Assembly: GCA_031426555.1 (NCBI GenBank)
Contig: JANPLN010000067.1
Coordinates: 1 to 64,000, forward strand
Reading direction: 5' to 3'
DNA length: 64,000 nt
DNA from: Bdellovibrionales bacterium
GTDB taxonomy: Bacteria; Bdellovibrionota; Bdellovibrionia; Bdellovibrionales; JAGQZY01
This document shows, one piece after another, positions 1 through 64,000 of this stretch; within the stretch, counting starts at the first letter, position 1; every line of letters begins with the position of its first letter. The position numbers and the translations under genes are program-made. The notes under the pieces were generated by a model. The model had not been told where the DNA came from. It was given only the letters and a program-made list of their open reading frames with translations, and did no database searches.

Positions 1-59
1 GAGCTTGTTTTCGAGAGCACTTTTTCTAATGAACTTCTCAAGCTGGTGATGTTGAATAG

Positions 60-803
60 TTATTTACAAGCTTGCCAGAGCAAGTGATATTCCACTTTGC
101 TATCCACCGAAGCGTCTAACGAATCAATCGTCCCCATCACGTCTTCATTCTTTCCGTTGCTTATAGCCATAGCTCGAGTGTTGATTTGAAAGTTCATGGA
201 TTTTCCACAGCGCGACCAAACTGGTTCCGCAGAAATATCACTGGATAAAATATATTCCTCATCCAAGGGACCACAAAAGGTTTTTTTTCGACGAATCCTG
301 CGTCCCACTTGTTTTCCTGTGGCTGCATCTAAAAACGAATAAATGGCCAAATAGCTTGTGCGACCTTTGTGGTTAGGAATCGAATTGTAACCACGGTAAT
401 CCAACTTCACGACGGTAAACTGAAATCATGCCGGCACTACTAAAGGCATGCGCACACTGCAGGTTTTGACATCGCGTTTTTTTCCAGTGCTTCGGCCCGC
501 CTGCACGACGTAATTATCAAAAATCACCGAGAGAATTTTATTATCAGGCGATATGGCCACGCCCACAGTTCCATCGGGGCACCCATTGCCACCGAGGGAA
601 GGTCGATGCAACTTTACACCGTTAACTTTGGCAGAGTTTTTATTTTTAGGTTGTGCGCCAATGCCTGAATTAAAATTAGCAACGCTCTCATCCCCTTGAA
701 CAGCGGGATCCGAAGGATCCCACTCGTTGCCTGAAGTTTCTGATTGCGCCTGTCCTTGTCGCATCGTTATTACTAAAGCTAAAACAAAAAACATTCGCAT
801 CAT
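60..803 (-). pseudogene. DUF4360-family secreted protein interrupted by one in-frame TGA at 426-428
   Basis: ORFs 426..803 and 60..410 are in the same frame. Read-through gives VVPA*FQFTVVKLDYRGY, which aligns with VHVPQGLSLSVLKVDYRGY of the adjacent paralogue (stop falls at the Gly). Signal peptide and GNGCPDGT motif are present. Confidence 0.8.
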
Positions 804-833
804 TTGAAACCCCTCTTTTTATTCTCCAAAAAC

Positions 834-1436
834 CTAATTACACTTACGCCATTGTAGATGGTAACGCATTCCCGCCGCGATATCGGCGCTGTCTACAGTC
901 GCTAACACATCTTGGTTTTTTGCATTGGTTTTTGCCAACATCGACGTGTTGATTCGCAAGTTAACATCTTGTCCACAAGGCGACCAAACCGTTCCCACGA
1001 TGCCAATTTCGTTAGAAATTAAATACTCGCGATCAACCGGTCCCATAAAAGTTTTTGAACCCTTAGGTCCTGTGCTTGAACCGTTGATGCTTTTTAAAAA
1101 GTACTCAACAGTAAAGCGTGCCATGGCTCCTGATGGAACGTAGGTGTAACCTCTGTAGTCCACCTTCAAAACACTGAGGCTCAAACCCTGTGGCACGTGC
1201 ACTGGCACCGCCAAGTTACAAGTTTTGCGATCGATGGAAACTCCAGCGCCTTTTCCGGCCTGTGCTAAGAACGCATCAAAAATCACACTCAAAACTTTGT
1301 TGTCTGGTGAAATCGTTGTTCCCACTGTTCCCTGCGGACAGCCTGTTCCCCCATAGGCTGGCTCGCCAAGTGCAATGTCATCGGCTCGCGCCATTGTGCT
1401 TGCGATTGTAAAAATTAAAAATAGTACCTGTTTCAT
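834..1436 (-). CDS. DUF4360-family secreted protein
   Basis: Signal peptide MKQVLFLIFTIASTMARA, GTGCPQGT, DYRGY, WSPCG and C-terminal LQWRKC. GAGGGGG RBS precedes the ATG at 1436. Confidence 0.85.
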   Translation of the reverse strand: MKQVLFLIFTIASTMARADDIALGEPAYGGTGCPQGTVGTTISPDNKVLSVIFDAFLAQAGKGAGVSIDRKTCNLAVPVHVPQGLSLSVLKVDYRGYTYVPSGAMARFTVEYFLKSINGSSTGPKGSKTFMGPVDREYLISNEIGIVGTVWSPCGQDVNLRINTSMLAKTNAKNQDVLATVDSADIAAGMRYHLQWRKCN

Positions 1437-1741
1437 GAATCCCCCTCGATTCGTGGTCTGCTGAATGCACACCAACTTAGGTCTAGTCTTAAAAAGTTCG
1501 CGCGATAATGTCTAACAACTTAGCTATAAATAATTTCGATGGCGTCTATTAGGCTTATTGTTGTGTAGAGAAATTCTCACATTAAACAAGTGAGTTAGCT
1601 CTGTTTTATTTTGAGATTTAAGATCTTAAATCGTCACCAAAAGGTCGTTATCGTCACGCAAATGAAAAGTAAGTGATCGTAAAAGGGTTCAACAATTTCC
1701 CAAAAACTCATTAAACCAAGACTTTCATCCGAAGAAAAAGC

Positions 1742-2800
1742 ATGATTCGACAATGGTTTGTGCCGCTATTATGTCTTTTTCTCACAGGCTGCGGCGGCCC
1801 GTTCACGTCCATGAAGGCGCTCACAAACCAAAGCGCCTCGTCGGAAGAACCACTCCCAGATACGGGCGGCGGTGTTCCCGCGGGACCCGGTTTTAAACCA
1901 TCGATTTGTTCTGATTTATCATTTGAACAGGTGGAGTGGCCAAGTAATATCTCTGCAAAACAGCTCGATGCGTTCGCCTTAGCCATGAATATCACCGGAA
2001 GTTTCGAAGGGCACGATGGGTGGAGCAATATTGCCAACAACTTTGATGAACAGGGGTTGAGCCTCGGACTCTTTAATCAAAATTTGGGGCAAGGAACTTT
2101 ACAGCCCTTGATGATCGACTATCAACGATCCAGCAATAATAAAATGACTAGTCTGTTTTCAACCTCTCAACGCTCGTCTTTGACGACAATGTTAAACACG
2201 TGGCTCGAAGCCAATGGAGGAGTTCTCTCTAAGGCGAGTGTTCAAAGCCATGTACGAATAATTCCAGACGCCTCCCCTCTTGATAAAGACTTCGATTCGC
2301 ACATTTCACAAAAGGCGAGCAATGCTGTAAATCAGGAAAGCGTGGATTGGGCAGTGGCGCAGCTTTACACCGGCACGCAATTTAAACCAGAGTGGAAAAC
2401 AGCGCTGCAAAATCTTTCCGAAGATCCAAAGTACGTCACCCTGCAAATCGAAGAGGCCATCAATCTTCATAATAAAGCGATGGGTTATGTGAACAAGTAT
2501 CGATTTAAGACTCTGTACTCATATCTTTTCTTTTTTGATATCGTTGTGCAAAACGGGGGGATTTCTTCGTCCACAGAGTCGCAATACTCAACGTGGGAAA
2601 GCGCGAACAAAACGGCGTCGGAATCCACAAAGTTACTCCGACTTTTAGAGTACCGACTATTATTAGTGAACTCTCAATACGTCGCCGATGTTCGCAGTCG
2701 TAAAACATCCATCATCAAAGGCACTGGTACAGTGCACGGAGCGAGCCGAAATTACCCCATAGAGTATTGCTCTCCAACGTGGGGCTCTTCGATCTTTTAA
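1742..2800 (+). CDS. Lipoprotein with probable lysozyme/chitosanase-like glycoside hydrolase domain
   Basis: Lipobox LTGC. Motifs ITGSFEG..NFDEQGLSLG..N.GQGTLQPL and FDIVVQNGG resemble lysozyme-fold proteins (recognition only). Confidence 0.55.
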   Translation: MIRQWFVPLLCLFLTGCGGPFTSMKALTNQSASSEEPLPDTGGGVPAGPGFKPSICSDLSFEQVEWPSNISAKQLDAFALAMNITGSFEGHDGWSNIANNFDEQGLSLGLFNQNLGQGTLQPLMIDYQRSSNNKMTSLFSTSQRSSLTTMLNTWLEANGGVLSKASVQSHVRIIPDASPLDKDFDSHISQKASNAVNQESVDWAVAQLYTGTQFKPEWKTALQNLSEDPKYVTLQIEEAINLHNKAMGYVNKYRFKTLYSYLFFFDIVVQNGGISSSTESQYSTWESANKTASESTKLLRLLEYRLLLVNSQYVADVRSRKTSIIKGTGTVHGASRNYPIEYCSPTWGSSIF

Positions 2801-2801
2801 T

Positions 2802-3575
2802 TTATCCTAGTGCGACCATCAGCAACGCCAACGCCCAAAGATAATAGCTAAAATACGCCAGCGAGATCCTTTTAGTAAAAATAAAACTCAAGGCATGCAG
2901 AGCGAAGTATCCCACAACATAAGACACGACGACGCCTACAAGATAGAAGGGCATATCCTGCGACGATACAGTGGCATCACTGAGCTCCAGCAGGCAGGCG
3001 CCAAAAACGGCGGGAATGGAAATAGCAAAACTGTAAAAAGCGGCCACGGGACCCGAGCAGCCAAGGAGAAGAGCGGTAGCAATGGTTGAACCCGAGCGAC
3101 TCAATCCGGGTAAAACCGCTAAACCCTGCGCCACTCCGATAAAGAATGCCATTTTTAAATCAATTTGCGCCAAAACATTGGCTAAGCTCACCTCGTCGCG
3201 ACCTAACCTGGTGTTTTTCTTTTGCGCAAAAAACAGTGCCAAGCCAGAAATCGCAAAGAACAAAGCCACCAAGTACAAGCTCGTATTCTCGAAGTCGAAA
3301 TACTTTTTCATCAACAACCCGATAATCGCTGTTGGCACAGATGAAGCAATGCCCAACCAAATAAATTTCCAAGCAAACATTTTTAAAAGATCGCGATAAT
3401 AAAAGCAAAGAATCGACAACAACGTTCCCGCATGGAGGGTTACGTTAAAAACAAGCGATCCCCCTTCAAAACCTAAAAGCCGTTGCATCAAAACCAAGTG
3501 ACCATCGCTCGAAATGGGCAAGAATTCTGAAATACCCTGAACGATTCCCAACACAATAGCTTGTAGTAAATCCAT
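2802..3575 (-). CDS. uppP: Undecaprenyl-diphosphate phosphatase (BacA/UppP)
   Basis: GIVQGISEFLPISSDGH and PGLSRSGSTI motifs; multi-pass membrane protein. Confidence 0.95.
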   Translation of the reverse strand: MDLLQAIVLGIVQGISEFLPISSDGHLVLMQRLLGFEGGSLVFNVTLHAGTLLSILCFYYRDLLKMFAWKFIWLGIASSVPTAIIGLLMKKYFDFENTSLYLVALFFAISGLALFFAQKKNTRLGRDEVSLANVLAQIDLKMAFFIGVAQGLAVLPGLSRSGSTIATALLLGCSGPVAAFYSFAISIPAVFGACLLELSDATVSSQDMPFYLVGVVVSYVVGYFALHALSFIFTKRISLAYFSYYLWALALLMVALG

Positions 3576-3585
3576 GATGTTCTCC

Positions 3586-4725
3586 CTATGGCAGAAGAAT
3601 ACGTCGATTTTTATTTAAATGCACGGAAATCGAACCCTGGCGAGAGGGCATGGACCATTGGATTTTGTAAATTCCTGTTGGCAAACCTCTTTGCAAAAAA
3701 GGTGTATATTGCTTTTTGATAAGAACCAGTTTTTCGTTTTGCTTTTTATACAAGCTAATCTGCGCCCAGCGAAAACTCCTCACTTCCAAATGAAATGTGT
3801 TTAAACTTCCTTCGAACTGAGTGGCGGGATGAAGCGCGTGGGAATAAAGCATCATAAAAATACCAACAAAGGCTGCAACAAACGGCGCCACAGAACGCGT
3901 TGGGACACTTTTCGGGGGAGCCTCGGCCAGCATTGTCGTTTGAACGCTTTCTTTTTTACTATTTTTCAGTTCGATAATGGTCTTAGCAAGCTCATCGCAC
4001 TGCTTGGCTGCCGACGCCAGCGGCAAAAAGCGTCTTTCCGCACTGTCTGCGCAAACTAGCGAATTCGTGTCTTTTAAAGACTCCATTCTTTGTTGGGCCT
4101 CAGCACGGGTGTAGACACGGTCGCCGCTTTCCAATTCTTGTTTAATTATTCCAAGGGAAAATAAGTCGGATTGAGCGGTTTGTTCGTTTTGTTCCCAGGC
4201 TTCGGGCGACAAATAGGCCAATGTGCCAGCAGTGGCTTTTTTTTGTAAACTAAAACCAAAGTCCAAAAGCTTCACCACGCCTTGTTTGGTGATAAAAATA
4301 TTTTTGGGGCTTAAATCCCCGTGCTTTAGATTATTCTTTTGTAAATCTTTGAGCCCGGATTGCACCTGCGCCACAATTTCATCGATCAAACTTTGCGAAA
4401 AGCGAATTCTTCGCAAACACTCATCGAGTGTGATCCCATCTAAATACTCCAGCACCAAAACCGGCGTTTTTTGCGTATCGATCCAACCGTAGAATTTCAC
4501 ACAATGAGGAGAGTCCACCCGACCCAATGCGTGCACCTCTTGTGCGAATGTTGGGACTAAATCTTTAGACTTAAGAATTTTAAGGGCCACCGTTTGTTCA
4601 ACGCCCCATTCGCGGTGCTTTTTAATACCTTTATAAACACAACTAGTTAAACCTTCCCCCAAAAGCTCCACGAGGTTGTAGTTGTTGATTTTGGCGTACT
4701 TTTTTCGACTCATACCTAGGCTCAT
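3586..4725 (-). CDS. Hanks-type Ser/Thr protein kinase with C-terminal TM helix and extracytoplasmic domain
   Basis: LGEG, VALK, HGDLSPKNI, DFG and GTLAYLSPE motifs; hydrophobic segment VAPFVAAFVGIFMML. Confidence 0.9.
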   Translation of the reverse strand: MSLGMSRKKYAKINNYNLVELLGEGLTSCVYKGIKKHREWGVEQTVALKILKSKDLVPTFAQEVHALGRVDSPHCVKFYGWIDTQKTPVLVLEYLDGITLDECLRRIRFSQSLIDEIVAQVQSGLKDLQKNNLKHGDLSPKNIFITKQGVVKLLDFGFSLQKKATAGTLAYLSPEAWEQNEQTAQSDLFSLGIIKQELESGDRVYTRAEAQQRMESLKDTNSLVCADSAERRFLPLASAAKQCDELAKTIIELKNSKKESVQTTMLAEAPPKSVPTRSVAPFVAAFVGIFMMLYSHALHPATQFEGSLNTFHLEVRSFRWAQISLYKKQNEKLVLIKKQYTPFLQRGLPTGIYKIQWSMPSRQGSISVHLNKNRRILLP

Positions 4726-5164
4726 TTACAAATTCTTTGCCAATATCGGAACTTTTTATCACCTCCGCTAAAGAGCTACTGGCCGCTGTTTTGTAGTGGT
4801 GATCCAAATAATATTTTTGGACCTCCTCCCGGCACCGACCCGCAGTGATGTATTTAAAGATTTTTTTGTGGGGCAACGGAGGATCGTGCTCTAGGGAGCT
4901 CAGACAACGACGGTTTAAAAAAACCAACAGCGGGCCTCGGGCCACGTTTGTCGCGGGTGTTTTATGGAGCCACTCGAAACAAGAGCTTGGGATCCAGCTT
5001 TGCTTTATTTCGATGTCACATCTTTCCTTCAAGATACGTTCTTGCAGACCCTCCTGGTGAATGTTTTCGATTTGTGCCGAGGTTTTGGCCTTCATTAAAG
5101 CACTTGTATCGCTATCTGCATCGGCACCAACTAGGGCAATCACGGTGAAGAGTACTGACATCAT
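4643..5164 (-). CDS. Hypothetical Cys-containing exported protein
   Basis: The ATG at 5164 overlaps the upstream stop (ATGA). Hydrophobic N-terminus MMSVLFTVIALVGA. The 3' end overlaps the kinase start. Confidence 0.6.
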   Translation of the reverse strand: MMSVLFTVIALVGADADSDTSALMKAKTSAQIENIHQEGLQERILKERCDIEIKQSWIPSSCFEWLHKTPATNVARGPLLVFLNRRCLSSLEHDPPLPHKKIFKYITAGRCREEVQKYYLDHHYKTAASSSLAEVIKSSDIGKEFVNEPRYESKKVRQNQQLQPRGAFGGRFN

Positions 5165-5592
5165 CTCGCCACCTCCGTCAGCAATTGCGCAAGAAGCGGA
5201 CCCAACAGAATCACCATCAGGGCTGGGAACTGCAAAAACAAAAGCGGGATCATAAGTTTGTAGGGCAATGTTGCAAGGTGTTGTTCCAATTGCTCTTCGC
5301 ACACAAAACGCAATTCCAATTCCAATTCGCGCACGGGAACGATCAGACTCACGCCCTGCTGTGATAGCATCAACAAATCCCAAATGGCTTTTTGATAACT
5401 GCTTTTAAAGGCGGGTTCTGCAAGCACGAGCTCGCCGAACTCTTGCAAACGCAACCAGTGCTTCAGCATGAGACAGAATTCGTTTTGAAACTGCGTTGTG
5501 TACTTTTTCACTGCCGAGCGCGCCGTCCCGCCAGATTCGAGTTCGTAAAGTAAATCCAGGGTAAATTGGTAAGGCGGTGCTAAATGTTCCAT
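5161..5592 (-). CDS. Short TadC/T2SS-F-like membrane protein
   Basis: C-terminal KLMIPLLFLQFPALMVILLGP is typical of TadC/GspF; follows the tadB-like gene. Confidence 0.6.
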   Translation of the reverse strand: MEHLAPPYQFTLDLLYELESGGTARSAVKKYTTQFQNEFCLMLKHWLRLQEFGELVLAEPAFKSSYQKAIWDLLMLSQQGVSLIVPVRELELELRFVCEEQLEQHLATLPYKLMIPLLFLQFPALMVILLGPLLAQLLTEVAR

Positions 5593-6326
5593 CGGATGCG
5601 CCTTCCTATGCTGAGGACAGTGATCATTCCCGCCAAATAAAATGCCAACGACAGTGTCACCAAGCCTTTGTAGTCCTTGAGCGAGAACATAAAATAGTTG
5701 ATTGCAAAGATCCCTGCATAGATCAGCGACATTAAAATGATCTGTAATTTGATTTGTCCGCGAATTCGCCCCGACCTACGTCGGAACTTTTCGACAATCA
5801 TTAACCTCCTGCGAAAATTTTCTACTTTTTCAATGGTTTTGTGTGTTGAACCGTCAATTTTTGCAATTTCGGCGCAAATTTCTGCATACCAAACCCCTTT
5901 TGGCGCACTTTCTGCGGTCATTTCTTGTTGTGAAAAAGCAACATGCTCGTAAATCGACTGCAAAATCATCCTGGGTCGGCGTTTTGCTTGTTGAATCGCG
6001 GCTCGCAGTGCTTGGCGAAAACTTTGTCCCAACTTCATGTGCAAAATGATCGACGTGAGAACCGCAGGAAACTCTTTACTGAATTGAGTTTGCTGGTTTT
6101 TAAAATATAAAAAACGAATTCCAAAAACACTGATCACCGAAAAATAAATCAGCATCCAATTGAGCAAAAAGTTTGGAAAAAAAACGATGTGCACACCATG
6201 AAATACAAAAAAGGCGATGCCAATTTTTGTCATTCGGTGATCTTGAACAAAATTTTGTCGTAAAAAGATTCGCAATACAGAAAATCCGATACAAACACCG
6301 AACATTTTTAAAAAAAGAGCGAACAT
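5580..6326 (-). CDS. TadB/T2SS-F-like membrane protein
   Basis: FSKEFPAVLTSIILHMKLGQSFRQAL and R..GQIKLQ followed by two TM helices. GGAGG lies 6 nt before the ATG at 6326. Confidence 0.65.
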   Translation of the reverse strand: MFALFLKMFGVCIGFSVLRIFLRQNFVQDHRMTKIGIAFFVFHGVHIVFFPNFLLNWMLIYFSVISVFGIRFLYFKNQQTQFSKEFPAVLTSIILHMKLGQSFRQALRAAIQQAKRRPRMILQSIYEHVAFSQQEMTAESAPKGVWYAEICAEIAKIDGSTHKTIEKVENFRRRLMIVEKFRRRSGRIRGQIKLQIILMSLIYAGIFAINYFMFSLKDYKGLVTLSLAFYLAGMITVLSIGRRIRWNI

Positions 6327-6390
6327 CAACATCCTCCAGTGATAAAAACAGACATACATTCAAAAAAAATGCTAAAGCTAAAATTTTTTA

Positions 6391-6418
6391 TTGACGATAA
6401 GGTATGCATGAGTAAACT
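6391..6418 (+). promoter_or_regulatory. Putative sigma70 promoter for the small Lys-rich ORF
   Basis: TTGACG-N16-TAAACT preceded by an A/T-rich tract. Confidence 0.5.
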
Positions 6419-6470
6419 GAAAGCATCAGTGAACAACAAACAACAACTGATATGCATCTAAGGAGGCAAC

Positions 6471-6539
6471 ATGGCTAAGAAGAAAAAAGCAAAAAAGAAA
6501 ACTGCTAAGAAAAAAACTGCTAAAAAGAAAAAGAAGTAG
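6471..6539 (+). CDS. 22-aa lysine-rich peptide MAKKKKAKKKTAKKKTAKKKKK (not in ORF track)
   Basis: AGGAGG at 6461-6466, ATG at 6471, TAG at 6537-6539; flanked by promoter-like boxes and an intrinsic terminator. Confidence 0.8.
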   Translation: MAKKKKAKKKTAKKKTAKKKKK

Positions 6540-6570
6540 TTTCTAGTAGTTTGATTTCTACATAGAAATC

Positions 6571-6601
6571 AAAAAGCCCCTCTCTGAGGGGCTTTTTTTT
6601 T
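6571..6601. terminator. Bidirectional intrinsic terminator between the small ORF and icd
   Basis: AAAAAGCCCCTC-TCT-GAGGGGCTTTTTTTTT; a second inverted repeat TTTGATTTCTA/TAGAAATCAAA lies at 6550-6573. Confidence 0.9.
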
Positions 6602-6662
6602 GCCTAAAGCCCAACCTATGGGCCAGTAATGTGTCAACGCGGGCCGAGCCCGCATCAACAAC

Positions 6663-7886
6663 CTAAGACAATGCTTTTCGTAAATTTTCGTTGATGGCTT
6701 CCAAAAACGGCACAGTGTTCATGTATTTGTCGGCTGTGACCTTATCGCCGTGGATACAAACTGCTAAATCTTTTGTCATCTTTCCAGATTCCACCGTTTG
6801 AATACAAACCTTCTCCAGAGTTTGGCAAAATTGGATGAGCTCACCATTGTCATCAAGCTTACCTCGATGTTCTAGGCCACGAGTCCATGCAAAGATAGAG
6901 GCGATGGGGTTGGTGGAGGTTTCTTTGCCCTGCTGGTGCATGCGGTAGTGGCGAGTCACCGTTCCGTGGGCGGCCTCGGACTCCATTGTCTTTCCATCCG
7001 GGGTCACTAACACCGACGTCATTAACCCTAAGGATCCAAAACCCTGGGCCACGGTGTCTGATTGCACATCGCCGTCGTAGTTTTTGCAGGCCCATACATA
7101 ACCACCAGACCACTTCATCGCCGAGGCAACCATGTCGTCGATCAAACGATGTTCGTAGGTGAGTTTTTCGGCTTCGAACTTGGTTTTGAATTCTTTTTCG
7201 TAAATTTCTTGGAAAACATCCTTAAAGCGGCCGTCATACTTTTTAAGAATTGTGTTCTTGGTCGATAAATATAGTGGCCATTTTTTTTGCAGAGCAACAT
7301 TAAAGCACGAACGAGCAAAGCCGCGAATGGATTCATCCGTATTGTACATCGCCAGCGCCACCCCATCGCCTTTAAAATTAAAAACCTCGAAGGATTGCTT
7401 TTCTCCCACTTCGGGCTCGAAGGTGATGGTGAGCTTACCTTTACCCTTGGTTAAAAAGTCCGTAGCTCTGTACTGATCGCCAAACGCGTGTCGGCCGATG
7501 CAAATCGGTTGGGTCCAATGGGGAACCAAACGAGGAATGTTATTTATAATGATGGGTTCACGAAAAACGGTCCCATCTAATATATTGCGAATGGTTCCGT
7601 TGGGCGACTTCCACATTTGCTTAAGATCGAATTCTTTGACCCGTGCTTCGTCGGGGGTGATCGTTGCACATTTAATGCCCACATTGTACTTCTTGATGGC
7701 TTCCGCCGCCTCAACTGTGACCTTATCTTCGGTTTTGTCGCGGTATTCGACTCCGAGGTCAAAATACTTAATATCTAGGTCGAGATAGGGAAGGATGAGC
7801 TTTTCACGGATAAAATGCCAAATGATTCTTGTCATCTCATCGCCATCTAACTCGACAACAGGATTTGCAACTTTGATTTTTTTCAT
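6663..7886 (-). CDS. icd: NADP-dependent isocitrate dehydrogenase
   Basis: [32 protein letters not shown] and [10 protein letters not shown] motifs. Confidence 0.98.
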
Positions 7887-8074
7887 TCACGACCTCTTTT
7901 TAGTGTTGAAGGGCCCAATATATTCACTCGCTGGCAGGTTGTCGACGAATGGCCCTATGAGCGGAGCGTTAATTAACCAGCGCCCGCCCCGCTCCTGGTT
8001 TGTCATTCACAATACTTCTTGGACGGACTCTGAAAATATGAGAAGTATAAGTGCAAAAAAAAGAAGGAGTTTCT

Positions 8075-9019
8075 ATGAAACACACGCGAAAAAAACTCTC
8101 GGTGATTGGTGCTGGATTTGTCGGGTCTACTTGTGCGCATTGGGCAGCTACAAAGGAACTTGGCGATGTGGTCTTACTGGATATTAATGAAGGTGCTGCA
8201 AAAGGTAAGGCGTTGGATCTTTACGAGGCTTCACCGGTGGAAGGTTTTGATTCTGTCGTTAAAGGAACTCAAGATTATAAAGATATCGCTGATTCGGATG
8301 TGGTGATCGTTACAGCTGGTCTGCCACGCAAGCCTGGCATGAGCCGCGATGATCTTTTGGCGACCAACGCAAAAATTATGAAAACCGCCTGCGAAGGCAT
8401 AAAACAATACGCTCCCAACTCTATTGTTATCGTGGTGAGCAATCCCCTCGACGCCATGGCATTGGTTGCAAAAGAAATCACTGGCTTCCCCCGCAACCGC
8501 ATCTTGGGTATGGCTGGCGTTCTCGATGGGGCCCGCTTCCGTACGTTCATTTCTGAAGCCACGGGCATCAGCGTGAAAGACGTGAATGCGTTCGTTCTTG
8601 GTGGCCACGGCGACTCTATGGTGCCAATGACTCGTCATTGCTCCGTGGGCGGAGTTCCACTGACAGAAATGCTGCCTAAAGAAAAAATCGATGCTCTGGT
8701 TGAGCGCACTCGCAAAGGTGGCGCTGAGATCGTTGAGCTGCTTAAGACGGGTTCGGCGTACTACGCTCCGTCGGCCAGCGCTGTGCAAATGGCTGAAGCG
8801 ATTTTAAAAAATCAAAACCGTATTCTTCCTTGCGCTGTTTACCTCGATGGCGAGTACGACATAAAAGGTCTGTTCATCGGCGTGCTTTGCCAGTTAGGTG
8901 GCAACGGCCTGGAAAAAGTGATCGAATTGAAACTCAATTACGAAGAAAAGGCCGGGCTTGAGAATTCTAAAAAGCACGTTCTTGATCTTGTCGAAGCTCT
9001 TAAAAAGTTAGACTACTAA
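8075..9019 (+). CDS. mdh: Malate dehydrogenase (LDH-like)
   Basis: [26 protein letters not shown] and GGHGD motifs; AAGGAG RBS before the ATG at 8075. Confidence 0.97.
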
Positions 9020-9034
9020 TAGAAAGGTCTGCGA

Positions 9035-10204
9035 ATGAATATTCATGAGTACCAGGCGAAAGAAATTTTTCGCCAATACAATATCCCGGTTTTAAAAGGT
9101 AAACTCGCCCATACGAGCGATGAGGCTGTGGCCAATGCCAAAGCCCTCGGCGGCTCTGTTTGGGTTGTAAAAGCCCAAATTCACGCCGGCGGACGTGGAA
9201 AAGGCGGCGGTGTGAAGGTTGCAAAATCTTTGGACGACGTTAAAAAGTTAGCGGACTCCATCATCGGCATGCAACTTGTCACTCCTCAGACGGGCCCTGA
9301 GGGCAAAAAAGTTAACAAAATTTACATCGAAGAAGGCTGTCAAATTGCCAAGGAATACTACGCGGCAATCTTTTTAGACAGAAACGCAGGACGTGTGGGT
9401 ATCATGGCCAGCGCCGAAGGCGGAATGGACATCGAAGAGGTGGCCGAAAAGCACCCCGAAAAAATCCACAATATCACTATCGATCCCTCCAGTGGAATTT
9501 TAGACTTTGAAGCCAGAAATCTGGCTTTCAATTTAGGAATGACTGGCAAAACAGCTTTGAAAGCGGCAGATTTTTTCAAAAAACTGTATCAGGTTTACAT
9601 GGACCTGGATTGCGCCATGATCGAAATCAATCCGCTGGTGGTCACGCAAACGGGCGATGTGGTGGCTCTCGATGCAAAAGTTGGTTTTGACGACAATGCC
9701 ATGTACCGCCATCCAAAACTTGCCGAACTTAAAGACGAGGCCGAGGAAGATCCTGCGGAGCTCGAAGCACAGAAGTACGAACTTGCGTTTATTAAGCTGG
9801 ACGGAAACATCGGCTGTCTCGTGAACGGCGCTGGCCTGGCAATGTCCACCATGGACATCATTAAGTTGCACGGTGGAACACCGGCCAACTTTTTAGATGT
9901 GGGCGGTGGCGCCAACAAAGAAAAAGTAACTGCTGCTTTTAAAATTATTCTTAAAGATCCCAACGTAAAAGGGATTTTGGTAAATATTTTTGGTGGAATC
10001 ATGAAGTGCGATATCATCGCCGAAGGGGTTATCGCCGCTTCGAAAGATGTGGGCTTAAAAGTTCCTCTCGTGGTTCGTCTCGAAGGAACTAATGTGGAGC
10101 TTGGCAAAAAGATTCTTGCCGAGAGTGGGCTTAACATTATCCCAGCCAACGATCTTACCGATGCCGCCAAAAAAATTATCACTGCTGTTAAGGGAGGTCA
10201 CTAA
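9035..10204 (+). CDS. sucC: Succinyl-CoA synthetase beta subunit
   Basis: [25 protein letters not shown] and NFLDVGGGA motifs. Confidence 0.98.
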
Positions 10205-11070
10205 TGGCTATTCTGATTAATTCGCAAACCAAAGTGATCTGCCAAGGAATTACCGGTTCCCAGGGCACATTCCACACAGAACAAGCGATCAAATACGGCA
10301 CAAAAATGGTGGGTGGAGTGACTCCCGCAAAAGGTGGCACTCAGCATTTAGGCCTCCCCGTTTTTAATTCCGTGCACGAAGCCGTGGAAAAAACTGGCGC
10401 CAATGCCTCGGTTATTTATGTACCGCCGCCCTTTGCGGCGGACTCCATCATGGAGGCTGTGGATGCAGAAATTCCATTGATCATCTGTATCACTGAAGGA
10501 ATTCCAATAAATGATATGATCAAAGTAAAACAGTACATGAAAGGGAGAAAATCCCGCCTCATCGGACCCAACTGCCCTGGAGTGATCACTCCTGATCAGT
10601 GCAAAATTGGTATTATGCCGGGCCATATTCACCGCGCTGGACGCATTGGTGTTCTTTCGCGCTCTGGAACTCTCACCTACGAAGCCGTCCATCAACTCAC
10701 GCAGTTGGGTTTAGGGCAAAGCTCGTGTGTGGGAATTGGAGGCGACCCCGTCAACGGAACAAACTTTATCGACATGCTCGAACTTTTTAACAAAGATAAA
10801 GACACAGACGCCGTGATCATGATTGGTGAAATTGGCGGAAGTGCAGAACTGGATGCCGCTGACTATATTAAGCGCGAATTTAAAAAACCAGTGACCGCAT
10901 TTATTGCCGGAGCCACAGCTCCTAAAGGAAAACGCATGGGACACGCTGGAGCCATCGTGACCGGTGGAGCAGACACAGCGGAAGGTAAGTTTGCCGCTCT
11001 CGAAGCCGCTGGTTGCAGTATCGCACGCAGCCCTGGTGATTTAGGTACAACATTAAAAAACAGTCTTTAG
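10204..11070 (+). CDS. sucD: Succinyl-CoA synthetase alpha subunit
   Basis: [20 protein letters not shown] and RMGHAGA motifs. Confidence 0.98.
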
Positions 11071-11085
11071 CCTTTGGCTAAAGAC
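11063..11085. other. Perfect 10-bp hairpin at the sucD stop (possible mRNA-stabilising or processing stem)
   Basis: GTCTTTAGCC-TTT-GGCTAAAGAC with no U-tract. Confidence 0.45.
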
Positions 11086-11110
11086 CAACAAGTAGACATA
11101 AGGAGACATT

Positions 11111-11536
11111 ATGACAAAAGAAATGACTTTTAGTATTATCAAACCCAACGCAGTTAAAAAGAACGCCATCGGGCCTATCATTGGCCTGTTTGAAAAGAAC
11201 GGCTTAAAAATCGCGGCTGCAAAACTTGTGACGTTGAGCAAAGCTCAATGCGAAGAGTTTTATGCTGAACACAAAGCGCGACCATTTTTTGGCGAACTTG
11301 TTTCGTTTATGACGTCTGGCCCGGTGATGCTGATGGCTCTCTCTGGCGAAGGCGCAGTGATGAAAAATCGCGAAATCATGGGTGCCACAGATCCAGCCAA
11401 AGCAGCTCCTGGTACCATTCGTAAACTTTACGGTGATAATGTTGGCGAAAACGCAGCCCACGGTTCTGATAGCGCCGAGAGTGCAGCTCGCGAACTGGCT
11501 CTGTTTTTTAAAGAGACTGAATTCGTCAACAAATAG
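11111..11536 (+). CDS. ndk: Nucleoside diphosphate kinase
   Basis: [25 protein letters not shown] and NAAHGSDS motifs. Confidence 0.98.
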
Positions 11537-11543
11537 GTGGTTT

Positions 11544-12305
11544 ATGCAACGGGGACTGCTTGTTCTGATTTTATTTTTTAGTTTTGGGTGCGCGACGTTT
11601 CGCGGATCCAAAGATTCGGCACTCCCCTACGTTCAGCTCGCTGAAAAGCAGCTGGCCACAGGTCAAAACCCGCAAGCCCTTGGCACTTTGCTGAAGGGCG
11701 AACAGGTGGACCCTGCAAATCCTCTCATCCAAAATCAACTGGGTTTAGTTTATTTTGCATTTGGCAAATTTGAAAAATCGGCAGAGCATCTTAAAAAAGC
11801 CGTCAATTTCGATGGAACTCTTTCGGAAGCTCGCAACAATTATGCACGAACACTGATTGAATTAGGCTTGTTTGTCGAAGCCCGCGAACAACTGGATGTG
11901 GTTGTGAGCGATCTCACTTATCTTAAACAGCCATTGGCCTATTCCAACTACGGATTGTCGTTTTTTCGAGAGAAAAGATATAAGGATGCCATTCCTTGGT
12001 TGCAAAAATCCATAACTGGTAACAAAAACAATTGTCTCACTTATTCGACATACGGCAGAGCTTTGTACGAGCTTAAGGACTACCGCGGCGCTATTCCCAT
12101 TTTTGATGTGGCCGTTCACCTTTGCAAAAGAAACAATTATGACGAAGCCCACTACTTTGCGGCTTTGACCTATTTTAAAAGTGGCGATAAAACAAAAGGA
12201 ATAGCGTTGATGAATGAGACTTTGCTGCTGTATCCTGATGGTGCTTACCAATCGAAGGCGAGCTCCATGTTAGAACTGATGAGAATGAACAAGACAGGCA
12301 TATGA
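11544..12305 (+). CDS. TPR lipoprotein, PilF/PilW(Tgl)-like
   Basis: Lipobox SFGC, TPR repeats (ARNNYA, AYSNYG), and position between ndk and rodZ. Confidence 0.75.
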   Translation: MQRGLLVLILFFSFGCATFRGSKDSALPYVQLAEKQLATGQNPQALGTLLKGEQVDPANPLIQNQLGLVYFAFGKFEKSAEHLKKAVNFDGTLSEARNNYARTLIELGLFVEAREQLDVVVSDLTYLKQPLAYSNYGLSFFREKRYKDAIPWLQKSITGNKNNCLTYSTYGRALYELKDYRGAIPIFDVAVHLCKRNNYDEAHYFAALTYFKSGDKTKGIALMNETLLLYPDGAYQSKASSMLELMRMNKTGI

Positions 12306-13204
12306 AAGAAATTGGACAACTCCTTAAACAAACTCGCGAAGCTCAAGGGAAAACTCTAGAAGAGATTTCTGCGCTCACTAAAATTCAGCTCCCCACTTTG
12401 ATGGCGCTGGAAGACGGTGACTTTGGACGACTCTCCAATAAAGCGTTTACCAAAGGATTCCTTCGCAACTACGCCAAAGTTTTAGGGCTTGATGCCGACG
12501 CCATCATTTTAAGCCTTGGCGGGCCCACCAAACCCCTGGCCGATGTGAAACCAGCTCCGGTCTCTAAACTCGATTCCAACGAGCTGACCAATAAAACAAA
12601 TCTTCTTTGGTTTCGAACGCCCTCACAGTTTATTACTGTTGGCGCGGTGGTTATTATTCTTGGACTTATCACTTCGATTTATTTTATCAGTATGAAGATG
12701 ATGTCTTACTCGCAAGAGACTGTGCAAAAAGACAGTACCGATGTGACTGCAGAAAGTCCGCTTGAGGAGGACCTGAAAGGCGATGAGCCGGGTCGAGTCG
12801 AAAAGTCGGCGGAGACAGGAATAACAGGTTTAAGCCCAACTTCTACTCCCACATCGACCTCCAGTGAGACCGTAGGCACTTCGCCAGTGGCGCCTGTTAC
12901 CGAAACGCCCCAACAAGATGCGGAAGAAAGCGAACCTCCGCCAAAGGGCATCGCACCCGCTCCAGAGTCAGTCCAGAAAATGGTGGCCCTCGAAGCGCGA
13001 GCCAACGTAAATATCGAAGCCGTGTGGAGCACAGGTAAGTCCGAAACCATTCAGCTCAATGCGAACAGCCGCCACGTATTCTACTATCTCGATAAAATCC
13101 GCATCACAGTGGACGATGGTGGCTCGGTAAAAATTAACACCCACGAGAAAGCTCTGGGCGTTCCAGGAGAAAAAAGTAAGCCCATTACTATTAATTTCCG
13201 TTAG
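12302..13204 (+). CDS. rodZ: RodZ-like protein (N-terminal HTH, TM helix, periplasmic domain)
   Basis: IGQLLKQTRE..ALEDGD..KGFLRNYAKVLGL HTH, single TM, Ser/Thr/Pro linker; conserved synteny. Confidence 0.75.
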   Translation: MKEIGQLLKQTREAQGKTLEEISALTKIQLPTLMALEDGDFGRLSNKAFTKGFLRNYAKVLGLDADAIILSLGGPTKPLADVKPAPVSKLDSNELTNKTNLLWFRTPSQFITVGAVVIILGLITSIYFISMKMMSYSQETVQKDSTDVTAESPLEEDLKGDEPGRVEKSAETGITGLSPTSTPTSTSSETVGTSPVAPVTETPQQDAEESEPPPKGIAPAPESVQKMVALEARANVNIEAVWSTGKSETIQLNANSRHVFYYLDKIRITVDDGGSVKINTHEKALGVPGEKSKPITINFR

Positions 13205-13245
13205 AGCGCTTTAGCCTAACACGCTCTTGGTTAGAAAGGGTTTCC

Positions 13246-14460
13246 GTGAAAATTTCGAAAATCCTACTTTCTGGTTTTACTGTTCTCATATTTTTGGTTT
13301 TGTTTTTTGGCATCTTTATTAGCCATTATGATCTACAACTCCGTCAACATCTTGCTGCCACACCTCACCCTAAGTACTCCGACTACCGCGGCGTCACCCA
13401 TGCTTTAACTAATAATTCGCAAGGCAGCGCCCCGCCTAGCGAAATGATCGATCACGCCTCCAAGGCGCAAATTGATTTTTTGTATATCACTGATTTCAAC
13501 CACTTCGATTCTTCGAACGATATTTTTGGCTATAATAATGATGTTCTCGTGTTCACCGGTAAAAAAGTCAGCGTTCTCGATGCGCATTTTTTGGTGTACA
13601 GCCAGCAGAGTCTTCGACAAATGGATTCTCTAGTCAGCGCGCAAACTCTGATTAATGATTTTGTAAACCGCATGCCCTCCGAATACAAAGCCGAGACTGT
13701 GTTTTTGGCCCATCCATTTAAAGCCGGGCACGAATGGAGCATGGAGTATCCAAAAGGTCTTAATGGCATCGAGGTGATGAATCTGCGCCAGATGTGGCAA
13801 CAGACGTGGATCCACAAAAAAGCGTCGTTTGTATGGAGCCTTTTTTTATATATTTTTAATCCTAAGATTGCTTTGTTGCGTTTGATTAACGAACCAAGAA
13901 AAGAAGTGAATCTTTGGGATCATCTCAATCGCACGCAAAAAACCATCGGCGTTTTAGGAAATCATTCCACCGGTAAGATTTTTAGTGCTGGGCCGATTTC
14001 GTTTTCTTTCCCCACTTACGAAGACTCCTTTCGGTTTGCTAGCAACCATATCCTGATTCCAGGAGAACTCACGGGTATTTCCAGCCGCGATATGGAGCGT
14101 GTCCATAAGGCCTTTACCAACGGGAATTTTTATTTTTCCATCGACGCTTTGGCCAACCCCGAGGGTTTTGCTGCTTACATGAAGTCTGGAAAGCGTGATT
14201 ATTTGATGGGCTCTGCGGTGCCATTGGCAAAGAACTCAACTCTGTATGTGGATCTTCCGGCACTCAATATTAAAAATATTGAAATCAAAATTTACAAAGA
14301 TGGTTTGGAATATTTGCGTTCGCAAAAACAAAATAGCGAATTTCAAATCACCGAAACCGGCAACTACCGAGTTTATGTAAGGCTCCGCTTGCAACTCCCC
14401 ATTCCCGGAGAGCTGCGCTGGATCCCTTGGATCTACACCAACCACTTCTACGTCCGCTAG
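13246..14460 (+). CDS. Membrane-anchored PHP-like domain protein (degenerate metal ligands)
   Basis: YRGVTH, ITDFN, LAHP, GIEVMN and C-terminal WIYTN resemble PHP/McbA-type metallohydrolases. Confidence 0.55.
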   Translation: MKISKILLSGFTVLIFLVLFFGIFISHYDLQLRQHLAATPHPKYSDYRGVTHALTNNSQGSAPPSEMIDHASKAQIDFLYITDFNHFDSSNDIFGYNNDVLVFTGKKVSVLDAHFLVYSQQSLRQMDSLVSAQTLINDFVNRMPSEYKAETVFLAHPFKAGHEWSMEYPKGLNGIEVMNLRQMWQQTWIHKKASFVWSLFLYIFNPKIALLRLINEPRKEVNLWDHLNRTQKTIGVLGNHSTGKIFSAGPISFSFPTYEDSFRFASNHILIPGELTGISSRDMERVHKAFTNGNFYFSIDALANPEGFAAYMKSGKRDYLMGSAVPLAKNSTLYVDLPALNIKNIEIKIYKDGLEYLRSQKQNSEFQITETGNYRVYVRLRLQLPIPGELRWIPWIYTNHFYVR

Positions 14461-15068
14461 AAATCAAGAAGCGAGAGCTGCTGTTTCTTTTCGATTTGTG
14501 GAAAGCGCGCCTCGGGCTTACCCGTGAGAGCAATTAGGTTTTCGATCCTTACGCCCTCTTGCGGATCCGCAATTTTTTTCACGATTTCCAAAAATAACTT
14601 TCCGCAGTAGATCGCATCTTCTTCGGCGCGGTGAAACGTTCCTGACTCGATTTTTAAATGTTGAACTAACGTTCCCAATTTATAATTTGCTAGGCCCGGA
14701 AACACTTTTCGCGCCATAGGCAACGTATCTAGAATCACGCCCCGCGGGCTGGAGGTTTCATATTTTTTAATGGCAGACGTTAAAAACTGCGCATCAAAGG
14801 GAGCATTGTGCGCCACCACTGGAAGATCTTCGCAAAACGCGGCTAAAGCATCTAAAAGCGTTTCGATATAGGGTTTTCCAGCAACCATGTCGTCGGTGAT
14901 TCCATTGACCGCCGAAGCTCCCGCAGGAATGGACTGTCGAGGATCCACCAATGTAGAAAACGTCGCCTCAACTTCGCCATTTAAATAGCGAACAGCACCG
15001 ATCTCAACAATCTGATCAACGGCTGGAACGGTTCCAGTTGTCTCTAAGTCAAAAGCCACAAAGCGCAT
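14457..15068 (-). CDS. DEDDh 3'-5' exonuclease (DnaQ/epsilon-like)
   Basis: FDLETTG, VAHNAPFD and HRAEEDA motifs. Confidence 0.92.
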   Translation of the reverse strand: MRFVAFDLETTGTVPAVDQIVEIGAVRYLNGEVEATFSTLVDPRQSIPAGASAVNGITDDMVAGKPYIETLLDALAAFCEDLPVVAHNAPFDAQFLTSAIKKYETSSPRGVILDTLPMARKVFPGLANYKLGTLVQHLKIESGTFHRAEEDAIYCGKLFLEIVKKIADPQEGVRIENLIALTGKPEARFPQIEKKQQLSLLDF

Positions 15069-15155
15069 GCATACCCCCGAAAGATAGAATCTAAAGCGTT
15101 AACAAATAATGAACGAAATGGCCAGACCATGCCTGCGTTTTGACATAACACGCAC

Positions 15156-16751
15156 TTATTTTTTGTGAAAGCCATTGGTTATGGGATACCGGCGTCCGCG
15201 TCCGAAAGCCCGCTCGGACACCCGCAACACCGGGGGTGCCTGCCAGCGCTTAAATTCACTAGCTGCTAATCTTTTAAGCAACCATTTTTCGGTGGGGCTT
15301 TTTGCCGCTTTCACCTCGGTCACGATGTTATTTACGGCGGTATCGAGGAGGTCATAGGAAGGCAAGGTGTCTTGGTCTTTTTGATTTGGACGTAGCTCGG
15401 CACTGGGAGCGCGCTCGATAATTTCTTTGGGAATGAGCTCCCGCTCGCGGTTATAAAAATGAGCGAGCTCATAGACCTGTCGTTTTAAAAGATCGCCAAT
15501 GGGTGCGAGGCCGCCACACATATCCCCATAAAGCGTAGAGTATCCCGTGGCGTACTCGCTCTTATTCCCGGTGGCTAGTAACAAACTTTGCTGGGCGTTG
15601 GAAAACATCATCAATACATTTCCGCGCAGGCGGGCTTGCAGATTTTCGTGCACCAATCCAAACGACATTTCGCCAAATGTTTTTTGGTAATCGTGAATCG
15701 TATTTTTGTAAATATTTTGAATGGACATAGTGAGAAAGTGACAGCCCAAATTTTTTGCCAATTCCTCGGCCAAGCGGGCGCTTTTTTCGTGGGAGTAGGG
15801 CCCGGGGAGCGCAATGGTCGTCACATTTTGCGGCCCAACGGCATCACAGGCGAGAGCTGTTACAACCGCTGAATCTATGCCACCGCTTGAACCAAGATGT
15901 ATTTTTGAAAATCCATTTTTAGCCACAAAATCACGAATTCCCAGCGTCAAAACAGAGTGGAGTTGTTCGACCTTGGATTGAGCGCCGTGCCTCACGCCGC
16001 CGTCTGATTTTTCAAGGTCTACAATGTTTAAATCTTCGGAGCAAAAAGCCGACTGCGCGAGCAACCGTCCTGTTTTATCCACCACGATACTCGAGCCGTC
16101 AAAAATAAGTTCGTCCTGCGCCCCCACCATATTCACGTAAACCACAGGTGCAGAAAAGTATTTTGCAGTTTGCTTTGCCACTGCGAGGCGACGTTTTTGT
16201 TTTTGCAATGAGAACGGAGAGGCATTGATACTGATCACCACCTCCACTTTGTTTTTTTTGATTTTCTTGAGTGGGTTTTCGTCGGGATTTCGCTCCCAGG
16301 CCCACATGTCTTCGCACACCAAAAGCAGAACTTTTTTCTTCTGCAACTGAATCAAGTGCTGTTGAATATCGCCTGCACGAAAAAAGCGCCCCTCATCAAA
16401 AATGTCGTAGGTTGGCAAAAGAGATTTCATCACCGGGTGTTTTGGTGAATGTGATGAGAACGCCGCATTGGCCAGCGATGGCACCCCTTTTACTTGGAAA
16501 AGACCGCCCACGATGGCTTCGATATTTTTAGGTTTATTCTTGAAAAACGTCTTTAGAGCCTTGTTATGGGCTTCAATCACTTCGGGACGCTCTAGAAGAT
16601 CGTTGGGACTGTATCCAAGGATCGATAATTCGGGAAAAACGATCAGTTGGCAGCTTTTATCTGCCGCTCTCTGGGACCAAAGCAGCATTTTCTGTACGTT
16701 TCCGTCGAGGTCTCCCAAAACAGGATTCAATTGCGCGAGGGCTATTCTCAT
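15156..16751 (-). CDS. nadE: Glutamine-dependent NAD+ synthetase
   Basis: Nitrilase domain (FPEL, CEDMW) plus SGGIDS, NLQARLRG, TGNKSE and PSAELRPNQKD; start at MRIALAQ. Confidence 0.95.
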   Translation of the reverse strand: MRIALAQLNPVLGDLDGNVQKMLLWSQRAADKSCQLIVFPELSILGYSPNDLLERPEVIEAHNKALKTFFKNKPKNIEAIVGGLFQVKGVPSLANAAFSSHSPKHPVMKSLLPTYDIFDEGRFFRAGDIQQHLIQLQKKKVLLLVCEDMWAWERNPDENPLKKIKKNKVEVVISINASPFSLQKQKRRLAVAKQTAKYFSAPVVYVNMVGAQDELIFDGSSIVVDKTGRLLAQSAFCSEDLNIVDLEKSDGGVRHGAQSKVEQLHSVLTLGIRDFVAKNGFSKIHLGSSGGIDSAVVTALACDAVGPQNVTTIALPGPYSHEKSARLAEELAKNLGCHFLTMSIQNIYKNTIHDYQKTFGEMSFGLVHENLQARLRGNVLMMFSNAQQSLLLATGNKSEYATGYSTLYGDMCGGLAPIGDLLKRQVYELAHFYNRERELIPKEIIERAPSAELRPNQKDQDTLPSYDLLDTAVNNIVTEVKAAKSPTEKWLLKRLAASEFKRWQAPPVLRVSERAFGRGRRYPITNGFHKK

Positions 16752-17001
16752 GCGGGAGATAATATAAATGTTTGGCAGTTCTGTAAAGTTTTCCTTCAAT
16801 CCTTGCTGTCTATTTTTAAAACAGCAGCAGTAATTTGTTCAAATTCCTTGGTCAAAGGCTCTCTGGTTGAATCTGTGCGTCTGCGGAGGATCAATAAGTG
16901 TGTTGGCATTAGACACCCTCAAGGTAACAATTTTGGGCACGGGTTTTGTAACTGTTTTGAGTCAACGGACTTCAACAACTGCTGAGAAAGATAAAGCTGA
17001 G

Positions 17002-17964
17002 ATGCAAAACATTGTGCACAAACTGCAAAATATGATTCAAACCTACTACGGTTTTTCGAGCCAGCTCGAATGGCAAAACAATCTAGACGACGCAGGAACA
17101 GAGAAAAACGAAGCGGGAACCCTGTCCGTGCCCCTTTTCGAACCGAAGTCCAAGCGACCGGTGGCTTACTTTAAAGTTCTGGACGTTCCCCCACAGCAGG
17201 CGGCTGTGCAGGAAAAGATTCGCGAACTCATTCAGTTTTCTTTGCAAAACTATATCAACCTTATGGATAAACTGGATGTAGCCGACAACCTCTTGCAGTA
17301 TTTGCAAATGGAGCTGCATCCGCAAAAAATTATTCGTCTTCAGGGATCAAAGCAAAGTACACAAAAATTCCGTGAAGCCTCCTTCAGTCGAACTGCGGCA
17401 TCAACAACAAGCACCGACTTTTCTTTTGATCATCAAAAGCAGGCGCTTTTGCTAAAAAGCGACTCACCGATTCGACTGGAACGGCTGGCACTATCTCTGC
17501 ACGCGACGGCAAAAAATCATTTCTTTTTGCGCACCGATCAAATGGGGGCCACTTTTTTAACGACAATTAACGACCTGGCCGGCTTAAACAAAACCACACT
17601 CTTTATTCCAGACATCAATTCGCTTTCCGAGCGTCAGCAAAAAACTCTCGAAACTTTTTGGCTCATGACCCAATCTAAAAATTCAACTGAAGTTCTGGTT
17701 GTCGCCGCCACCCAGTCCACTTTGAGTGAGCTTGTGAAAACCAGTCTTTTGAATTCCACGTTTTTGCGAAATTTTGATTTCTTCTATCTTTTGTCGGACT
17801 CATCCAGCGAAGCCGAAATTCGCTTCGAAAATTTAAATCAATGTGCCCACGCCATTTTACAGGCAGCGCCAGAACATCATCTTAAACACCATAAGTTTTC
17901 GCAAAATATAAAAAGCTGTCACCTGATACCTTCATGTGAAAGTCTGTTTCCCTCCGTCCACTAG
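17002..17964 (+). CDS. Hypothetical protein with a degenerate sigma54-activator-like AAA+ region
   Basis: TTLFIPDINSLSERQQKTL...VLVVAATQSTLSELV resembles bEBP GTLFLDEI..L...Q.KLL...IIAATN.DL. Start uncertain (16867 or 17002). Confidence 0.5.
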   Translation: MQNIVHKLQNMIQTYYGFSSQLEWQNNLDDAGTEKNEAGTLSVPLFEPKSKRPVAYFKVLDVPPQQAAVQEKIRELIQFSLQNYINLMDKLDVADNLLQYLQMELHPQKIIRLQGSKQSTQKFREASFSRTAASTTSTDFSFDHQKQALLLKSDSPIRLERLALSLHATAKNHFFLRTDQMGATFLTTINDLAGLNKTTLFIPDINSLSERQQKTLETFWLMTQSKNSTEVLVVAATQSTLSELVKTSLLNSTFLRNFDFFYLLSDSSSEAEIRFENLNQCAHAILQAAPEHHLKHHKFSQNIKSCHLIPSCESLFPSVH

Positions 17965-18027
17965 GTGGACAATCTATCAGCCCATTAAAACGTTGCTTTT
18001 CGCCTCCGAGTCGGGGACCATGAAACT

Positions 18028-19068
18028 ATGGTGGCGCAAATTTCCGCAGAATATCCAAAGGTTTTTGACGAACTGATTCAAAAACACCTATCGATCGCTG
18101 ATTATTCGATCGTTCCGCTGGCGGGCGACGCTTCCTCGCGACGTTACTATCGCGTTGTGAAAGGGAACCAATCCTGGGTTCTGATGGAGTGGACACCCTT
18201 TCAAAATCCTGATGAATTTCCCTTTATTTCAATTCAGCGCCATCTACAAAGCAGTCACATCGGCGTTCCAGGCATCATTGGAATGGACGAGCAAAAAGGA
18301 TTGTTTCTCCTCGAAGATCTCGGCGACTTGACTTTGGAACGACGTTTTTGGGAGTTTTCAAAACAGGATAGCATTATTCCCTTTTATCAGGTGACTCTGG
18401 ATTTGCTCGTAAAATTACATCGACAGTCCCTCGATAAAAAACAGTGGAGCGAGTGCACAGCTTACGGTGTGCAGTTTGATACTGAAAAATTCACGTGGGA
18501 ACTTAACTACACCTTTAAAAATTTATTTTCTATATTGTGTCCCCATCATCTCTCCGAAAAAGAACAATTGGCTCTGCAAAAGGAATTTAATCTTCTTGCA
18601 CAGACATTGGCTGACGCTCCTCAGGTGCTGTGCCATCGCGACTTTCATTCGCGCAATATTATGATCAAAGGCGATCGTATTTATTTTATCGACTTTCAGG
18701 ATGCCCGCCTGGGGCCAGCGCAGTACGACCTTGTAAGTCTTGTACATGATTCCTACGTCACTCTCGATGACGAACATATTCAAAATCTCATAGATTATTA
18801 TCTAGAGATTTTTCCAGAAGCTCTCACACAGTTTAAAACTCGAGAAAACTTCATGCATTATTTTTATTTGCAAATGCTTCAGCGCTGCTTCAAAGCCTGT
18901 GGAACATTTGCCGCCATTCTCAATCAGCGGGACGATCGTCGTTACCTTAAATACTTGCCGCACACTCTGGCGAAGGTAAAATATGCTCTCACACAAACCA
19001 CTGAGTTTCCGATCATAAAAAAACTTGTTGATCAGCTTCAACTTCCACAAATCGAAAAATGGCCGTAA
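18028..19068 (+). CDS. amgK: Anomeric MurNAc/GlcNAc kinase (AmgK-like APH-family phosphotransferase)
   Basis: LAGDASSRRYYR, LEDLGD, HRDFHSRN and IDFQDA..GP..YDLVSL motifs; directly upstream of a nucleotidyltransferase. Confidence 0.8.
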   Translation: MVAQISAEYPKVFDELIQKHLSIADYSIVPLAGDASSRRYYRVVKGNQSWVLMEWTPFQNPDEFPFISIQRHLQSSHIGVPGIIGMDEQKGLFLLEDLGDLTLERRFWEFSKQDSIIPFYQVTLDLLVKLHRQSLDKKQWSECTAYGVQFDTEKFTWELNYTFKNLFSILCPHHLSEKEQLALQKEFNLLAQTLADAPQVLCHRDFHSRNIMIKGDRIYFIDFQDARLGPAQYDLVSLVHDSYVTLDDEHIQNLIDYYLEIFPEALTQFKTRENFMHYFYLQMLQRCFKACGTFAAILNQRDDRRYLKYLPHTLAKVKYALTQTTEFPIIKKLVDQLQLPQIEKWP

Positions 19069-20057
19069 AAGCGCTTCTCCTTTGTGCAGGGTTAGGAACA
19101 CGACTCCGTCCCTTTACAAATCATCTGCCCAAGCCAGCGATTCCATTTTTTGGTCTTCCACTTTGTTATTACAGTCTTTATCTTTTGCGAAAAATTAACT
19201 GTCTTGATGTCACCGTCAACCTGCACCACCTGCCGGCGAAGATACAAAATCTCCTGCAGAAAGACGAGCTGGCGGACTTTCGTTTTTCCTTTTCGTTGGA
19301 AAAGGAAAAAATCATGGGAAGCGGCGGCGCCATTTTCCATGCAAAAAAATTTCTGCAGTCTGCGGATTCTTTTTTTGCTATTAACTCGGATGAGGTGATG
19401 ATTCCTCCTTCGGCCGAAATTTTAAACGATTTAAAAAACCACCATCTTAAATCAAAGTCGTTGGCAACGTTATTGGTCACCGATCATCCCGACTTACTCA
19501 AAACGTTAAAACCCGTTTGGGTGAATGGTGAGGGTGTGGTGCGCGGTTTTGGCGATAAGCCCGGAACCTCAGAACCACTTCGACCGGTGCATTACACGGG
19601 GTACAAGATTTTTTCAAAGGACGTTTTAACTTTGCTGCCCGCTGGGGAATCGCATATCTTTCACGACACCCTTGTTCCGGCCATGGCCACAGGTGCACTG
19701 GTAAACACACACTTTATTGATAGCCACTGGTGGGAGACCGGATCCTTTGCAAATCTGCTCACTGCGACGGCGGATGTGATCCAATTGATCCACCAAGTAA
19801 AAAAGAACCACCTTCGCGACATCTACGAAAGTTTTCAAAAAGAGTTTTCTTTCACAACCACGATCCACGGTCGAGATAAAGTGGCACTGCACTCAACCGC
19901 CGCGGTTAGTAGCAACCAGTGTCGCGGAACAGTTTTTGTGGCGGAGAAAACAACGTCCGCAGCCGATGTCGTTTTACAAAACTGCATCGTTGATAAAGAC
20001 CTTAAGCTTATAAAATCTCAACAAGACACCTTGATTTTAGATACGGAGACACCATGA
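19059..20057 (+). CDS. murU: Sugar-phosphate nucleotidyltransferase (MurU-like)
   Basis: LCAGLGTRLRPFT..PKP and VNLHHL motifs; located between amgK and anmK. Confidence 0.7.
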   Translation: MAVKALLLCAGLGTRLRPFTNHLPKPAIPFFGLPLCYYSLYLLRKINCLDVTVNLHHLPAKIQNLLQKDELADFRFSFSLEKEKIMGSGGAIFHAKKFLQSADSFFAINSDEVMIPPSAEILNDLKNHHLKSKSLATLLVTDHPDLLKTLKPVWVNGEGVVRGFGDKPGTSEPLRPVHYTGYKIFSKDVLTLLPAGESHIFHDTLVPAMATGALVNTHFIDSHWWETGSFANLLTATADVIQLIHQVKKNHLRDIYESFQKEFSFTTTIHGRDKVALHSTAAVSSNQCRGTVFVAEKTTSAADVVLQNCIVDKDLKLIKSQQDTLILDTETP

Positions 20058-21136
20058 AAGTTTTGGGCATTATGAATGGCACAAGTGGCGACGGCGTTGA
20101 TTACGTGGTTGCCGATGTTTCTTTTAAAAAAACCTGGTCTGTTCGTTTTTTGCAACACGAACACAAACCTTTTGATAAAAACTTTCACGAAAAAACCAAA
20201 CGGCTGATTACCAATGTGGCAACGACCTACGAAATCGGAGAATTTCACCATGATCTGGGTCGCCTTTACGCCAAGCATTTTTCTGAAATCCGTTGGAAAC
20301 ACAAACCCGAACTGATCGGATTGCACGGACAGACTGTTTATCACCGCGGTGGCTCGGCCACCTTCCAATTGGGAGAACCCAGCTATTTATCTCAACAGGC
20401 AAAGCTTCCGGTGATTTTTAACTTTAGAGCGAGTGACGTCGCTGTCGGTGGCCAAGGCGCACCCCTTGCTCCAGTTTTGCACAAGGTTCTTTTATCGCAA
20501 TTTAAAGAGCCGGTCTCTTTTCATAATCTTGGCGGTATTAGCAATCTTACGTTTTGTCATAAAAAAACCTGGCTCGCCTTCGACACGGGGCCTGCCAATA
20601 CGCTAATGGACATCTGGATCCAGCACAAAACACAATCCAAATCACTTTTTGATGACGACGGAACTTTAGCTTCAAGAGGACTTCCGCAATTAGAAACTGT
20701 GGAAAAAATGATGGCAAATGCCTATTTTAAAAAAGCGGCACCAAAGAGTTGCGGTCGCGAGGAGTTTAACGTTCACTTTATTCAATCGCATATCGATAAA
20801 AAATTTCCGAGACTTAAAATCGAAGATCAACTGGCCACGCTCACCGAAGTGTCGGCGGCGAGTATTTACCAAGCCTACAAAAAGTTTTGTCCTACAATGC
20901 CAAAGCATATTTATTTTTCGGGCGGCGGATTACAGAACAAATTTTTTATGCAAAGGCTGAAGCTTTATTTTGGCTCTGATGTTGTAAAATCGTCGGAGGA
21001 TTTAGGCTGGCCATCGCAAGCTATTGAAGGCGGTGCCTTCGCGCTGCTAGCTTACATGCGCTCGAAAGAGTTGAGAGTGGATCTGCGAACCATCACCGGC
21101 GGCGACAAAGCCTCATTGCTAGGCCAAATCTGCTAA
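20054..21136 (+). CDS. anmK: Anhydro-N-acetylmuramic acid kinase
   Basis: GIMNGTSGDGVD, HGQTVYH, GGQGAPL, NLGGISN and FDTGPAN motifs. Confidence 0.93.
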   Translation: MKVLGIMNGTSGDGVDYVVADVSFKKTWSVRFLQHEHKPFDKNFHEKTKRLITNVATTYEIGEFHHDLGRLYAKHFSEIRWKHKPELIGLHGQTVYHRGGSATFQLGEPSYLSQQAKLPVIFNFRASDVAVGGQGAPLAPVLHKVLLSQFKEPVSFHNLGGISNLTFCHKKTWLAFDTGPANTLMDIWIQHKTQSKSLFDDDGTLASRGLPQLETVEKMMANAYFKKAAPKSCGREEFNVHFIQSHIDKKFPRLKIEDQLATLTEVSAASIYQAYKKFCPTMPKHIYFSGGGLQNKFFMQRLKLYFGSDVVKSSEDLGWPSQAIEGGAFALLAYMRSKELRVDLRTITGGDKASLLGQIC

Positions 21137-22194
21137 AGCTCTGCGAGTTGATTGCGTTCGGTTTGGATACGTTTTTCGATTTTTTGAAAGTTATCGAAAG
21201 CGTGGGCGGCAGAGATTCCGCCGGGTTGTCCCGAGGCGAGGCCGCGCGCTTGTAAAGCCTTATCCACAGCATTTCCCACGCCGTTGCTTCCGGCTCTGCC
21301 GTCATCGATTCCTACACGGGAGGCCACGGGATTTCCGCTACTTTTGCTAGATGAAGCGGCGCCCATTTGCATGCCGCCATTTTTTCCACCGGCACCACCA
21401 CCAGTGGCGCCAAAATTTATCTTCGGAGTTCCATCGGCATTCACTTCGGCAACCCCGCGACCGCGGCCACCGGGTCCACCACCGGAACCGCCGCCACCCA
21501 TGCCACCGCCACCACCGCCAGGTGATTGGCCAAACTGCGCCATGCTCGGATCCACTTTTTCACCCATCGCTGGTGCATCGTTTGGATTTAATCCTGCATC
21601 TAAAAAACTTCCATCACCCGCATCTCGAGTGGTGTTAGCTAGTGTTGCGCCAGGAGTGTCGGCGGCTTCGTCCACTTTGCACTTCGCGGGATCTTTGGCA
21701 CACGCATCACCACTTTCGCCGCCATCGCCCTTGAGCTGTCCGAGGAGCGCGGTAAGCAGTGGTAAAACCTGGTTCAGGTCCAAACCCGCTTTTTTAGCAG
21801 CTGCGAGGTTTTCCTTTGGTTTCTCGTTACATTCTTTTTCCGCTTGTTGGGCCTGCTGTACGCCATTTGCGTCCGCATTGGCTTGCGCCTGGGCGGCTTC
21901 TTGCTGACATGTTTGGATACAGCTTGTAAAGCTTTTATAACATGTTGCTTCGAACGCAGTCACCTGTCTGCTTGAAGTCGCAGTATTCTTAATGGCAAGC
22001 TGCACACCTGGGAGTGTTCCAGCACCTGGTTGTTGAACCGTTGAATTGATTTGTTCCATCAATCGGAGTGGTTCTTCAATTCCTTTTTTGTCACAGTCAT
22101 TAAACGCGGCATCTCTCGCGCTTTGGCAACTACCTGCTGCAAATGCAGAGTCTAAATTTGCAAAAAACAAAATGATAAAAAATATTTTTCCCAT
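21133..22194 (-). CDS. Secreted Cys-containing, Gly-rich hypothetical protein
   Basis: Sec signal (…SAFA), paired Cys residues, poly-Gly linker, C-terminal motif shared with the neighbouring gene. Confidence 0.8.
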   Translation of the reverse strand: MGKIFFIILFFANLDSAFAAGSCQSARDAAFNDCDKKGIEEPLRLMEQINSTVQQPGAGTLPGVQLAIKNTATSSRQVTAFEATCYKSFTSCIQTCQQEAAQAQANADANGVQQAQQAEKECNEKPKENLAAAKKAGLDLNQVLPLLTALLGQLKGDGGESGDACAKDPAKCKVDEAADTPGATLANTTRDAGDGSFLDAGLNPNDAPAMGEKVDPSMAQFGQSPGGGGGGMGGGGSGGGPGGRGRGVAEVNADGTPKINFGATGGGAGGKNGGMQMGAASSSKSSGNPVASRVGIDDGRAGSNGVGNAVDKALQARGLASGQPGGISAAHAFDNFQKIEKRIQTERNQLAEL

Positions 22195-22195
22195 T

Positions 22196-23161
22196 TTAGT
22201 GCCCCATTCCCGTGCGCTCGCGATCCACGCGTTTTTCTACCATTAAAAAAATATCCGAATGCGAAACTCCAATAACACCGTCACCAAACTGTTTAAAAAA
22301 TCCACCCCAGGCTGCGGGATCACGATCGATGCCCGAGCGTTCGGCTTCGGTCGCCGTCGTGGTTTCTTTTTGGCTGCCATCTAAACTCGAAATGCTCACT
22401 CGGCCGTAACCTGTGGAGCCGCTAGGTTGGGCGACAAGATCGCCAGCTCCACTTCCAACTTTTTCCGCAAGCTGTTTGCGCATCTCCGCAAGGCCCTGCT
22501 GGATCGCACTTGATTCCTTGCCACTCACACCTGCCGCAGCCAAACTTGCCGGACTCAAATCGCCATTCACGGAGGCTCCTGTGGGCGTTGTGATATTTCC
22601 GCTGTCGTCGACGGTGTAACCTTGGCTGACCAAATCTGCTTTGAGTTTGTTGAGTTCTTTTTGCAAAGCCGCATCTTGCGCCGTGGAGGCATCCACCGTG
22701 CCCGTCGAGCTACCGCTGGAACCCAAATCATTCATCAAATCTTGCGACTGACTAGCTTTGCTGGCGGCATAACCAGCTGCTGCAAAGGCCGCCGCACCCA
22801 AGTAGCACGCAGTGCGGTTGTTAGAACTGCAACGCATCATATAACTAGTACCTAAGGCTGCTGCAGCGACACCCATCACGATGGATTGGGTTTTTCCTGA
22901 CTTCGCTTGGTTGTAAGCGCCGGTGTTTTCTTCGCCTACCGATCCATCGGTCCCATAATTTGTTGTTGTGGTTACTGCGCCCGCCATCTGATCATTCACT
23001 GTTCCTGTGGGAGTGGTGGATGTAGAACTTGCTGTACCAGTAGTGACGGTACAATTAATCGAAGTCTCGCACGCCGCTCCGCCGCCCGACGCCACTTCGG
23101 CGAAAGACTGACTTACGAAAGATAAAAACAAACTTAGAATCACCAAGGTTTTATACGCCAT
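22196..23161 (-). CDS. Secreted Ser/Thr/Gly-rich hypothetical protein with hydrophobic hairpin
   Basis: Sec signal (…QSFA), two hydrophobic stretches flanking a Cys pair, shared C-terminal motif. Confidence 0.8.
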   Translation of the reverse strand: MAYKTLVILSLFLSFVSQSFAEVASGGGAACETSINCTVTTGTASSTSTTPTGTVNDQMAGAVTTTTNYGTDGSVGEENTGAYNQAKSGKTQSIVMGVAAAALGTSYMMRCSSNNRTACYLGAAAFAAAGYAASKASQSQDLMNDLGSSGSSTGTVDASTAQDAALQKELNKLKADLVSQGYTVDDSGNITTPTGASVNGDLSPASLAAAGVSGKESSAIQQGLAEMRKQLAEKVGSGAGDLVAQPSGSTGYGRVSISSLDGSQKETTTATEAERSGIDRDPAAWGGFFKQFGDGVIGVSHSDIFLMVEKRVDRERTGMGH

Positions 23162-23185
23162 TTTCTATCCCCCGATACCTTCTCT

Positions 23186-23213
23186 TTATCGGACGGAAGT
23201 CTGTAAATCTTTA
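23186..23213 (-). promoter_or_regulatory. Putative sigma28 (FliA)-type promoter
   Basis: Minus strand reads TAAA-N16-TCCGATAA versus the FliA consensus TAAA-N15-GCCGATAA. Confidence 0.55.
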
Positions 23214-23270
23214 CTGTTGTAACCGGGGAACGTCTCAAGTCGACACTTCTACTGTCTCATTTTGATACAT

Positions 23271-25328
23271 TTAATCAGCTGGTGGTGGATTTAAGATGGG
23301 CCCGCTCAGGCCGGGGCCACCAAGTTCTGAATCCACTGAGACCAAATAGTTTTTAGATACAATCTTCACCGAGTAACCCGAGCGACCCCCTTGCGGACAG
23401 CCGCCGGGGCTCGGTCGCGCCATGACGTCGGAATCATTGCGCAGCAAGCATTTTCCAAAGTCATTGGGAAACTCGTAATTCACAGCGCCGTTTTGTGTCC
23501 ACCCTGTTAAAATCTGATTGGGTGATTCCACCTGAAAGAATGGAAAGGTGTTAGAGTACACCTGTGCCGACGACGTGATTTGATCCACGATACTATAGGG
23601 TTGACGGTTTTCAGAACCAAGATCGACAAAATATTTGCTGAATTGATCTTTGGTACTAAAATGCACATCATCCGTATTAAAAAAGTTCGCCATGTACTGG
23701 CCTTCGATCGAATAGTACGTGATATCAAAAAGATCGGGTGCGATGGCCGATAATTCCATGTAACGAATGGGATCGCCCGTGACGCCGGCATTATTTGTTC
23801 TAGCTAAAGAATCTGGTTGAGAATCAAACTCATCGGGATCGCCAATGTGGTTGTAATGAGCGAGCGCAAGCATCGGCGGAAGTCGGTTGGGATTGGCTCC
23901 TTTAATAATTGTATTGGTTACGTAATTGTACATTGCACCCAAAGCGTATCTTGAATTCAGCCCATGGAGATCGCCGGGATATTTGGAGTAATTCACCAAA
24001 TCATCTTCCGAAGCGCCACCCAGGCGCTGACCCGAAATAGATCTGGCCGGCAATAATGGATCCACTCGATCCAACCCTTGCGACGTCGGGCTGCCCGAGG
24101 GCCATTGCTTGCTGTACCACGGACCGATGCGCCCACCGAAAGGTTTTGCAAACGACTCCGCTTTTAATGTGGTCACCCCCCCAAAGGGAGCAAATATTTT
24201 TCGCGGCTGCGTTTGTGCCGACAATTTTATAAACGGCATGCACCATGGATTTTTTTCGACGCCTGACTTAATAGGATTGTCGTTCGTCCACGCAGTAGAA
24301 AGAAGCGCGTTGTTTCTGCCACCGACCAACGCAAGGTAATCTGGTGGAGGTAGAATGTTTACTGCTGGGCCACGGTTAGAGGTCACTGTCGTATCGCAGC
24401 GACCTGGGCCAGCAAGCCAAATCATTCGAACGTAAGTCAACAAAGGATACAGCTCCACATCTGGTAACCAAAAATTAGGATCGCTACACGGACCCTCCAT
24501 GTCGCTCGACAGTGAATTCAATAATTTGATTTGCACGGTTTCTCTCTGCGGCTCGGTGAGATTTTTTTTAAGCGTGTTAAGTGTTCCGTTAAATACTGAA
24601 CCACCGAGATGATCCTGCATCTCAGTCCCCGGCGCACTCAGCTTTGTAGACAGTGCACGAATCATTTGCATGCGTCGGTCGGCTTCGAGAACATAGGCTG
24701 TTAAAAAGGTTGCAGCCACCTGCCAATTCAAAACACTGACGGTTTTGCATTTAAGCTCAAAATTATCAGAAATCGTTTGTAAAAAATCATTCAGGCCTCC
24801 AATGAGTCCCAGAGGGTCACCGCCACCGCCGACCGGTGGAACTACAGTGATTCCGTCTAAATTCTGACACAAGGAACTCGCATTCGGACCTTCGGTAATT
24901 CCATATTCGTACCAAAGCGTACTCCCGATGCACACACCCGGCGCATGGTTGTTGACTCCAAGTTTAGGAAAAAACGGTTGAGTTTCATCACCCACCGGGG
25001 GATTTGTAAAAATAGGATGTCGTGGGAGCAAAGCGTTCGCACCCATCCCAATCGAAACACTTCCAAGAACACGAATGCGAAAAGTTAACAGCTTAAATGC
25101 TTGCCGAATTTGATAATTAATGTGTGCAATTTGATTCAGCATCTCACTTTGTTTTTGAGCGGCGTAGTAAGCGGCGATATCAGTGGAGTTTTGCAAATTG
25201 ATTTTATCGTAAACAACAAGCCCCACGTTGATCGACATCGCAAAAAACACAAAAAGAACTTGAAAGATCAGCACTAAAAAAAGCGCCATTTGTCCCTTTT
25301 GATTTTTTAATGGATTCTGTCGTTTCAT
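23271..25328 (-). CDS. Large TadG/TadE-like pilus assembly protein (minor pilin/adhesin)
   Basis: Prepilin-like KNQKG|QMALFLVLIFQ and Tad N-terminal motif INVGLVVYDKINLQNSTDIAAYYAA; start at MKRQ. Confidence 0.75.
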   Translation of the reverse strand: MKRQNPLKNQKGQMALFLVLIFQVLFVFFAMSINVGLVVYDKINLQNSTDIAAYYAAQKQSEMLNQIAHINYQIRQAFKLLTFRIRVLGSVSIGMGANALLPRHPIFTNPPVGDETQPFFPKLGVNNHAPGVCIGSTLWYEYGITEGPNASSLCQNLDGITVVPPVGGGGDPLGLIGGLNDFLQTISDNFELKCKTVSVLNWQVAATFLTAYVLEADRRMQMIRALSTKLSAPGTEMQDHLGGSVFNGTLNTLKKNLTEPQRETVQIKLLNSLSSDMEGPCSDPNFWLPDVELYPLLTYVRMIWLAGPGRCDTTVTSNRGPAVNILPPPDYLALVGGRNNALLSTAWTNDNPIKSGVEKNPWCMPFIKLSAQTQPRKIFAPFGGVTTLKAESFAKPFGGRIGPWYSKQWPSGSPTSQGLDRVDPLLPARSISGQRLGGASEDDLVNYSKYPGDLHGLNSRYALGAMYNYVTNTIIKGANPNRLPPMLALAHYNHIGDPDEFDSQPDSLARTNNAGVTGDPIRYMELSAIAPDLFDITYYSIEGQYMANFFNTDDVHFSTKDQFSKYFVDLGSENRQPYSIVDQITSSAQVYSNTFPFFQVESPNQILTGWTQNGAVNYEFPNDFGKCLLRNDSDVMARPSPGGCPQGGRSGYSVKIVSKNYLVSVDSELGGPGLSGPILNPPPAD

Positions 25329-25389
25329 TATAGTTTTACCCCGTCGTTTTATTTTGACACTCGCTCTCAATGTAGGCCACCCTAGATAT

Positions 25390-26157
25390 ATGAAACCCAT
25401 CCTTCACTTGACCAAAGTCCTAGTTGTTTTTCTGTTCTGTCTTCCCGCCTCCGCGGAAGTTCTCTTTGAGGGCTACTACAAGCTCACTTTTGGCGCCGAA
25501 CATATCGGCTATATCATCCAGCGCTACGAATTGAACTCCGCGGAAAAAACCTTTGTATCGACAAATTTTTTATTAACCAAAACCGCCGAAGGCACCACCA
25601 CCGAAAGCCTTTCCGCCAAGGCCAACACAAAACTCGAACCCATGAGTTACCAGTACACCCGCCTCGAGGGCACGAAAACAAAAGCCATTGATGCCATCGT
25701 TAAAAAAAATAAACTTGTTTTAAAAATTGTCGAAAACAACAAAGCCCAGGCCAAAGAGCTTACAATTTCTACCAGCGTGTTTTTTAGCACGTTCCTCCCC
25801 CATCTTATGCTCAAAAATCCAAAGGGCTTGTCCGTTGGCAATAAGTTTTCCTACGAAGCTGTGGCCGAAGAAGATGGTGCCGTGGAGAAAGGCGAAGTGT
25901 TTGTTAAGGAACAAGTGAAAGAGCGCGGCCTGGATACCTTTCGCACGCTCAACACTTTTAAAAAAGAGCAATTCGTCAATTGGGTCAATTTTAAAGGCGA
26001 GTCCATTAAAACTGAAGTGCCCAGTTTAAATTTAACAGCAGAACTCGTCACTGAACCTAAACAGGCCTATGGAGCACTGCCGTTTAATACCAGCACCATT
26101 CAATTGCTGTTCGGAAAAGTTCCCGAAGGCAAAATAAATATGCTCAGCAAACAATGA
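25390..26157 (+). CDS. Exported hypothetical protein (beta-rich)
   Basis: Signal peptide ending PASA; its stop overlaps the start of the dppB-like gene (ATGA). Confidence 0.75.
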   Translation: MKPILHLTKVLVVFLFCLPASAEVLFEGYYKLTFGAEHIGYIIQRYELNSAEKTFVSTNFLLTKTAEGTTTESLSAKANTKLEPMSYQYTRLEGTKTKAIDAIVKKNKLVLKIVENNKAQAKELTISTSVFFSTFLPHLMLKNPKGLSVGNKFSYEAVAEEDGAVEKGEVFVKEQVKERGLDTFRTLNTFKKEQFVNWVNFKGESIKTEVPSLNLTAELVTEPKQAYGALPFNTSTIQLLFGKVPEGKINMLSKQ

Positions 26158-27074
26158 CCTATTTCTTCCGCCGCCTCACATCGTTAATACCAGTTATGTT
26201 TGGCGTTGTGACCATCACCTTTTTTTTAATTCACATGATCCCCGGCGATCCCGTGGACATTATGCTCGGCGACTACACCAGCCAAGCTGATCGAGCGGCA
26301 TTGCGCAAAGAACTCGGTTTAGACCAACCGCTTTTTGCTCAATATAAAAACTATCTCTGGCGGAGTTTGCATTTGGATTTTGGGCGCTCCTTGCAATCGC
26401 AAAAACCAGTGTTTAAAGAAATCCTCGATCGCGTGCCCGCAACTTTCGAGTTAGGGCTTGCAGCTCTCCTTCTCGCAGCCTTTGTTGGGATTCCCCTGGG
26501 TGTTGCGGCTGCAATTAAAAAAAACACATGGCTGGATCAACTCATTCTTGTCATCGGCTCCCTCGGTTTATCATTTCCGTCGTTGTGGTCAGGACCACTT
26601 CTCATTTGGCTTTTTGCCATTGAATTAGATTGGCTCCCCATTGGCGAACGCGAGAGCTGGGACAGCTTAATCTTGCCCTCTGTTTCCCTTAGTATTGGTT
26701 TGATTGCGTTGCTTATGCGTATGACCCGCAGCTCAATGCTCGACGTAATGAAGGAAGACTACATGTCCGTGGCACGCGCCAAGGGTTTGCCCGCTTACAA
26801 AATTTATTTTTTGCACGGACTTACAAATGCCATTATTCCTGTGCTCACATTGCTAGGACTCATGCTGGGGGCCCTTCTCACCGGCACGGTCATCGTTGAA
26901 ACAATTTTTGACTGGCCAGGAATCGGTCTTTTGCTTTATCAATCCATCCAAAATCGTGATTACCCGCTGGTTCAAGGCTGTGTGCTGTTTGTGTCGGTGA
27001 TTTATTTGTTTGCCAATTTTTTTACAGATTTAGCATACGGTTATTTCAACCCTAAAATCAGGTTGGAATCATGA
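26154..27074 (+). CDS. Peptide/nickel ABC permease, DppB/OppB family
   Basis: IPGDP, LGLDQP, ARAKGL and VETIFDWPGIG motifs. Confidence 0.92.
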   Translation: MTYFFRRLTSLIPVMFGVVTITFFLIHMIPGDPVDIMLGDYTSQADRAALRKELGLDQPLFAQYKNYLWRSLHLDFGRSLQSQKPVFKEILDRVPATFELGLAALLLAAFVGIPLGVAAAIKKNTWLDQLILVIGSLGLSFPSLWSGPLLIWLFAIELDWLPIGERESWDSLILPSVSLSIGLIALLMRMTRSSMLDVMKEDYMSVARAKGLPAYKIYFLHGLTNAIIPVLTLLGLMLGALLTGTVIVETIFDWPGIGLLLYQSIQNRDYPLVQGCVLFVSVIYLFANFFTDLAYGYFNPKIRLES

Positions 27075-27877
27075 AGTTTCCCTGGCAGCTTCGCATTGGA
27101 CTTTTTTTGATCGGAAGCATTTTGCTTTTAGCCATTGCGGCCCCATTGATCGCTCCGTTTGATCCCACCGCCATCCAATTGGAAAATCGTTTTCAACCCC
27201 CAGGAAGCACCAATTGGTTTGGCACCGATCAAAATGGTGTTGATGTGTTAAGCCAAATTTTATATGGGGCCCAGGTTAGCCTCGCCATTGCTTTGAGCGT
27301 GGTAAGTATTACCTTGTTCGTCGGCCTCCTGTTGGGCTCCGTCGCCGGGTTCGGTGGCGGTCTCTACGACCAACTGCTCATGCGTTTTGTAGATATGATT
27401 TTTGGCTTTCCCGGTTTCTTGCTCATTTTGGCCATCGTGGCTGTTTTGCAGGAAGCCTCCGTACCCAATATGATCTTCGCGCTGTGTTTAACAGGTTGGG
27501 CCTCCTATGCGCGGCTCGTTCGCGGGGAAATTTTACATCTTAAAGAAAAAGAACACGTCCTCAACGCTTTAGCGCTGGGGTTGCCGAAATGGCGCATTCT
27601 GGTTTTTCACATTTGGCCCAATCTGATTGGACCTTTGGTCATTCAAGCATCCTTTGGCCTCGCTGTGACGATCATCACCGAATCAAGCCTCAGCTTTTTG
27701 GGGCTCGGAGTCTCGCCAAAAACTCCAACTTGGGGCTCTTTATTAGGGGCGGGACGCCAGTATCTGATTGAAGCCCCGCATTTGAGTTTTTTCCCAGGGC
27801 TATTTATCGTTCTTTTGGTTTTGGGATTTAATCTTCTTGGCGATGGGCTGCGCGAAACCCTTGACCCCAAAAAGTAG
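27071..27877 (+). CDS. Peptide/nickel ABC permease, DppC/OppC family
   Basis: FGTDQNGVD, ESSLSFLGLG and NLLGDGLRETLDPK motifs. Confidence 0.92.
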   Translation: MKFPWQLRIGLFLIGSILLLAIAAPLIAPFDPTAIQLENRFQPPGSTNWFGTDQNGVDVLSQILYGAQVSLAIALSVVSITLFVGLLLGSVAGFGGGLYDQLLMRFVDMIFGFPGFLLILAIVAVLQEASVPNMIFALCLTGWASYARLVRGEILHLKEKEHVLNALALGLPKWRILVFHIWPNLIGPLVIQASFGLAVTIITESSLSFLGLGVSPKTPTWGSLLGAGRQYLIEAPHLSFFPGLFIVLLVLGFNLLGDGLRETLDPKK

Positions 27878-27953
27878 GAGCTTCCCCAGGCTCTCATTGC
27901 TTTGATCCCCACGGGTTGTTACACTGGCATGCGATAACAGGCAGGAGCTTTGC

Positions 27954-29078
27954 GTGGTAGAAAAAATTGGCCAACAGTTTATTATTGGAATTCAAGGCCC
28001 AAAACTTCTCGAAGAAGAAAAAGAATTCATCACCAAATACAACATCGGTGGCGTAGTCCTCTTTGCCCGCAATCTTGAATCTCCCGAACAAATTCACGAA
28101 CTCACCAGCGAACTTCACAGCCTGCGATTGAAAACCCGCGACAAAACTCCCATGTTTGTATCCATCGACATGGAAGGCGGCCGCGTTCATCGTTTAAAGC
28201 CTCCGTTCACCCAGTGGCCCGCTCTTTCTAAAATTGGCCAAATCGGTTCGTCCACCTTGGCTTTTCGCTTTGCTTTGCAAATGGGCGAAGAGATGCGCGC
28301 CTTCGGAATCAATCTCGACTATGCTCCGTGTTTAGATATTTTAACCAATCCCAAAAACGAAGTGATCGGCGATCGCTCGCTGAGTTCTGATCCAGAACTT
28401 GTGACTCAGCTTTCCACGGCCCTCGTTCGCGGCTACATCAAAGCCAATGTGATTCCCTGTGCAAAACACTTTCCCGGCCACGGCTCGGTAGAAGTGGACA
28501 GCCACTTTGAGCTGCCAATTTCGAACGACACTTTAAAGATGCTCGACGACAATCAAAGCATGGCACCTTTTAAAAAAGTTTTTCGCTCGCGCTGCGAGCT
28601 CGCGATGACGGCCCATATTCATTTTAAAAAAATTGATCCTGAATGGCCAGTGACCCTCTCACCAATTTTTTTACAGCAAATCATGCGCGATGTGCTTCGT
28701 TATCGCGGTTTAATTATGACCGACGATCTCGATATGAAGGCCCTTGCCAAGTATTACCCAAAAGACGTAATTCCGGTCCAGGCTCTTTTAGCTGGCGCCA
28801 ATATTTTGCTCTACTGCAATGACTTTAAATCTCCCGTCACAGCAATGAACTCCGTGGCCAAAGCCATCAAAGACAAACGCTTGCCGATTCCACTCATCGA
28901 AAAAAACTTTTCCGAAATCATGGCCTTTAAACGCAAACACCTCTCAGGCCCGGTGGAACCTTTCCCTCTCAAAAAGGCTTTGGAAATTATCAATCGCCCC
29001 GAGCACAAAGAATTCGCTGCCGCTGTGGCCTCTGGCGATGTGAGTAAGTTTTTACAGGGTGAAGAAGAAACTGACTAA
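27954..29078 (+). CDS. nagZ: Beta-N-acetylglucosaminidase (GH3)
   Basis: DMEGGRVHR, KHFPGHG...DSH and TDDLDMKA motifs. Confidence 0.92.
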   Translation: MVEKIGQQFIIGIQGPKLLEEEKEFITKYNIGGVVLFARNLESPEQIHELTSELHSLRLKTRDKTPMFVSIDMEGGRVHRLKPPFTQWPALSKIGQIGSSTLAFRFALQMGEEMRAFGINLDYAPCLDILTNPKNEVIGDRSLSSDPELVTQLSTALVRGYIKANVIPCAKHFPGHGSVEVDSHFELPISNDTLKMLDDNQSMAPFKKVFRSRCELAMTAHIHFKKIDPEWPVTLSPIFLQQIMRDVLRYRGLIMTDDLDMKALAKYYPKDVIPVQALLAGANILLYCNDFKSPVTAMNSVAKAIKDKRLPIPLIEKNFSEIMAFKRKHLSGPVEPFPLKKALEIINRPEHKEFAAAVASGDVSKFLQGEEETD

Positions 29079-29181
29079 ATCGCAGTTTCTTTAAAAAATA
29101 TTTTTGAATTCAAAAACTGTGATTTTTTCAATTTAAGGCGATTGTTTTGCAATATTTTTCGCAGTTTGCTAGCTACTATTA

Positions 29182-29793
29182 ATGAAAACCACTGCCTACG
29201 ATTCTCGTTACAAATCCAAAACAAACTACTGGGACTTTAAACCATCGTCGATGGCTTACAAGGTTCTCGAACTGGCCCCACCGCTCAACAAAGAACTCCA
29301 CTTGCTAGACATCGGCTGCGGCGAAGGCGGCAACGCCATATTCTTTGCGAAAAATGGATACAAAGTCACGGGCTTCGATTTCTCCACAGTAGGTTTGCAA
29401 AAAACCCAAGAAAGTGCAAAAAAACACAATGTTGATATCCACTGTTTCCATCAAGATATTAACGATTTTCAGTGCAAAGAAAACTTCGATATTATTTTTT
29501 CGTCTGGCACTTTACAGTATCTACTGCCAGACAAACGAGAATCTTTAATCGAAAATTTAAAACTCCACACAAACCAAAACGGGCTTCATGTGTTACACAC
29601 CTTTGTTAAAAAGCCGTTTGTTAAGTTAGCCCCAGATGCAGAGCCTCAGGAAAACCTGTGGGATTCTGGCCAACTGTTGTATTTTTATCGAGACTGGAAA
29701 ACCGAAAACTTTATCGAGGAAATCAAACCCTGTAATTCCAGCGGAGTTTCTCATGCGCACGTACACAATCGCCTTTGGACGCGCAAGCCTTAA
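29182..29793 (+). CDS. Class I SAM-dependent methyltransferase (TehB-like)
   Basis: LLDIGCGEGGNAIFFA motif I and FDIIFS. Confidence 0.85.
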   Translation: MKTTAYDSRYKSKTNYWDFKPSSMAYKVLELAPPLNKELHLLDIGCGEGGNAIFFAKNGYKVTGFDFSTVGLQKTQESAKKHNVDIHCFHQDINDFQCKENFDIIFSSGTLQYLLPDKRESLIENLKLHTNQNGLHVLHTFVKKPFVKLAPDAEPQENLWDSGQLLYFYRDWKTENFIEEIKPCNSSGVSHAHVHNRLWTRKP

Positions 29794-29843
29794 AAAGAAT
29801 GATTTTTCATACGTTGAAAAAACCCTTTTTTAAGTTTTCCAGA

Positions 29844-31022
29844 TTAATTAATCTCTTGAAGTATTTTCTGTATTTCTGAGTCGCTGCTGGATGCATTTAC
29901 GTAAAGAGTGTCTTGGCGGAATGCGCTTTTAGCATAGTATGCGAGGTATATTTTTTTAATTTTATCGTTTTTACTTTTTATAAGTTTTTTATTTTTCCAA
30001 ACTTTTTCAACGCAATCAATATAGTCGTAAGTTAAATCTTCGTTGAGCATGTTCATTTCAATAGATAACTCCTCGGCAAGCGAAAGCTCCATCTCTAAAG
30101 CATCCACAACTTTGGGTAATAACGTAAGTCCGGCTCCCTCACTGGCTAACCATAACTTTTTTAAGCTGCTACGATAAAATTTATTGTCGCTATTTTGATG
30201 GCGAATACTTAACTCGTTCACCGAATTTGATGCCAAAACAGCTTCCAATGATGAAGAGTTTTGAGAAAGTGTCTTTATCACGCGTTCAAATTCTCGGTTT
30301 TGATTAACATCATCCAAATCGAATTTCAAAATCACTTTTTTCTTTAAAGGATTTACTCTAGAAAAAAACCTAGCCGAAGAAACTAGCTTCTTGTAGGCGA
30401 TAGAGAAAGCGTCCTGATATTGTTCTTCATTAAGTCTAATTTTTCCATGCTCTATAAAAATATAATCTGAACTTCCAACCTCTATTAAGTTAATAATTGA
30501 AGACAGCTCATTGAGTTTTGCAATATTTTGTTGCCAAAATTTTAGCTCGGCTGAAAGTCTATCAAACTCTTTTTTTTCAACTCGGTAAAGGTCGATTCCG
30601 AGATCTAAATCCAAAAGAAGACTGTTCTGGATATTGAACTTGGCATCAAACAGCACCAGGTAATCTAAGATGCTCGTGCTCGTGTGGTCTACATCTAAAG
30701 TCAGGTGGCTTCTTTTAAATTTAGCAACCGTATAGCTCGAAATAGTTAATCGTTTTATCACTCCCGCTCTTTGTACGATCTGTGTTTTTACGGAATCCAG
30801 ACTCTTCCAAAACAAAGGTAGCTTTTCTTCAAAGCTGAGCTCATCAATTGGGTAAGTCGATTGCGTATTAAAAATTTCAACCGCAATTCCATGGTCATTT
30901 AAATACTGGACTACTGGATGCACAGCAGGATCTACCAGCACAGGTCCCGAAAAGGCCCGGGCATTAAAGTTTAATAGAATTACCAATGAAAAAAGAAACG
31001 TTTTGATACTTGGGTGTTGCAC
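29844..31022 (-). CDS. Exported hypothetical protein, visibly AT-rich
   Basis: 392-aa open frame, signal-like N-terminus (…NARA), GGAG upstream of the GTG. Confidence 0.7.
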   Translation of the reverse strand: MQHPSIKTFLFSLVILLNFNARAFSGPVLVDPAVHPVVQYLNDHGIAVEIFNTQSTYPIDELSFEEKLPLFWKSLDSVKTQIVQRAGVIKRLTISSYTVAKFKRSHLTLDVDHTSTSILDYLVLFDAKFNIQNSLLLDLDLGIDLYRVEKKEFDRLSAELKFWQQNIAKLNELSSIINLIEVGSSDYIFIEHGKIRLNEEQYQDAFSIAYKKLVSSARFFSRVNPLKKKVILKFDLDDVNQNREFERVIKTLSQNSSSLEAVLASNSVNELSIRHQNSDNKFYRSSLKKLWLASEGAGLTLLPKVVDALEMELSLAEELSIEMNMLNEDLTYDYIDCVEKVWKNKKLIKSKNDKIKKIYLAYYAKSAFRQDTLYVNASSSDSEIQKILQEIN

Positions 31023-31167
31023 GTTGGCTCCTTGGAGAATCGGTAGTGCTTTTAGTATTCCTTATCAAACAACTAACCACACGCTATTACTCAACGCAGA
31101 ATATTTGAATTGAATCTATCCTGACTTATAAATCTAGTTGGGAGTCAGTATTTCAACTACCCTTTCT

Positions 31168-31767
31168 TCACCCGTCCCGGTAGGCCGGCAAAAACTTCGT
31201 GCGTCGGCGCTCGTGGTAAATCCAATCGTAAAAGTTCGCCAAAAACATATCGCGCCCTTGCTTTCCAGCGACGGCCTCTTCGCGATTGGCCATAAAATAT
31301 CCACCGAGAATCAAGTTCTCCTTCTCCGATGAAAGCACTCGCGTGTAAGCCAAGCCTTGCCAAAACTTACCAAAGCTCTTTCCTCGCCGAGCGCCCGTTA
31401 CAAAGCGAGCAATTTGCGCAGTGATTGATTTTAGAAATTTTTGAAAATTTTCCCGCGAACTGATTTTGATTTTTAAATGCAAATGGTTACCAACATTGGC
31501 TTGGTCGGCCACGCGAACGCCGAACCGTCTTGCTTTTAAACTTATAAGCCTTTGAATAAATATTTTATTCTTCGCTGACAGTAAACTAAGCTCACCTCTC
31601 GCTTTATCTGATTTCAATACCAAATGGATCCATTTTTTTGTTGATAGTGGTCGTTCAAGTTTGCGATGACCTTTTGTTTTAGCTCCGCCATGAACGGTGC
31701 GTCCATAGCGCTTTCGCGTCGTTGATGCTTTAAAATATTCAAAAAGGTTCGCTTGTTTCGCTGCCAT
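31168..31767 (-). mobile_element. HUH (Y1) tyrosine transposase-like protein, IS200/RAYT superfamily
   Basis: WIHLVLKS, NVGNHLHL (HUH), FW and a C-terminal helix with Tyr (GYFMAN). Element ends not recognised. Confidence 0.65.
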
Positions 31768-32043
31768 CGGGGCAATATAGTTTCATTCGTAAATTTGTCA
31801 ATTTACTTACAAGATTGTATCTTTGCGTTGCAGCTAGAAATTGTTGATAAGAATCAATGGCTTCCGCTCGTTCACTTTGTTATGCAAATTTATCGTTCCA
31901 AGCAGATTTAGTTTCTCTAATGCAATATCGTCAGCGGTGCATTCATTAATCTCTTGGTTTTAAATACACGGAAGGTGACTACCTCCATGCCCCAAATAAA
32001 CACATTGCTAGACAACCTGGCTTGCCGCAGATATCACTGCTCT

Positions 32044-34068
32044 GTGGTCCAAATACTTGCGCTTTTTTCCCTCATCTGCACAACCTCCTTCGCTACGGAA
32101 ACTTCGAGCGAGGTGGATACTGCAAAAGTGATTCAAGAAAAGCTGCACGCCAAGGAAGACTCAAGCCAATTAGACAAAACATCGGGCAAGGAAGCGTTCC
32201 CAGAAAAGCTAGTAGCTCTCGACAAGAAAGCTTCTTCCAAAGAAAGAAACTTCGCCGACGCTGCCAAAGAACCAACCCCCATCGAGCACTCCAAAGAACT
32301 CCCTCGTCAGTACATCACCGACTCTCCGTGGGTTGAGGAGTTTTCCGATCGCACAACCCATGCGCCGTTTCAAAAGCTCACGCCGCAGCCGTTGCAAATC
32401 ACCTCTCCCAATTTCGAAAATTTATTTCAAGGATCCACCGCTGTGCAAGCCCGCACCCAGGGTTCGCCCGCCACCTCCATTCGCGGTTCTTCGCAAGCCG
32501 CTCGCGTGCTGTATTTGCTCAATAACATTCCACTCAATTTTCTCGACGGCTTTGGCGGCTCGTCGCAGTTTGTGCCCACCGAGATTCTTCGTCAGATTAA
32601 TATTTTCGAGGGTCCAACCTCTGCACTCTATGGTGCGAACGCACTGGGGGGCTCCATTCACTTCGTCGCCGATCAGCGAAAGCACTCTCTCGTAAGAATT
32701 GGCCTCAGCGACACCGACACCAGCTACGCAGAAGGCGGCCCAGTGTCGACATCCAACATCGCCCTCGTCACACCACTAATATCGTCCGAAAAAGATCACA
32801 TACAGTTCAGCGCCTTTGCCGAACACGACCGCGGGGACTTCCCGTACACCACCGGATCGGGAGCAAAAAATCGACGAGCGCAAAACGACCAGCAAATTCA
32901 ACGATTCACTCTCCTTGGCAACCATCGACGCGAGCGCTGGAAGTGGTCCCATCTCCTGTTGTATTCTGATCTACGGAAAACCTCTCCGGGCTCGCTCATT
33001 TTGCCCCTAAAAACCGATCAAAAATCAAAAGCTCTCTTGGCAGGAGTCACTTCTGAATATAAACCTTCCTCCGAGTCCCTTTTGATCTCGCGCCTAAGTT
33101 ATGCTGGCCTCCATTCGGATTTTCTCGACACAACCACCTCAACATCCAACTCCGACAAACTCTGGCTCAGCCAAGCCTATTCCTGGCAGATTTTTTCGGG
33201 CGTGCTTTCGCAAACGGTTTTTGATTTTAATCACAACCTCTACAAAGCCACTTTTGCTCGCAACGAACGCTTTGAACGCACGGAGCCCGAACTCGCTCAG
33301 TCTTTTACCATTCCAGTTTTTAAATCCGCCTTCTTAGAACCCTCTGTTCGACATCTCTTTCGCTACAAAGAAACTTTATTTCAACTCAATGCCCCCGTAC
33401 ACTTTGAGCATGGACGCGTTTGGTTTTTGTACTCCGAAGGATTTCGTCCCCCGTCTCTTACCGATCTCTATGCCCAAACCAGTTACTTCGTAGGGAACCC
33501 AAATTTAAAACCAGAATACTCCCAGCAGTACGAGGTGGGCCAGGCCTGGACTGTGGAGGCCCTCGAAGTTTCTTCGTCGTTGTTTCTTTTGAAATACAAA
33601 AATCTTTTGCAAGGTTCTGTTTTACCAACCAGCGAATTTACAAAAATTAATGTGGGCCAAGCGCAAACCTACGGGATGAGTGCAAAGGTGCAAATCATTC
33701 AACCTCAATGGAGCACCAACCTCAGCCACACCTACATGTTGGCCCGGGAGCTTCCATCGCGGACTCCATTAAGGTTTTCGCCGGAGCATCAGACTTTTTT
33801 TAGCTTTAATTATTTACTCAACTCGAAGCGTTCACTCACTGTGCAGCAAACGTTGTGGAGTTCGATCTGGGATTTGGATTTTATTAACAACCGCAACACG
33901 CGCTTGCCGGCGTGGTCGAGCACAGACATTTTGCTTTCGCAAAAAATCAACAAGCTCTCTTCGTTACAACTGGGAATTTACAATTTGTTTAACCAAAGAC
34001 GAGAAATGACGTTTGGCTATCCAGAACCACAGCGACGTGCGGCTCTGGCGTTAGAAGTGACTTTTTAA
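32044..34068 (+). CDS. TonB-dependent outer-membrane receptor (BtuB-like)
   Basis: Plug motifs SIRG and EGPTSALYGANALGG, GFRPPSLTDLY..GNPNLKPE, YNLFN, terminal F. Start uncertain (GTG 32044 precedes the signal peptide). Confidence 0.88.
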   Translation: MVQILALFSLICTTSFATETSSEVDTAKVIQEKLHAKEDSSQLDKTSGKEAFPEKLVALDKKASSKERNFADAAKEPTPIEHSKELPRQYITDSPWVEEFSDRTTHAPFQKLTPQPLQITSPNFENLFQGSTAVQARTQGSPATSIRGSSQAARVLYLLNNIPLNFLDGFGGSSQFVPTEILRQINIFEGPTSALYGANALGGSIHFVADQRKHSLVRIGLSDTDTSYAEGGPVSTSNIALVTPLISSEKDHIQFSAFAEHDRGDFPYTTGSGAKNRRAQNDQQIQRFTLLGNHRRERWKWSHLLLYSDLRKTSPGSLILPLKTDQKSKALLAGVTSEYKPSSESLLISRLSYAGLHSDFLDTTTSTSNSDKLWLSQAYSWQIFSGVLSQTVFDFNHNLYKATFARNERFERTEPELAQSFTIPVFKSAFLEPSVRHLFRYKETLFQLNAPVHFEHGRVWFLYSEGFRPPSLTDLYAQTSYFVGNPNLKPEYSQQYEVGQAWTVEALEVSSSLFLLKYKNLLQGSVLPTSEFTKINVGQAQTYGMSAKVQIIQPQWSTNLSHTYMLARELPSRTPLRFSPEHQTFFSFNYLLNSKRSLTVQQTLWSSIWDLDFINNRNTRLPAWSSTDILLSQKINKLSSLQLGIYNLFNQRREMTFGYPEPQRRAALALEVTF

Positions 34069-34073
34069 AGGGA

Positions 34074-34205
34074 CTACTGATCGCCGAAAAGTTCGGCTTC
34101 CGACTCAGTCGTACCTTGATTGCGGTTCTTCGCTTTGCGCTTTTTGCCTTTTGTAGACAGTTTTTTGTTGCGGATTTTTTTAGTTCTATGTGTCGCCGAA
34201 GCCAT
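34074..34205 (-). CDS. 43-aa basic small protein MASATHRTKKIRNKKLSTKGKKRKAKNRNQGTTESEAELFGDQ (not in ORF track)
   Basis: AGGAGA RBS 5 nt before the ATG at 34205; TAG at 34074-34076; fills the intergenic gap. Confidence 0.75.
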   Translation of the reverse strand: MASATHRTKKIRNKKLSTKGKKRKAKNRNQGTTESEAELFGDQ

Positions 34206-34236
34206 TACAATCTCCTATGTGTGATGCAATGAGCTA

Positions 34237-35070
34237 TCAAAAGTCGAACCACATGTCAACCGAGTGAGCATCCCCTAAGCCTTTTCTATCTTCTTTCTGA
34301 AAGGCATAGGCCACCTTTAACCGCGGTCCGTCCCAGCCGACCCCAAAACTCAAGCGATTTTCGCCCAAACGGTCGTCTTGGCTAAAACCGGCGCGCAGTG
34401 CGAGCATATTCTCGTAGCGCACCTCGCCACCAACTTGGTGTCGAAAGCGCTTATCGCCGTTTTGTTCCAAAAAATAATTCATATCGTAGCGAAGCTTAAA
34501 CATATCAAAAAATCGATATTCGGCCCCACTGCCCGCCATTGGTATCACCTGCGAAAGCGGCCACACCGTGGTGTCAGAGCCCATAACCCCACGAAATACG
34601 GCGCCAACTGTGAGATTGGGATGGGCCGCCCAATAGGTTCCGAGATCGGCATTGTATTGGTTGTAATCGGCCCCACTCATTAAATTTGTTTTAATTTTAT
34701 AACCCGAAATACCTGCAGAAAGTTTTTGTGTGAGCGCAGCAGCTCCAGAAATCTGCAGATGCTGTTCGCGAATTTTTTGATCGAGAATTTTATTAGTGCG
34801 TTGACGATAAAAAACTGTTCCAGGAAAAACCGTCATCTCCCCGGCATCCGTGAAAAAAAATGAATACTGTTTTTGCTCGATGTTCGGCCCTGGATCGGTC
34901 TGGCTTTGTTGCAGTCCAAAATGTTTTGTTTTGAATTCGACGAGAGCCGCAGGATTTAAAATCGCCGATTCGTAGGGATGGGGACCGCCGATTCCCGCGC
35001 CCCCCATGGCATCAGCGACCGATCCGACTTGTGCCGAAGAAAAAAAGATCAGAATGGAAAACAGAATCAT
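34237..35070 (-). CDS. Outer-membrane beta-barrel protein (FadL/PorV-like N-terminus)
   Basis: AMGGAG…NPAAL, amphipathic strands and C-terminal DMWFDF beta signal. Confidence 0.7.
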   Translation of the reverse strand: MILFSILIFFSSAQVGSVADAMGGAGIGGPHPYESAILNPAALVEFKTKHFGLQQSQTDPGPNIEQKQYSFFFTDAGEMTVFPGTVFYRQRTNKILDQKIREQHLQISGAAALTQKLSAGISGYKIKTNLMSGADYNQYNADLGTYWAAHPNLTVGAVFRGVMGSDTTVWPLSQVIPMAGSGAEYRFFDMFKLRYDMNYFLEQNGDKRFRHQVGGEVRYENMLALRAGFSQDDRLGENRLSFGVGWDGPRLKVAYAFQKEDRKGLGDAHSVDMWFDF

Positions 35071-35072
35071 AC

Positions 35073-36368
35073 TTAAGGTTTAAGGCAGATACTCACAAAA
35101 TGCAAGCACGCAGCATTGATCGCTGGATCGCATGAGTTGGTACTTCTTGATTGGGTAAAATCATAAACTGGCGGGCGAGACACCGTTGGAGTTTGCGAAT
35201 CATCCACTCCGTAACAACTGCCTTTGGTATAAAATTTTGGAACCGCACAACGACGAGCCCAATTGATTTTCCAATGGGAAACTGGCAGCGAACGGCGAGC
35301 AATCTGAAAGTTTGCTAAATCAGTCGCATTTGTCGGATCAGCTGCATCGGGACAAAGTCTGCGCGCTGACGGAAAGGGATATGGATCGTTAAAGTCTTTA
35401 TCCGCGGGTGCTACGATTCGCAATTGCAGCTCCGACGGACACGACCATGTGGCTTTCAGCTGTTGTGGAGATGAAAGATCGTATTCGTAAACAGTGGCAA
35501 GCACACGCTTCGGTAAGTTGGGATGAGGTGTGTTGTTAAGCCCCGAGACGGTGTAGCCCCAGTTAGCAGGGTTTGCTACTTTAAACGACACTTTCAATCC
35601 CACACCGTACGCTTCGTTCGACGGAGCGATGTCGTCATCAGCGTCATCATTTCGTCCATCACCATCGTCGTCTTGGTTCGTGGAATACGACGAGCGGGTC
35701 AACAACATTCCCGGATCCAAAGGAGTGGAGTACCCCAATGTGATTAACCCGCCATTTTTTTCTAAAAAGTCGCGCATTTGCTGAGCGGCAGTCTCGGCCG
35801 CATCGAAGACCATCGTGCCCTGCATATAGGCATCTTTTTCAATCCCACCGGGCGCCCAATAGTTCATATATTCGTCGGTGTCGAGTTCGAGGAGAGAGGC
35901 CGACATAGCGCTCGAGCCAAGGTCGCCAAACACGAAATCGTAATCCAGCCCTTCGATGCCGAGAGTGCTGCCGGCATTCATGTAGGTCGTGCCGAGGTCT
36001 GACTGCTGGCGAACCGAAAACATTAATCGCTTATTGATACTCACAAATTCTTCGCTCAATTTGAGAGCGCGTGCTGCGCTGGAATCGCGGCGAGTTTCGT
36101 ATAAAAAGTCGTCGCTCAAACGAAGCCCAGCTGCAGATCCGTAAGCACCGACCCGCAAACTAAAATACACATCCGGTTCGTTGGGAACTCCGGTTTGCTC
36201 TGAGCATGACATGTAGGCAATTTGGTCAACCGAAGTTTCGTAAGGAAGTTTGTAAGCTTGTTTTACATCAAACATACTTTGCTGCGGTTCAACACCGCAG
36301 TTTTGATAGGAAAAAAGCACAACACCCGTGATTAGTATAATCATCACAATGGATTTTACTCGATTCAC
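35073..36368 (-). CDS. Cys-rich lipoprotein with YQNC-type lipobox
   Basis: GAGGGGA RBS before GTG 36368, signal ending FSYQNC, DDDGDGRND loop and a Cys-rich C-terminus. Confidence 0.75.
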   Translation of the reverse strand: MNRVKSIVMIILITGVVLFSYQNCGVEPQQSMFDVKQAYKLPYETSVDQIAYMSCSEQTGVPNEPDVYFSLRVGAYGSAAGLRLSDDFLYETRRDSSAARALKLSEEFVSINKRLMFSVRQQSDLGTTYMNAGSTLGIEGLDYDFVFGDLGSSAMSASLLELDTDEYMNYWAPGGIEKDAYMQGTMVFDAAETAAQQMRDFLEKNGGLITLGYSTPLDPGMLLTRSSYSTNQDDDGDGRNDDADDDIAPSNEAYGVGLKVSFKVANPANWGYTVSGLNNTPHPNLPKRVLATVYEYDLSSPQQLKATWSCPSELQLRIVAPADKDFNDPYPFPSARRLCPDAADPTNATDLANFQIARRSLPVSHWKINWARRCAVPKFYTKGSCYGVDDSQTPTVSRPPVYDFTQSRSTNSCDPAINAACLHFVSICLKP

Positions 36369-36523
36369 AGTTCCCCTCAAAAGTCCCCCGACAGATAACG
36401 CACAGTTAAGTCCAGGATAGCCGGAATCATTGCTTTGTGCATTAGTTATAGCTTCGACTGACTCATTTTGATACCTTTGTACCTCTACTTTTAGACTGTA
36501 TGATTTAGAATACAAGGAGTCCA

Positions 36524-37408
36524 ATGAAGCGTGTCCGCAAAGCTATTATACCAACCGCCGGTTTAGGCACTCGTTTCCTGCCCATCACGAATTCGGTTCC
36601 CAAAGAAATGCTTCCCATCGTCGATGAACCTCTTTTATTGCACGTCGTTCGCGAAGTGGCTTTGGCCGGCATCGAAGACGTGATTTTAATTTCCGGTCGT
36701 CGCAAAAACGCCATCGAAGATTTTTTTGATCGTCATGTGGAGCTCGAAGAAACTCTCGCCCGCACTGGCAAACACGATTTGCTTAAGCAGCTCAACGACA
36801 TTCGTAATATGGTCAACATTATTAGTATCCGGCAAAAACAAGCCCTCGGATTGGGGCACGCCGTGCATGTGGGTCGCCCCATCGTTGGCGACGAACCCTT
36901 TGCTGTTTTGCTCGGCGACGAAATCATGATTCCGACCACTCCCGAAACTCCCTCGGTGATTAAACAGCTGGCCAATACTTTCGATGAAACTGGTCTGTCC
37001 ACTGTCGCGATCATGGAAGTTCCCCCACACGACGTCACTAAATACGGCATCATCAGCGGCAAACAAGAAAAAGATTGGATTCGCGTGGATAACGTTGTGG
37101 AAAAACCCGCCATTGATAAAGCTCCAAGCTGTTGGGCTTTACCGGGCCGCTATATCTTTACGGCCGATATTTTTTCGCACCTCGAAAATCTTGCTCCGGG
37201 AAAAAATGGCGAAGTTCAACTCACAGATGCCATGTGCAAACTGGCGCAAAAAGAAGGACTTCTCGCCCGCTTTTTCGATGGCATTCGCTATGATGCCGGC
37301 GACAAATTGGGCTACGTCATCGCCAACATTGAAATGGGTCTTAAGCATCCGCAAATCGGTGCTGACCTCAAAAAATATCTTCAACAACTCACTGGGAGTT
37401 TAAAATGA
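36524..37408 (+). CDS. galU: UTP--glucose-1-phosphate uridylyltransferase
   Basis: AGLGTRFLP, PKEMLPIVD, LGLGHAV, VEKP and GEVQLTDA motifs. Confidence 0.96.
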   Translation: MKRVRKAIIPTAGLGTRFLPITNSVPKEMLPIVDEPLLLHVVREVALAGIEDVILISGRRKNAIEDFFDRHVELEETLARTGKHDLLKQLNDIRNMVNIISIRQKQALGLGHAVHVGRPIVGDEPFAVLLGDEIMIPTTPETPSVIKQLANTFDETGLSTVAIMEVPPHDVTKYGIISGKQEKDWIRVDNVVEKPAIDKAPSCWALPGRYIFTADIFSHLENLAPGKNGEVQLTDAMCKLAQKEGLLARFFDGIRYDAGDKLGYVIANIEMGLKHPQIGADLKKYLQQLTGSLK

Positions 37409-38199
37409 TGCCATCGTTTTTATTGATTCTTTGCCTTGGATTTTCGGCCAACGCTTTCGTTCCAAAACTCAGTACGGTTTTAGGAAAAATGGTAAGTACA
37501 ACGGGCGGAACAAAAGGTTTTATTTTAAAGCGCACCGTGACCTTAAAAGATGACAGCGCTGTGGCCAACGAAACCTGGTACATCGGTCATGCCGATTCCA
37601 TGAAAGTGGATGTGGACGGAACGAATGCGGATGGCACGCCATTTAAATTCGAAATTCTTTACAAGGGCGGCAAGCGCATGACAACCTCGGTGGAAGGGAA
37701 AACTCAAAGCTTTCCGCTGAGCCCTGAGTTTTATGAGCCACTGTTGCATTACCGAAGTTCGCGCGCTTTGCAAAGCCGGCTGCTCGCGATGCAATTGATT
37801 CCCAATAACAACTCGGCAGAAAGCGCGTCGACTGCTTTTATGAATCTGGATCGCTACAAAGGAGCCGTCGCTTATGTGCTCGGCGCCCAGGATTCGAAGA
37901 ATACTCTGCAACCCCCTCGGTTATGGGTGGAGCAAGATAGTTTTTTAATTCGTAAGCTGCGCATGGGCTCACAAATCGAAGTTGAATTTGACGCCTTTAA
38001 AGATTTCGAAGAGGGAAAAATTAAAGAGGCCGAATTGCAAACTCTTTTCTGGAAAAGCTCGACGGTGATTATCCAAAACACTTCGACCCAGCTTGTGGAG
38101 TCAAAGAAGCTTGAAAGTTTTTTAAAGATTCAAAAAGAAGCAAAAGCGACACTGCCGCAAAATGCCAACCTTAAAGAGTTCTACTCACGTTTTCGATAG
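37405..38199 (+). CDS. Exported hypothetical protein (possibly LolA-like fold)
   Basis: Signal peptide ending SANA; RLWVEQDSFLIRK resembles LolA-like strands; ATGA-coupled to galU. Confidence 0.6.
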   Translation: MMPSFLLILCLGFSANAFVPKLSTVLGKMVSTTGGTKGFILKRTVTLKDDSAVANETWYIGHADSMKVDVDGTNADGTPFKFEILYKGGKRMTTSVEGKTQSFPLSPEFYEPLLHYRSSRALQSRLLAMQLIPNNNSAESASTAFMNLDRYKGAVAYVLGAQDSKNTLQPPRLWVEQDSFLIRKLRMGSQIEVEFDAFKDFEEGKIKEAELQTLFWKSSTVIIQNTSTQLVESKKLESFLKIQKEAKATLPQNANLKEFYSRFR

Positions 38200-38207
38200 G
38201 ACCTCCG

Positions 38208-40208
38208 TTGATAGAATCTTCTCCTTTATTGTGGAAAGTCGCTGTGGATGCACCTCTGCCGCAGCTTCTCACGTATTCTTCGGACCTTGCGCTCTCTGCC
38301 GGTCAGCTGGTGGAAGTGCCGCTGGGAAAGCGCTCGACCCGTGGTCTTATCGTGCGCAAAGAAGACGTGGCCAGCGACAAATTTAAAATTAAATCTGTTT
38401 TATCATTGCTCGCAGAGTTTCCGCAATTAACCAAGGGCCAATTGGATTGGGCTCTTTGGGTCGCACAGTATTATCACTATCCGCCGGGCGAAGTGTTTTC
38501 GCTTTTTTTTCCTCAGCTTGCCAAAAAAGGCAGAGGTCCCGCAGATAAAAGCCTTTTCTCCGATACGATGTCCGACAATCAGGTCACGTTGAACGCCGAA
38601 CAGCAAAAAATTGTAAATGATGTGGCTGGATTTAGCGGCTTCTCGTCGCATCTTCTTTGGGGCGTCACTGGCTCGGGCAAAACCGAAGTTTACATCGAGC
38701 TCATCAAAAAACAACTGGAGCAAGGCCGAAGTGCTATGGTGCTTGTGCCCGAAATCGCCCTCACTCCACAACTTATCTCGCGCTTTCGCCAGCGCCTGGG
38801 CGAAAATATCGCTGTTCTGCATTCCAACCTCACCGATCGCGAGCGCACCAATCAGTGGTGGAGCGTGATCGAAAAGAAAAACCGTGTTCTTATCGGCGTG
38901 CGCTCTGCACTGTTCTGTCCCGTGCCCGATTTGGGTTTGATCGTCGTCGATGAAGAGCACGAAGGTTCTTACAAACAAGACGAAAAACTTCGCTACAATG
39001 CACGAGACTCGGCAGTGATGCGAGCGCTCCACGAAAAGATTCCCGTGATTCTGGGCACAGCAACTCCCAGCGCCGAGAGTTGGAAAAACGTTCTCGATAA
39101 AAAATACCACCTTCATGAACTCAAGCAGCGCGCCTCAAAGATGCAAATTCCGCGAATGGAAATCATCGATCTGCAAACCAATAAAGATGATGCCACGCGG
39201 GATCCGCTTCTTCCCTACTGGCTATCCACTCCGCTTTACGAAGCCCTCGCCGAAAATTATAAAACCGGTTTCCAGTCGGCTCTGTTTTTAAATCGACGAG
39301 GCATCGCGCAAACTGTTTTATGCAATGATTGCGGGTTTATTTACAAATGTCCAAATTGCGAAATTTCCCTTACCTTGCACGGCCAAAATCATCTTGTCTG
39401 TCACTACTGCGACTACTCACAAGCCATGGCCTACAAATGCCCTGACTGCAAAGTCGGAACAATTAAACCCATTGGCCTGGGCACAGAGCAAATTCAAAAT
39501 GATGTGCAAAAATTGTTTCCGCAGGCAAACGTCATGCGCGTTGATCGCGACGAAATCGATTCGCGAGAGAGAATGGAAGATTTTGTCGCCAAGATGGAAT
39601 CGAAAGAGGTGCAAATCCTCGTCGGCACACAAATGATTGCCAAGGGCTTGGATTTTGAAAATCTCACCCTCGTTGGAGTTGTGCTCGCAGATATTGGTTT
39701 TCATATTCCCGATTTCCGCGCCTCCGAACGAAGTTTTCAATTGCTCACACAAGTGAGTGGGCGTTCAGGTCGACACCACCCTGGTGCCGTTTTTGTGCAA
39801 ACCTACAGACCCGATCATCCAAGTTTGATCCATGCACAAAAACAGGATGTGGCAGGATTTTTAAATGCGGCTCTTGAGGAGCGCAGAGAATTATCATACC
39901 CACCGTATTTTCGTATGGCCTGCCTCAAAATTTCCGGACTCGACGAAAAAGAAGTCCGTGGACAGGCGCAAAATCTATCTTTAAAAATTAAATCCTATGC
40001 AGCAACCCTCAACCCCGAAGTCAAAGTCTTAGGACCAGCTCCCGCGCCTTTATTTAAGTTGCGCCAGCGCTATCGTTTTCAAATTCTATTGAAATCTGCT
40101 TCGTTGCAATCGCTCGATAGAGCTTTGCAGTATGTCAGTCATCTGAGTGGTGATGAGTTCAAAAAATTGCGAATTCAAATTGATATGGACCCTTACAATT
40201 TAATGTAG
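38208..40208 (+). CDS. priA: Primosomal protein N' (replication restart helicase)
   Basis: GVTGSGKTEVY, DEEHE, NRRG, four CxxC motifs and GTQMIAKGLDF. Confidence 0.97.
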   Translation: MIESSPLLWKVAVDAPLPQLLTYSSDLALSAGQLVEVPLGKRSTRGLIVRKEDVASDKFKIKSVLSLLAEFPQLTKGQLDWALWVAQYYHYPPGEVFSLFFPQLAKKGRGPADKSLFSDTMSDNQVTLNAEQQKIVNDVAGFSGFSSHLLWGVTGSGKTEVYIELIKKQLEQGRSAMVLVPEIALTPQLISRFRQRLGENIAVLHSNLTDRERTNQWWSVIEKKNRVLIGVRSALFCPVPDLGLIVVDEEHEGSYKQDEKLRYNARDSAVMRALHEKIPVILGTATPSAESWKNVLDKKYHLHELKQRASKMQIPRMEIIDLQTNKDDATRDPLLPYWLSTPLYEALAENYKTGFQSALFLNRRGIAQTVLCNDCGFIYKCPNCEISLTLHGQNHLVCHYCDYSQAMAYKCPDCKVGTIKPIGLGTEQIQNDVQKLFPQANVMRVDRDEIDSRERMEDFVAKMESKEVQILVGTQMIAKGLDFENLTLVGVVLADIGFHIPDFRASERSFQLLTQVSGRSGRHHPGAVFVQTYRPDHPSLIHAQKQDVAGFLNAALEERRELSYPPYFRMACLKISGLDEKEVRGQAQNLSLKIKSYAATLNPEVKVLGPAPAPLFKLRQRYRFQILLKSASLQSLDRALQYVSHLSGDEFKKLRIQIDMDPYNLM

Positions 40209-40220
40209 CATGATGGAAGT

Positions 40221-41078
40221 ATGTCGAATTTAGAAGCAGAATCTGGTTGTCCTCAATGCGGTGTTAGCACCACGCTTCTTCATCCCATCGAAGAGGGCCT
40301 GCGACTGCGCCTCGAAAAAGAAGGAACTCCTATCTTGTTCGCAGCCGTATGCACAAGCTGCTTCAAAATTCTGTCCAAAAAGCTCTCAAGTGCAACGCTG
40401 ATGCAGGCCGAGAGAACAATTCAATCCAACCACAAAAAAAATCTTTGGCAGCATCGACTGGCCCTGATTAAACAGGCGCATGTTTTTATTGGTCGAAAAG
40501 AACACTCCGAGGCTGCGGTTTGCTTCGAAAAATACTTTAAAATTTTGCAGTTGGTTTACGAGAAAGATTTCACTGAACTTGATGCGACGATGTTTGGCGA
40601 TAACCCTAAGGAAGTCACAGTGATGTGCAGCTCGCTTTGGGCCCTTGTCGAAATTTATGATCTCCACGCACAGTACAAAGAGCGCCAGGAAGCCTGCGCT
40701 AAAAAGGTGGGCGAGCTTATGCCGTACACCAATCTTTTTGCGAATCTTGCAAAGAATGCGGCAATAAAAGCCCGGCAGGGTAATAATCCGGCGGCCTATC
40801 GTAAACTTCTGCAAGCCGCGAATATTAAAACTGGAAACTGTTTTATCGCCTCCATCGCCTTCGAAGACCGCAATGACCCCACATTGGTCATACTTCGACA
40901 GTTTCGCAGTCAAGTTTTAATACGCACATCGGCAGGCAAAAATTGTGTGCGCGCTTACTACCGCTATTCACCGGCCCTGGCCAACCGATTGCAACATTTT
41001 TCAGCTGTAAAATTAATTCTCCGACGAGTCTTACCGGTCTTAGCTCAAATTTTAAAATATCTTTTCAAACTGCACTAA
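40221..41078 (+). CDS. CFI-box-CTERM domain protein with N-terminal CxxC/CxxC
   Basis: C-terminal NCFIASIAF..LRQFR..GK..V..YYRYSPALA; N-terminal CPQC…CTSC. Confidence 0.75.
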   Translation: MSNLEAESGCPQCGVSTTLLHPIEEGLRLRLEKEGTPILFAAVCTSCFKILSKKLSSATLMQAERTIQSNHKKNLWQHRLALIKQAHVFIGRKEHSEAAVCFEKYFKILQLVYEKDFTELDATMFGDNPKEVTVMCSSLWALVEIYDLHAQYKERQEACAKKVGELMPYTNLFANLAKNAAIKARQGNNPAAYRKLLQAANIKTGNCFIASIAFEDRNDPTLVILRQFRSQVLIRTSAGKNCVRAYYRYSPALANRLQHFSAVKLILRRVLPVLAQILKYLFKLH

Positions 41079-41101
41079 CTATGGTCTTTTAAAGACAGAT
41101 T

Positions 41102-42160
41102 ATGAGTAAAAATAAATACGACTTTATCGTCATAGGTTCTGGCATCGAAGCGCTGCTCAAATGCCTTGAGCTTGAACAAACCGGTCTCTCTGGATGCATC
41201 ATCGAAAAAGAAGACACCCTGGGTGGGCTTTTTCGGGGTCTTCGCAGCAACGAAGTGCTCTTTGAGTCCCATCTTCCGTTCATGGATGATTCGCTCGAAG
41301 TTCGCCCCCTTGCAGACCAACTCTGCGCAACCATAGACGCTCTCACCTACGAAACAAAAGATCTAGGCCCACTGACCTTCCACAACGGTCAAATTCAGCC
41401 ATTTATGGGCTTTGGCGAAACCAGCAACCTGGCGGTCGACGTCTATTCTTATTTTTCGCAGGCAAAAACTCTGCACTTTTCGCAAAGCTTCAGCGCCATG
41501 GCACAAAAACTTCGCGAAAAACTCACCTGCGAAATTTTCAATCAAAGCGAGGTCACGGCGCTGGAGTTGGAACCGCAAGTGCAAGTGACCATCAACGGAT
41601 CCACCGTTTTGCTTTCCGAAGACCTTTATTTTTACGATTCCCCCCTCAAACTTTCCAAGTTGCTTTCCGTCAGCAAAACGAACCTTCCTAAGAACCTAGT
41701 TCCTAAACTTTCAAAAACGCAGTTGTGGACAGCCATTAGTTTGGTCTACCGCCATCACCGTCCTGTCACGGAAACCTCCGCCATACATGTTCTTTACGGC
41801 GCCAAAGAGCTCCCCTGCTTGGGACGTTTTCAAAATGAGTTTGGCGTACCTACCTCGCAATGGCTGTGTTTGGTGAGTGCCGAAGAAGCGGCGGACAGTG
41901 AATCCCTGGGAACGACATTGCGCGAAATGAAAAAGCAAATCAAACGCATGTATCCGGTGTTTTTGGAAACAGTGGAGCAGGAAAACATCTTTATCGCGCC
42001 TGATTCCTATGGAACTGTAAATACTCAGCTTTTAGAAAACGATCGGTTTCCTAAAGTAAACCGACTGCATGTGGGTTCTCGTTATTATGCCGGGCACCCC
42101 ACCCTCTGGGGAAAGCTCGCGCCGGGAGCGGATTCAAGGGACTTAACGCAAAGCGTTTAG
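41102..42160 (+). CDS. FAD/NAD(P)-binding oxidoreductase-like protein
   Basis: YDFIVIGSG…IIEKEDTLGG Rossmann start, with the third Gly replaced by Ala. Confidence 0.6.
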   Translation: MSKNKYDFIVIGSGIEALLKCLELEQTGLSGCIIEKEDTLGGLFRGLRSNEVLFESHLPFMDDSLEVRPLADQLCATIDALTYETKDLGPLTFHNGQIQPFMGFGETSNLAVDVYSYFSQAKTLHFSQSFSAMAQKLREKLTCEIFNQSEVTALELEPQVQVTINGSTVLLSEDLYFYDSPLKLSKLLSVSKTNLPKNLVPKLSKTQLWTAISLVYRHHRPVTETSAIHVLYGAKELPCLGRFQNEFGVPTSQWLCLVSAEEAADSESLGTTLREMKKQIKRMYPVFLETVEQENIFIAPDSYGTVNTQLLENDRFPKVNRLHVGSRYYAGHPTLWGKLAPGADSRDLTQSV

Positions 42161-42233
42161 GTCCATAAACCCCTGCTTTTTTTAAACCTTCTATGTTACC
42201 CCCTTCTTACGTCAAATTGGCGAAACTATAACT

Positions 42234-42296
42234 CACTTTTCGGACTCCGCTGGTGCCGGGCGCTCTTTGCAGCGATTACGGTTCTCTGAAAAGGTG
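42234..42296 (+). promoter_or_regulatory. Structured rpsB 5' leader (possible S2 autoregulatory element)
   Basis: CACTTTTCGGA pairs with TCTGAAAAGGTG upstream of the AAGGAGG RBS; rpsB leaders are known autoregulatory RNAs. Confidence 0.4.
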
Positions 42297-42320
42297 GAAT
42301 AACCAGCAAGGAGGAATATT

Positions 42321-43328
42321 ATGAGTCTTACTATGAAGGATATGCTTGATGCCGGTGTCCATTTCGGTCACCAAAAAGAGCGTTGGAATCCAAAAATGAA
42401 GCCGTTTGTTTACACATCTCGCGGCGGAATTCACATCATCGATCTACAAAAAACTCTCGCAAAAGCCAAAGAGGCTATGCAATTTGTAGAGAACATGGCA
42501 GCTGATGGTCAGCGTCTGATTTTTGTCGGAACAAAAAAGCAAGCTGAAGAAACAATCCAAGCGGCTGCGAACCGATGCGGTCAGTACTTTGTGACTAAAC
42601 GTTGGCTCGGTGGCACCCTTACTAACTTCGTTACCATTAAACAGAGTATTGATCGTCTAAAAAAGATCGATCAAATGCGCGAAAAAGGCGAACTTGATTT
42701 CTTTTCAAAAAAAGAGCGCTCAAGCATGGAAAAAGAATACATGAAGTTGAACGATTACCTTCAGGGTATTCGCGACATGAAAGAGCCTGCTGGAATGTTG
42801 TTTGTTGTTGATATCAACAAAGAGCATATCGCGGTTTTAGAGGCCAAAAAACTTGGCATCAAAGTGGTTGGTCTTTGTGATACAAACTCTGATCCTAATC
42901 TTATTGATTATCCAATTCCAGCGAACGACGACGCCATTCGCTCCATCAAACTTTTTAGCGAAATGATTGCCGACGCTTACGAAGCCGGCGCTAAAAAATA
43001 CGAACAGGTTCTTCGCACGCGCACAGATAAACAATCTGACGTGGAAAAAGAGCAAAAAGACACTGCGGCACCTCAGGATAAGGGACGACCTCAGCGTGGC
43101 GGTAAAAAAGAAGCAGCACCTGCTGTTGCCGTTAAACCTGCCGGTCCAAATGTTGTAAAAGCAACTAAAGGCCGTAAGCTCGTAGCTGCCGGAACTGCCG
43201 ATGACATCGAAATCCTTGCCGAGGTTGAACAAGAAATTTCAACCGCCGTCATCGAAAAAGAACAAGACTCAGCTGTAGCAAATGAAGCAAAAGTAGCTAA
43301 AGAAGCTGCTGCAGCGCCAAAAGAATAG
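42321..43328 (+). CDS. rpsB: 30S ribosomal protein S2 with long C-terminal extension
   Basis: AGVHFGHQ, FVGTKKQA, RWLGGTLTN and PANDDAIRSI motifs. Confidence 0.98.
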   Translation: MSLTMKDMLDAGVHFGHQKERWNPKMKPFVYTSRGGIHIIDLQKTLAKAKEAMQFVENMAADGQRLIFVGTKKQAEETIQAAANRCGQYFVTKRWLGGTLTNFVTIKQSIDRLKKIDQMREKGELDFFSKKERSSMEKEYMKLNDYLQGIRDMKEPAGMLFVVDINKEHIAVLEAKKLGIKVVGLCDTNSDPNLIDYPIPANDDAIRSIKLFSEMIADAYEAGAKKYEQVLRTRTDKQSDVEKEQKDTAAPQDKGRPQRGGKKEAAPAVAVKPAGPNVVKATKGRKLVAAGTADDIEILAEVEQEISTAVIEKEQDSAVANEAKVAKEAAAAPKE

Positions 43329-43338
43329 GAGCACGCCC

Positions 43339-43989
43339 ATGTCTATTTCCGCACAAATGGTTAAAGAATTGCGCGATCGCACCAGCGCAGGAATGCTTGA
43401 TTGTAAAAAAGCCCTCGAGGAAAACTCGGGGGATTTTGACAAAGCCATCGATTGGCTTCGTCAAAAAGGTTTAAGCAAAGCTGCGAAGAAGGCCGGACGT
43501 GTGGCTTCAGAAGGTCTTGTTTACTCTTACATTCACGGCGAAGGCCGCATTGGTGTGTTGGTGGAAATCAATTCCGAAACTGATTTCGTGGCTCGCAACG
43601 ATGAATTCAAAACTTTTGCACAAGACATTGCTATGCACATTGCTGCCGCAAACCCTCTCGCTGTTTCCGACGCTGAAATCCCCGCTCCATTGATTGAAAA
43701 AGAACGCAGTGTTATGCGTGCAACAAATCTTGAATCTGGCAAAAAGCCCGAAATGGTCGATAAGATCGTCGATGGTCAAATTAAAAAATGGCTCGCTGAA
43801 AGCTGCTTGCTGAGCCAAAAGTACATTAAAAATCCCGACATCACTGTTTCAGATCATGTACAAAACACCATCGCTCGAATTGGTGAAAACATTGTTGTTC
43901 GACGTTTTGCTCGCTATGAACTTGGTGAAGGCATCGAAAAGCAAGAATCCAACTTCGCAGACGAAGTGGCCGCACAACTTAAACAGTAA
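43339..43989 (+). CDS. tsf: Elongation factor Ts (short form)
   Basis: [19 protein letters not shown] and [10 protein letters not shown] motifs. Confidence 0.98.
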
Positions 43990-43994
43990 AGCAG

Positions 43995-44711
43995 GTGCCC
44001 GTGGCGCTTAAGTACAAACGTATACTTCTCAAACTCAGTGGGGAGGCCCTCGCAGGCCCCCAAGGTTTTGGAATCAGCACCGATAACATTTTGCAAATTG
44101 CCAAGGATATTCGATCCATTCAAAATCTCGGTGTCGAAATCGGCATCGTGATTGGTGGCGGGAATATTTTTCGTGGCATTGCCGCCTCTGCCAATGGCAT
44201 GGACCGTGCGAGCTCCGATTACATGGGAATGTTGGCGACGTGCATGAATGCGCTGGCTCTTCAAGATTCTCTTGAAAAAGAGGGAATGAAAACGCGAGTT
44301 CTTTCGGCCATCGAAATGGCACAAATTGCAGAGCCTTACATCCGAAGACGCGCCGTACGCCACCTCGAAAAAGGTCGCATCGTCATTTTTGCTTCCGGAA
44401 CGGGTAATCCCTATTTTACGACTGATACCGCCGCAGCTCTTCGCGGAATGGAAATTCATGCGGAAGTCCTGCTGAAAGCTACGAATGTCGATGGTACTTA
44501 CGACAAGGATCCAAAAAAATTCTCAGATGCCATTAAGTACGAGTCCCTCACTCACCGCGAAGCACTCAACAAGGGTTTGCAAGTGATGGATTCAACGGCC
44601 TTAAGCCTTTGCATGGATAATAAGCTACCAATTATCACTTTTAAATTGATGGAAAAAGGAAATTTGCTCAAAGTTCTGATGGGCGAAAAGATCGGAACTG
44701 TGATCAACTAA
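43995..44711 (+). CDS. pyrH: Uridylate kinase
   Basis: [17 protein letters not shown] and [11 protein letters not shown] motifs. Confidence 0.98.
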
Positions 44712-44724
44712 AAAGGGGTTCAGC

Positions 44725-45288
44725 ATGATTAGTGTCAACGATTTAAATAAAAATACCGAAACCAAGATGAAAACCGCCATCGCGGCGCTTGGTAACGAAT
44801 TTAAAAAGATTCGCACCGGCCGCGCACAGGTAACAATGCTCGACGCTGTTCGCGTGGACTATTACGGCAATCCAACTCCCCTCAATCAGGTCGCCTCAGT
44901 CACTTGCCCCGATGCCCGTAGTTTTTTGATCACTCCCTGGGAAGCTTCTGTTTTAAAGGCCATCGAAAACGCCATCGTAAAAAGTGATGTGGGTATGGCG
45001 CCAATCAACGACGGGAAAGCTGTTCGCCTTCGCCTTCCTGATTTGACTGAAGACCGACGCAAAGAACTGGTAAAACAGTCTAAGAAAGCTGTGGAAGACG
45101 CGAAGGTCGCAGTTCGCATGGCTCGCCGAGATGCCAACGAAGAATTAAAAATTGCTTTGAAAGACAAAGTGATTTCCGAAGATCAAAACAAGCAGTATTT
45201 GGATGATATTCAAAAGATGACGGACAAATACACTGCAGACGTTGATAAGTTGTCTGCTGATAAAGAAAAAGAAATTATGACAATATGA
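44725..45288 (+). CDS. frr: Ribosome recycling factor
   Basis: IRTGRA, DYYG.PTPLNQVA and LTEDRRKELVK motifs. Confidence 0.98.
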   Translation: MISVNDLNKNTETKMKTAIAALGNEFKKIRTGRAQVTMLDAVRVDYYGNPTPLNQVASVTCPDARSFLITPWEASVLKAIENAIVKSDVGMAPINDGKAVRLRLPDLTEDRRKELVKQSKKAVEDAKVAVRMARRDANEELKIALKDKVISEDQNKQYLDDIQKMTDKYTADVDKLSADKEKEIMTI

Positions 45289-46028
45289 TGCAGGCACAGA
45301 GTTTATCTCTGCCTCAGCATCTTGCCATCATTATGGATGGAAACGGGCGCTGGGCGGAGCGCAGAAGAAAAAATCGATTTATGGGCCACTTCAAGGGTAC
45401 GCGAGTGGCCAAACAAATCATCGAGGAATGCTCTCGCCTAGGCTTAGCAAACCTCACTCTTTATACATTCAGCACTGAAAACTGGTCGCGCCCCATTCAG
45501 GAAGTTTCGTTTTTAATGAAGCTTCTTGCAAAATATCTTTCTAAAGAACGACAGACTCTCATCGATAACAATATTCGTTTTCAATGCATTGGACAGGTGG
45601 ACCGCCTACCCTCGTTCGCTCAAGAAGAAATCACCAAGACGATTTTGGCCACACAAAAAAACACCGGTATGAATTTGTTTTTCGCTCTCAGCTACGGCGG
45701 TCGGCAGGAAATCTTACAGGCTGCAAAAACCTTTGCAGCACTTGTGAAGGCTGGCAAGTTGTCTCCCGAAGATCTTACAGAAGAGCGTTTTGCGACGTTT
45801 TTAAATACGTACCCGACGCCCGACCCAGATATGATCATCCGCACGAGCGGTGAGATGAGACTTTCTAATTTCCTCACGTGGCAATCGGTTTACAGTGAAA
45901 TCTTCGTTACACATACCTTATGGCCCGACTTCACAAAAGACGATCTGCACCAGGCGCTGATTCAGTATAAAACGCGGGAGCGTCGTTTTGGAAAAACCTC
46001 TTCGCAGATTCTCGAAAGCAATCTGTAA
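45285..46028 (+). CDS. uppS: Undecaprenyl diphosphate synthase
   Basis: IMDGNGRWA, FSTENWSRP and IRTSGEMRLSNFL motifs. Confidence 0.97.
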   Translation: MMQAQSLSLPQHLAIIMDGNGRWAERRRKNRFMGHFKGTRVAKQIIEECSRLGLANLTLYTFSTENWSRPIQEVSFLMKLLAKYLSKERQTLIDNNIRFQCIGQVDRLPSFAQEEITKTILATQKNTGMNLFFALSYGGRQEILQAAKTFAALVKAGKLSPEDLTEERFATFLNTYPTPDPDMIIRTSGEMRLSNFLTWQSVYSEIFVTHTLWPDFTKDDLHQALIQYKTRERRFGKTSSQILESNL

Positions 46029-46034
46029 TTTCCT

Positions 46035-46856
46035 ATGACAACACTACTCCGCAGAGTTATTTCAGGTTTTGCTGCCCTAGGAATCCTCCTCGGTACGCTG
46101 TTCTGGGGAGGCACGATTGGACTCGCTTGTCTTGGCAGCTTTGTCGTAGCCATTGCCGCTATTGAATACGCTTTGCTTTTTGAGCGTGTCTCCCTGTGGT
46201 TTTCGTCGTTTTTAGTATTTTTCTCTTTCGTTTACCTCACGCAAGTGATTCATCCGGAGTACGCAGTTGCGGTGTTGAGTATCAGTTTTATTCTGACTTC
46301 CTCTTTGGGAATTTGTCTTTTTCATCACCTGGATCCGCAACAGATGTTGGCAAAGCTGCAATGGCCCTTGATGGGACTTTTGTATGTGGGACTTTTTCCC
46401 GCACTTGCCATCCAAATTCTCTACGAAACGGGTTGGCCGCTATTAATTTTTCTTTTAGTCACTGTTTTCTTTGGCGATATTTTCGCCTTCTTTTTTGGCT
46501 TGTACTGGGGCGGAAAAAAACTGTTTCCACAAATATCTCCTAAAAAAACAATTTCTGGAAGCTTTGGCGGCCTGGTTGGTTCACTCGTTTGTGGGGGCAC
46601 CTATCTGTATGTCTTTTCCGAGCTTCGCGATCCTTTTTTGATCTTTTTCTTATGTGTTGCCATTGGGGCTTTTGCCCAGTTGGGCGACTTTTTTGAATCC
46701 CTCCTCAAGAGAATTTCCGGAAAGAAAGATTCTGGTGCCATTATGCCCGGCCACGGTGGACTGTTAGACAGGCTCGACGGGGTTTATTTTGGTGCTCCAG
46801 TCCTGTACTTCTTCTGTTCATTTTTTGAACTTGCCTCTTATTTTCCCCACGCCTAA
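46035..46856 (+). CDS. cdsA: Phosphatidate cytidylyltransferase
   Basis: ISPKKT and GDFFESLLKR..KDSG..PGHGGLLDRLD motifs. Confidence 0.95.
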   Translation: MTTLLRRVISGFAALGILLGTLFWGGTIGLACLGSFVVAIAAIEYALLFERVSLWFSSFLVFFSFVYLTQVIHPEYAVAVLSISFILTSSLGICLFHHLDPQQMLAKLQWPLMGLLYVGLFPALAIQILYETGWPLLIFLLVTVFFGDIFAFFFGLYWGGKKLFPQISPKKTISGSFGGLVGSLVCGGTYLYVFSELRDPFLIFFLCVAIGAFAQLGDFFESLLKRISGKKDSGAIMPGHGGLLDRLDGVYFGAPVLYFFCSFFELASYFPHA

Positions 46857-46865
46857 ACTTAAACT

Positions 46866-48551
46866 ATGAATATAATCTACGATTTCCTTGCTCAAGGTGT
46901 CTCGTTTATCGTTCCAATGATCATCCTTTTGGGAGTTTTAATTTTTATTCACGAACTCGGGCATTTTGCAGTCGCAAAATACTTCAACGTGAAGGTCGAA
47001 ACTTTCAGTCTGGGTTTTGGGCCAAAAATTTGGAAAAAAACCCACGGTGAAACAACTTATTGTGTTTCTGCTATCCCCTTTGGCGGCTACGTTAAAATGT
47101 ACGGTGACGATTTTGGCGGTGAAGTTCCCGATCACATGAAAGAGCGTTCTTTTTTGCACAAGCCGATTTATCAGAGGATCGCAATTGCCCTTGCTGGTCC
47201 CTTGATGAATTTGTTTCTCGCCTATTTTTTATTTTGGGGCCTAAGTCTTATTGGCGAACAAGTGATCGCACCAAAGCTGGGTGATCTTGCAGAGAACAGC
47301 GAGGCTTTTAAATCGGAGTTTCGCTCGGGCGACCGAATCCTCGCCATCGATGGTAATGCTGTGGGACGCTGGGAAGACGTGGAAGATGCGATTCAGAGCC
47401 ATCCCAATTCCGATCTCAGTTTTCGAATTTTGCGCGAAACCCACGAAGAGCCTATGACAATCATGGTGGCTACTGGACAAGGTCCCAGCAAAAACATTTT
47501 TCACGAGGGCCGCATCGAAGGTCAAATCGAAGGCTTCGATTTTGCCTCGGATGCATCGGTCATTGGTGTTTCAGACCCGCAATCACTGTTTGGCAAGATG
47601 GGGTTTAAAACGGGAGATCAAATTGTTAAAATCAATAACGTCAAGGTCGCAAGATATCGCAGTATCAGCGATATCTTGATTAACGAAAGTTCCAACACCG
47701 AAAAGAAAATTGTTTTCGAAATCGATCGTTACGGTACAAAGCCAGGTCAAAAAGCAGAGTCCGTGAGAATCGAATGGGATCTGAACAAAAATCCACTTCC
47801 CGATCGCCCGGAAAAACTGGGCTATGAAAAACCCGAAACTTTTATTGGCGCTGTGGGTTCTAAGACGCCCGCCGAGCAAGCGGGACTGCTTGCCAATGAT
47901 CAATTTTTAAATATTAACGAAACTCCGATTCGCTCTTTTCAAGATATTGTCACAGCGGTCAGCTCGTTTAAAGAAAAAGGCGAGCCTCTCAAGGTGGTTG
48001 TTCGTCGTAATGGCGAAGTTAAAAATTTCGAAATCACGCCACAGATGACCGAAATTAAATCCGAAGTGGGAGGCCCCACCGACAAGCGATTTACGATTGG
48101 TGTTCAGCCCCTAAAATCCACACATATTGATTACATCAAGTGGCGCGCCCCAACCTTCCTTGCCTCGTTTAGTTGGGCTGCGGCCAAAACGTGGCAATGG
48201 ACACACGTTACAATTATGAGTTTTGTATTTGTGATCACCAACAAAGTTTCGCCGAAAAATCTTGGTGGTTTTATCTCCATTGGACAAATGGCACAAAAAA
48301 GTTGGCAGGCTGGCATCGACTACTTTTTGCGAATCATGGCAATTATTTCTTTGAATCTTTTCGTTTTAAACTTGTTGCCTGTGCCCGTTTTAGATGGAGG
48401 ACATATTGTTCTGTTTACGATCGAAGGCATTCGTGGTGCACCCATCAGCATCAGAAAGTTGGAAGTCGCTCAACAAATCGGAATGTTTTTGCTCCTCTCG
48501 TTGTTGGCGTTTTCTTTATTCAACGACGTCAGTCGCCTCTTCGGCTCGTAA
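46866..48551 (+). CDS. rseP: RIP metalloprotease RseP with multiple PDZ domains
   Basis: HELGH, GGYVKM, AGPLMN and NLLPVPVLDGGH motifs. Confidence 0.95.
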   Translation: MNIIYDFLAQGVSFIVPMIILLGVLIFIHELGHFAVAKYFNVKVETFSLGFGPKIWKKTHGETTYCVSAIPFGGYVKMYGDDFGGEVPDHMKERSFLHKPIYQRIAIALAGPLMNLFLAYFLFWGLSLIGEQVIAPKLGDLAENSEAFKSEFRSGDRILAIDGNAVGRWEDVEDAIQSHPNSDLSFRILRETHEEPMTIMVATGQGPSKNIFHEGRIEGQIEGFDFASDASVIGVSDPQSLFGKMGFKTGDQIVKINNVKVARYRSISDILINESSNTEKKIVFEIDRYGTKPGQKAESVRIEWDLNKNPLPDRPEKLGYEKPETFIGAVGSKTPAEQAGLLANDQFLNINETPIRSFQDIVTAVSSFKEKGEPLKVVVRRNGEVKNFEITPQMTEIKSEVGGPTDKRFTIGVQPLKSTHIDYIKWRAPTFLASFSWAAAKTWQWTHVTIMSFVFVITNKVSPKNLGGFISIGQMAQKSWQAGIDYFLRIMAIISLNLFVLNLLPVPVLDGGHIVLFTIEGIRGAPISIRKLEVAQQIGMFLLLSLLAFSLFNDVSRLFGS

Positions 48552-48563
48552 AAGAGGCGTGTT

Positions 48564-49265
48564 GTGTTAACTCTCACTATTTCGACGAGCTCTGCTAAGG
48601 GTTCGCTCTGCCTTGGCGACGGCCAAAATATTCTCGGCCAGCAGTCGTGGCAAAAAAAGACGTCGCACAGCGAGGTTGTCACTCAGACCCTCGAGGAGCT
48701 TCTGCAAAAAGCCGGAGTCGAACTGCAAGATATTCAGCAACTTGTTTGCTCAACGGGGCCAGGAAGCTTTACCGGTCTACGTGTGGGGCTCAGCGTGACT
48801 CGAAGTTTAGCGTATAGTTTGCAAATTCCCATTATCGGCATCAACGATGGCCTTGCGATATCCCTCAACGAACCGGCACCCATGCCCACGGACATTCTCA
48901 CGGTGATCAACGCGCAAAAAAACAAAGTTTTTGCTGGCATCTACAAAAAACATCGCCAACAAACTCAAGAAGTTCTTGCTCCCACTCTGCTTTCCTCTCG
49001 CGAGCTAGAACCACTGCTTACAGAGAGCCATTATCAGGTTATGGGTGATGGAGTTGAGCTGATTAGCGACATTACAGCGCATGAAAATAAATTTTCGCTG
49101 CACAGTCTTGCGACTGCATTTCCCGATGCGACTTTGCTTCACACGTACGTGCAAAAAAATATTTCGAAAATTGCAAAGATCCCCTGGAACCAACTTTTGC
49201 CACTTTACCTCCGAGCTTCGGCAGCTGAGGAAGTGCGTGCTGAAAAATTGAGCAAAAAGACATAA
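48564..49265 (+). CDS. tsaB: tRNA t6A biosynthesis protein TsaB
   Basis: HSE, GPGSFTGLRVG and PLYLR motifs. Confidence 0.92.
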   Translation: MLTLTISTSSAKGSLCLGDGQNILGQQSWQKKTSHSEVVTQTLEELLQKAGVELQDIQQLVCSTGPGSFTGLRVGLSVTRSLAYSLQIPIIGINDGLAISLNEPAPMPTDILTVINAQKNKVFAGIYKKHRQQTQEVLAPTLLSSRELEPLLTESHYQVMGDGVELISDITAHENKFSLHSLATAFPDATLLHTYVQKNISKIAKIPWNQLLPLYLRASAAEEVRAEKLSKKT

Positions 49266-49324
49266 CGCTCCGCGCTCTTTTAATCGTTCCGTCATAGGCC
49301 GCTTATATCCTATGATTAAGGACA

Positions 49325-50065
49325 ATGGGGATAACCACGTTGGACCATTTTATCAATTTTTACGACATTCTTGAGGTAGACCCCAAGGCCACCTCCTTTG
49401 AAGTGTACCAGGCTTATTTAAAGGTCAAAAAAACCTATTCTCTGCGCGACCCGCAAATGTTTAAAAACTTTACCTTCGACGAAATTCAAGAGCTTCTCAC
49501 CATGATCGAAGAAGCCTATTCCACCATCGGCAACGACGAGACCCGGATCGTTTACGACGCCCACTTTTTTAAAATCTATCCTCACCTCAGATCCAAGATC
49601 GGCACCATGGATTTTGACGACAGCCCGAGAGCTGTGCTTGCAAGCACATCACCAACGATGGCACATCAGCCCATCGCCACCGAAGTGCCCATGGAAGCCG
49701 TGAATGCGGTCACCGCCGCGCATGCGGCGCCATTGAACGCTGTTCCTTCAGGCCTGGGCAAAACGTCATTAAGTTCCTACGAAATCGATGAGGCTTTTGA
49801 GGCGCAGATCAGTACGCAGGAATTTTTTGACGGTGTATTTTTAGGAAAAATTCGTAAATACAAAAAAATTAAGATTGAAGATCTCAGTCAGAAAACATGT
49901 ATCAGTCTTAAATATCTCTACGCTATCGAAGATAATAACTACAATGCCCTTCCGGCACCGGTTTTTACGCGTGGATATGTGGTTCAGTATTGCAAATTCT
50001 TAGATCTCGATGCAGATAAAGTGCTTCAAACCTTTATGAAGCTGTATCAAAATGGTCGAGAGTAA
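49325..50065 (+). CDS. J-like domain fused to RodZ-type HTH
   Basis: NFYDILEV…IEEAYSTI..R..YD (no HPD); C-terminal YLYAIED..LPAPVFTRGYV..YCKFL. Confidence 0.75.
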   Translation: MGITTLDHFINFYDILEVDPKATSFEVYQAYLKVKKTYSLRDPQMFKNFTFDEIQELLTMIEEAYSTIGNDETRIVYDAHFFKIYPHLRSKIGTMDFDDSPRAVLASTSPTMAHQPIATEVPMEAVNAVTAAHAAPLNAVPSGLGKTSLSSYEIDEAFEAQISTQEFFDGVFLGKIRKYKKIKIEDLSQKTCISLKYLYAIEDNNYNALPAPVFTRGYVVQYCKFLDLDADKVLQTFMKLYQNGRE

Positions 50066-51038
50066 AACAATAAAACTCACTGTCTCTGAAGATCTTGTAG
50101 GTCTCCGCGCCGATATCGGCCTCGCCAAAGCCGGAGTGTTTAACACCCGTTCGCAGGTCAAAAAAATATTTACCGACAAAAAAGTATATGTGAATGGAAA
50201 ATACATCAAACCCTCGCAGATCTTGCAACTTGGAGACGACATCCAAGTGGAAGTGCCTTTGCAACTCGAGGAATGGCTGGCGCCCTACGACTTCCCTCTC
50301 GATATTTATTATGAAGACGAAGAGGTACTGGTTCTTAACAAGCCTGCCGGTCTTGTTGTGCATCCTGCAGCTGGCCACCGAAACGACACGCTGATCAACG
50401 CCTTGATTGCGCATCATAAAACATTGTCACCAGGCTCGTCTCCCTATCGTCCGGGTTTAGTACATCGAATTGATAAAGACACCAGCGGTTTGTTAGTTCT
50501 CGCCAAAAACGAAAAAACCCACAGCAGTTTGGCAAAACAATTTTTGCGAAAAACCGTTCACAGAGTTTATTGGGCCATTGTCTTTGGATGCCCCAAAGAA
50601 AAAACTGGAACAATCACTTCCTATATTTCTCGAAGCCCCAACGATCGTAAAAAATTTATGGCCACACAGGAAGCTGACGGGGAAAAAAAAGGCTTTAAGC
50701 ACGCCATCACTCACTACGAAGTTTTGCAAACAACTGGAGCCATGAGTTTAGTTCAGTTAAAACTCGAAACAGGCCGTACGCACCAGATTCGCGTGCACAT
50801 GTCGTCCATCGCACATCCTATTGCGGGCGACGACACCTACGGGGGCAAAAAACGCGCAAACTCTTTAGCCTCGCAGCAACTTAAAAAATTGATTTTAGAA
50901 ATGCCACGCTTCGCCCTGCACGCCAAGGAACTCGGCTTCACGCACCCCGTAAAACAAGAACGTATGACATTTAACTCTGCCTGGCCCGACGACCTTCGCG
51001 AGCTAGCAAAACTCTCACACCTTGAGGTGCCGCAGTGA
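50052..51038 (+). CDS. rluD: RluA/RluD-family pseudouridine synthase
   Basis: S4 domain, NKPAGLVVHP, VHRIDKDTSG and ETGRTHQIRVH; upstream of pgeF. Confidence 0.9.
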   Translation: MVESKTIKLTVSEDLVGLRADIGLAKAGVFNTRSQVKKIFTDKKVYVNGKYIKPSQILQLGDDIQVEVPLQLEEWLAPYDFPLDIYYEDEEVLVLNKPAGLVVHPAAGHRNDTLINALIAHHKTLSPGSSPYRPGLVHRIDKDTSGLLVLAKNEKTHSSLAKQFLRKTVHRVYWAIVFGCPKEKTGTITSYISRSPNDRKKFMATQEADGEKKGFKHAITHYEVLQTTGAMSLVQLKLETGRTHQIRVHMSSIAHPIAGDDTYGGKKRANSLASQQLKKLILEMPRFALHAKELGFTHPVKQERMTFNSAWPDDLRELAKLSHLEVPQ

Positions 51039-51703
51039 TCCCACTTTCCCCTCTGCACGGCACATATATTGACGATGGCGAATTTGAGATTTTTTTTGGC
51101 AACAAGGAGTTTTCTGCAATCGTGGAATCTTCCAAGGATTCCTCGCTATGTTTACTTCATCAAGTTCATGGGGCGGAGTGTGTCGAAGCCATCACTCAGC
51201 AAAAACCTTCGGCGGATGCGCAGTGGACAACGGATTCACAAAAACAACTTCTTATAAAATCAGCTGACTGTCTCCCCATCATCGTGACGTCTTCGAGTCG
51301 TAAGCAAATTTGGGCCATTCATGCTGGCTGGCGTGGAGTCGAACAGAAAATTACTACGCATGCTTTAAAGCCATTTGCTCTCGATACTTCTTTGAAGGTT
51401 TACATCGGCCCGCACATTCAGCAGGATAGTTTTGCCGTCGATCACGACGTTGCTGTAAGAATTCTTTCTGCCCATGATTTGGATTTAGATAAAGCCAGCG
51501 CCCTTGGAATCCTTATCGAGCGCGAAAACAAATACTATATTGATTTGGTGGCCTTGGTGTTCGGCGAACTCGAAAATTTACAGATACAGTCCTCCCACGT
51601 CTCCGTAAGTCCCGTGGATACCAAAACCAACCCCAACTATTTTTCCTTCCGTCGAGGAGACACTGGCGTCCGCAATTACAGCCTGGTGCGATTTAAGAGC
51701 TAA
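51035..51703 (+). CDS. pgeF: YfiH/PgeF family protein
   Basis: QVHG, ADCLP, HAGWRG, GPHI and FSFRR motifs. Confidence 0.9.
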   Translation: MIPLSPLHGTYIDDGEFEIFFGNKEFSAIVESSKDSSLCLLHQVHGAECVEAITQQKPSADAQWTTDSQKQLLIKSADCLPIIVTSSSRKQIWAIHAGWRGVEQKITTHALKPFALDTSLKVYIGPHIQQDSFAVDHDVAVRILSAHDLDLDKASALGILIERENKYYIDLVALVFGELENLQIQSSHVSVSPVDTKTNPNYFSFRRGDTGVRNYSLVRFKS

Positions 51704-51709
51704 ATCTAA

Positions 51710-52324
51710 TTATTGAAAAAACAGATAATATTGATTGTGATTATACTTCTTTAAAAAGAAATACTTTTTAGAGGGATCTTTCATTTTGCGGAGCGAATCG
51801 CGAATGGAAATGGCGCGAATGCATTTTTCGTCGAGCCGCTGCATGGACTCACACTCTTTGGGATAGGGTTCGTTGGGCGAAAACTGACTTACTGACAAAC
51901 GAAATACAATGGAATTTTCCTCCGCCAACTGCTTAGCAAAAAACTCTTTGTAGAGTTTTTCGGTTTGCGCAGTTTCATCCAAAAACACACAGTGCTTGTC
52001 GCACTCTTCCTCGACGACACGAACTTGGTATTCACCTACGGGTGTTGTTTTCGTCTCTCTAAGAAGCTCTACTAAAATTTCGCGCGCAGCAGCTGACTGA
52101 TTTGTGTCTGAATCCTCTTTGATCGAGTAAATCAGCCACTTTTTTGATTGAAGCTCTGGAAACAATCTCGCCGCTAAAGCCACAGCCACCTGCCTCGACG
52201 AATAGAATTCTGAAGGCTTGATCAGCGTCGCCACGCGCAGACTTATACCTCGAGTGACCAGGGAGATCATAACAGCGGCGATGACCAGGACCATTGCAAT
52301 AATGCCTAAAGTGACTTTTTTCAT
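51710..52324 (-). CDS. Membrane-anchored hypothetical protein
   Basis: N-terminal TM (MKKVTLGIIAMVLVIAAV) and two Cys pairs. Confidence 0.7.
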   Translation of the reverse strand: MKKVTLGIIAMVLVIAAVMISLVTRGISLRVATLIKPSEFYSSRQVAVALAARLFPELQSKKWLIYSIKEDSDTNQSAAAREILVELLRETKTTPVGEYQVRVVEEECDKHCVFLDETAQTEKLYKEFFAKQLAEENSIVFRLSVSQFSPNEPYPKECESMQRLDEKCIRAISIRDSLRKMKDPSKKYFFLKKYNHNQYYLFFQ

Positions 52325-52429
52325 TGCTGGCAGATGACCAGATAACTGCTTGAAATTCCACAGTTGACGCATTCTGCCTATCGGCTTTTTTGAAAGAGGC
52401 GTAAAACCTCAACAACAGAGGACTTGATC

Positions 52430-53158
52430 ATGAACCGACAGGTACCCACAAATTATTATTTGCTTATCGGCCGTGGACGTCTTGCCACGCATCTCGCCGC
52501 TTACTTCGAATTTAAGAACATTCCTTTTTTGCAATGGTCCCGCGTGGATGCTCTAGATGATCTTAAAAAATTTATTCTGCTGAGCAAGCGCACATTCCTC
52601 GCCATCTCCGACGACGCCATCGAACCGTTTATCACCACCCACCAGCTTCCACGCGAAAAAACTGTTCATTTTTCGGGAGCTCTTTCCACTCCACTCGCAT
52701 TTCAACTTCACCCGCTAATGACTTTTGTCAAAGAGCTTTACGAAAAAGAAACTTACGAAAGCATGGCGTTTGTTTCGGCGACTTCGGCGTTTGCAAACAA
52801 CTCTCCAACCTTAAACGAATTGATCCCTGAACTTTCAAATAAACATTATTTTATTCCCGAAGGCCGCGAAGCTTTTTATCATGCCCTTTGTGTGCTCTCT
52901 GGCAACGGCACAACCCTTTTGTGGCAAGCCGCCATCGAACAATTTCAAAAAACCTTGGGACTGCCAGCCGAAGCGGTATGGCCCTACCTCGAACAAATTA
53001 TTTTTAACTTACAAAAAAATCCAGCCACGGCTCTCACGGGACCGTGGGCTCGTAACGATCGCAAAACAATTTTAAAAAATGAGCGAGCCCTGCAAAGTAC
53101 AGCGCTAGGTACTTTGTATCAATCATTCCAAGGAGTTTATCATGAAGACCGTACTTGA
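52430..53158 (+). CDS. Rossmann-like/DUF2520 protein (PanG-type ketopantoate reductase candidate)
   Basis: IGRGRLA, DDAI, HFSGA, HPLMTF, YHA and LTGP..RND motifs; first gene of the pan operon. Confidence 0.75.
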   Translation: MNRQVPTNYYLLIGRGRLATHLAAYFEFKNIPFLQWSRVDALDDLKKFILLSKRTFLAISDDAIEPFITTHQLPREKTVHFSGALSTPLAFQLHPLMTFVKELYEKETYESMAFVSATSAFANNSPTLNELIPELSNKHYFIPEGREAFYHALCVLSGNGTTLLWQAAIEQFQKTLGLPAEAVWPYLEQIIFNLQKNPATALTGPWARNDRKTILKNERALQSTALGTLYQSFQGVYHEDRT

Positions 53159-53933
53159 TTTTGCCAAAAAGAAGCAGCTGGACAGCAAGTTTTCCATGGT
53201 CACCTGTTACGATTTTTGGAGTGCGCAAATTCTTGCGGCCTCCGACATCGACTGCATTTTGGTGGGCGACAGCGCAGCCATGGTGATGCACGGTCACGAC
53301 TCCACAGTCCCCATGGACATCAAGACCATGGCGGCCCATGTATCGGCGGTAAAAAAAGGCGCCCCCGAAAAATTTATCATCGCCGACATGCCTTTTCTCA
53401 CCCATCGCAAGGGCACCAAGTACACCATGGATTGTGTTGAGCAGCTGATGCGCGCCGGAGCGAACTCGGTAAAAATCGAAGCACAGCCCGGGCACGAAAA
53501 AATCATCAAGCATGTTGTGGATTCTGGCGTTCCTGTGATGGGTCACATTGGCTTGACGCCGCAGTTTGTTCACCAGCTGGGCGGGTACAAGGTTCAGGGG
53601 CGAGACACCTCTTCAGCATTGCGACTCATGGCACTTGCAAAAATTCTTGAAGAGGCGGGTTGCTTCTCGCTTGTTCTGGAATGCATTCCAGAGCTGCTGG
53701 CTAAAAAGATCACGGCGCAGTTGCAAATTCCAACGATCGGTATTGGCTCAGGCAACAATACGGACGGCCAGGTGCTTGTTCTGCAAGATCTATTGGGCTG
53801 CCAAAAAACTTTTCAACCAAAATTTGTACGCCATTATACCAACTTATACGAAATCATTTTAGGCGCGGTGAATTCCTATCACAAAAGTGTGGCACAAAAT
53901 GACTTTCCCTCTGAAAAAGAAGTTTATCAGTAA
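53142..53933 (+). CDS. panB: Ketopantoate hydroxymethyltransferase
   Basis: ILVGDS, ADMPF, GHIGLTPQ and DGQVLV motifs. Confidence 0.97.
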   Translation: MKTVLDFAKKKQLDSKFSMVTCYDFWSAQILAASDIDCILVGDSAAMVMHGHDSTVPMDIKTMAAHVSAVKKGAPEKFIIADMPFLTHRKGTKYTMDCVEQLMRAGANSVKIEAQPGHEKIIKHVVDSGVPVMGHIGLTPQFVHQLGGYKVQGRDTSSALRLMALAKILEEAGCFSLVLECIPELLAKKITAQLQIPTIGIGSGNNTDGQVLVLQDLLGCQKTFQPKFVRHYTNLYEIILGAVNSYHKSVAQNDFPSEKEVYQ

Positions 53934-53954
53934 AAATTTTATCAGTAAGGATTT

Positions 53955-54710
53955 ATGAAGATTGTAACCTCTCCACGAGAAATGCAGAAGATTTTAAAAA
54001 CCATGGCTCCACCGAGCATTGGGTTTGTTCCCACCATGGGAGCCCTCCACGAAGGACACCTTTCTTTGGTGAAAACTAGCCGGGAGCACAATTTGGTTTC
54101 TGTGGTGAGCATTTTTGTAAATCCCACTCAATTTGATAACCCAGAAGATCTCGAAAAATATCCCCGCACTTTGGAACAAGATCAAAAGCTTCTCGAAGAA
54201 GCCAATGTGGATTTTCTATTTTTACCGAACGCCGCCGAAATGTACCAGGATCAGTTTAACTATTCGGTTGGCGAAAAAGAAAAAAACGCAATTCTTTGTG
54301 GATCCTCTCGCCCCGGTCATTTTTCGGGTGTGCTTACCGTGGTGTTAAAGCTTTTACAAATCATCCAACCCACTCGAGCTTATTTTGGCGAAAAAGACTT
54401 TCAACAGGTGACCCTCGTTCGCGGTATGGTGGATGCGTTTTTTATTACCACAGAAATTGTCACGGTCTCCACCCAACGTGATGAGGCTGGCTTAGCTCTT
54501 AGCTCTCGAAATCGCAGGCTATCGGGTGACGGAATCAAAAAAGCGCAGACCTTCGCAAAAATCCTAAAAACAGCACCTTCAATTCAGTGGGCCGCCGACG
54601 AACTCAAAGCCAATGATATAGAAATTGACTATTTAGAAGACCATTGGGGGCGACGCTTTGCTGCCGTTTCCATCGAAAACGTAAGGCTGATTGATAATGT
54701 CCCTCTCTAA
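53955..54710 (+). CDS. panC: Pantoate--beta-alanine ligase
   Basis: PTMGALHEGH, FVNPTQF, RPGHF, FGEKDFQQ and LSSRN motifs. Confidence 0.97.
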   Translation: MKIVTSPREMQKILKTMAPPSIGFVPTMGALHEGHLSLVKTSREHNLVSVVSIFVNPTQFDNPEDLEKYPRTLEQDQKLLEEANVDFLFLPNAAEMYQDQFNYSVGEKEKNAILCGSSRPGHFSGVLTVVLKLLQIIQPTRAYFGEKDFQQVTLVRGMVDAFFITTEIVTVSTQRDEAGLALSSRNRRLSGDGIKKAQTFAKILKTAPSIQWAADELKANDIEIDYLEDHWGRRFAAVSIENVRLIDNVPL

Positions 54711-55881
54711 CAAAAATATTCTTATCGGCATTTCGGGCTCCATCGCCACTTATAAAGTGTGCGAATTGATCTCAAAGCTTAAAAAACAAAATGCCAACGT
54801 CAAAACCATTGCCACCGACTCCGCATTGCAATTTGTCGGCAAGGCCACCATTGAAGGTTTGTCAGGAAATCCCGTTGTCACATCGGACTTTACCGATGGT
54901 CAGATGATGGCACACATTCAACTCGCCAAGTGGGCCGATGTTTTTATCATCGCACCCGCTACAGCGCAAACCGTCAACAGCTTATGTGCCGGCACCGGGC
55001 ACTCACCGTTGATCTCTACTTACCTGGCTTATGATTTAAAAAAACCACTGCTTGTAGCTCCGGCAATGAACACGCAAATGCTGTTTCATCCAACTACACA
55101 ACAGGCGTTCAAGCAGCTTTCCGCCTGGGGCTTGCGAATTCTTTCCTCGGACTCAGGCGATTTGGCCTGTGGGGATGTGGGAGAGGGTCGCCTTTTAGAA
55201 CCTGACGTTTTATTCAACGAGATTCGCGCCGCCCTCTTCCCCACGTCAAAGCTGTCTATATTGATTACTGCTGGCGGCACCAAAGTTCCCATCGATTCCG
55301 TACGCGCCATCACTAATACCAGTACGGGGCGAACCGGCACTTTGTTGGCTGAGTACTTTTCAAAAAGACACTATTCGGTAGAATTGTTATTGAGCAAAGA
55401 TGCCGAGGCTCCGGTCTTTACTAAAAACGTCGAGCGCTTTGAAACGTATTCTGATCTTTCAAAAATGCTCGAAGATAAGCTCAGAAAAAATAAATACGAC
55501 TTGGTTATCCACTCCGCGGCAGTGAGCGATTTTGCTGTGGAAAGCATCGATGGAAAAAGTAAAATTCCCTCAGGCTCAAGCTTGGTTTTGAATCTTCATC
55601 CCACCGAAAAAATTATTGCCAAGATTAAAACCTGGAATCAAAACTGTAAGCTGATAGGGTTTAAACTCACCGATACGCCTAGCGAAGAAAACCGTCAGCA
55701 TGCTATTAAAAAACTATTCACCCAATCAGCGGATTGGGTAATTCACAACGATCTTTCGCAAATCACAGAAAATTCGCATCAATTTCAGCTTTTCGACGCT
55801 AAAAAGAAAATTGCAGTTTGCAATCAAAAGCAGGAATTAGGTCCGCTGATCGAAAATTCCATTTTGAAGGAGCTCTTATGA
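54697..55881 (+). CDS. coaBC: Bifunctional PPC decarboxylase / PPC synthetase
   Basis: [34 protein letters not shown] and AAVSDF motifs. Confidence 0.95.
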
Positions 55882-56693
55882 TTTTGTGTCTTGATGTGGG
55901 GAACACCCAAATTCACGGCGGGGTTTTTGATAAAGACAAGCTTGTGTTCCAATTCCGAAAAACCTCAAAAGACCAGTCGTCGTCTGATGAATTTGGTTTA
56001 TTTTTAAAAGCGATCTTGCGCGAAAACGGCGTGGACCCCGAAAAAATAACCCAAATTGCCTTTTGCTCTGTGGTTCCCAGCGTGATGCATTCCCTGCGCG
56101 GTGCTTGCACCAAGTACTTCAAGCTTCAGCCATTTATTTTGCAAACCGGTGTTAAAACTGGATTGCGAATTAAGTACAAAAACCCATCCGAAGTGGGCAG
56201 CGATCGAATCGCCAATACAATTGCAGCGACTCATCTTTACCCTTCACAAAATATTATCATTGTGGACTTTGGAACCGCCACCACAGTTTGCGTGATCACG
56301 AAAGACAAAGATTATTTGGGTGGCGCGATTCTCCCAGGAATTCGTATCTCCATGGAAGCATTGGAAAGCAAAACAGCAAAACTCCCGCGCGTGGAGATTA
56401 TGAAAAAAGACGAGGTGGTCGGGCAAACTACCGTGGACAGCATGCAGATTGGTTTGTACTACGGCCAAATGGGAATGGTGCGTGAGATTGTAGCCCGTTC
56501 CAAAGCCGAAGCGTTTCCCAACGAGGAGTGTTTGGTGATCGGCACAGGCGGATTCTCCACCTTGTTCGACAAAACAAACACCTTCGATCTCGCCATACCC
56601 GATCTCGCTCTCAGAGGATTATTTTTATCATTAAAATTGAACACATTAAAAGAGGTCAAAGATGTCAATGTCAGTAACCCTGCTCAAATCTAA
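55878..56693 (+). CDS. coaX: Type III pantothenate kinase
   Basis: [27 protein letters not shown] and TGG motifs; AGGAG RBS before ATG 55878. Confidence 0.95.
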
Positions 56694-57024
56694 AATTCAT
56701 CGCGCGACAGTCACCGACGCCAACCTGGAATACGAAGGCTCCGTTTCCATCTGTCCAAAATTGATCGAAGCGGCAAAACTTTTGATCCATGAACAGATCG
56801 ATGTTTACAACTGTAACAACGGCGAACGCTTCACAACTTATGTGATCAAAGGCAAAGAGGGCGAAATCTGTTTAAACGGTGCCGCTGCTCGCAAGGTGCA
56901 AAAAGGCGATCTTGTGATACTAGCGACGTATGCAAGCATGCCCGACACCGAAGCCTTCGAATTTAAACCCTCAGTTGTGATGGTGACTTCACGCAACGAA
57001 GTCAAAAACCTCCACCGCCCGTAA
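56662..57024 (+). CDS. panD: Aspartate 1-decarboxylase
   Basis: [14 protein letters not shown] cleavage site, NGERFTTY and LNGAAAR. Confidence 0.96.
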
Positions 57025-57089
57025 TAGTTACCTAGTACATAGAAGGGATTCAGTGAAATGAAGGCAGCGATGAAACATGAGGATATAAT

Positions 57090-57557
57090 TTAAGTTCTCG
57101 TCAAAGCGAAATCGTCTTTTTTCACAACGCTGATTTGGCCTGTTTCTTCGAGTGTGGCGATTTCAACGTCCGAGATTTCTTTAATACCTGCTTTCCTCAT
57201 ACCAGCCTGTACATCTTCCTTCGTCACACCTTCTTTCTTTAAGTTTTCTTCGATAAATGCACCCGACCGGACAAGCTCTGATGGAGATCCTCGCACCAGG
57301 TCGCGTAATTTGGGAAAGCGGTTCCCCAAGTAGGTTCCCAAAAAGTGAAGCCCACTCACAACAACGATAAATAAAATGACATTTGTAACACCTTTGTGTT
57401 GGCACTCCTGCTGAATGGCTACTGCAATAGAGATCAAAATTACCAAATCGAATGTTGTCACCTGACCCGAATGGCGTTTACCAAACACCCTAAATATTCC
57501 AATTATGCTAAAGTAAAAAATTGCGGCGTGAAATATTTTTATCAAATAATCGTTCAT
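57090..57557 (-). CDS. DUF421 (YetF-like) membrane protein
   Basis: GKR..Q.TTFDLV, G.P..LV..G and LEETGQISV motifs. Confidence 0.88.
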   Translation of the reverse strand: MNDYLIKIFHAAIFYFSIIGIFRVFGKRHSGQVTTFDLVILISIAVAIQQECQHKGVTNVILFIVVVSGLHFLGTYLGNRFPKLRDLVRGSPSELVRSGAFIEENLKKEGVTKEDVQAGMRKAGIKEISDVEIATLEETGQISVVKKDDFALTRT

Positions 57558-57769
57558 AACTTTAGTTCCTTTAAACAGCCTCACGGCGCCAAGTCTTCTT
57601 GCCGGATACAATGTTGCTTCCGCTTTTCTTGAAAATCAAAAAGAGCAATATGGAGTCCAACTTTCTGGTGCTTTTTGGCTAGGAAATAAAACATTACTCA
57701 GGTGCTTTGCTGGGTAATATTGTACGCCATGTGTACTATTTGAACGTTACACTTCATCTACCGGTCTAT

Positions 57770-58678
57770 TTAAAAATCGCCGGCGAGAGACAGGCGTGAG
57801 ACGAGGGGGCGGCCAAGCTGTTTGGTCATCCACTCTGTGGTTTTGATGAGTTTATCAAGATCGAGACCTGTGCGATAGCCCATGCCTTCGAGCAAGTACA
57901 CAACGTCTTCAGTCGCCACGTTGCCAGCAGCTCCTGGAGCGTAGGGGCAGCCACCCAACCCGCCAATACTGGAATCAAACACCGTTACACCAAAACGCAG
58001 ACTTTCCGCAATATTCGCTAAAGCTGTTCCACGCGTGTCGTGAAAGTGCATAGCGGTTTTAGTTATCCATTTATTTTTTTGAATCTGCTGCAAAAGTTCT
58101 TTCACCTGCTTGGGTGTGGCAACACCTATGGTGTCTCCGATGGAGAGCTCGTAAATGCCAAGCTCAAAAAATCGCTCGATCACGCCCATGGCTTGCTTTA
58201 CTGAAATTCGCCCCTCATACGGGCACCCAAAAGCCGTACTCACATAGCCACGCACGCGAATTCGATCGCTCTTTGCGTTTTCCAAAACCTCGGAAAACTT
58301 TTTAAAGGAGTCATTGACGGAGCTATTGATGTTACGTTGTGAAAAGGTTTCGGAGACGGCTCCAAAGATAGCAACCTCTTTCACACCGACAGCCACCGCT
58401 TGATCATAGCCCATTAAATTGGGAACTAGCGCACTCCAGCGAACAGCTGATGATATTTTATTACTTTTTTGCGCCTTAAAAAGTTTCTGAATCAAAGTAC
58501 CTGAGTCTGCCATTTGTGGGACCCACTTTGGCGAAACAAAAGCTCCCGCTTCGATTCTTTTAAGGCCGGCCCCGGCAAGTCGCTTTGCAAACTCATAACG
58601 CTGTTCTTGCGTTAGATGGACGGCTTCGTTTTGTAAACCATCACGCATTCCAACTTCGACGATCTCGACCTTACTCAT
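57770..58678 (-). CDS. liuE: Hydroxymethylglutaryl-CoA lyase
   Basis: EVGMRDGLQNE, HFHDTRG and GLGGCPYAPGAAGNVATED motifs. Confidence 0.93.
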   Translation of the reverse strand: MSKVEIVEVGMRDGLQNEAVHLTQEQRYEFAKRLAGAGLKRIEAGAFVSPKWVPQMADSGTLIQKLFKAQKSNKISSAVRWSALVPNLMGYDQAVAVGVKEVAIFGAVSETFSQRNINSSVNDSFKKFSEVLENAKSDRIRVRGYVSTAFGCPYEGRISVKQAMGVIERFFELGIYELSIGDTIGVATPKQVKELLQQIQKNKWITKTAMHFHDTRGTALANIAESLRFGVTVFDSSIGGLGGCPYAPGAAGNVATEDVVYLLEGMGYRTGLDLDKLIKTTEWMTKQLGRPLVSRLSLAGDF

Positions 58679-59045
58679 TGATTTCCTTGAGTTGAACTAG
58701 CAAGTCACCTAAAGCCACCTGTTGGCCGGCTGTGCACGGACGCGTGGCGACCGTGCCAACAATCGACGCCTTTAACGAATACTCCATTTTCATAGCCTCC
58801 ATAACAATCAACGTTTGCCCGGGCACAACTTTGTCGCCAGCTCCGCACATCACCTTGATAATTTTTCCAGGCATGGGCGCACGAATGCGAGAGGGATCCG
58901 CCTCTTGCTGCTGCTGTTTACCAGCGCGCTTGTTTTGCACCTCCACCGAACGCGTTTGCCCGTTCATATGGATCCATATATGCGTTGCTGTTCGCAGCAC
59001 AGTGGCTTTGAGACGCTCGTTTTCTACAGTGACTGGTAATTTCAT
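58671..59045 (-). CDS. Biotin carboxyl carrier subunit of acyl-CoA (methylcrotonyl-CoA) carboxylase
   Basis: APMPG and EAMKME; ATGA overlap with the upstream biotin carboxylase. Confidence 0.9.
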   Translation of the reverse strand: MKLPVTVENERLKATVLRTATHIWIHMNGQTRSVEVQNKRAGKQQQQEADPSRIRAPMPGKIIKVMCGAGDKVVPGQTLIVMEAMKMEYSLKASIVGTVATRPCTAGQQVALGDLLVQLKEINE

Positions 59046-60547
59046 GAAGTTCTCCATGCATGCACCCAAGGATTGGCCGAGGACTGTCGGGAATCAGCCC
59101 CACCTGATATTTTCACAGTGAGCACAGACTTTTCCACCAAAAGATTTTCCTGCTCCGTCAGTGGCTGCGACTTGGCCCCTGCGGAAAAATGCGTTTGAAT
59201 AAAATTCGTCGTTAAACTTCCATCGACAAATTCTGGATGCTGGAGCATCTCCACTAAAAATGGAATATTTGTTTTAACGCCAAAGATGACGGTTTCTTTA
59301 AGCGTTTCGATCATTTTCATAATAGCCCGTGGACGACTCTCATCCCATACAATCACTTTTGCGATCATCGAGTCGTAATAAGGAGTGATGGGGTCGCCAG
59401 CTTCAAAACCATAATCAAAACGTCGACCGGGTCCATCGGGAAATTTTTGAAAAAGGATTTCGCCCGTTGATGGTACTCCAGGTGTAAAGGGATCCTCCGC
59501 ACAAATTCGGCACTCAATAGCGTGCCCACGGGGTTTCAGTTTGTCTTGCGACCAAAGAGCCGTGCGACTCATCATTGTCAGAATTTGGGCTTTCACTAAA
59601 TCCACACCCATCACCATCTCTGTGACCGGATGCTCAACCTGTAAACGCGTATTCATTTCCATAAAATAATACTGGCCCTTTTGCACCAAAAACTCCACGG
59701 TGCCAGCGCCCACGTAATTCACTTTTTTGGCCAAACGCACCGCCGCCGCCAAAATTTTCTCGCGCATTTCGGGATCTAATGTTGTTGCGATGGATTCCTC
59801 GATCACTTTTTGATGCCGACGTTGAGCCGAGCAATCGCGCTCGTACAAATGCACAACTTGTCCCGCCAGATCGCCAAATACTTGCACCTCAATGTGTTTT
59901 GCCTCATCTAAATATTTTTCCAAGAATACTTGGCTAGATCCAAACGCGCTCTGCGCCTCGCGCTGTGCGGATTTTATTAATTCTTCGGCTTCTTTGTAGT
60001 CGCGAACAATTTTCATACCCCGACCGCCGCCGCCAGCCGCCGCTTTTACAATAACGGGATAGCCAATTTTTTCACACTCGCGCATCAAAAAATTGCTGTC
60101 TTGGTTCTCACCGTTGTAACCGGGAATGGTGGGTATTTTTTCTTCCTGAACAAAAGTCTTCGCAGTGATTTTATCACCCAAGTCGCGGATAGCTTGCGGC
60201 CAGGGGCCGATAAACGTAATTTTATTATCTAAGCACGCCTGTGCAAAATCCGCGTTTTCCGACAAAAAGCCAAAACCAGGATGAACGGCATCTGCGCCGC
60301 AACTCAAAATACCCTGGATGTTATTGTCGATGGATAGATAACTTTTACTCAGCTCTGCGGGACCGATACAAACGGTTTCGTCGCTGAGTCGAAAGGCCCG
60401 CGTTCGAGTGTCGGCCTCTGAGTGCAAAAGAACTGTTTTAATTCCCAGTTCTTGGCACGCGCGAATCACCCGCACAGCCACTTCGCCGCGGTTGGCAATG
60501 GCCACTTTTTTAATTTCCTTCATTGAGGGTGTCATGACAGAATTCAT
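59042..60547 (-). CDS. Biotin carboxylase subunit (MCC alpha-like)
   Basis: IANRGE, HPGFGFLSEN, GGGGRGM, QRRHQKV and EMNTRLQVEH motifs. Confidence 0.93.
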   Translation of the reverse strand: MNSVMTPSMKEIKKVAIANRGEVAVRVIRACQELGIKTVLLHSEADTRTRAFRLSDETVCIGPAELSKSYLSIDNNIQGILSCGADAVHPGFGFLSENADFAQACLDNKITFIGPWPQAIRDLGDKITAKTFVQEEKIPTIPGYNGENQDSNFLMRECEKIGYPVIVKAAAGGGGRGMKIVRDYKEAEELIKSAQREAQSAFGSSQVFLEKYLDEAKHIEVQVFGDLAGQVVHLYERDCSAQRRHQKVIEESIATTLDPEMREKILAAAVRLAKKVNYVGAGTVEFLVQKGQYYFMEMNTRLQVEHPVTEMVMGVDLVKAQILTMMSRTALWSQDKLKPRGHAIECRICAEDPFTPGVPSTGEILFQKFPDGPGRRFDYGFEAGDPITPYYDSMIAKVIVWDESRPRAIMKMIETLKETVIFGVKTNIPFLVEMLQHPEFVDGSLTTNFIQTHFSAGAKSQPLTEQENLLVEKSVLTVKISGGADSRQSSANPWVHAWRTS

Positions 60548-61320
60548 ACTGACCTCCAGCTGGGAGAACGCTTTTCTAAAAAGCCTTTAATTCCCTCTTG
60601 CCCCTCAGTGCCAACTCGTAGTTTAGCAATCAGGTCAGTTGTTTGTTTTTTTAATTTTGCAGATGACGACTCTCTTGCGATTTTTCTAAGCAGAGATTTT
60701 GTTTCGCGAACCGCTTGCGGTCCGTTGGCCAAAAAAGATTTGTTCAACTTTTCTAAAACAACTTGAGGTTGGCTTGTCACTTCGTGCACGAGGCCCATGT
60801 CTTTTGCTTGTTGAGCCGTAAAAACCTCTCCGCTCAAAAACCAACGACTCATTTGTGAAAGCTCCATTTTGTTTTTAACAAAGGCGCTGATGACGGCTGG
60901 GGACAGTCCCAGTTTGACTTCACTAAAACAAAATTCTGTCTTTTCGTGTGCGACCACAATGTCACAAACGGCAAGTAAACCCAGGGCTCCGCCCATGGCA
61001 TGCCCCTGCGCCACCCCAATGAGTGGACAAGGCAGGTCGTACATCGCCTGAAACATATCAAAGAGTTTTTCAGCATCTTTTTTATTTTGTGCGCGGCTAA
61101 AGCTGAACATGGATTTCATCCACGCTAAATCAGCGCCGGCACAAAAGCTCTCACCCTCACCCGACAGCACCACACATCTGACGTCTTTGTTCTTCTTTAG
61201 ATCTTTAAAAGCTAACGTCAGCTCGGAAATCATCTCGGGATGAAATGCATTTCGCACCTGGGGGCGGTTGAGCGAAACATGTAAAATTGTTTTATCGTTT
61301 TTTACTATTAGTGTCTTCAT
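60544..61320 (-). CDS. liuC: Enoyl-CoA hydratase (methylglutaconyl-CoA hydratase-like)
   Basis: LNRPQVRNAF, FCAGADL and SEVKLGL motifs; liu operon context. Confidence 0.85.
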   Translation of the reverse strand: MKTLIVKNDKTILHVSLNRPQVRNAFHPEMISELTLAFKDLKKNKDVRCVVLSGEGESFCAGADLAWMKSMFSFSRAQNKKDAEKLFDMFQAMYDLPCPLIGVAQGHAMGGALGLLAVCDIVVAHEKTEFCFSEVKLGLSPAVISAFVKNKMELSQMSRWFLSGEVFTAQQAKDMGLVHEVTSQPQVVLEKLNKSFLANGPQAVRETKSLLRKIARESSSAKLKKQTTDLIAKLRVGTEGQEGIKGFLEKRSPSWRSV

Positions 61321-62915
61321 TACATCCTCAAAACGCCCTGGCCAGTGGGTGCCCATGGCGAATTAAAACTGGCACTCAATCCCAACGCAAGCACCTTGCG
61401 CGTGTCGCGAGGATCGATGATCCCATCATCCCACAAGCGGGCCGTCGAGTAATAGGCCGAGCTTTCATTTTCGTATTTTTTTAAAATTGGCTCTTTAAAC
61501 TTTTTCTGTTCGTCAGCAGACATTTGCGTATCTTGCTCTAATTTCACCGTCAAAAGAACATTGGCCGCTTGTTCTCCACCCATCACGGAAATGCGCGCGT
61601 TGGGCCACATCCAGAGTTGGCGTGGCTGGAAAGCGCGCCCACACATTCCATAATTTCCTGCGCCGTAGGAGCCGCCAATGATCACCGTGAATTTGGGAAC
61701 AGACGCATTGCTCACTGCCATCACCATTTTAGCGCCGTGTTTGGCGATGCCTTCGTTTTCGTACTTTTGCCCCACCATAAAGCCGGTGATGTTTTGCAGA
61801 AAGACGAGAGGAATTCTTCGCTGCTCACACAGCTCAATAAAGTGCGTCGCTTTGAGAGCGGACTCACTAAAAATAACTCCGTTGTTTGCGATAATACCCA
61901 CCGGGATTCCAAAAATATGCGCAAAGCCAGTGACGATGGTGGTCGCGTAGTTTTGTTTGAACTCATGAAAGTCGCTGCCATCCACAATTCGCGCAATCAC
62001 TTCGTGCACGTCAAAGGGTTGCCGAGAGTCCTCTGGAATCAAACCTAAGATTTCATCGCGAGCATACTCTGGCTCTTGAATAGCTTTCAACACGACAGGC
62101 ATCAGACGTTTACGGTTGAGGTGCGACACGATGTCGCGACAAATTAGAATGGCGTCGGCATCATCTTCAGCAAAATGATCCGTCACTCCGCTGACCGAGC
62201 AGTGCACCTGAGCCCCGCCCAAATCCTGGGCCGAGACCACTTCTCCCGTCGCCGCTTTCACAAGAGGGGGTCCGCCCAAAAAGATGGTGCCATTGTTTTT
62301 TACAATGATGTTTTCGTCGCTCATGGCCGGCACATAGGCACCGCCAGCAGTGCAGCTTCCCATGACCACCGCAATCTGTGGGATCCCTAAAGCCGACATT
62401 CTCGCTTGATTATAAAAAATTCGGCCAAAGTGATCGCGATCTGGAAACACCTCATCCTGTTTTGGCAAAAACGCGCCACCACTGTCCACAAGATAAATAC
62501 AAGGGAGGCCATTTTCCAAGGCCACTTCTTGGGCGCGAAGATGCTTTTTCACTGTCATCGGAAAGTAAGTTCCCCCTTTGACGGTGGCATCATTGCTGAC
62601 CACTACACACTCTTGGCCCGAAATCATTCCAATTCCCGTGACAACACCAGCGCTGGGGGCCGCACCTTCGTACAACTCCCATGCGGCCAAAACCGAAAAT
62701 TCTAAAAACTGACTGCCCGGATCGATCAAATTTTGAATTCGCTCGCGAGCCGTCATTTTTCCGCGGGCCTTGTGCTTTTTTACAGCATCAACACCGCCAC
62801 CCGCATGGGCTTTATCGAGATTTTTCTGCAGCTCGAGAACCAAGGACTTCATCCACTTTTGATTTTGTTGAAACTCTTCGCTACCGGTGGAGAGATTCGA
62901 TGTTAAAAATGGCAT
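61320..62915 (-). CDS. liuB: Methylcrotonyl-CoA carboxylase beta (carboxyltransferase) subunit
   Basis: [45 protein letters not shown] and ARLWDDG motifs. Confidence 0.93.
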
Positions 62916-63092
62916 GCAACCCCCGAGAATTAAACCCCAGATCCTAAGATCGAGGTGAGATAAAAAGTTAAGTTATAGTCTGTCCTCGACAATTTCAAGC
63001 CGCGTCAATGCTTTTGCAACGTATCAGTTTTCTCTTGGGACACTTGGGTTTTTTGGTATAAGCTAAAAGCAGTCTTCGAAAGTTGAGGTCCC

Positions 63093-63557
63093 ATGAAATA
63101 TCTAAGTCTTGCCATGTTGGCGGTCATCGTTACTTTGAGCTGGTTTTTAATCAAATCGCCTGCGGATTTAACGGCCGAACAGCATGCACGTCTGCAAGAA
63201 GTTCTGAAAGAATATCTTGCCTCATACCTCAAGGAAACCAGTCCCACAGCCTCCACTATCGAAGACGCCCAGGTCGTGACCCGGGTGATCGAGCGCGGTA
63301 AAAAAATGCAGGCTCAGTTTAAATTTTTCTACACCATCGCCGGCGAAAATGGCTCTTCCAACAAAATTGCCCGCGAAGGTCTCTTTTTACTGACTTCAGA
63401 AAACGGCAATGATTGGACTGCCAAAATGGAAAAAATTAACGATACCTATGTGGAGTTCTCAGACGCTCTGCAAATTTCTTTGAGCTCTCCCGCCCCTGCA
63501 GAAGAGGGCGCACCTGCTGAAGAGCCTGCGGCACCTGCCAAAGCCAAAGGCCACTGA
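63093..63557 (+). CDS. Exported/membrane-anchored hypothetical protein
   Basis: GAGG RBS, hydrophobic N-terminus and Pro/Ala/Glu tail. Confidence 0.75.
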   Translation: MKYLSLAMLAVIVTLSWFLIKSPADLTAEQHARLQEVLKEYLASYLKETSPTASTIEDAQVVTRVIERGKKMQAQFKFFYTIAGENGSSNKIAREGLFLLTSENGNDWTAKMEKINDTYVEFSDALQISLSSPAPAEEGAPAEEPAAPAKAKGH

Positions 63558-63562
63558 ATATT

Positions 63563-64000
63563 GTGAATGCAACGCCAGTAGCTGATTCTCCAAAAATCAT
63601 CGCCCTCGACGAAGAGGGCTTTTTTATTCTTTCCGGCGACGTTCGCCTGGCCGACCCCCGAGAAGGGAAATCCCTTCTACAAAATCTTTCTATGGACGAA
63701 CGTGGCGGCTGTTGGACGACCTGGGACGGCGAGACTCTGCTCGTAGAACCTTTTGATAAACCACTGGTCGCGCAACAAATCGAAAAAACGGCAAACGAAA
63801 TACACCTGCTCGCGCCCTATGGCTTCCAAGCGGTGATCCGTTTGGACTCATTGTGTTTGGACGAGTGGGATCGCTTTCACGGTTTAACTCAAAACAACAT
63901 CCCCTTTGTTTTGAGCCGAAAAGCTCAAGCAGAATTTTTTAATTGTTTAGATGAGTTTGATGACGACAGCTTTACACTTTGGGGTAAAACCTATCCCACT
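63563..64000 (+). CDS. Hypothetical protein, truncated by the window end
   Basis: Open frame from GTG 63563 (VNATPVADSPKIIALDEEGFF…LDEWDRFHG…) to the window edge. Confidence 0.65.
   Translation, partial: MNATPVADSPKIIALDEEGFFILSGDVRLADPREGKSLLQNLSMDERGGCWTTWDGETLLVEPFDKPLVAQQIEKTANEIHLLAPYGFQAVIRLDSLCLDEWDRFHGLTQNNIPFVLSRKAQAEFFNCLDEFDDDSFTLWGKTYPT

Follow-up and report, generated by a model that had tools for sequence, protein, structure and literature searches.

Positions 6391 to 6601 of the window, the whole 64,000-nucleotide stretch of Bdellovibrionales DNA analysed here, raise the question of whether a run of lysine codons set between a promoter and a terminator is a real gene and, if it is, what a 22-residue peptide with 15 lysines would do in the cell. 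The first-pass annotation had proposed a stand-alone transcription unit for a highly expressed peptide that binds DNA or polyphosphate, and had likened it to protamines and to the histone H1-like proteins of bacteria.

On the forward strand the unit begins with a σ70-like promoter found by a consensus scan (6391-6418), in which TTGACG (6391-6396) and TAAACT (6413-6418) are separated by a 16-nt spacer and 9 of the 12 consensus positions are matched. We infer that transcription starts near 6424. The promoter string occurs only once in the whole genome, and no shared regulon was traced through it. Upstream of the -35 lies an A/T-rich block (6361-6390, forward strand; CAAAAAAAA-TGCTAAAG-...TTTTTTA). 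Across 34 unique upstream regions, aligned from 6 families, this block (GCAAAAAAAG, TGCTAAAG and a T-run) is largely conserved, and it could be either a UP-like element or a control region common to the divergent gene.

Both the minimum free energy and the centroid folds place a 5'-proximal stem-loop at 6423-6455 of the forward strand (GCAUCAGU / ACUGAU..GC). In the DNA its arms are GCATCAGT (6423-6430) and ACTGAT..GC (6446-6455), and the CAA-repeat loop between them (6431-6445) is GAACAACAAACAACA. This loop had been described as consisting of A and C only, which is correct for every residue apart from the first, a G. A Shine-Dalgarno sequence, AAGGAGG, was read directly at 6460-6466 on the same strand and lies 4 nt before the ATG at 6471. 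The coding sequence, taken from the ORF listing, runs forward from this ATG to a TAG ending at 6539 (6471-6539) and encodes the 22-residue peptide MAKKKKAKKKTAKKKTAKKKKK, which has 15 lysines, 4 alanines, 2 threonines, no acidic residue and a charge of +15. It is followed by a predicted 3' UTR hairpin, GAUUUCU-ACAU-AGAAAUC (6553-6570, forward strand), and by an intrinsic terminator found in a scan of both strands (6571-6601), with a 12-pair stem at 6571-6597 that includes 6 G-C pairs and a T-run reaching 6601. The opposite strand of 6571-6601 also reads as a terminator, facing icd. Thus a reading of the sequence recovered everything that the first-pass annotation had listed: TTGACG-N16-TAAACT, the ATCAGT/ACTGAT leader, the AGGAGG-type site, the lysine-rich ORF, the hairpin and the terminator.

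The predicted fold of the whole transcript has an energy of -47.5 kcal/mol, compared with -29.0 +/- 4.0 for 200 shuffled sequences (z = -4.67). When the 3.14-Mb assembly was searched for open frames with at least 9 lysines in a 15-residue window only 5 were found, and at a threshold of at least 11 lysines the ORF studied here was the only one. Since this is the only frame of the genome that reaches the higher threshold, with a unique promoter string, an unusually stable fold and conservation across genera, the polylysine unit is more than a chance product.

Conservation was examined with a 231-nt query spanning the unit, which was searched against 40 relatives. Each of the other 5 genomes of the genus gave a full-length match with 86-99% identity in DNA (one of these matches ends at a contig edge). 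Matches of 76-77% came from 3 genomes of two other genera (g5 and g6), and several further genera matched over the promoter, leader and ORF start. Every locus matched by this query contains a lysine-rich ORF that starts with MAKKKK and follows a GGAGG-type site.

Since low-complexity sequence attracts spurious matches, we used the neighbouring divergent gene (5580-6359, reverse strand) as an independent anchor. This gene, characterised by cluster and profile searches, encodes a membrane protein of 259 aa as called; its true start is probably at 6326, after a GGAGG, which would give 248 aa. It matched no Pfam family and only weakly the UpsF family in NCBIfam, and its nearest atlas clusters are hypothetical proteins of 245-248 aa, mostly from Bdellovibrionota, with a T2SSF lead of 0.93. 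Of 121 genomes sampled from the class, 101 contain the anchor. Among the 30 best-scoring anchor loci of these 101 genomes, all 30 have a K/R-rich ORF that runs divergently, and its distance hardly varies; a regular expression recovered 29 of these ORFs, and the thirtieth, which begins MAKRRKK, was spotted by eye. Adjacency to the anchor yielded four more orthologues (in G033, G027, G074 and G049). Together the loci represent 42 genomes, spread over 17 genera and 6 families of a single order.

The unit is far better conserved than what surrounds it. In two genomes of the same genus the DNA of the unit is 88% and 86% identical, compared with 45% and 58% for the anchor protein, and outside the genus the identity of the anchor protein falls to about 30% or less. 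The anchor marks synteny, and its position does not imply a functional partnership with the micro-gene. On the other side lies icd (6663-7886, reverse strand, from the gene scan of the window), which is convergent with the unit. Conserved synteny next to icd had been anticipated, and icd does adjoin the gene in the window; however, the linkage is local rather than order-wide, and the conserved neighbour is the divergent T2SSF-like gene. In the same-genus and g5 loci a convergent ORF stands in the place of icd, matched to it by size only, and between genera the downstream neighbour differs while the micro-gene unit is retained.

Signals around the coding sequence are also retained. The -35 element TTGACG is invariant in all 34 unique upstream regions, the -10 is TAAACT or a close variant, and in the same set the leaders of the order share a recurrent AACAACA motif. 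Among eight aligned sequences the pairs of the 5' stem-loop are kept in seven, with a compensatory change from C-G to U-A in the two g5 genomes. Of the 8 relatives aligned, which belong to the same genus, g5 and g6, most retain the 3' UTR hairpin at 6553-6570, and two pairs of the terminator stem show compensatory changes among the 8. In more distant relatives a different stem followed by a T-run occupies the position of the terminator.

The length of the product is what varies. Orthologues range from 22 to 116 aa and differ even within genera: genus g14 has versions of 26, 27 and 67 aa, and genus g4 has versions of 45-108 aa. In genus g25, whose genomes are 3.0-4.2 Mb and mostly single contigs, the orthologue is a (KKxx)n protein of 36-39 aa. 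The orthologous gene of 36-39 codons is divergent from the T2SSF-like gene and stands some 130-150 nt upstream of it. The genus of the window carries the shortest version, which is tail only.

Despite these large differences in length, the reading frame holds in all orthologues. Each starts with ATG-GCN followed by a codon for lysine, arginine or alanine, has a GGAGG or GAGG core before the ATG, and stops directly after a basic C-terminus. After the initial methionine only K, R, A, T, S, V, G and P are used, and neither D nor E occurs in any of the 34 unique orthologue sequences. The first-pass annotation had tied its reading to the retention of the ribosome site, frame and stop in relatives. 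The 38 tabulated loci and the 4 further adjacent loci retain all three, and the start codon as well; no locus that had lost them was seen.

Differences between close orthologues fall mostly at synonymous third positions (5 of 5 between L001 and L009, 3 of 3 between L010 and L051, and 5 of 6 between L001 and L007), while replacements between alignable orthologues are mostly swaps of alanine and threonine. Judged from the alignments, these substitution patterns are typical of coding sequence. The lysine codons of the window gene are 8 AAA and 7 AAG, so that AAG accounts for 7 of 15, compared with 27% in the long ORFs of the genome. The longest A-run is at most 7 in 33 of the 34 unique coding sequences and 8 in the remaining one, whereas shuffling the lysine codons gave means of 7.0-10.6. 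In this shuffle test P was at or below 0.05 for 6 of the 34, all among the longest sequences except L007 (28 aa); for the window gene P was 0.057, and for five KKxx-type sequences the test is uninformative (P = 1). Ribosome sliding on consecutive AAA codons has been reported (Koutmou 2015). The capped A-runs and the use of AAG would fit selection against such sliding on poly-A. Taken with the anatomy of the unit, the conserved coding signature supports the proposal that a polycationic micro-peptide is translated from a transcription unit of its own, and we regard the micro-gene as very likely to be real.

An exact look-up in a collection of 15 billion proteins found neither the peptide nor 21 of its orthologues, while the same collection contains the icd and SWIB proteins of this genome. 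The absence of the peptide beside the presence of these two proteins indicates that the gene is unannotated at least in the genome of the window. Several other K-rich proteins of relatives are likewise absent from the collection, and it, or the gene callers beneath it, may under-represent K-rich sequences generally. Full-text searches of the literature gave no published description of polylysine micro-genes or of the window gene. A protein search of the 22-aa peptide against its own genome returned only the match to itself, at E = 0.1, and a homology search with a 46-aa orthologue gave 1,237 word candidates and none at E <= 0.001, a search that low complexity defeats.

Profile searches covered the window peptide and 11 orthologues and assigned none of them to a family; the HC2 and H1-like scores that came up were at noise level. 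The window peptide and 4 short orthologues matched no Pfam family at E up to 10, and the window peptide matched no NCBIfam family. When 7 longer orthologues were compared with the chlamydial Hc2 family (PF07382, cut-off 40 bits), the best, L034, stayed below threshold at 7.8 bits (E = 4.3), and against the H1-like family NF038053 (cut-off 80 bits) the best orthologue scored 7.6 bits and the window peptide gave no match; composition-bias filters may suppress matches of such lysine-rich orthologues.

Several signals bear on expression. Of about 6,700 crude ORFs of at least 80 aa, just 41 have AAGGAGG in position, and the genes that bear it include rplJ-, rpsB- and flagellin-like genes, judged by their N-termini only. 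The 5' stem-loop would, by analogy, stabilise the mRNA, and on general knowledge a CAA-rich single strand would favour translation initiation. Because the -35 is invariant and is combined with the A/T-rich upstream block, the 5' stem-loop, the CAA-rich leader and AAGGAGG, the micro-gene is predicted to be highly expressed. The sequence does not support the link to attack-phase cells that had been drawn for this gene. A FliA-type motif, TTAAG-N16-CCGATA, was reported on 92 of 140 (66%) mapped attack-phase promoters of B. bacteriovorus (Karunker 2013, PMC3627812), whereas the micro-gene promoter is σ70-like. None of the 8 attack-phase-specific intergenic RNAs given in that report is evidently the micro-gene locus, although the mapping of coordinates is uncertain (PMC3627812).

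What would such a peptide do? All that orthologues have in common is their composition, the MAKKK start and a basic C-terminus, and length changes within a genus, from which we infer that the micro-peptide binds by charge rather than by a fold. The range of 22-116 aa likewise points to a polyelectrolyte that works through its charge, and speaks against a protein that fits one fixed binding slot. It is thus probable that the product is a charge-based binder of polyanions. We propose that the 22-residue, +15 peptide would act as a sequence-independent polycation on nucleic acid and would neutralise and condense nucleoid DNA in the manner of a histone H1 tail or a protamine. To the whole of this reading, a real, unannotated, stand-alone micro-gene whose polycationic product acts on nucleic acid, most likely by neutralising and condensing nucleoid DNA, we assign a probability of roughly 45%.

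The choice of DNA as the target comes from other proteins that carry the same tail. The SWIB-domain protein of this genome (117 aa; SWIB domain, 100.8 bits) has a MAKKKK(A/T)KK tail at its N-terminus, and the ribosome site and first codons of its gene are 79% identical in DNA to those of the micro-gene. The phylum was searched with a pattern of GGAG, a 4-10-nt spacer and ATG-GCN-(AAR)4, with the reversed pattern as a control; the MAKKKK-start pattern was found in 47 of 201 genomes and the control in none. Thirty of the pattern loci were read, and most encode longer proteins with K-rich N-terminal tails. Among these 30 were two SWIB-like proteins of relatives, assigned by sequence similarity only, one histone-fold-like protein that scored 16.7-20 bits against a Pfam cut-off of 21.4, and many H1-like proteins of 100-190 aa. 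Pure tail-only micro-genes were found only within the order in the 30 loci read. A 21-residue match to the pattern from another family runs off the end of its contig.

The folded proteins with this tail share with the micro-gene an identical MAKKKK start and the (A/T)KK style of repeat, followed by a folded SWIB or histone-fold-like domain; unlike them, the micro-gene stops after the tail. Since SWIB proteins and one sub-threshold histone-fold protein carry the MAKKKK(A/T)KK tail, DNA appears to be the most plausible target of the peptide. MAKKKK tails also occur on a CTP synthase and on a further protein of 330 aa, so that they do not mark chromatin proteins alone.

Among known systems the closest analogues in proposed function are chlamydial Hc1 and Hc2 (HctB), H1 tails and protamines, and tails of the AlgP type. 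Hc1 and Hc2 are expressed late in development and their condensation of DNA has been demonstrated; the number of repeats in Hc2 varies between strains. Like them the micro-peptide is rich in lysine, alanine and threonine, of low complexity, strongly cationic and built of short repeats, and the lengths in its family vary by gain and loss of repeats much as the repeat number of Hc2 does. The action that we propose for the micro-peptide by analogy, electrostatic condensation of DNA, would also be common to them. Unlike Hc2, the micro-peptide has no profile match, is far shorter at 22 aa and occupies a syntenic locus of its own across the order. The Hc1/Hc2-like character claimed for the gene therefore holds for its cationic, lysine- and alanine-rich short-repeat composition and does not extend to membership of the Hc2 or NF038053 profiles.

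The C-terminal tail of eukaryotic H1 and the protamines are, like the micro-peptide, disordered polycations that neutralise charge without a fold. The composition of the H1 tail (K, A, T, S and P) is similar to that of the micro-peptide, and the micro-peptide falls in the size range of protamines. However, protamines are eukaryotic proteins rich in arginine, and the globular winged-helix domain of H1 has no counterpart in the micro-peptide, which is tail only. The relation of the micro-peptide to both is one of analogy and not of homology.

The strongest competitor to condensation of nucleoid DNA is a micro-protein associated with the ribosome that neutralises the charge of rRNA. With a charge of +15 the peptide would bind DNA no more readily than rRNA, polyphosphate or acidic lipids, and it is general knowledge that ribosomes are the largest and most abundant pool of polyanion in a bacterium. 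The peptide is very small and very basic with a strong ribosome site, and its σ70-like promoter with an A/T-rich block would resemble growth-related promoters. In these respects it is like bTHX, bS22, bL37 and eL41, which are very basic proteins of 20-35 aa encoded by small genes of their own and easily missed by callers. These proteins have fixed lengths and specific conserved sequences, whereas the micro-peptide family spans 22-116 aa and varies within genera as would not be expected for a fixed ribosomal pocket; at E values as high as 10 the micro-peptide itself finds no family in Pfam or NCBIfam. No ribosomal protein gene was found among the identified flanking genes of the loci examined, and the tail also occurs on SWIB and histone-fold-like proteins. 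We consider a ribosomal role unlikely. The preference of the first-pass annotation for a non-specific polyanion binder over a ribosomal protein is thus favoured by the plasticity in length and by the tail on SWIB and histone-fold-like proteins, support that is indirect.

The target could also be polyphosphate, with the peptide acting as a general polyanion buffer, like the tail of AlgP, or as a coacervate scaffold. Pseudomonas AlgP and the H1-like proteins of Burkholderia and Bordetella (NF038053) have Lys/Ala-rich repeat tails like the micro-peptide. Proteins of this type are about 200-350 aa long, some of them with additional regions. AlgP has been linked to polyphosphate granules through its lysine-rich C-terminal domain, which is proposed to contact polyphosphate electrostatically (PMC9239181). 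The genome studied here encodes both PPK1 and PPK2; however, the micro-gene is not linked to polyphosphate genes and matches no family, and our data do not set polyphosphate apart from nucleic acid as a target. A dedicated role with polyphosphate seems to us distinctly less probable than even a ribosomal one.

If the product were instead an RNA, an A-rich sRNA or a protein sponge, the ORF would be incidental. In favour of this, hairpins flank the short transcript, whose fold z-score of -4.67 was given above, and its leader and coding part are rich in A-R-N triplets, which are of the type bound by Hfq. However, a search for Hfq (PF17209) gave hits in 5 of 14 control genomes and none in this genome, which is 100% complete, and the idea of an Hfq sponge was dropped for that reason. 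The transcript also reached the gathering score of no Rfam family, the best being Phe_leader at 34.6 against 55, over the terminator. All 42 genomes preserve the start codon, the ribosome site, the frame and the stop through large changes in length; the only variation in lysine codons is between AAA and AAG, and differences concentrate at third positions. An RNA product is therefore very improbable.

At similarly long odds stands the proposal of an exported cationic weapon that permeabilises prey membranes or condenses prey DNA. Polycationic peptides can, as is generally known, disrupt membranes, the nearest atlas clusters of the anchor are mostly from Bdellovibrionota, a phylum that includes predators, and the conserved neighbour has a secretion-platform-like (T2SSF) lead. 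However, the peptide has neither a signal peptide nor a hydrophobic segment, the neighbour is divergent and its family assignment weak, and the long orthologues resemble intracellular H1-like proteins. Finally, a lysine-sensing leader peptide or attenuator of a neighbouring gene, which the short lysine-rich ORF, the hairpins, the terminator and the sub-threshold Rfam leader models over it superficially resemble, is hardly credible, as no same-strand gene lies downstream (icd is convergent), genera that keep the unit have different downstream neighbours, and the pairing of the ORF with the 3' UTR in the fold predicted for the window transcript rests on an insertion absent from several same-genus relatives.

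Condensation of nucleoid DNA by an H1-tail-like polycation, the reading that we prefer, would place the micro-gene among the nucleoid proteins of its order. It is a concrete candidate missed by the catalogues, because it is unlisted in a recent preprint on the subject and because bottom-up LC-MS/MS is unlikely to detect a peptide that is mostly lysine. The nucleoid proteomics published in 2023 used bottom-up LC-MS/MS of peptides (PMC10627809). The preprint calls for study of the full nucleoid protein set, and the candidates that it names are SMC, HU, Fis, IHF, Dps and two histone-fold proteins; the micro-gene is not among these (10.1101/2025.09.24.678257).

Among the bacterial H1-like polycationic proteins the micro-gene is a new, minimal, tail-only form. 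A bolder extension, which we hold to be doubtful, is that an order-wide tail-only polylysine protein would be the missing electrostatic factor of the exceptionally compact nucleoid in Bdellovibrio-like predators, a protamine analogue beside the bacterial histone, and that it would represent one lineage of a hidden class of micro-genes in many phyla. Gene callers and protein databases may systematically omit a class of highly cationic micro-proteins. For the order itself, every member examined has a gene for a polycation of +15 to about +75, a testable nucleoid candidate that catalogues have missed.

At the promoter of the lysine-rich 22-aa micro-gene, many relatives have an inverted repeat, TGAC-N7-GTCA (TTGACGAATATAGTCAC), made up by the -35 hexamer together with the spacer; we found it at loci L007, L011-L015, L027, L032, L035 and L037. 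Within the window's own genus this repeat is only partially retained. The repeat could possibly be an operator that overlaps the micro-gene promoter.

On the other side of this promoter, the third in-frame ATG of the divergent membrane-protein gene lies at 6326 (-) and is preceded by GGAGG 6 nt upstream (window 6324-6359). This is probably the true start, which would give a 248-aa protein, matching the nearest atlas clusters in length. The 259-aa version was absent from the collection of 15 billion proteins, and a start at 6326 may be the reason for this absence. The only family lead for the protein is a T2SSF-like one (weak UpsF match; atlas score 0.93).

Two further ORFs on the (-) strand, one of 246 aa with a TTG start (4643-5383) and one of 143 aa (5161-5592), overlap each other, and the former shares sequence with the Ser/Thr kinase gene (3586-4725) as well. 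No Pfam family matched either ORF, and their boundaries as genes are provisional. Between the icd stop (6663) and the shared terminator lies a G+C-rich hairpin, GCGGGC-CGA-GCCCGC (6639-6653), that probably belongs to the icd 3' end.

Elsewhere in the genome that contains the window, a short ORF (contig C15:39090-39263, +) matched a histone fold at 20 bits, below the cut-off of 21.4. In a relative, the 71-aa version of this ORF (L054, G207) bears the tail MAKKKKKTTKKTK. Lysine-rich N-terminal tails of the MAKKKK type were also observed on a CTP synthase, confirmed by Pfam, and on a 330-aa protein (loci L062 in G008 and L052 in G159); such tails are thus present on non-chromatin proteins too. 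In genomes of family f18, a group of ~105-aa proteins (L072-L077) combines a K-rich N-terminal half with a conserved C-terminus (...PSLFSVGSGLTG...EE).

The same genome as the window also encodes a 117-aa protein (contig C66 ~41,920-42,270; locus L063:1168-1518, -) in which a SWIB/MDM2 domain (100.8 bits) comes after an N-terminal tail, MAKKKKVAKKATAAKK.... Because its gene shares 79% DNA identity with the micro-gene over the ribosome site and first codons, the comparison suggests either a common origin of the SWIB protein's tail and the micro-gene, or convergence.
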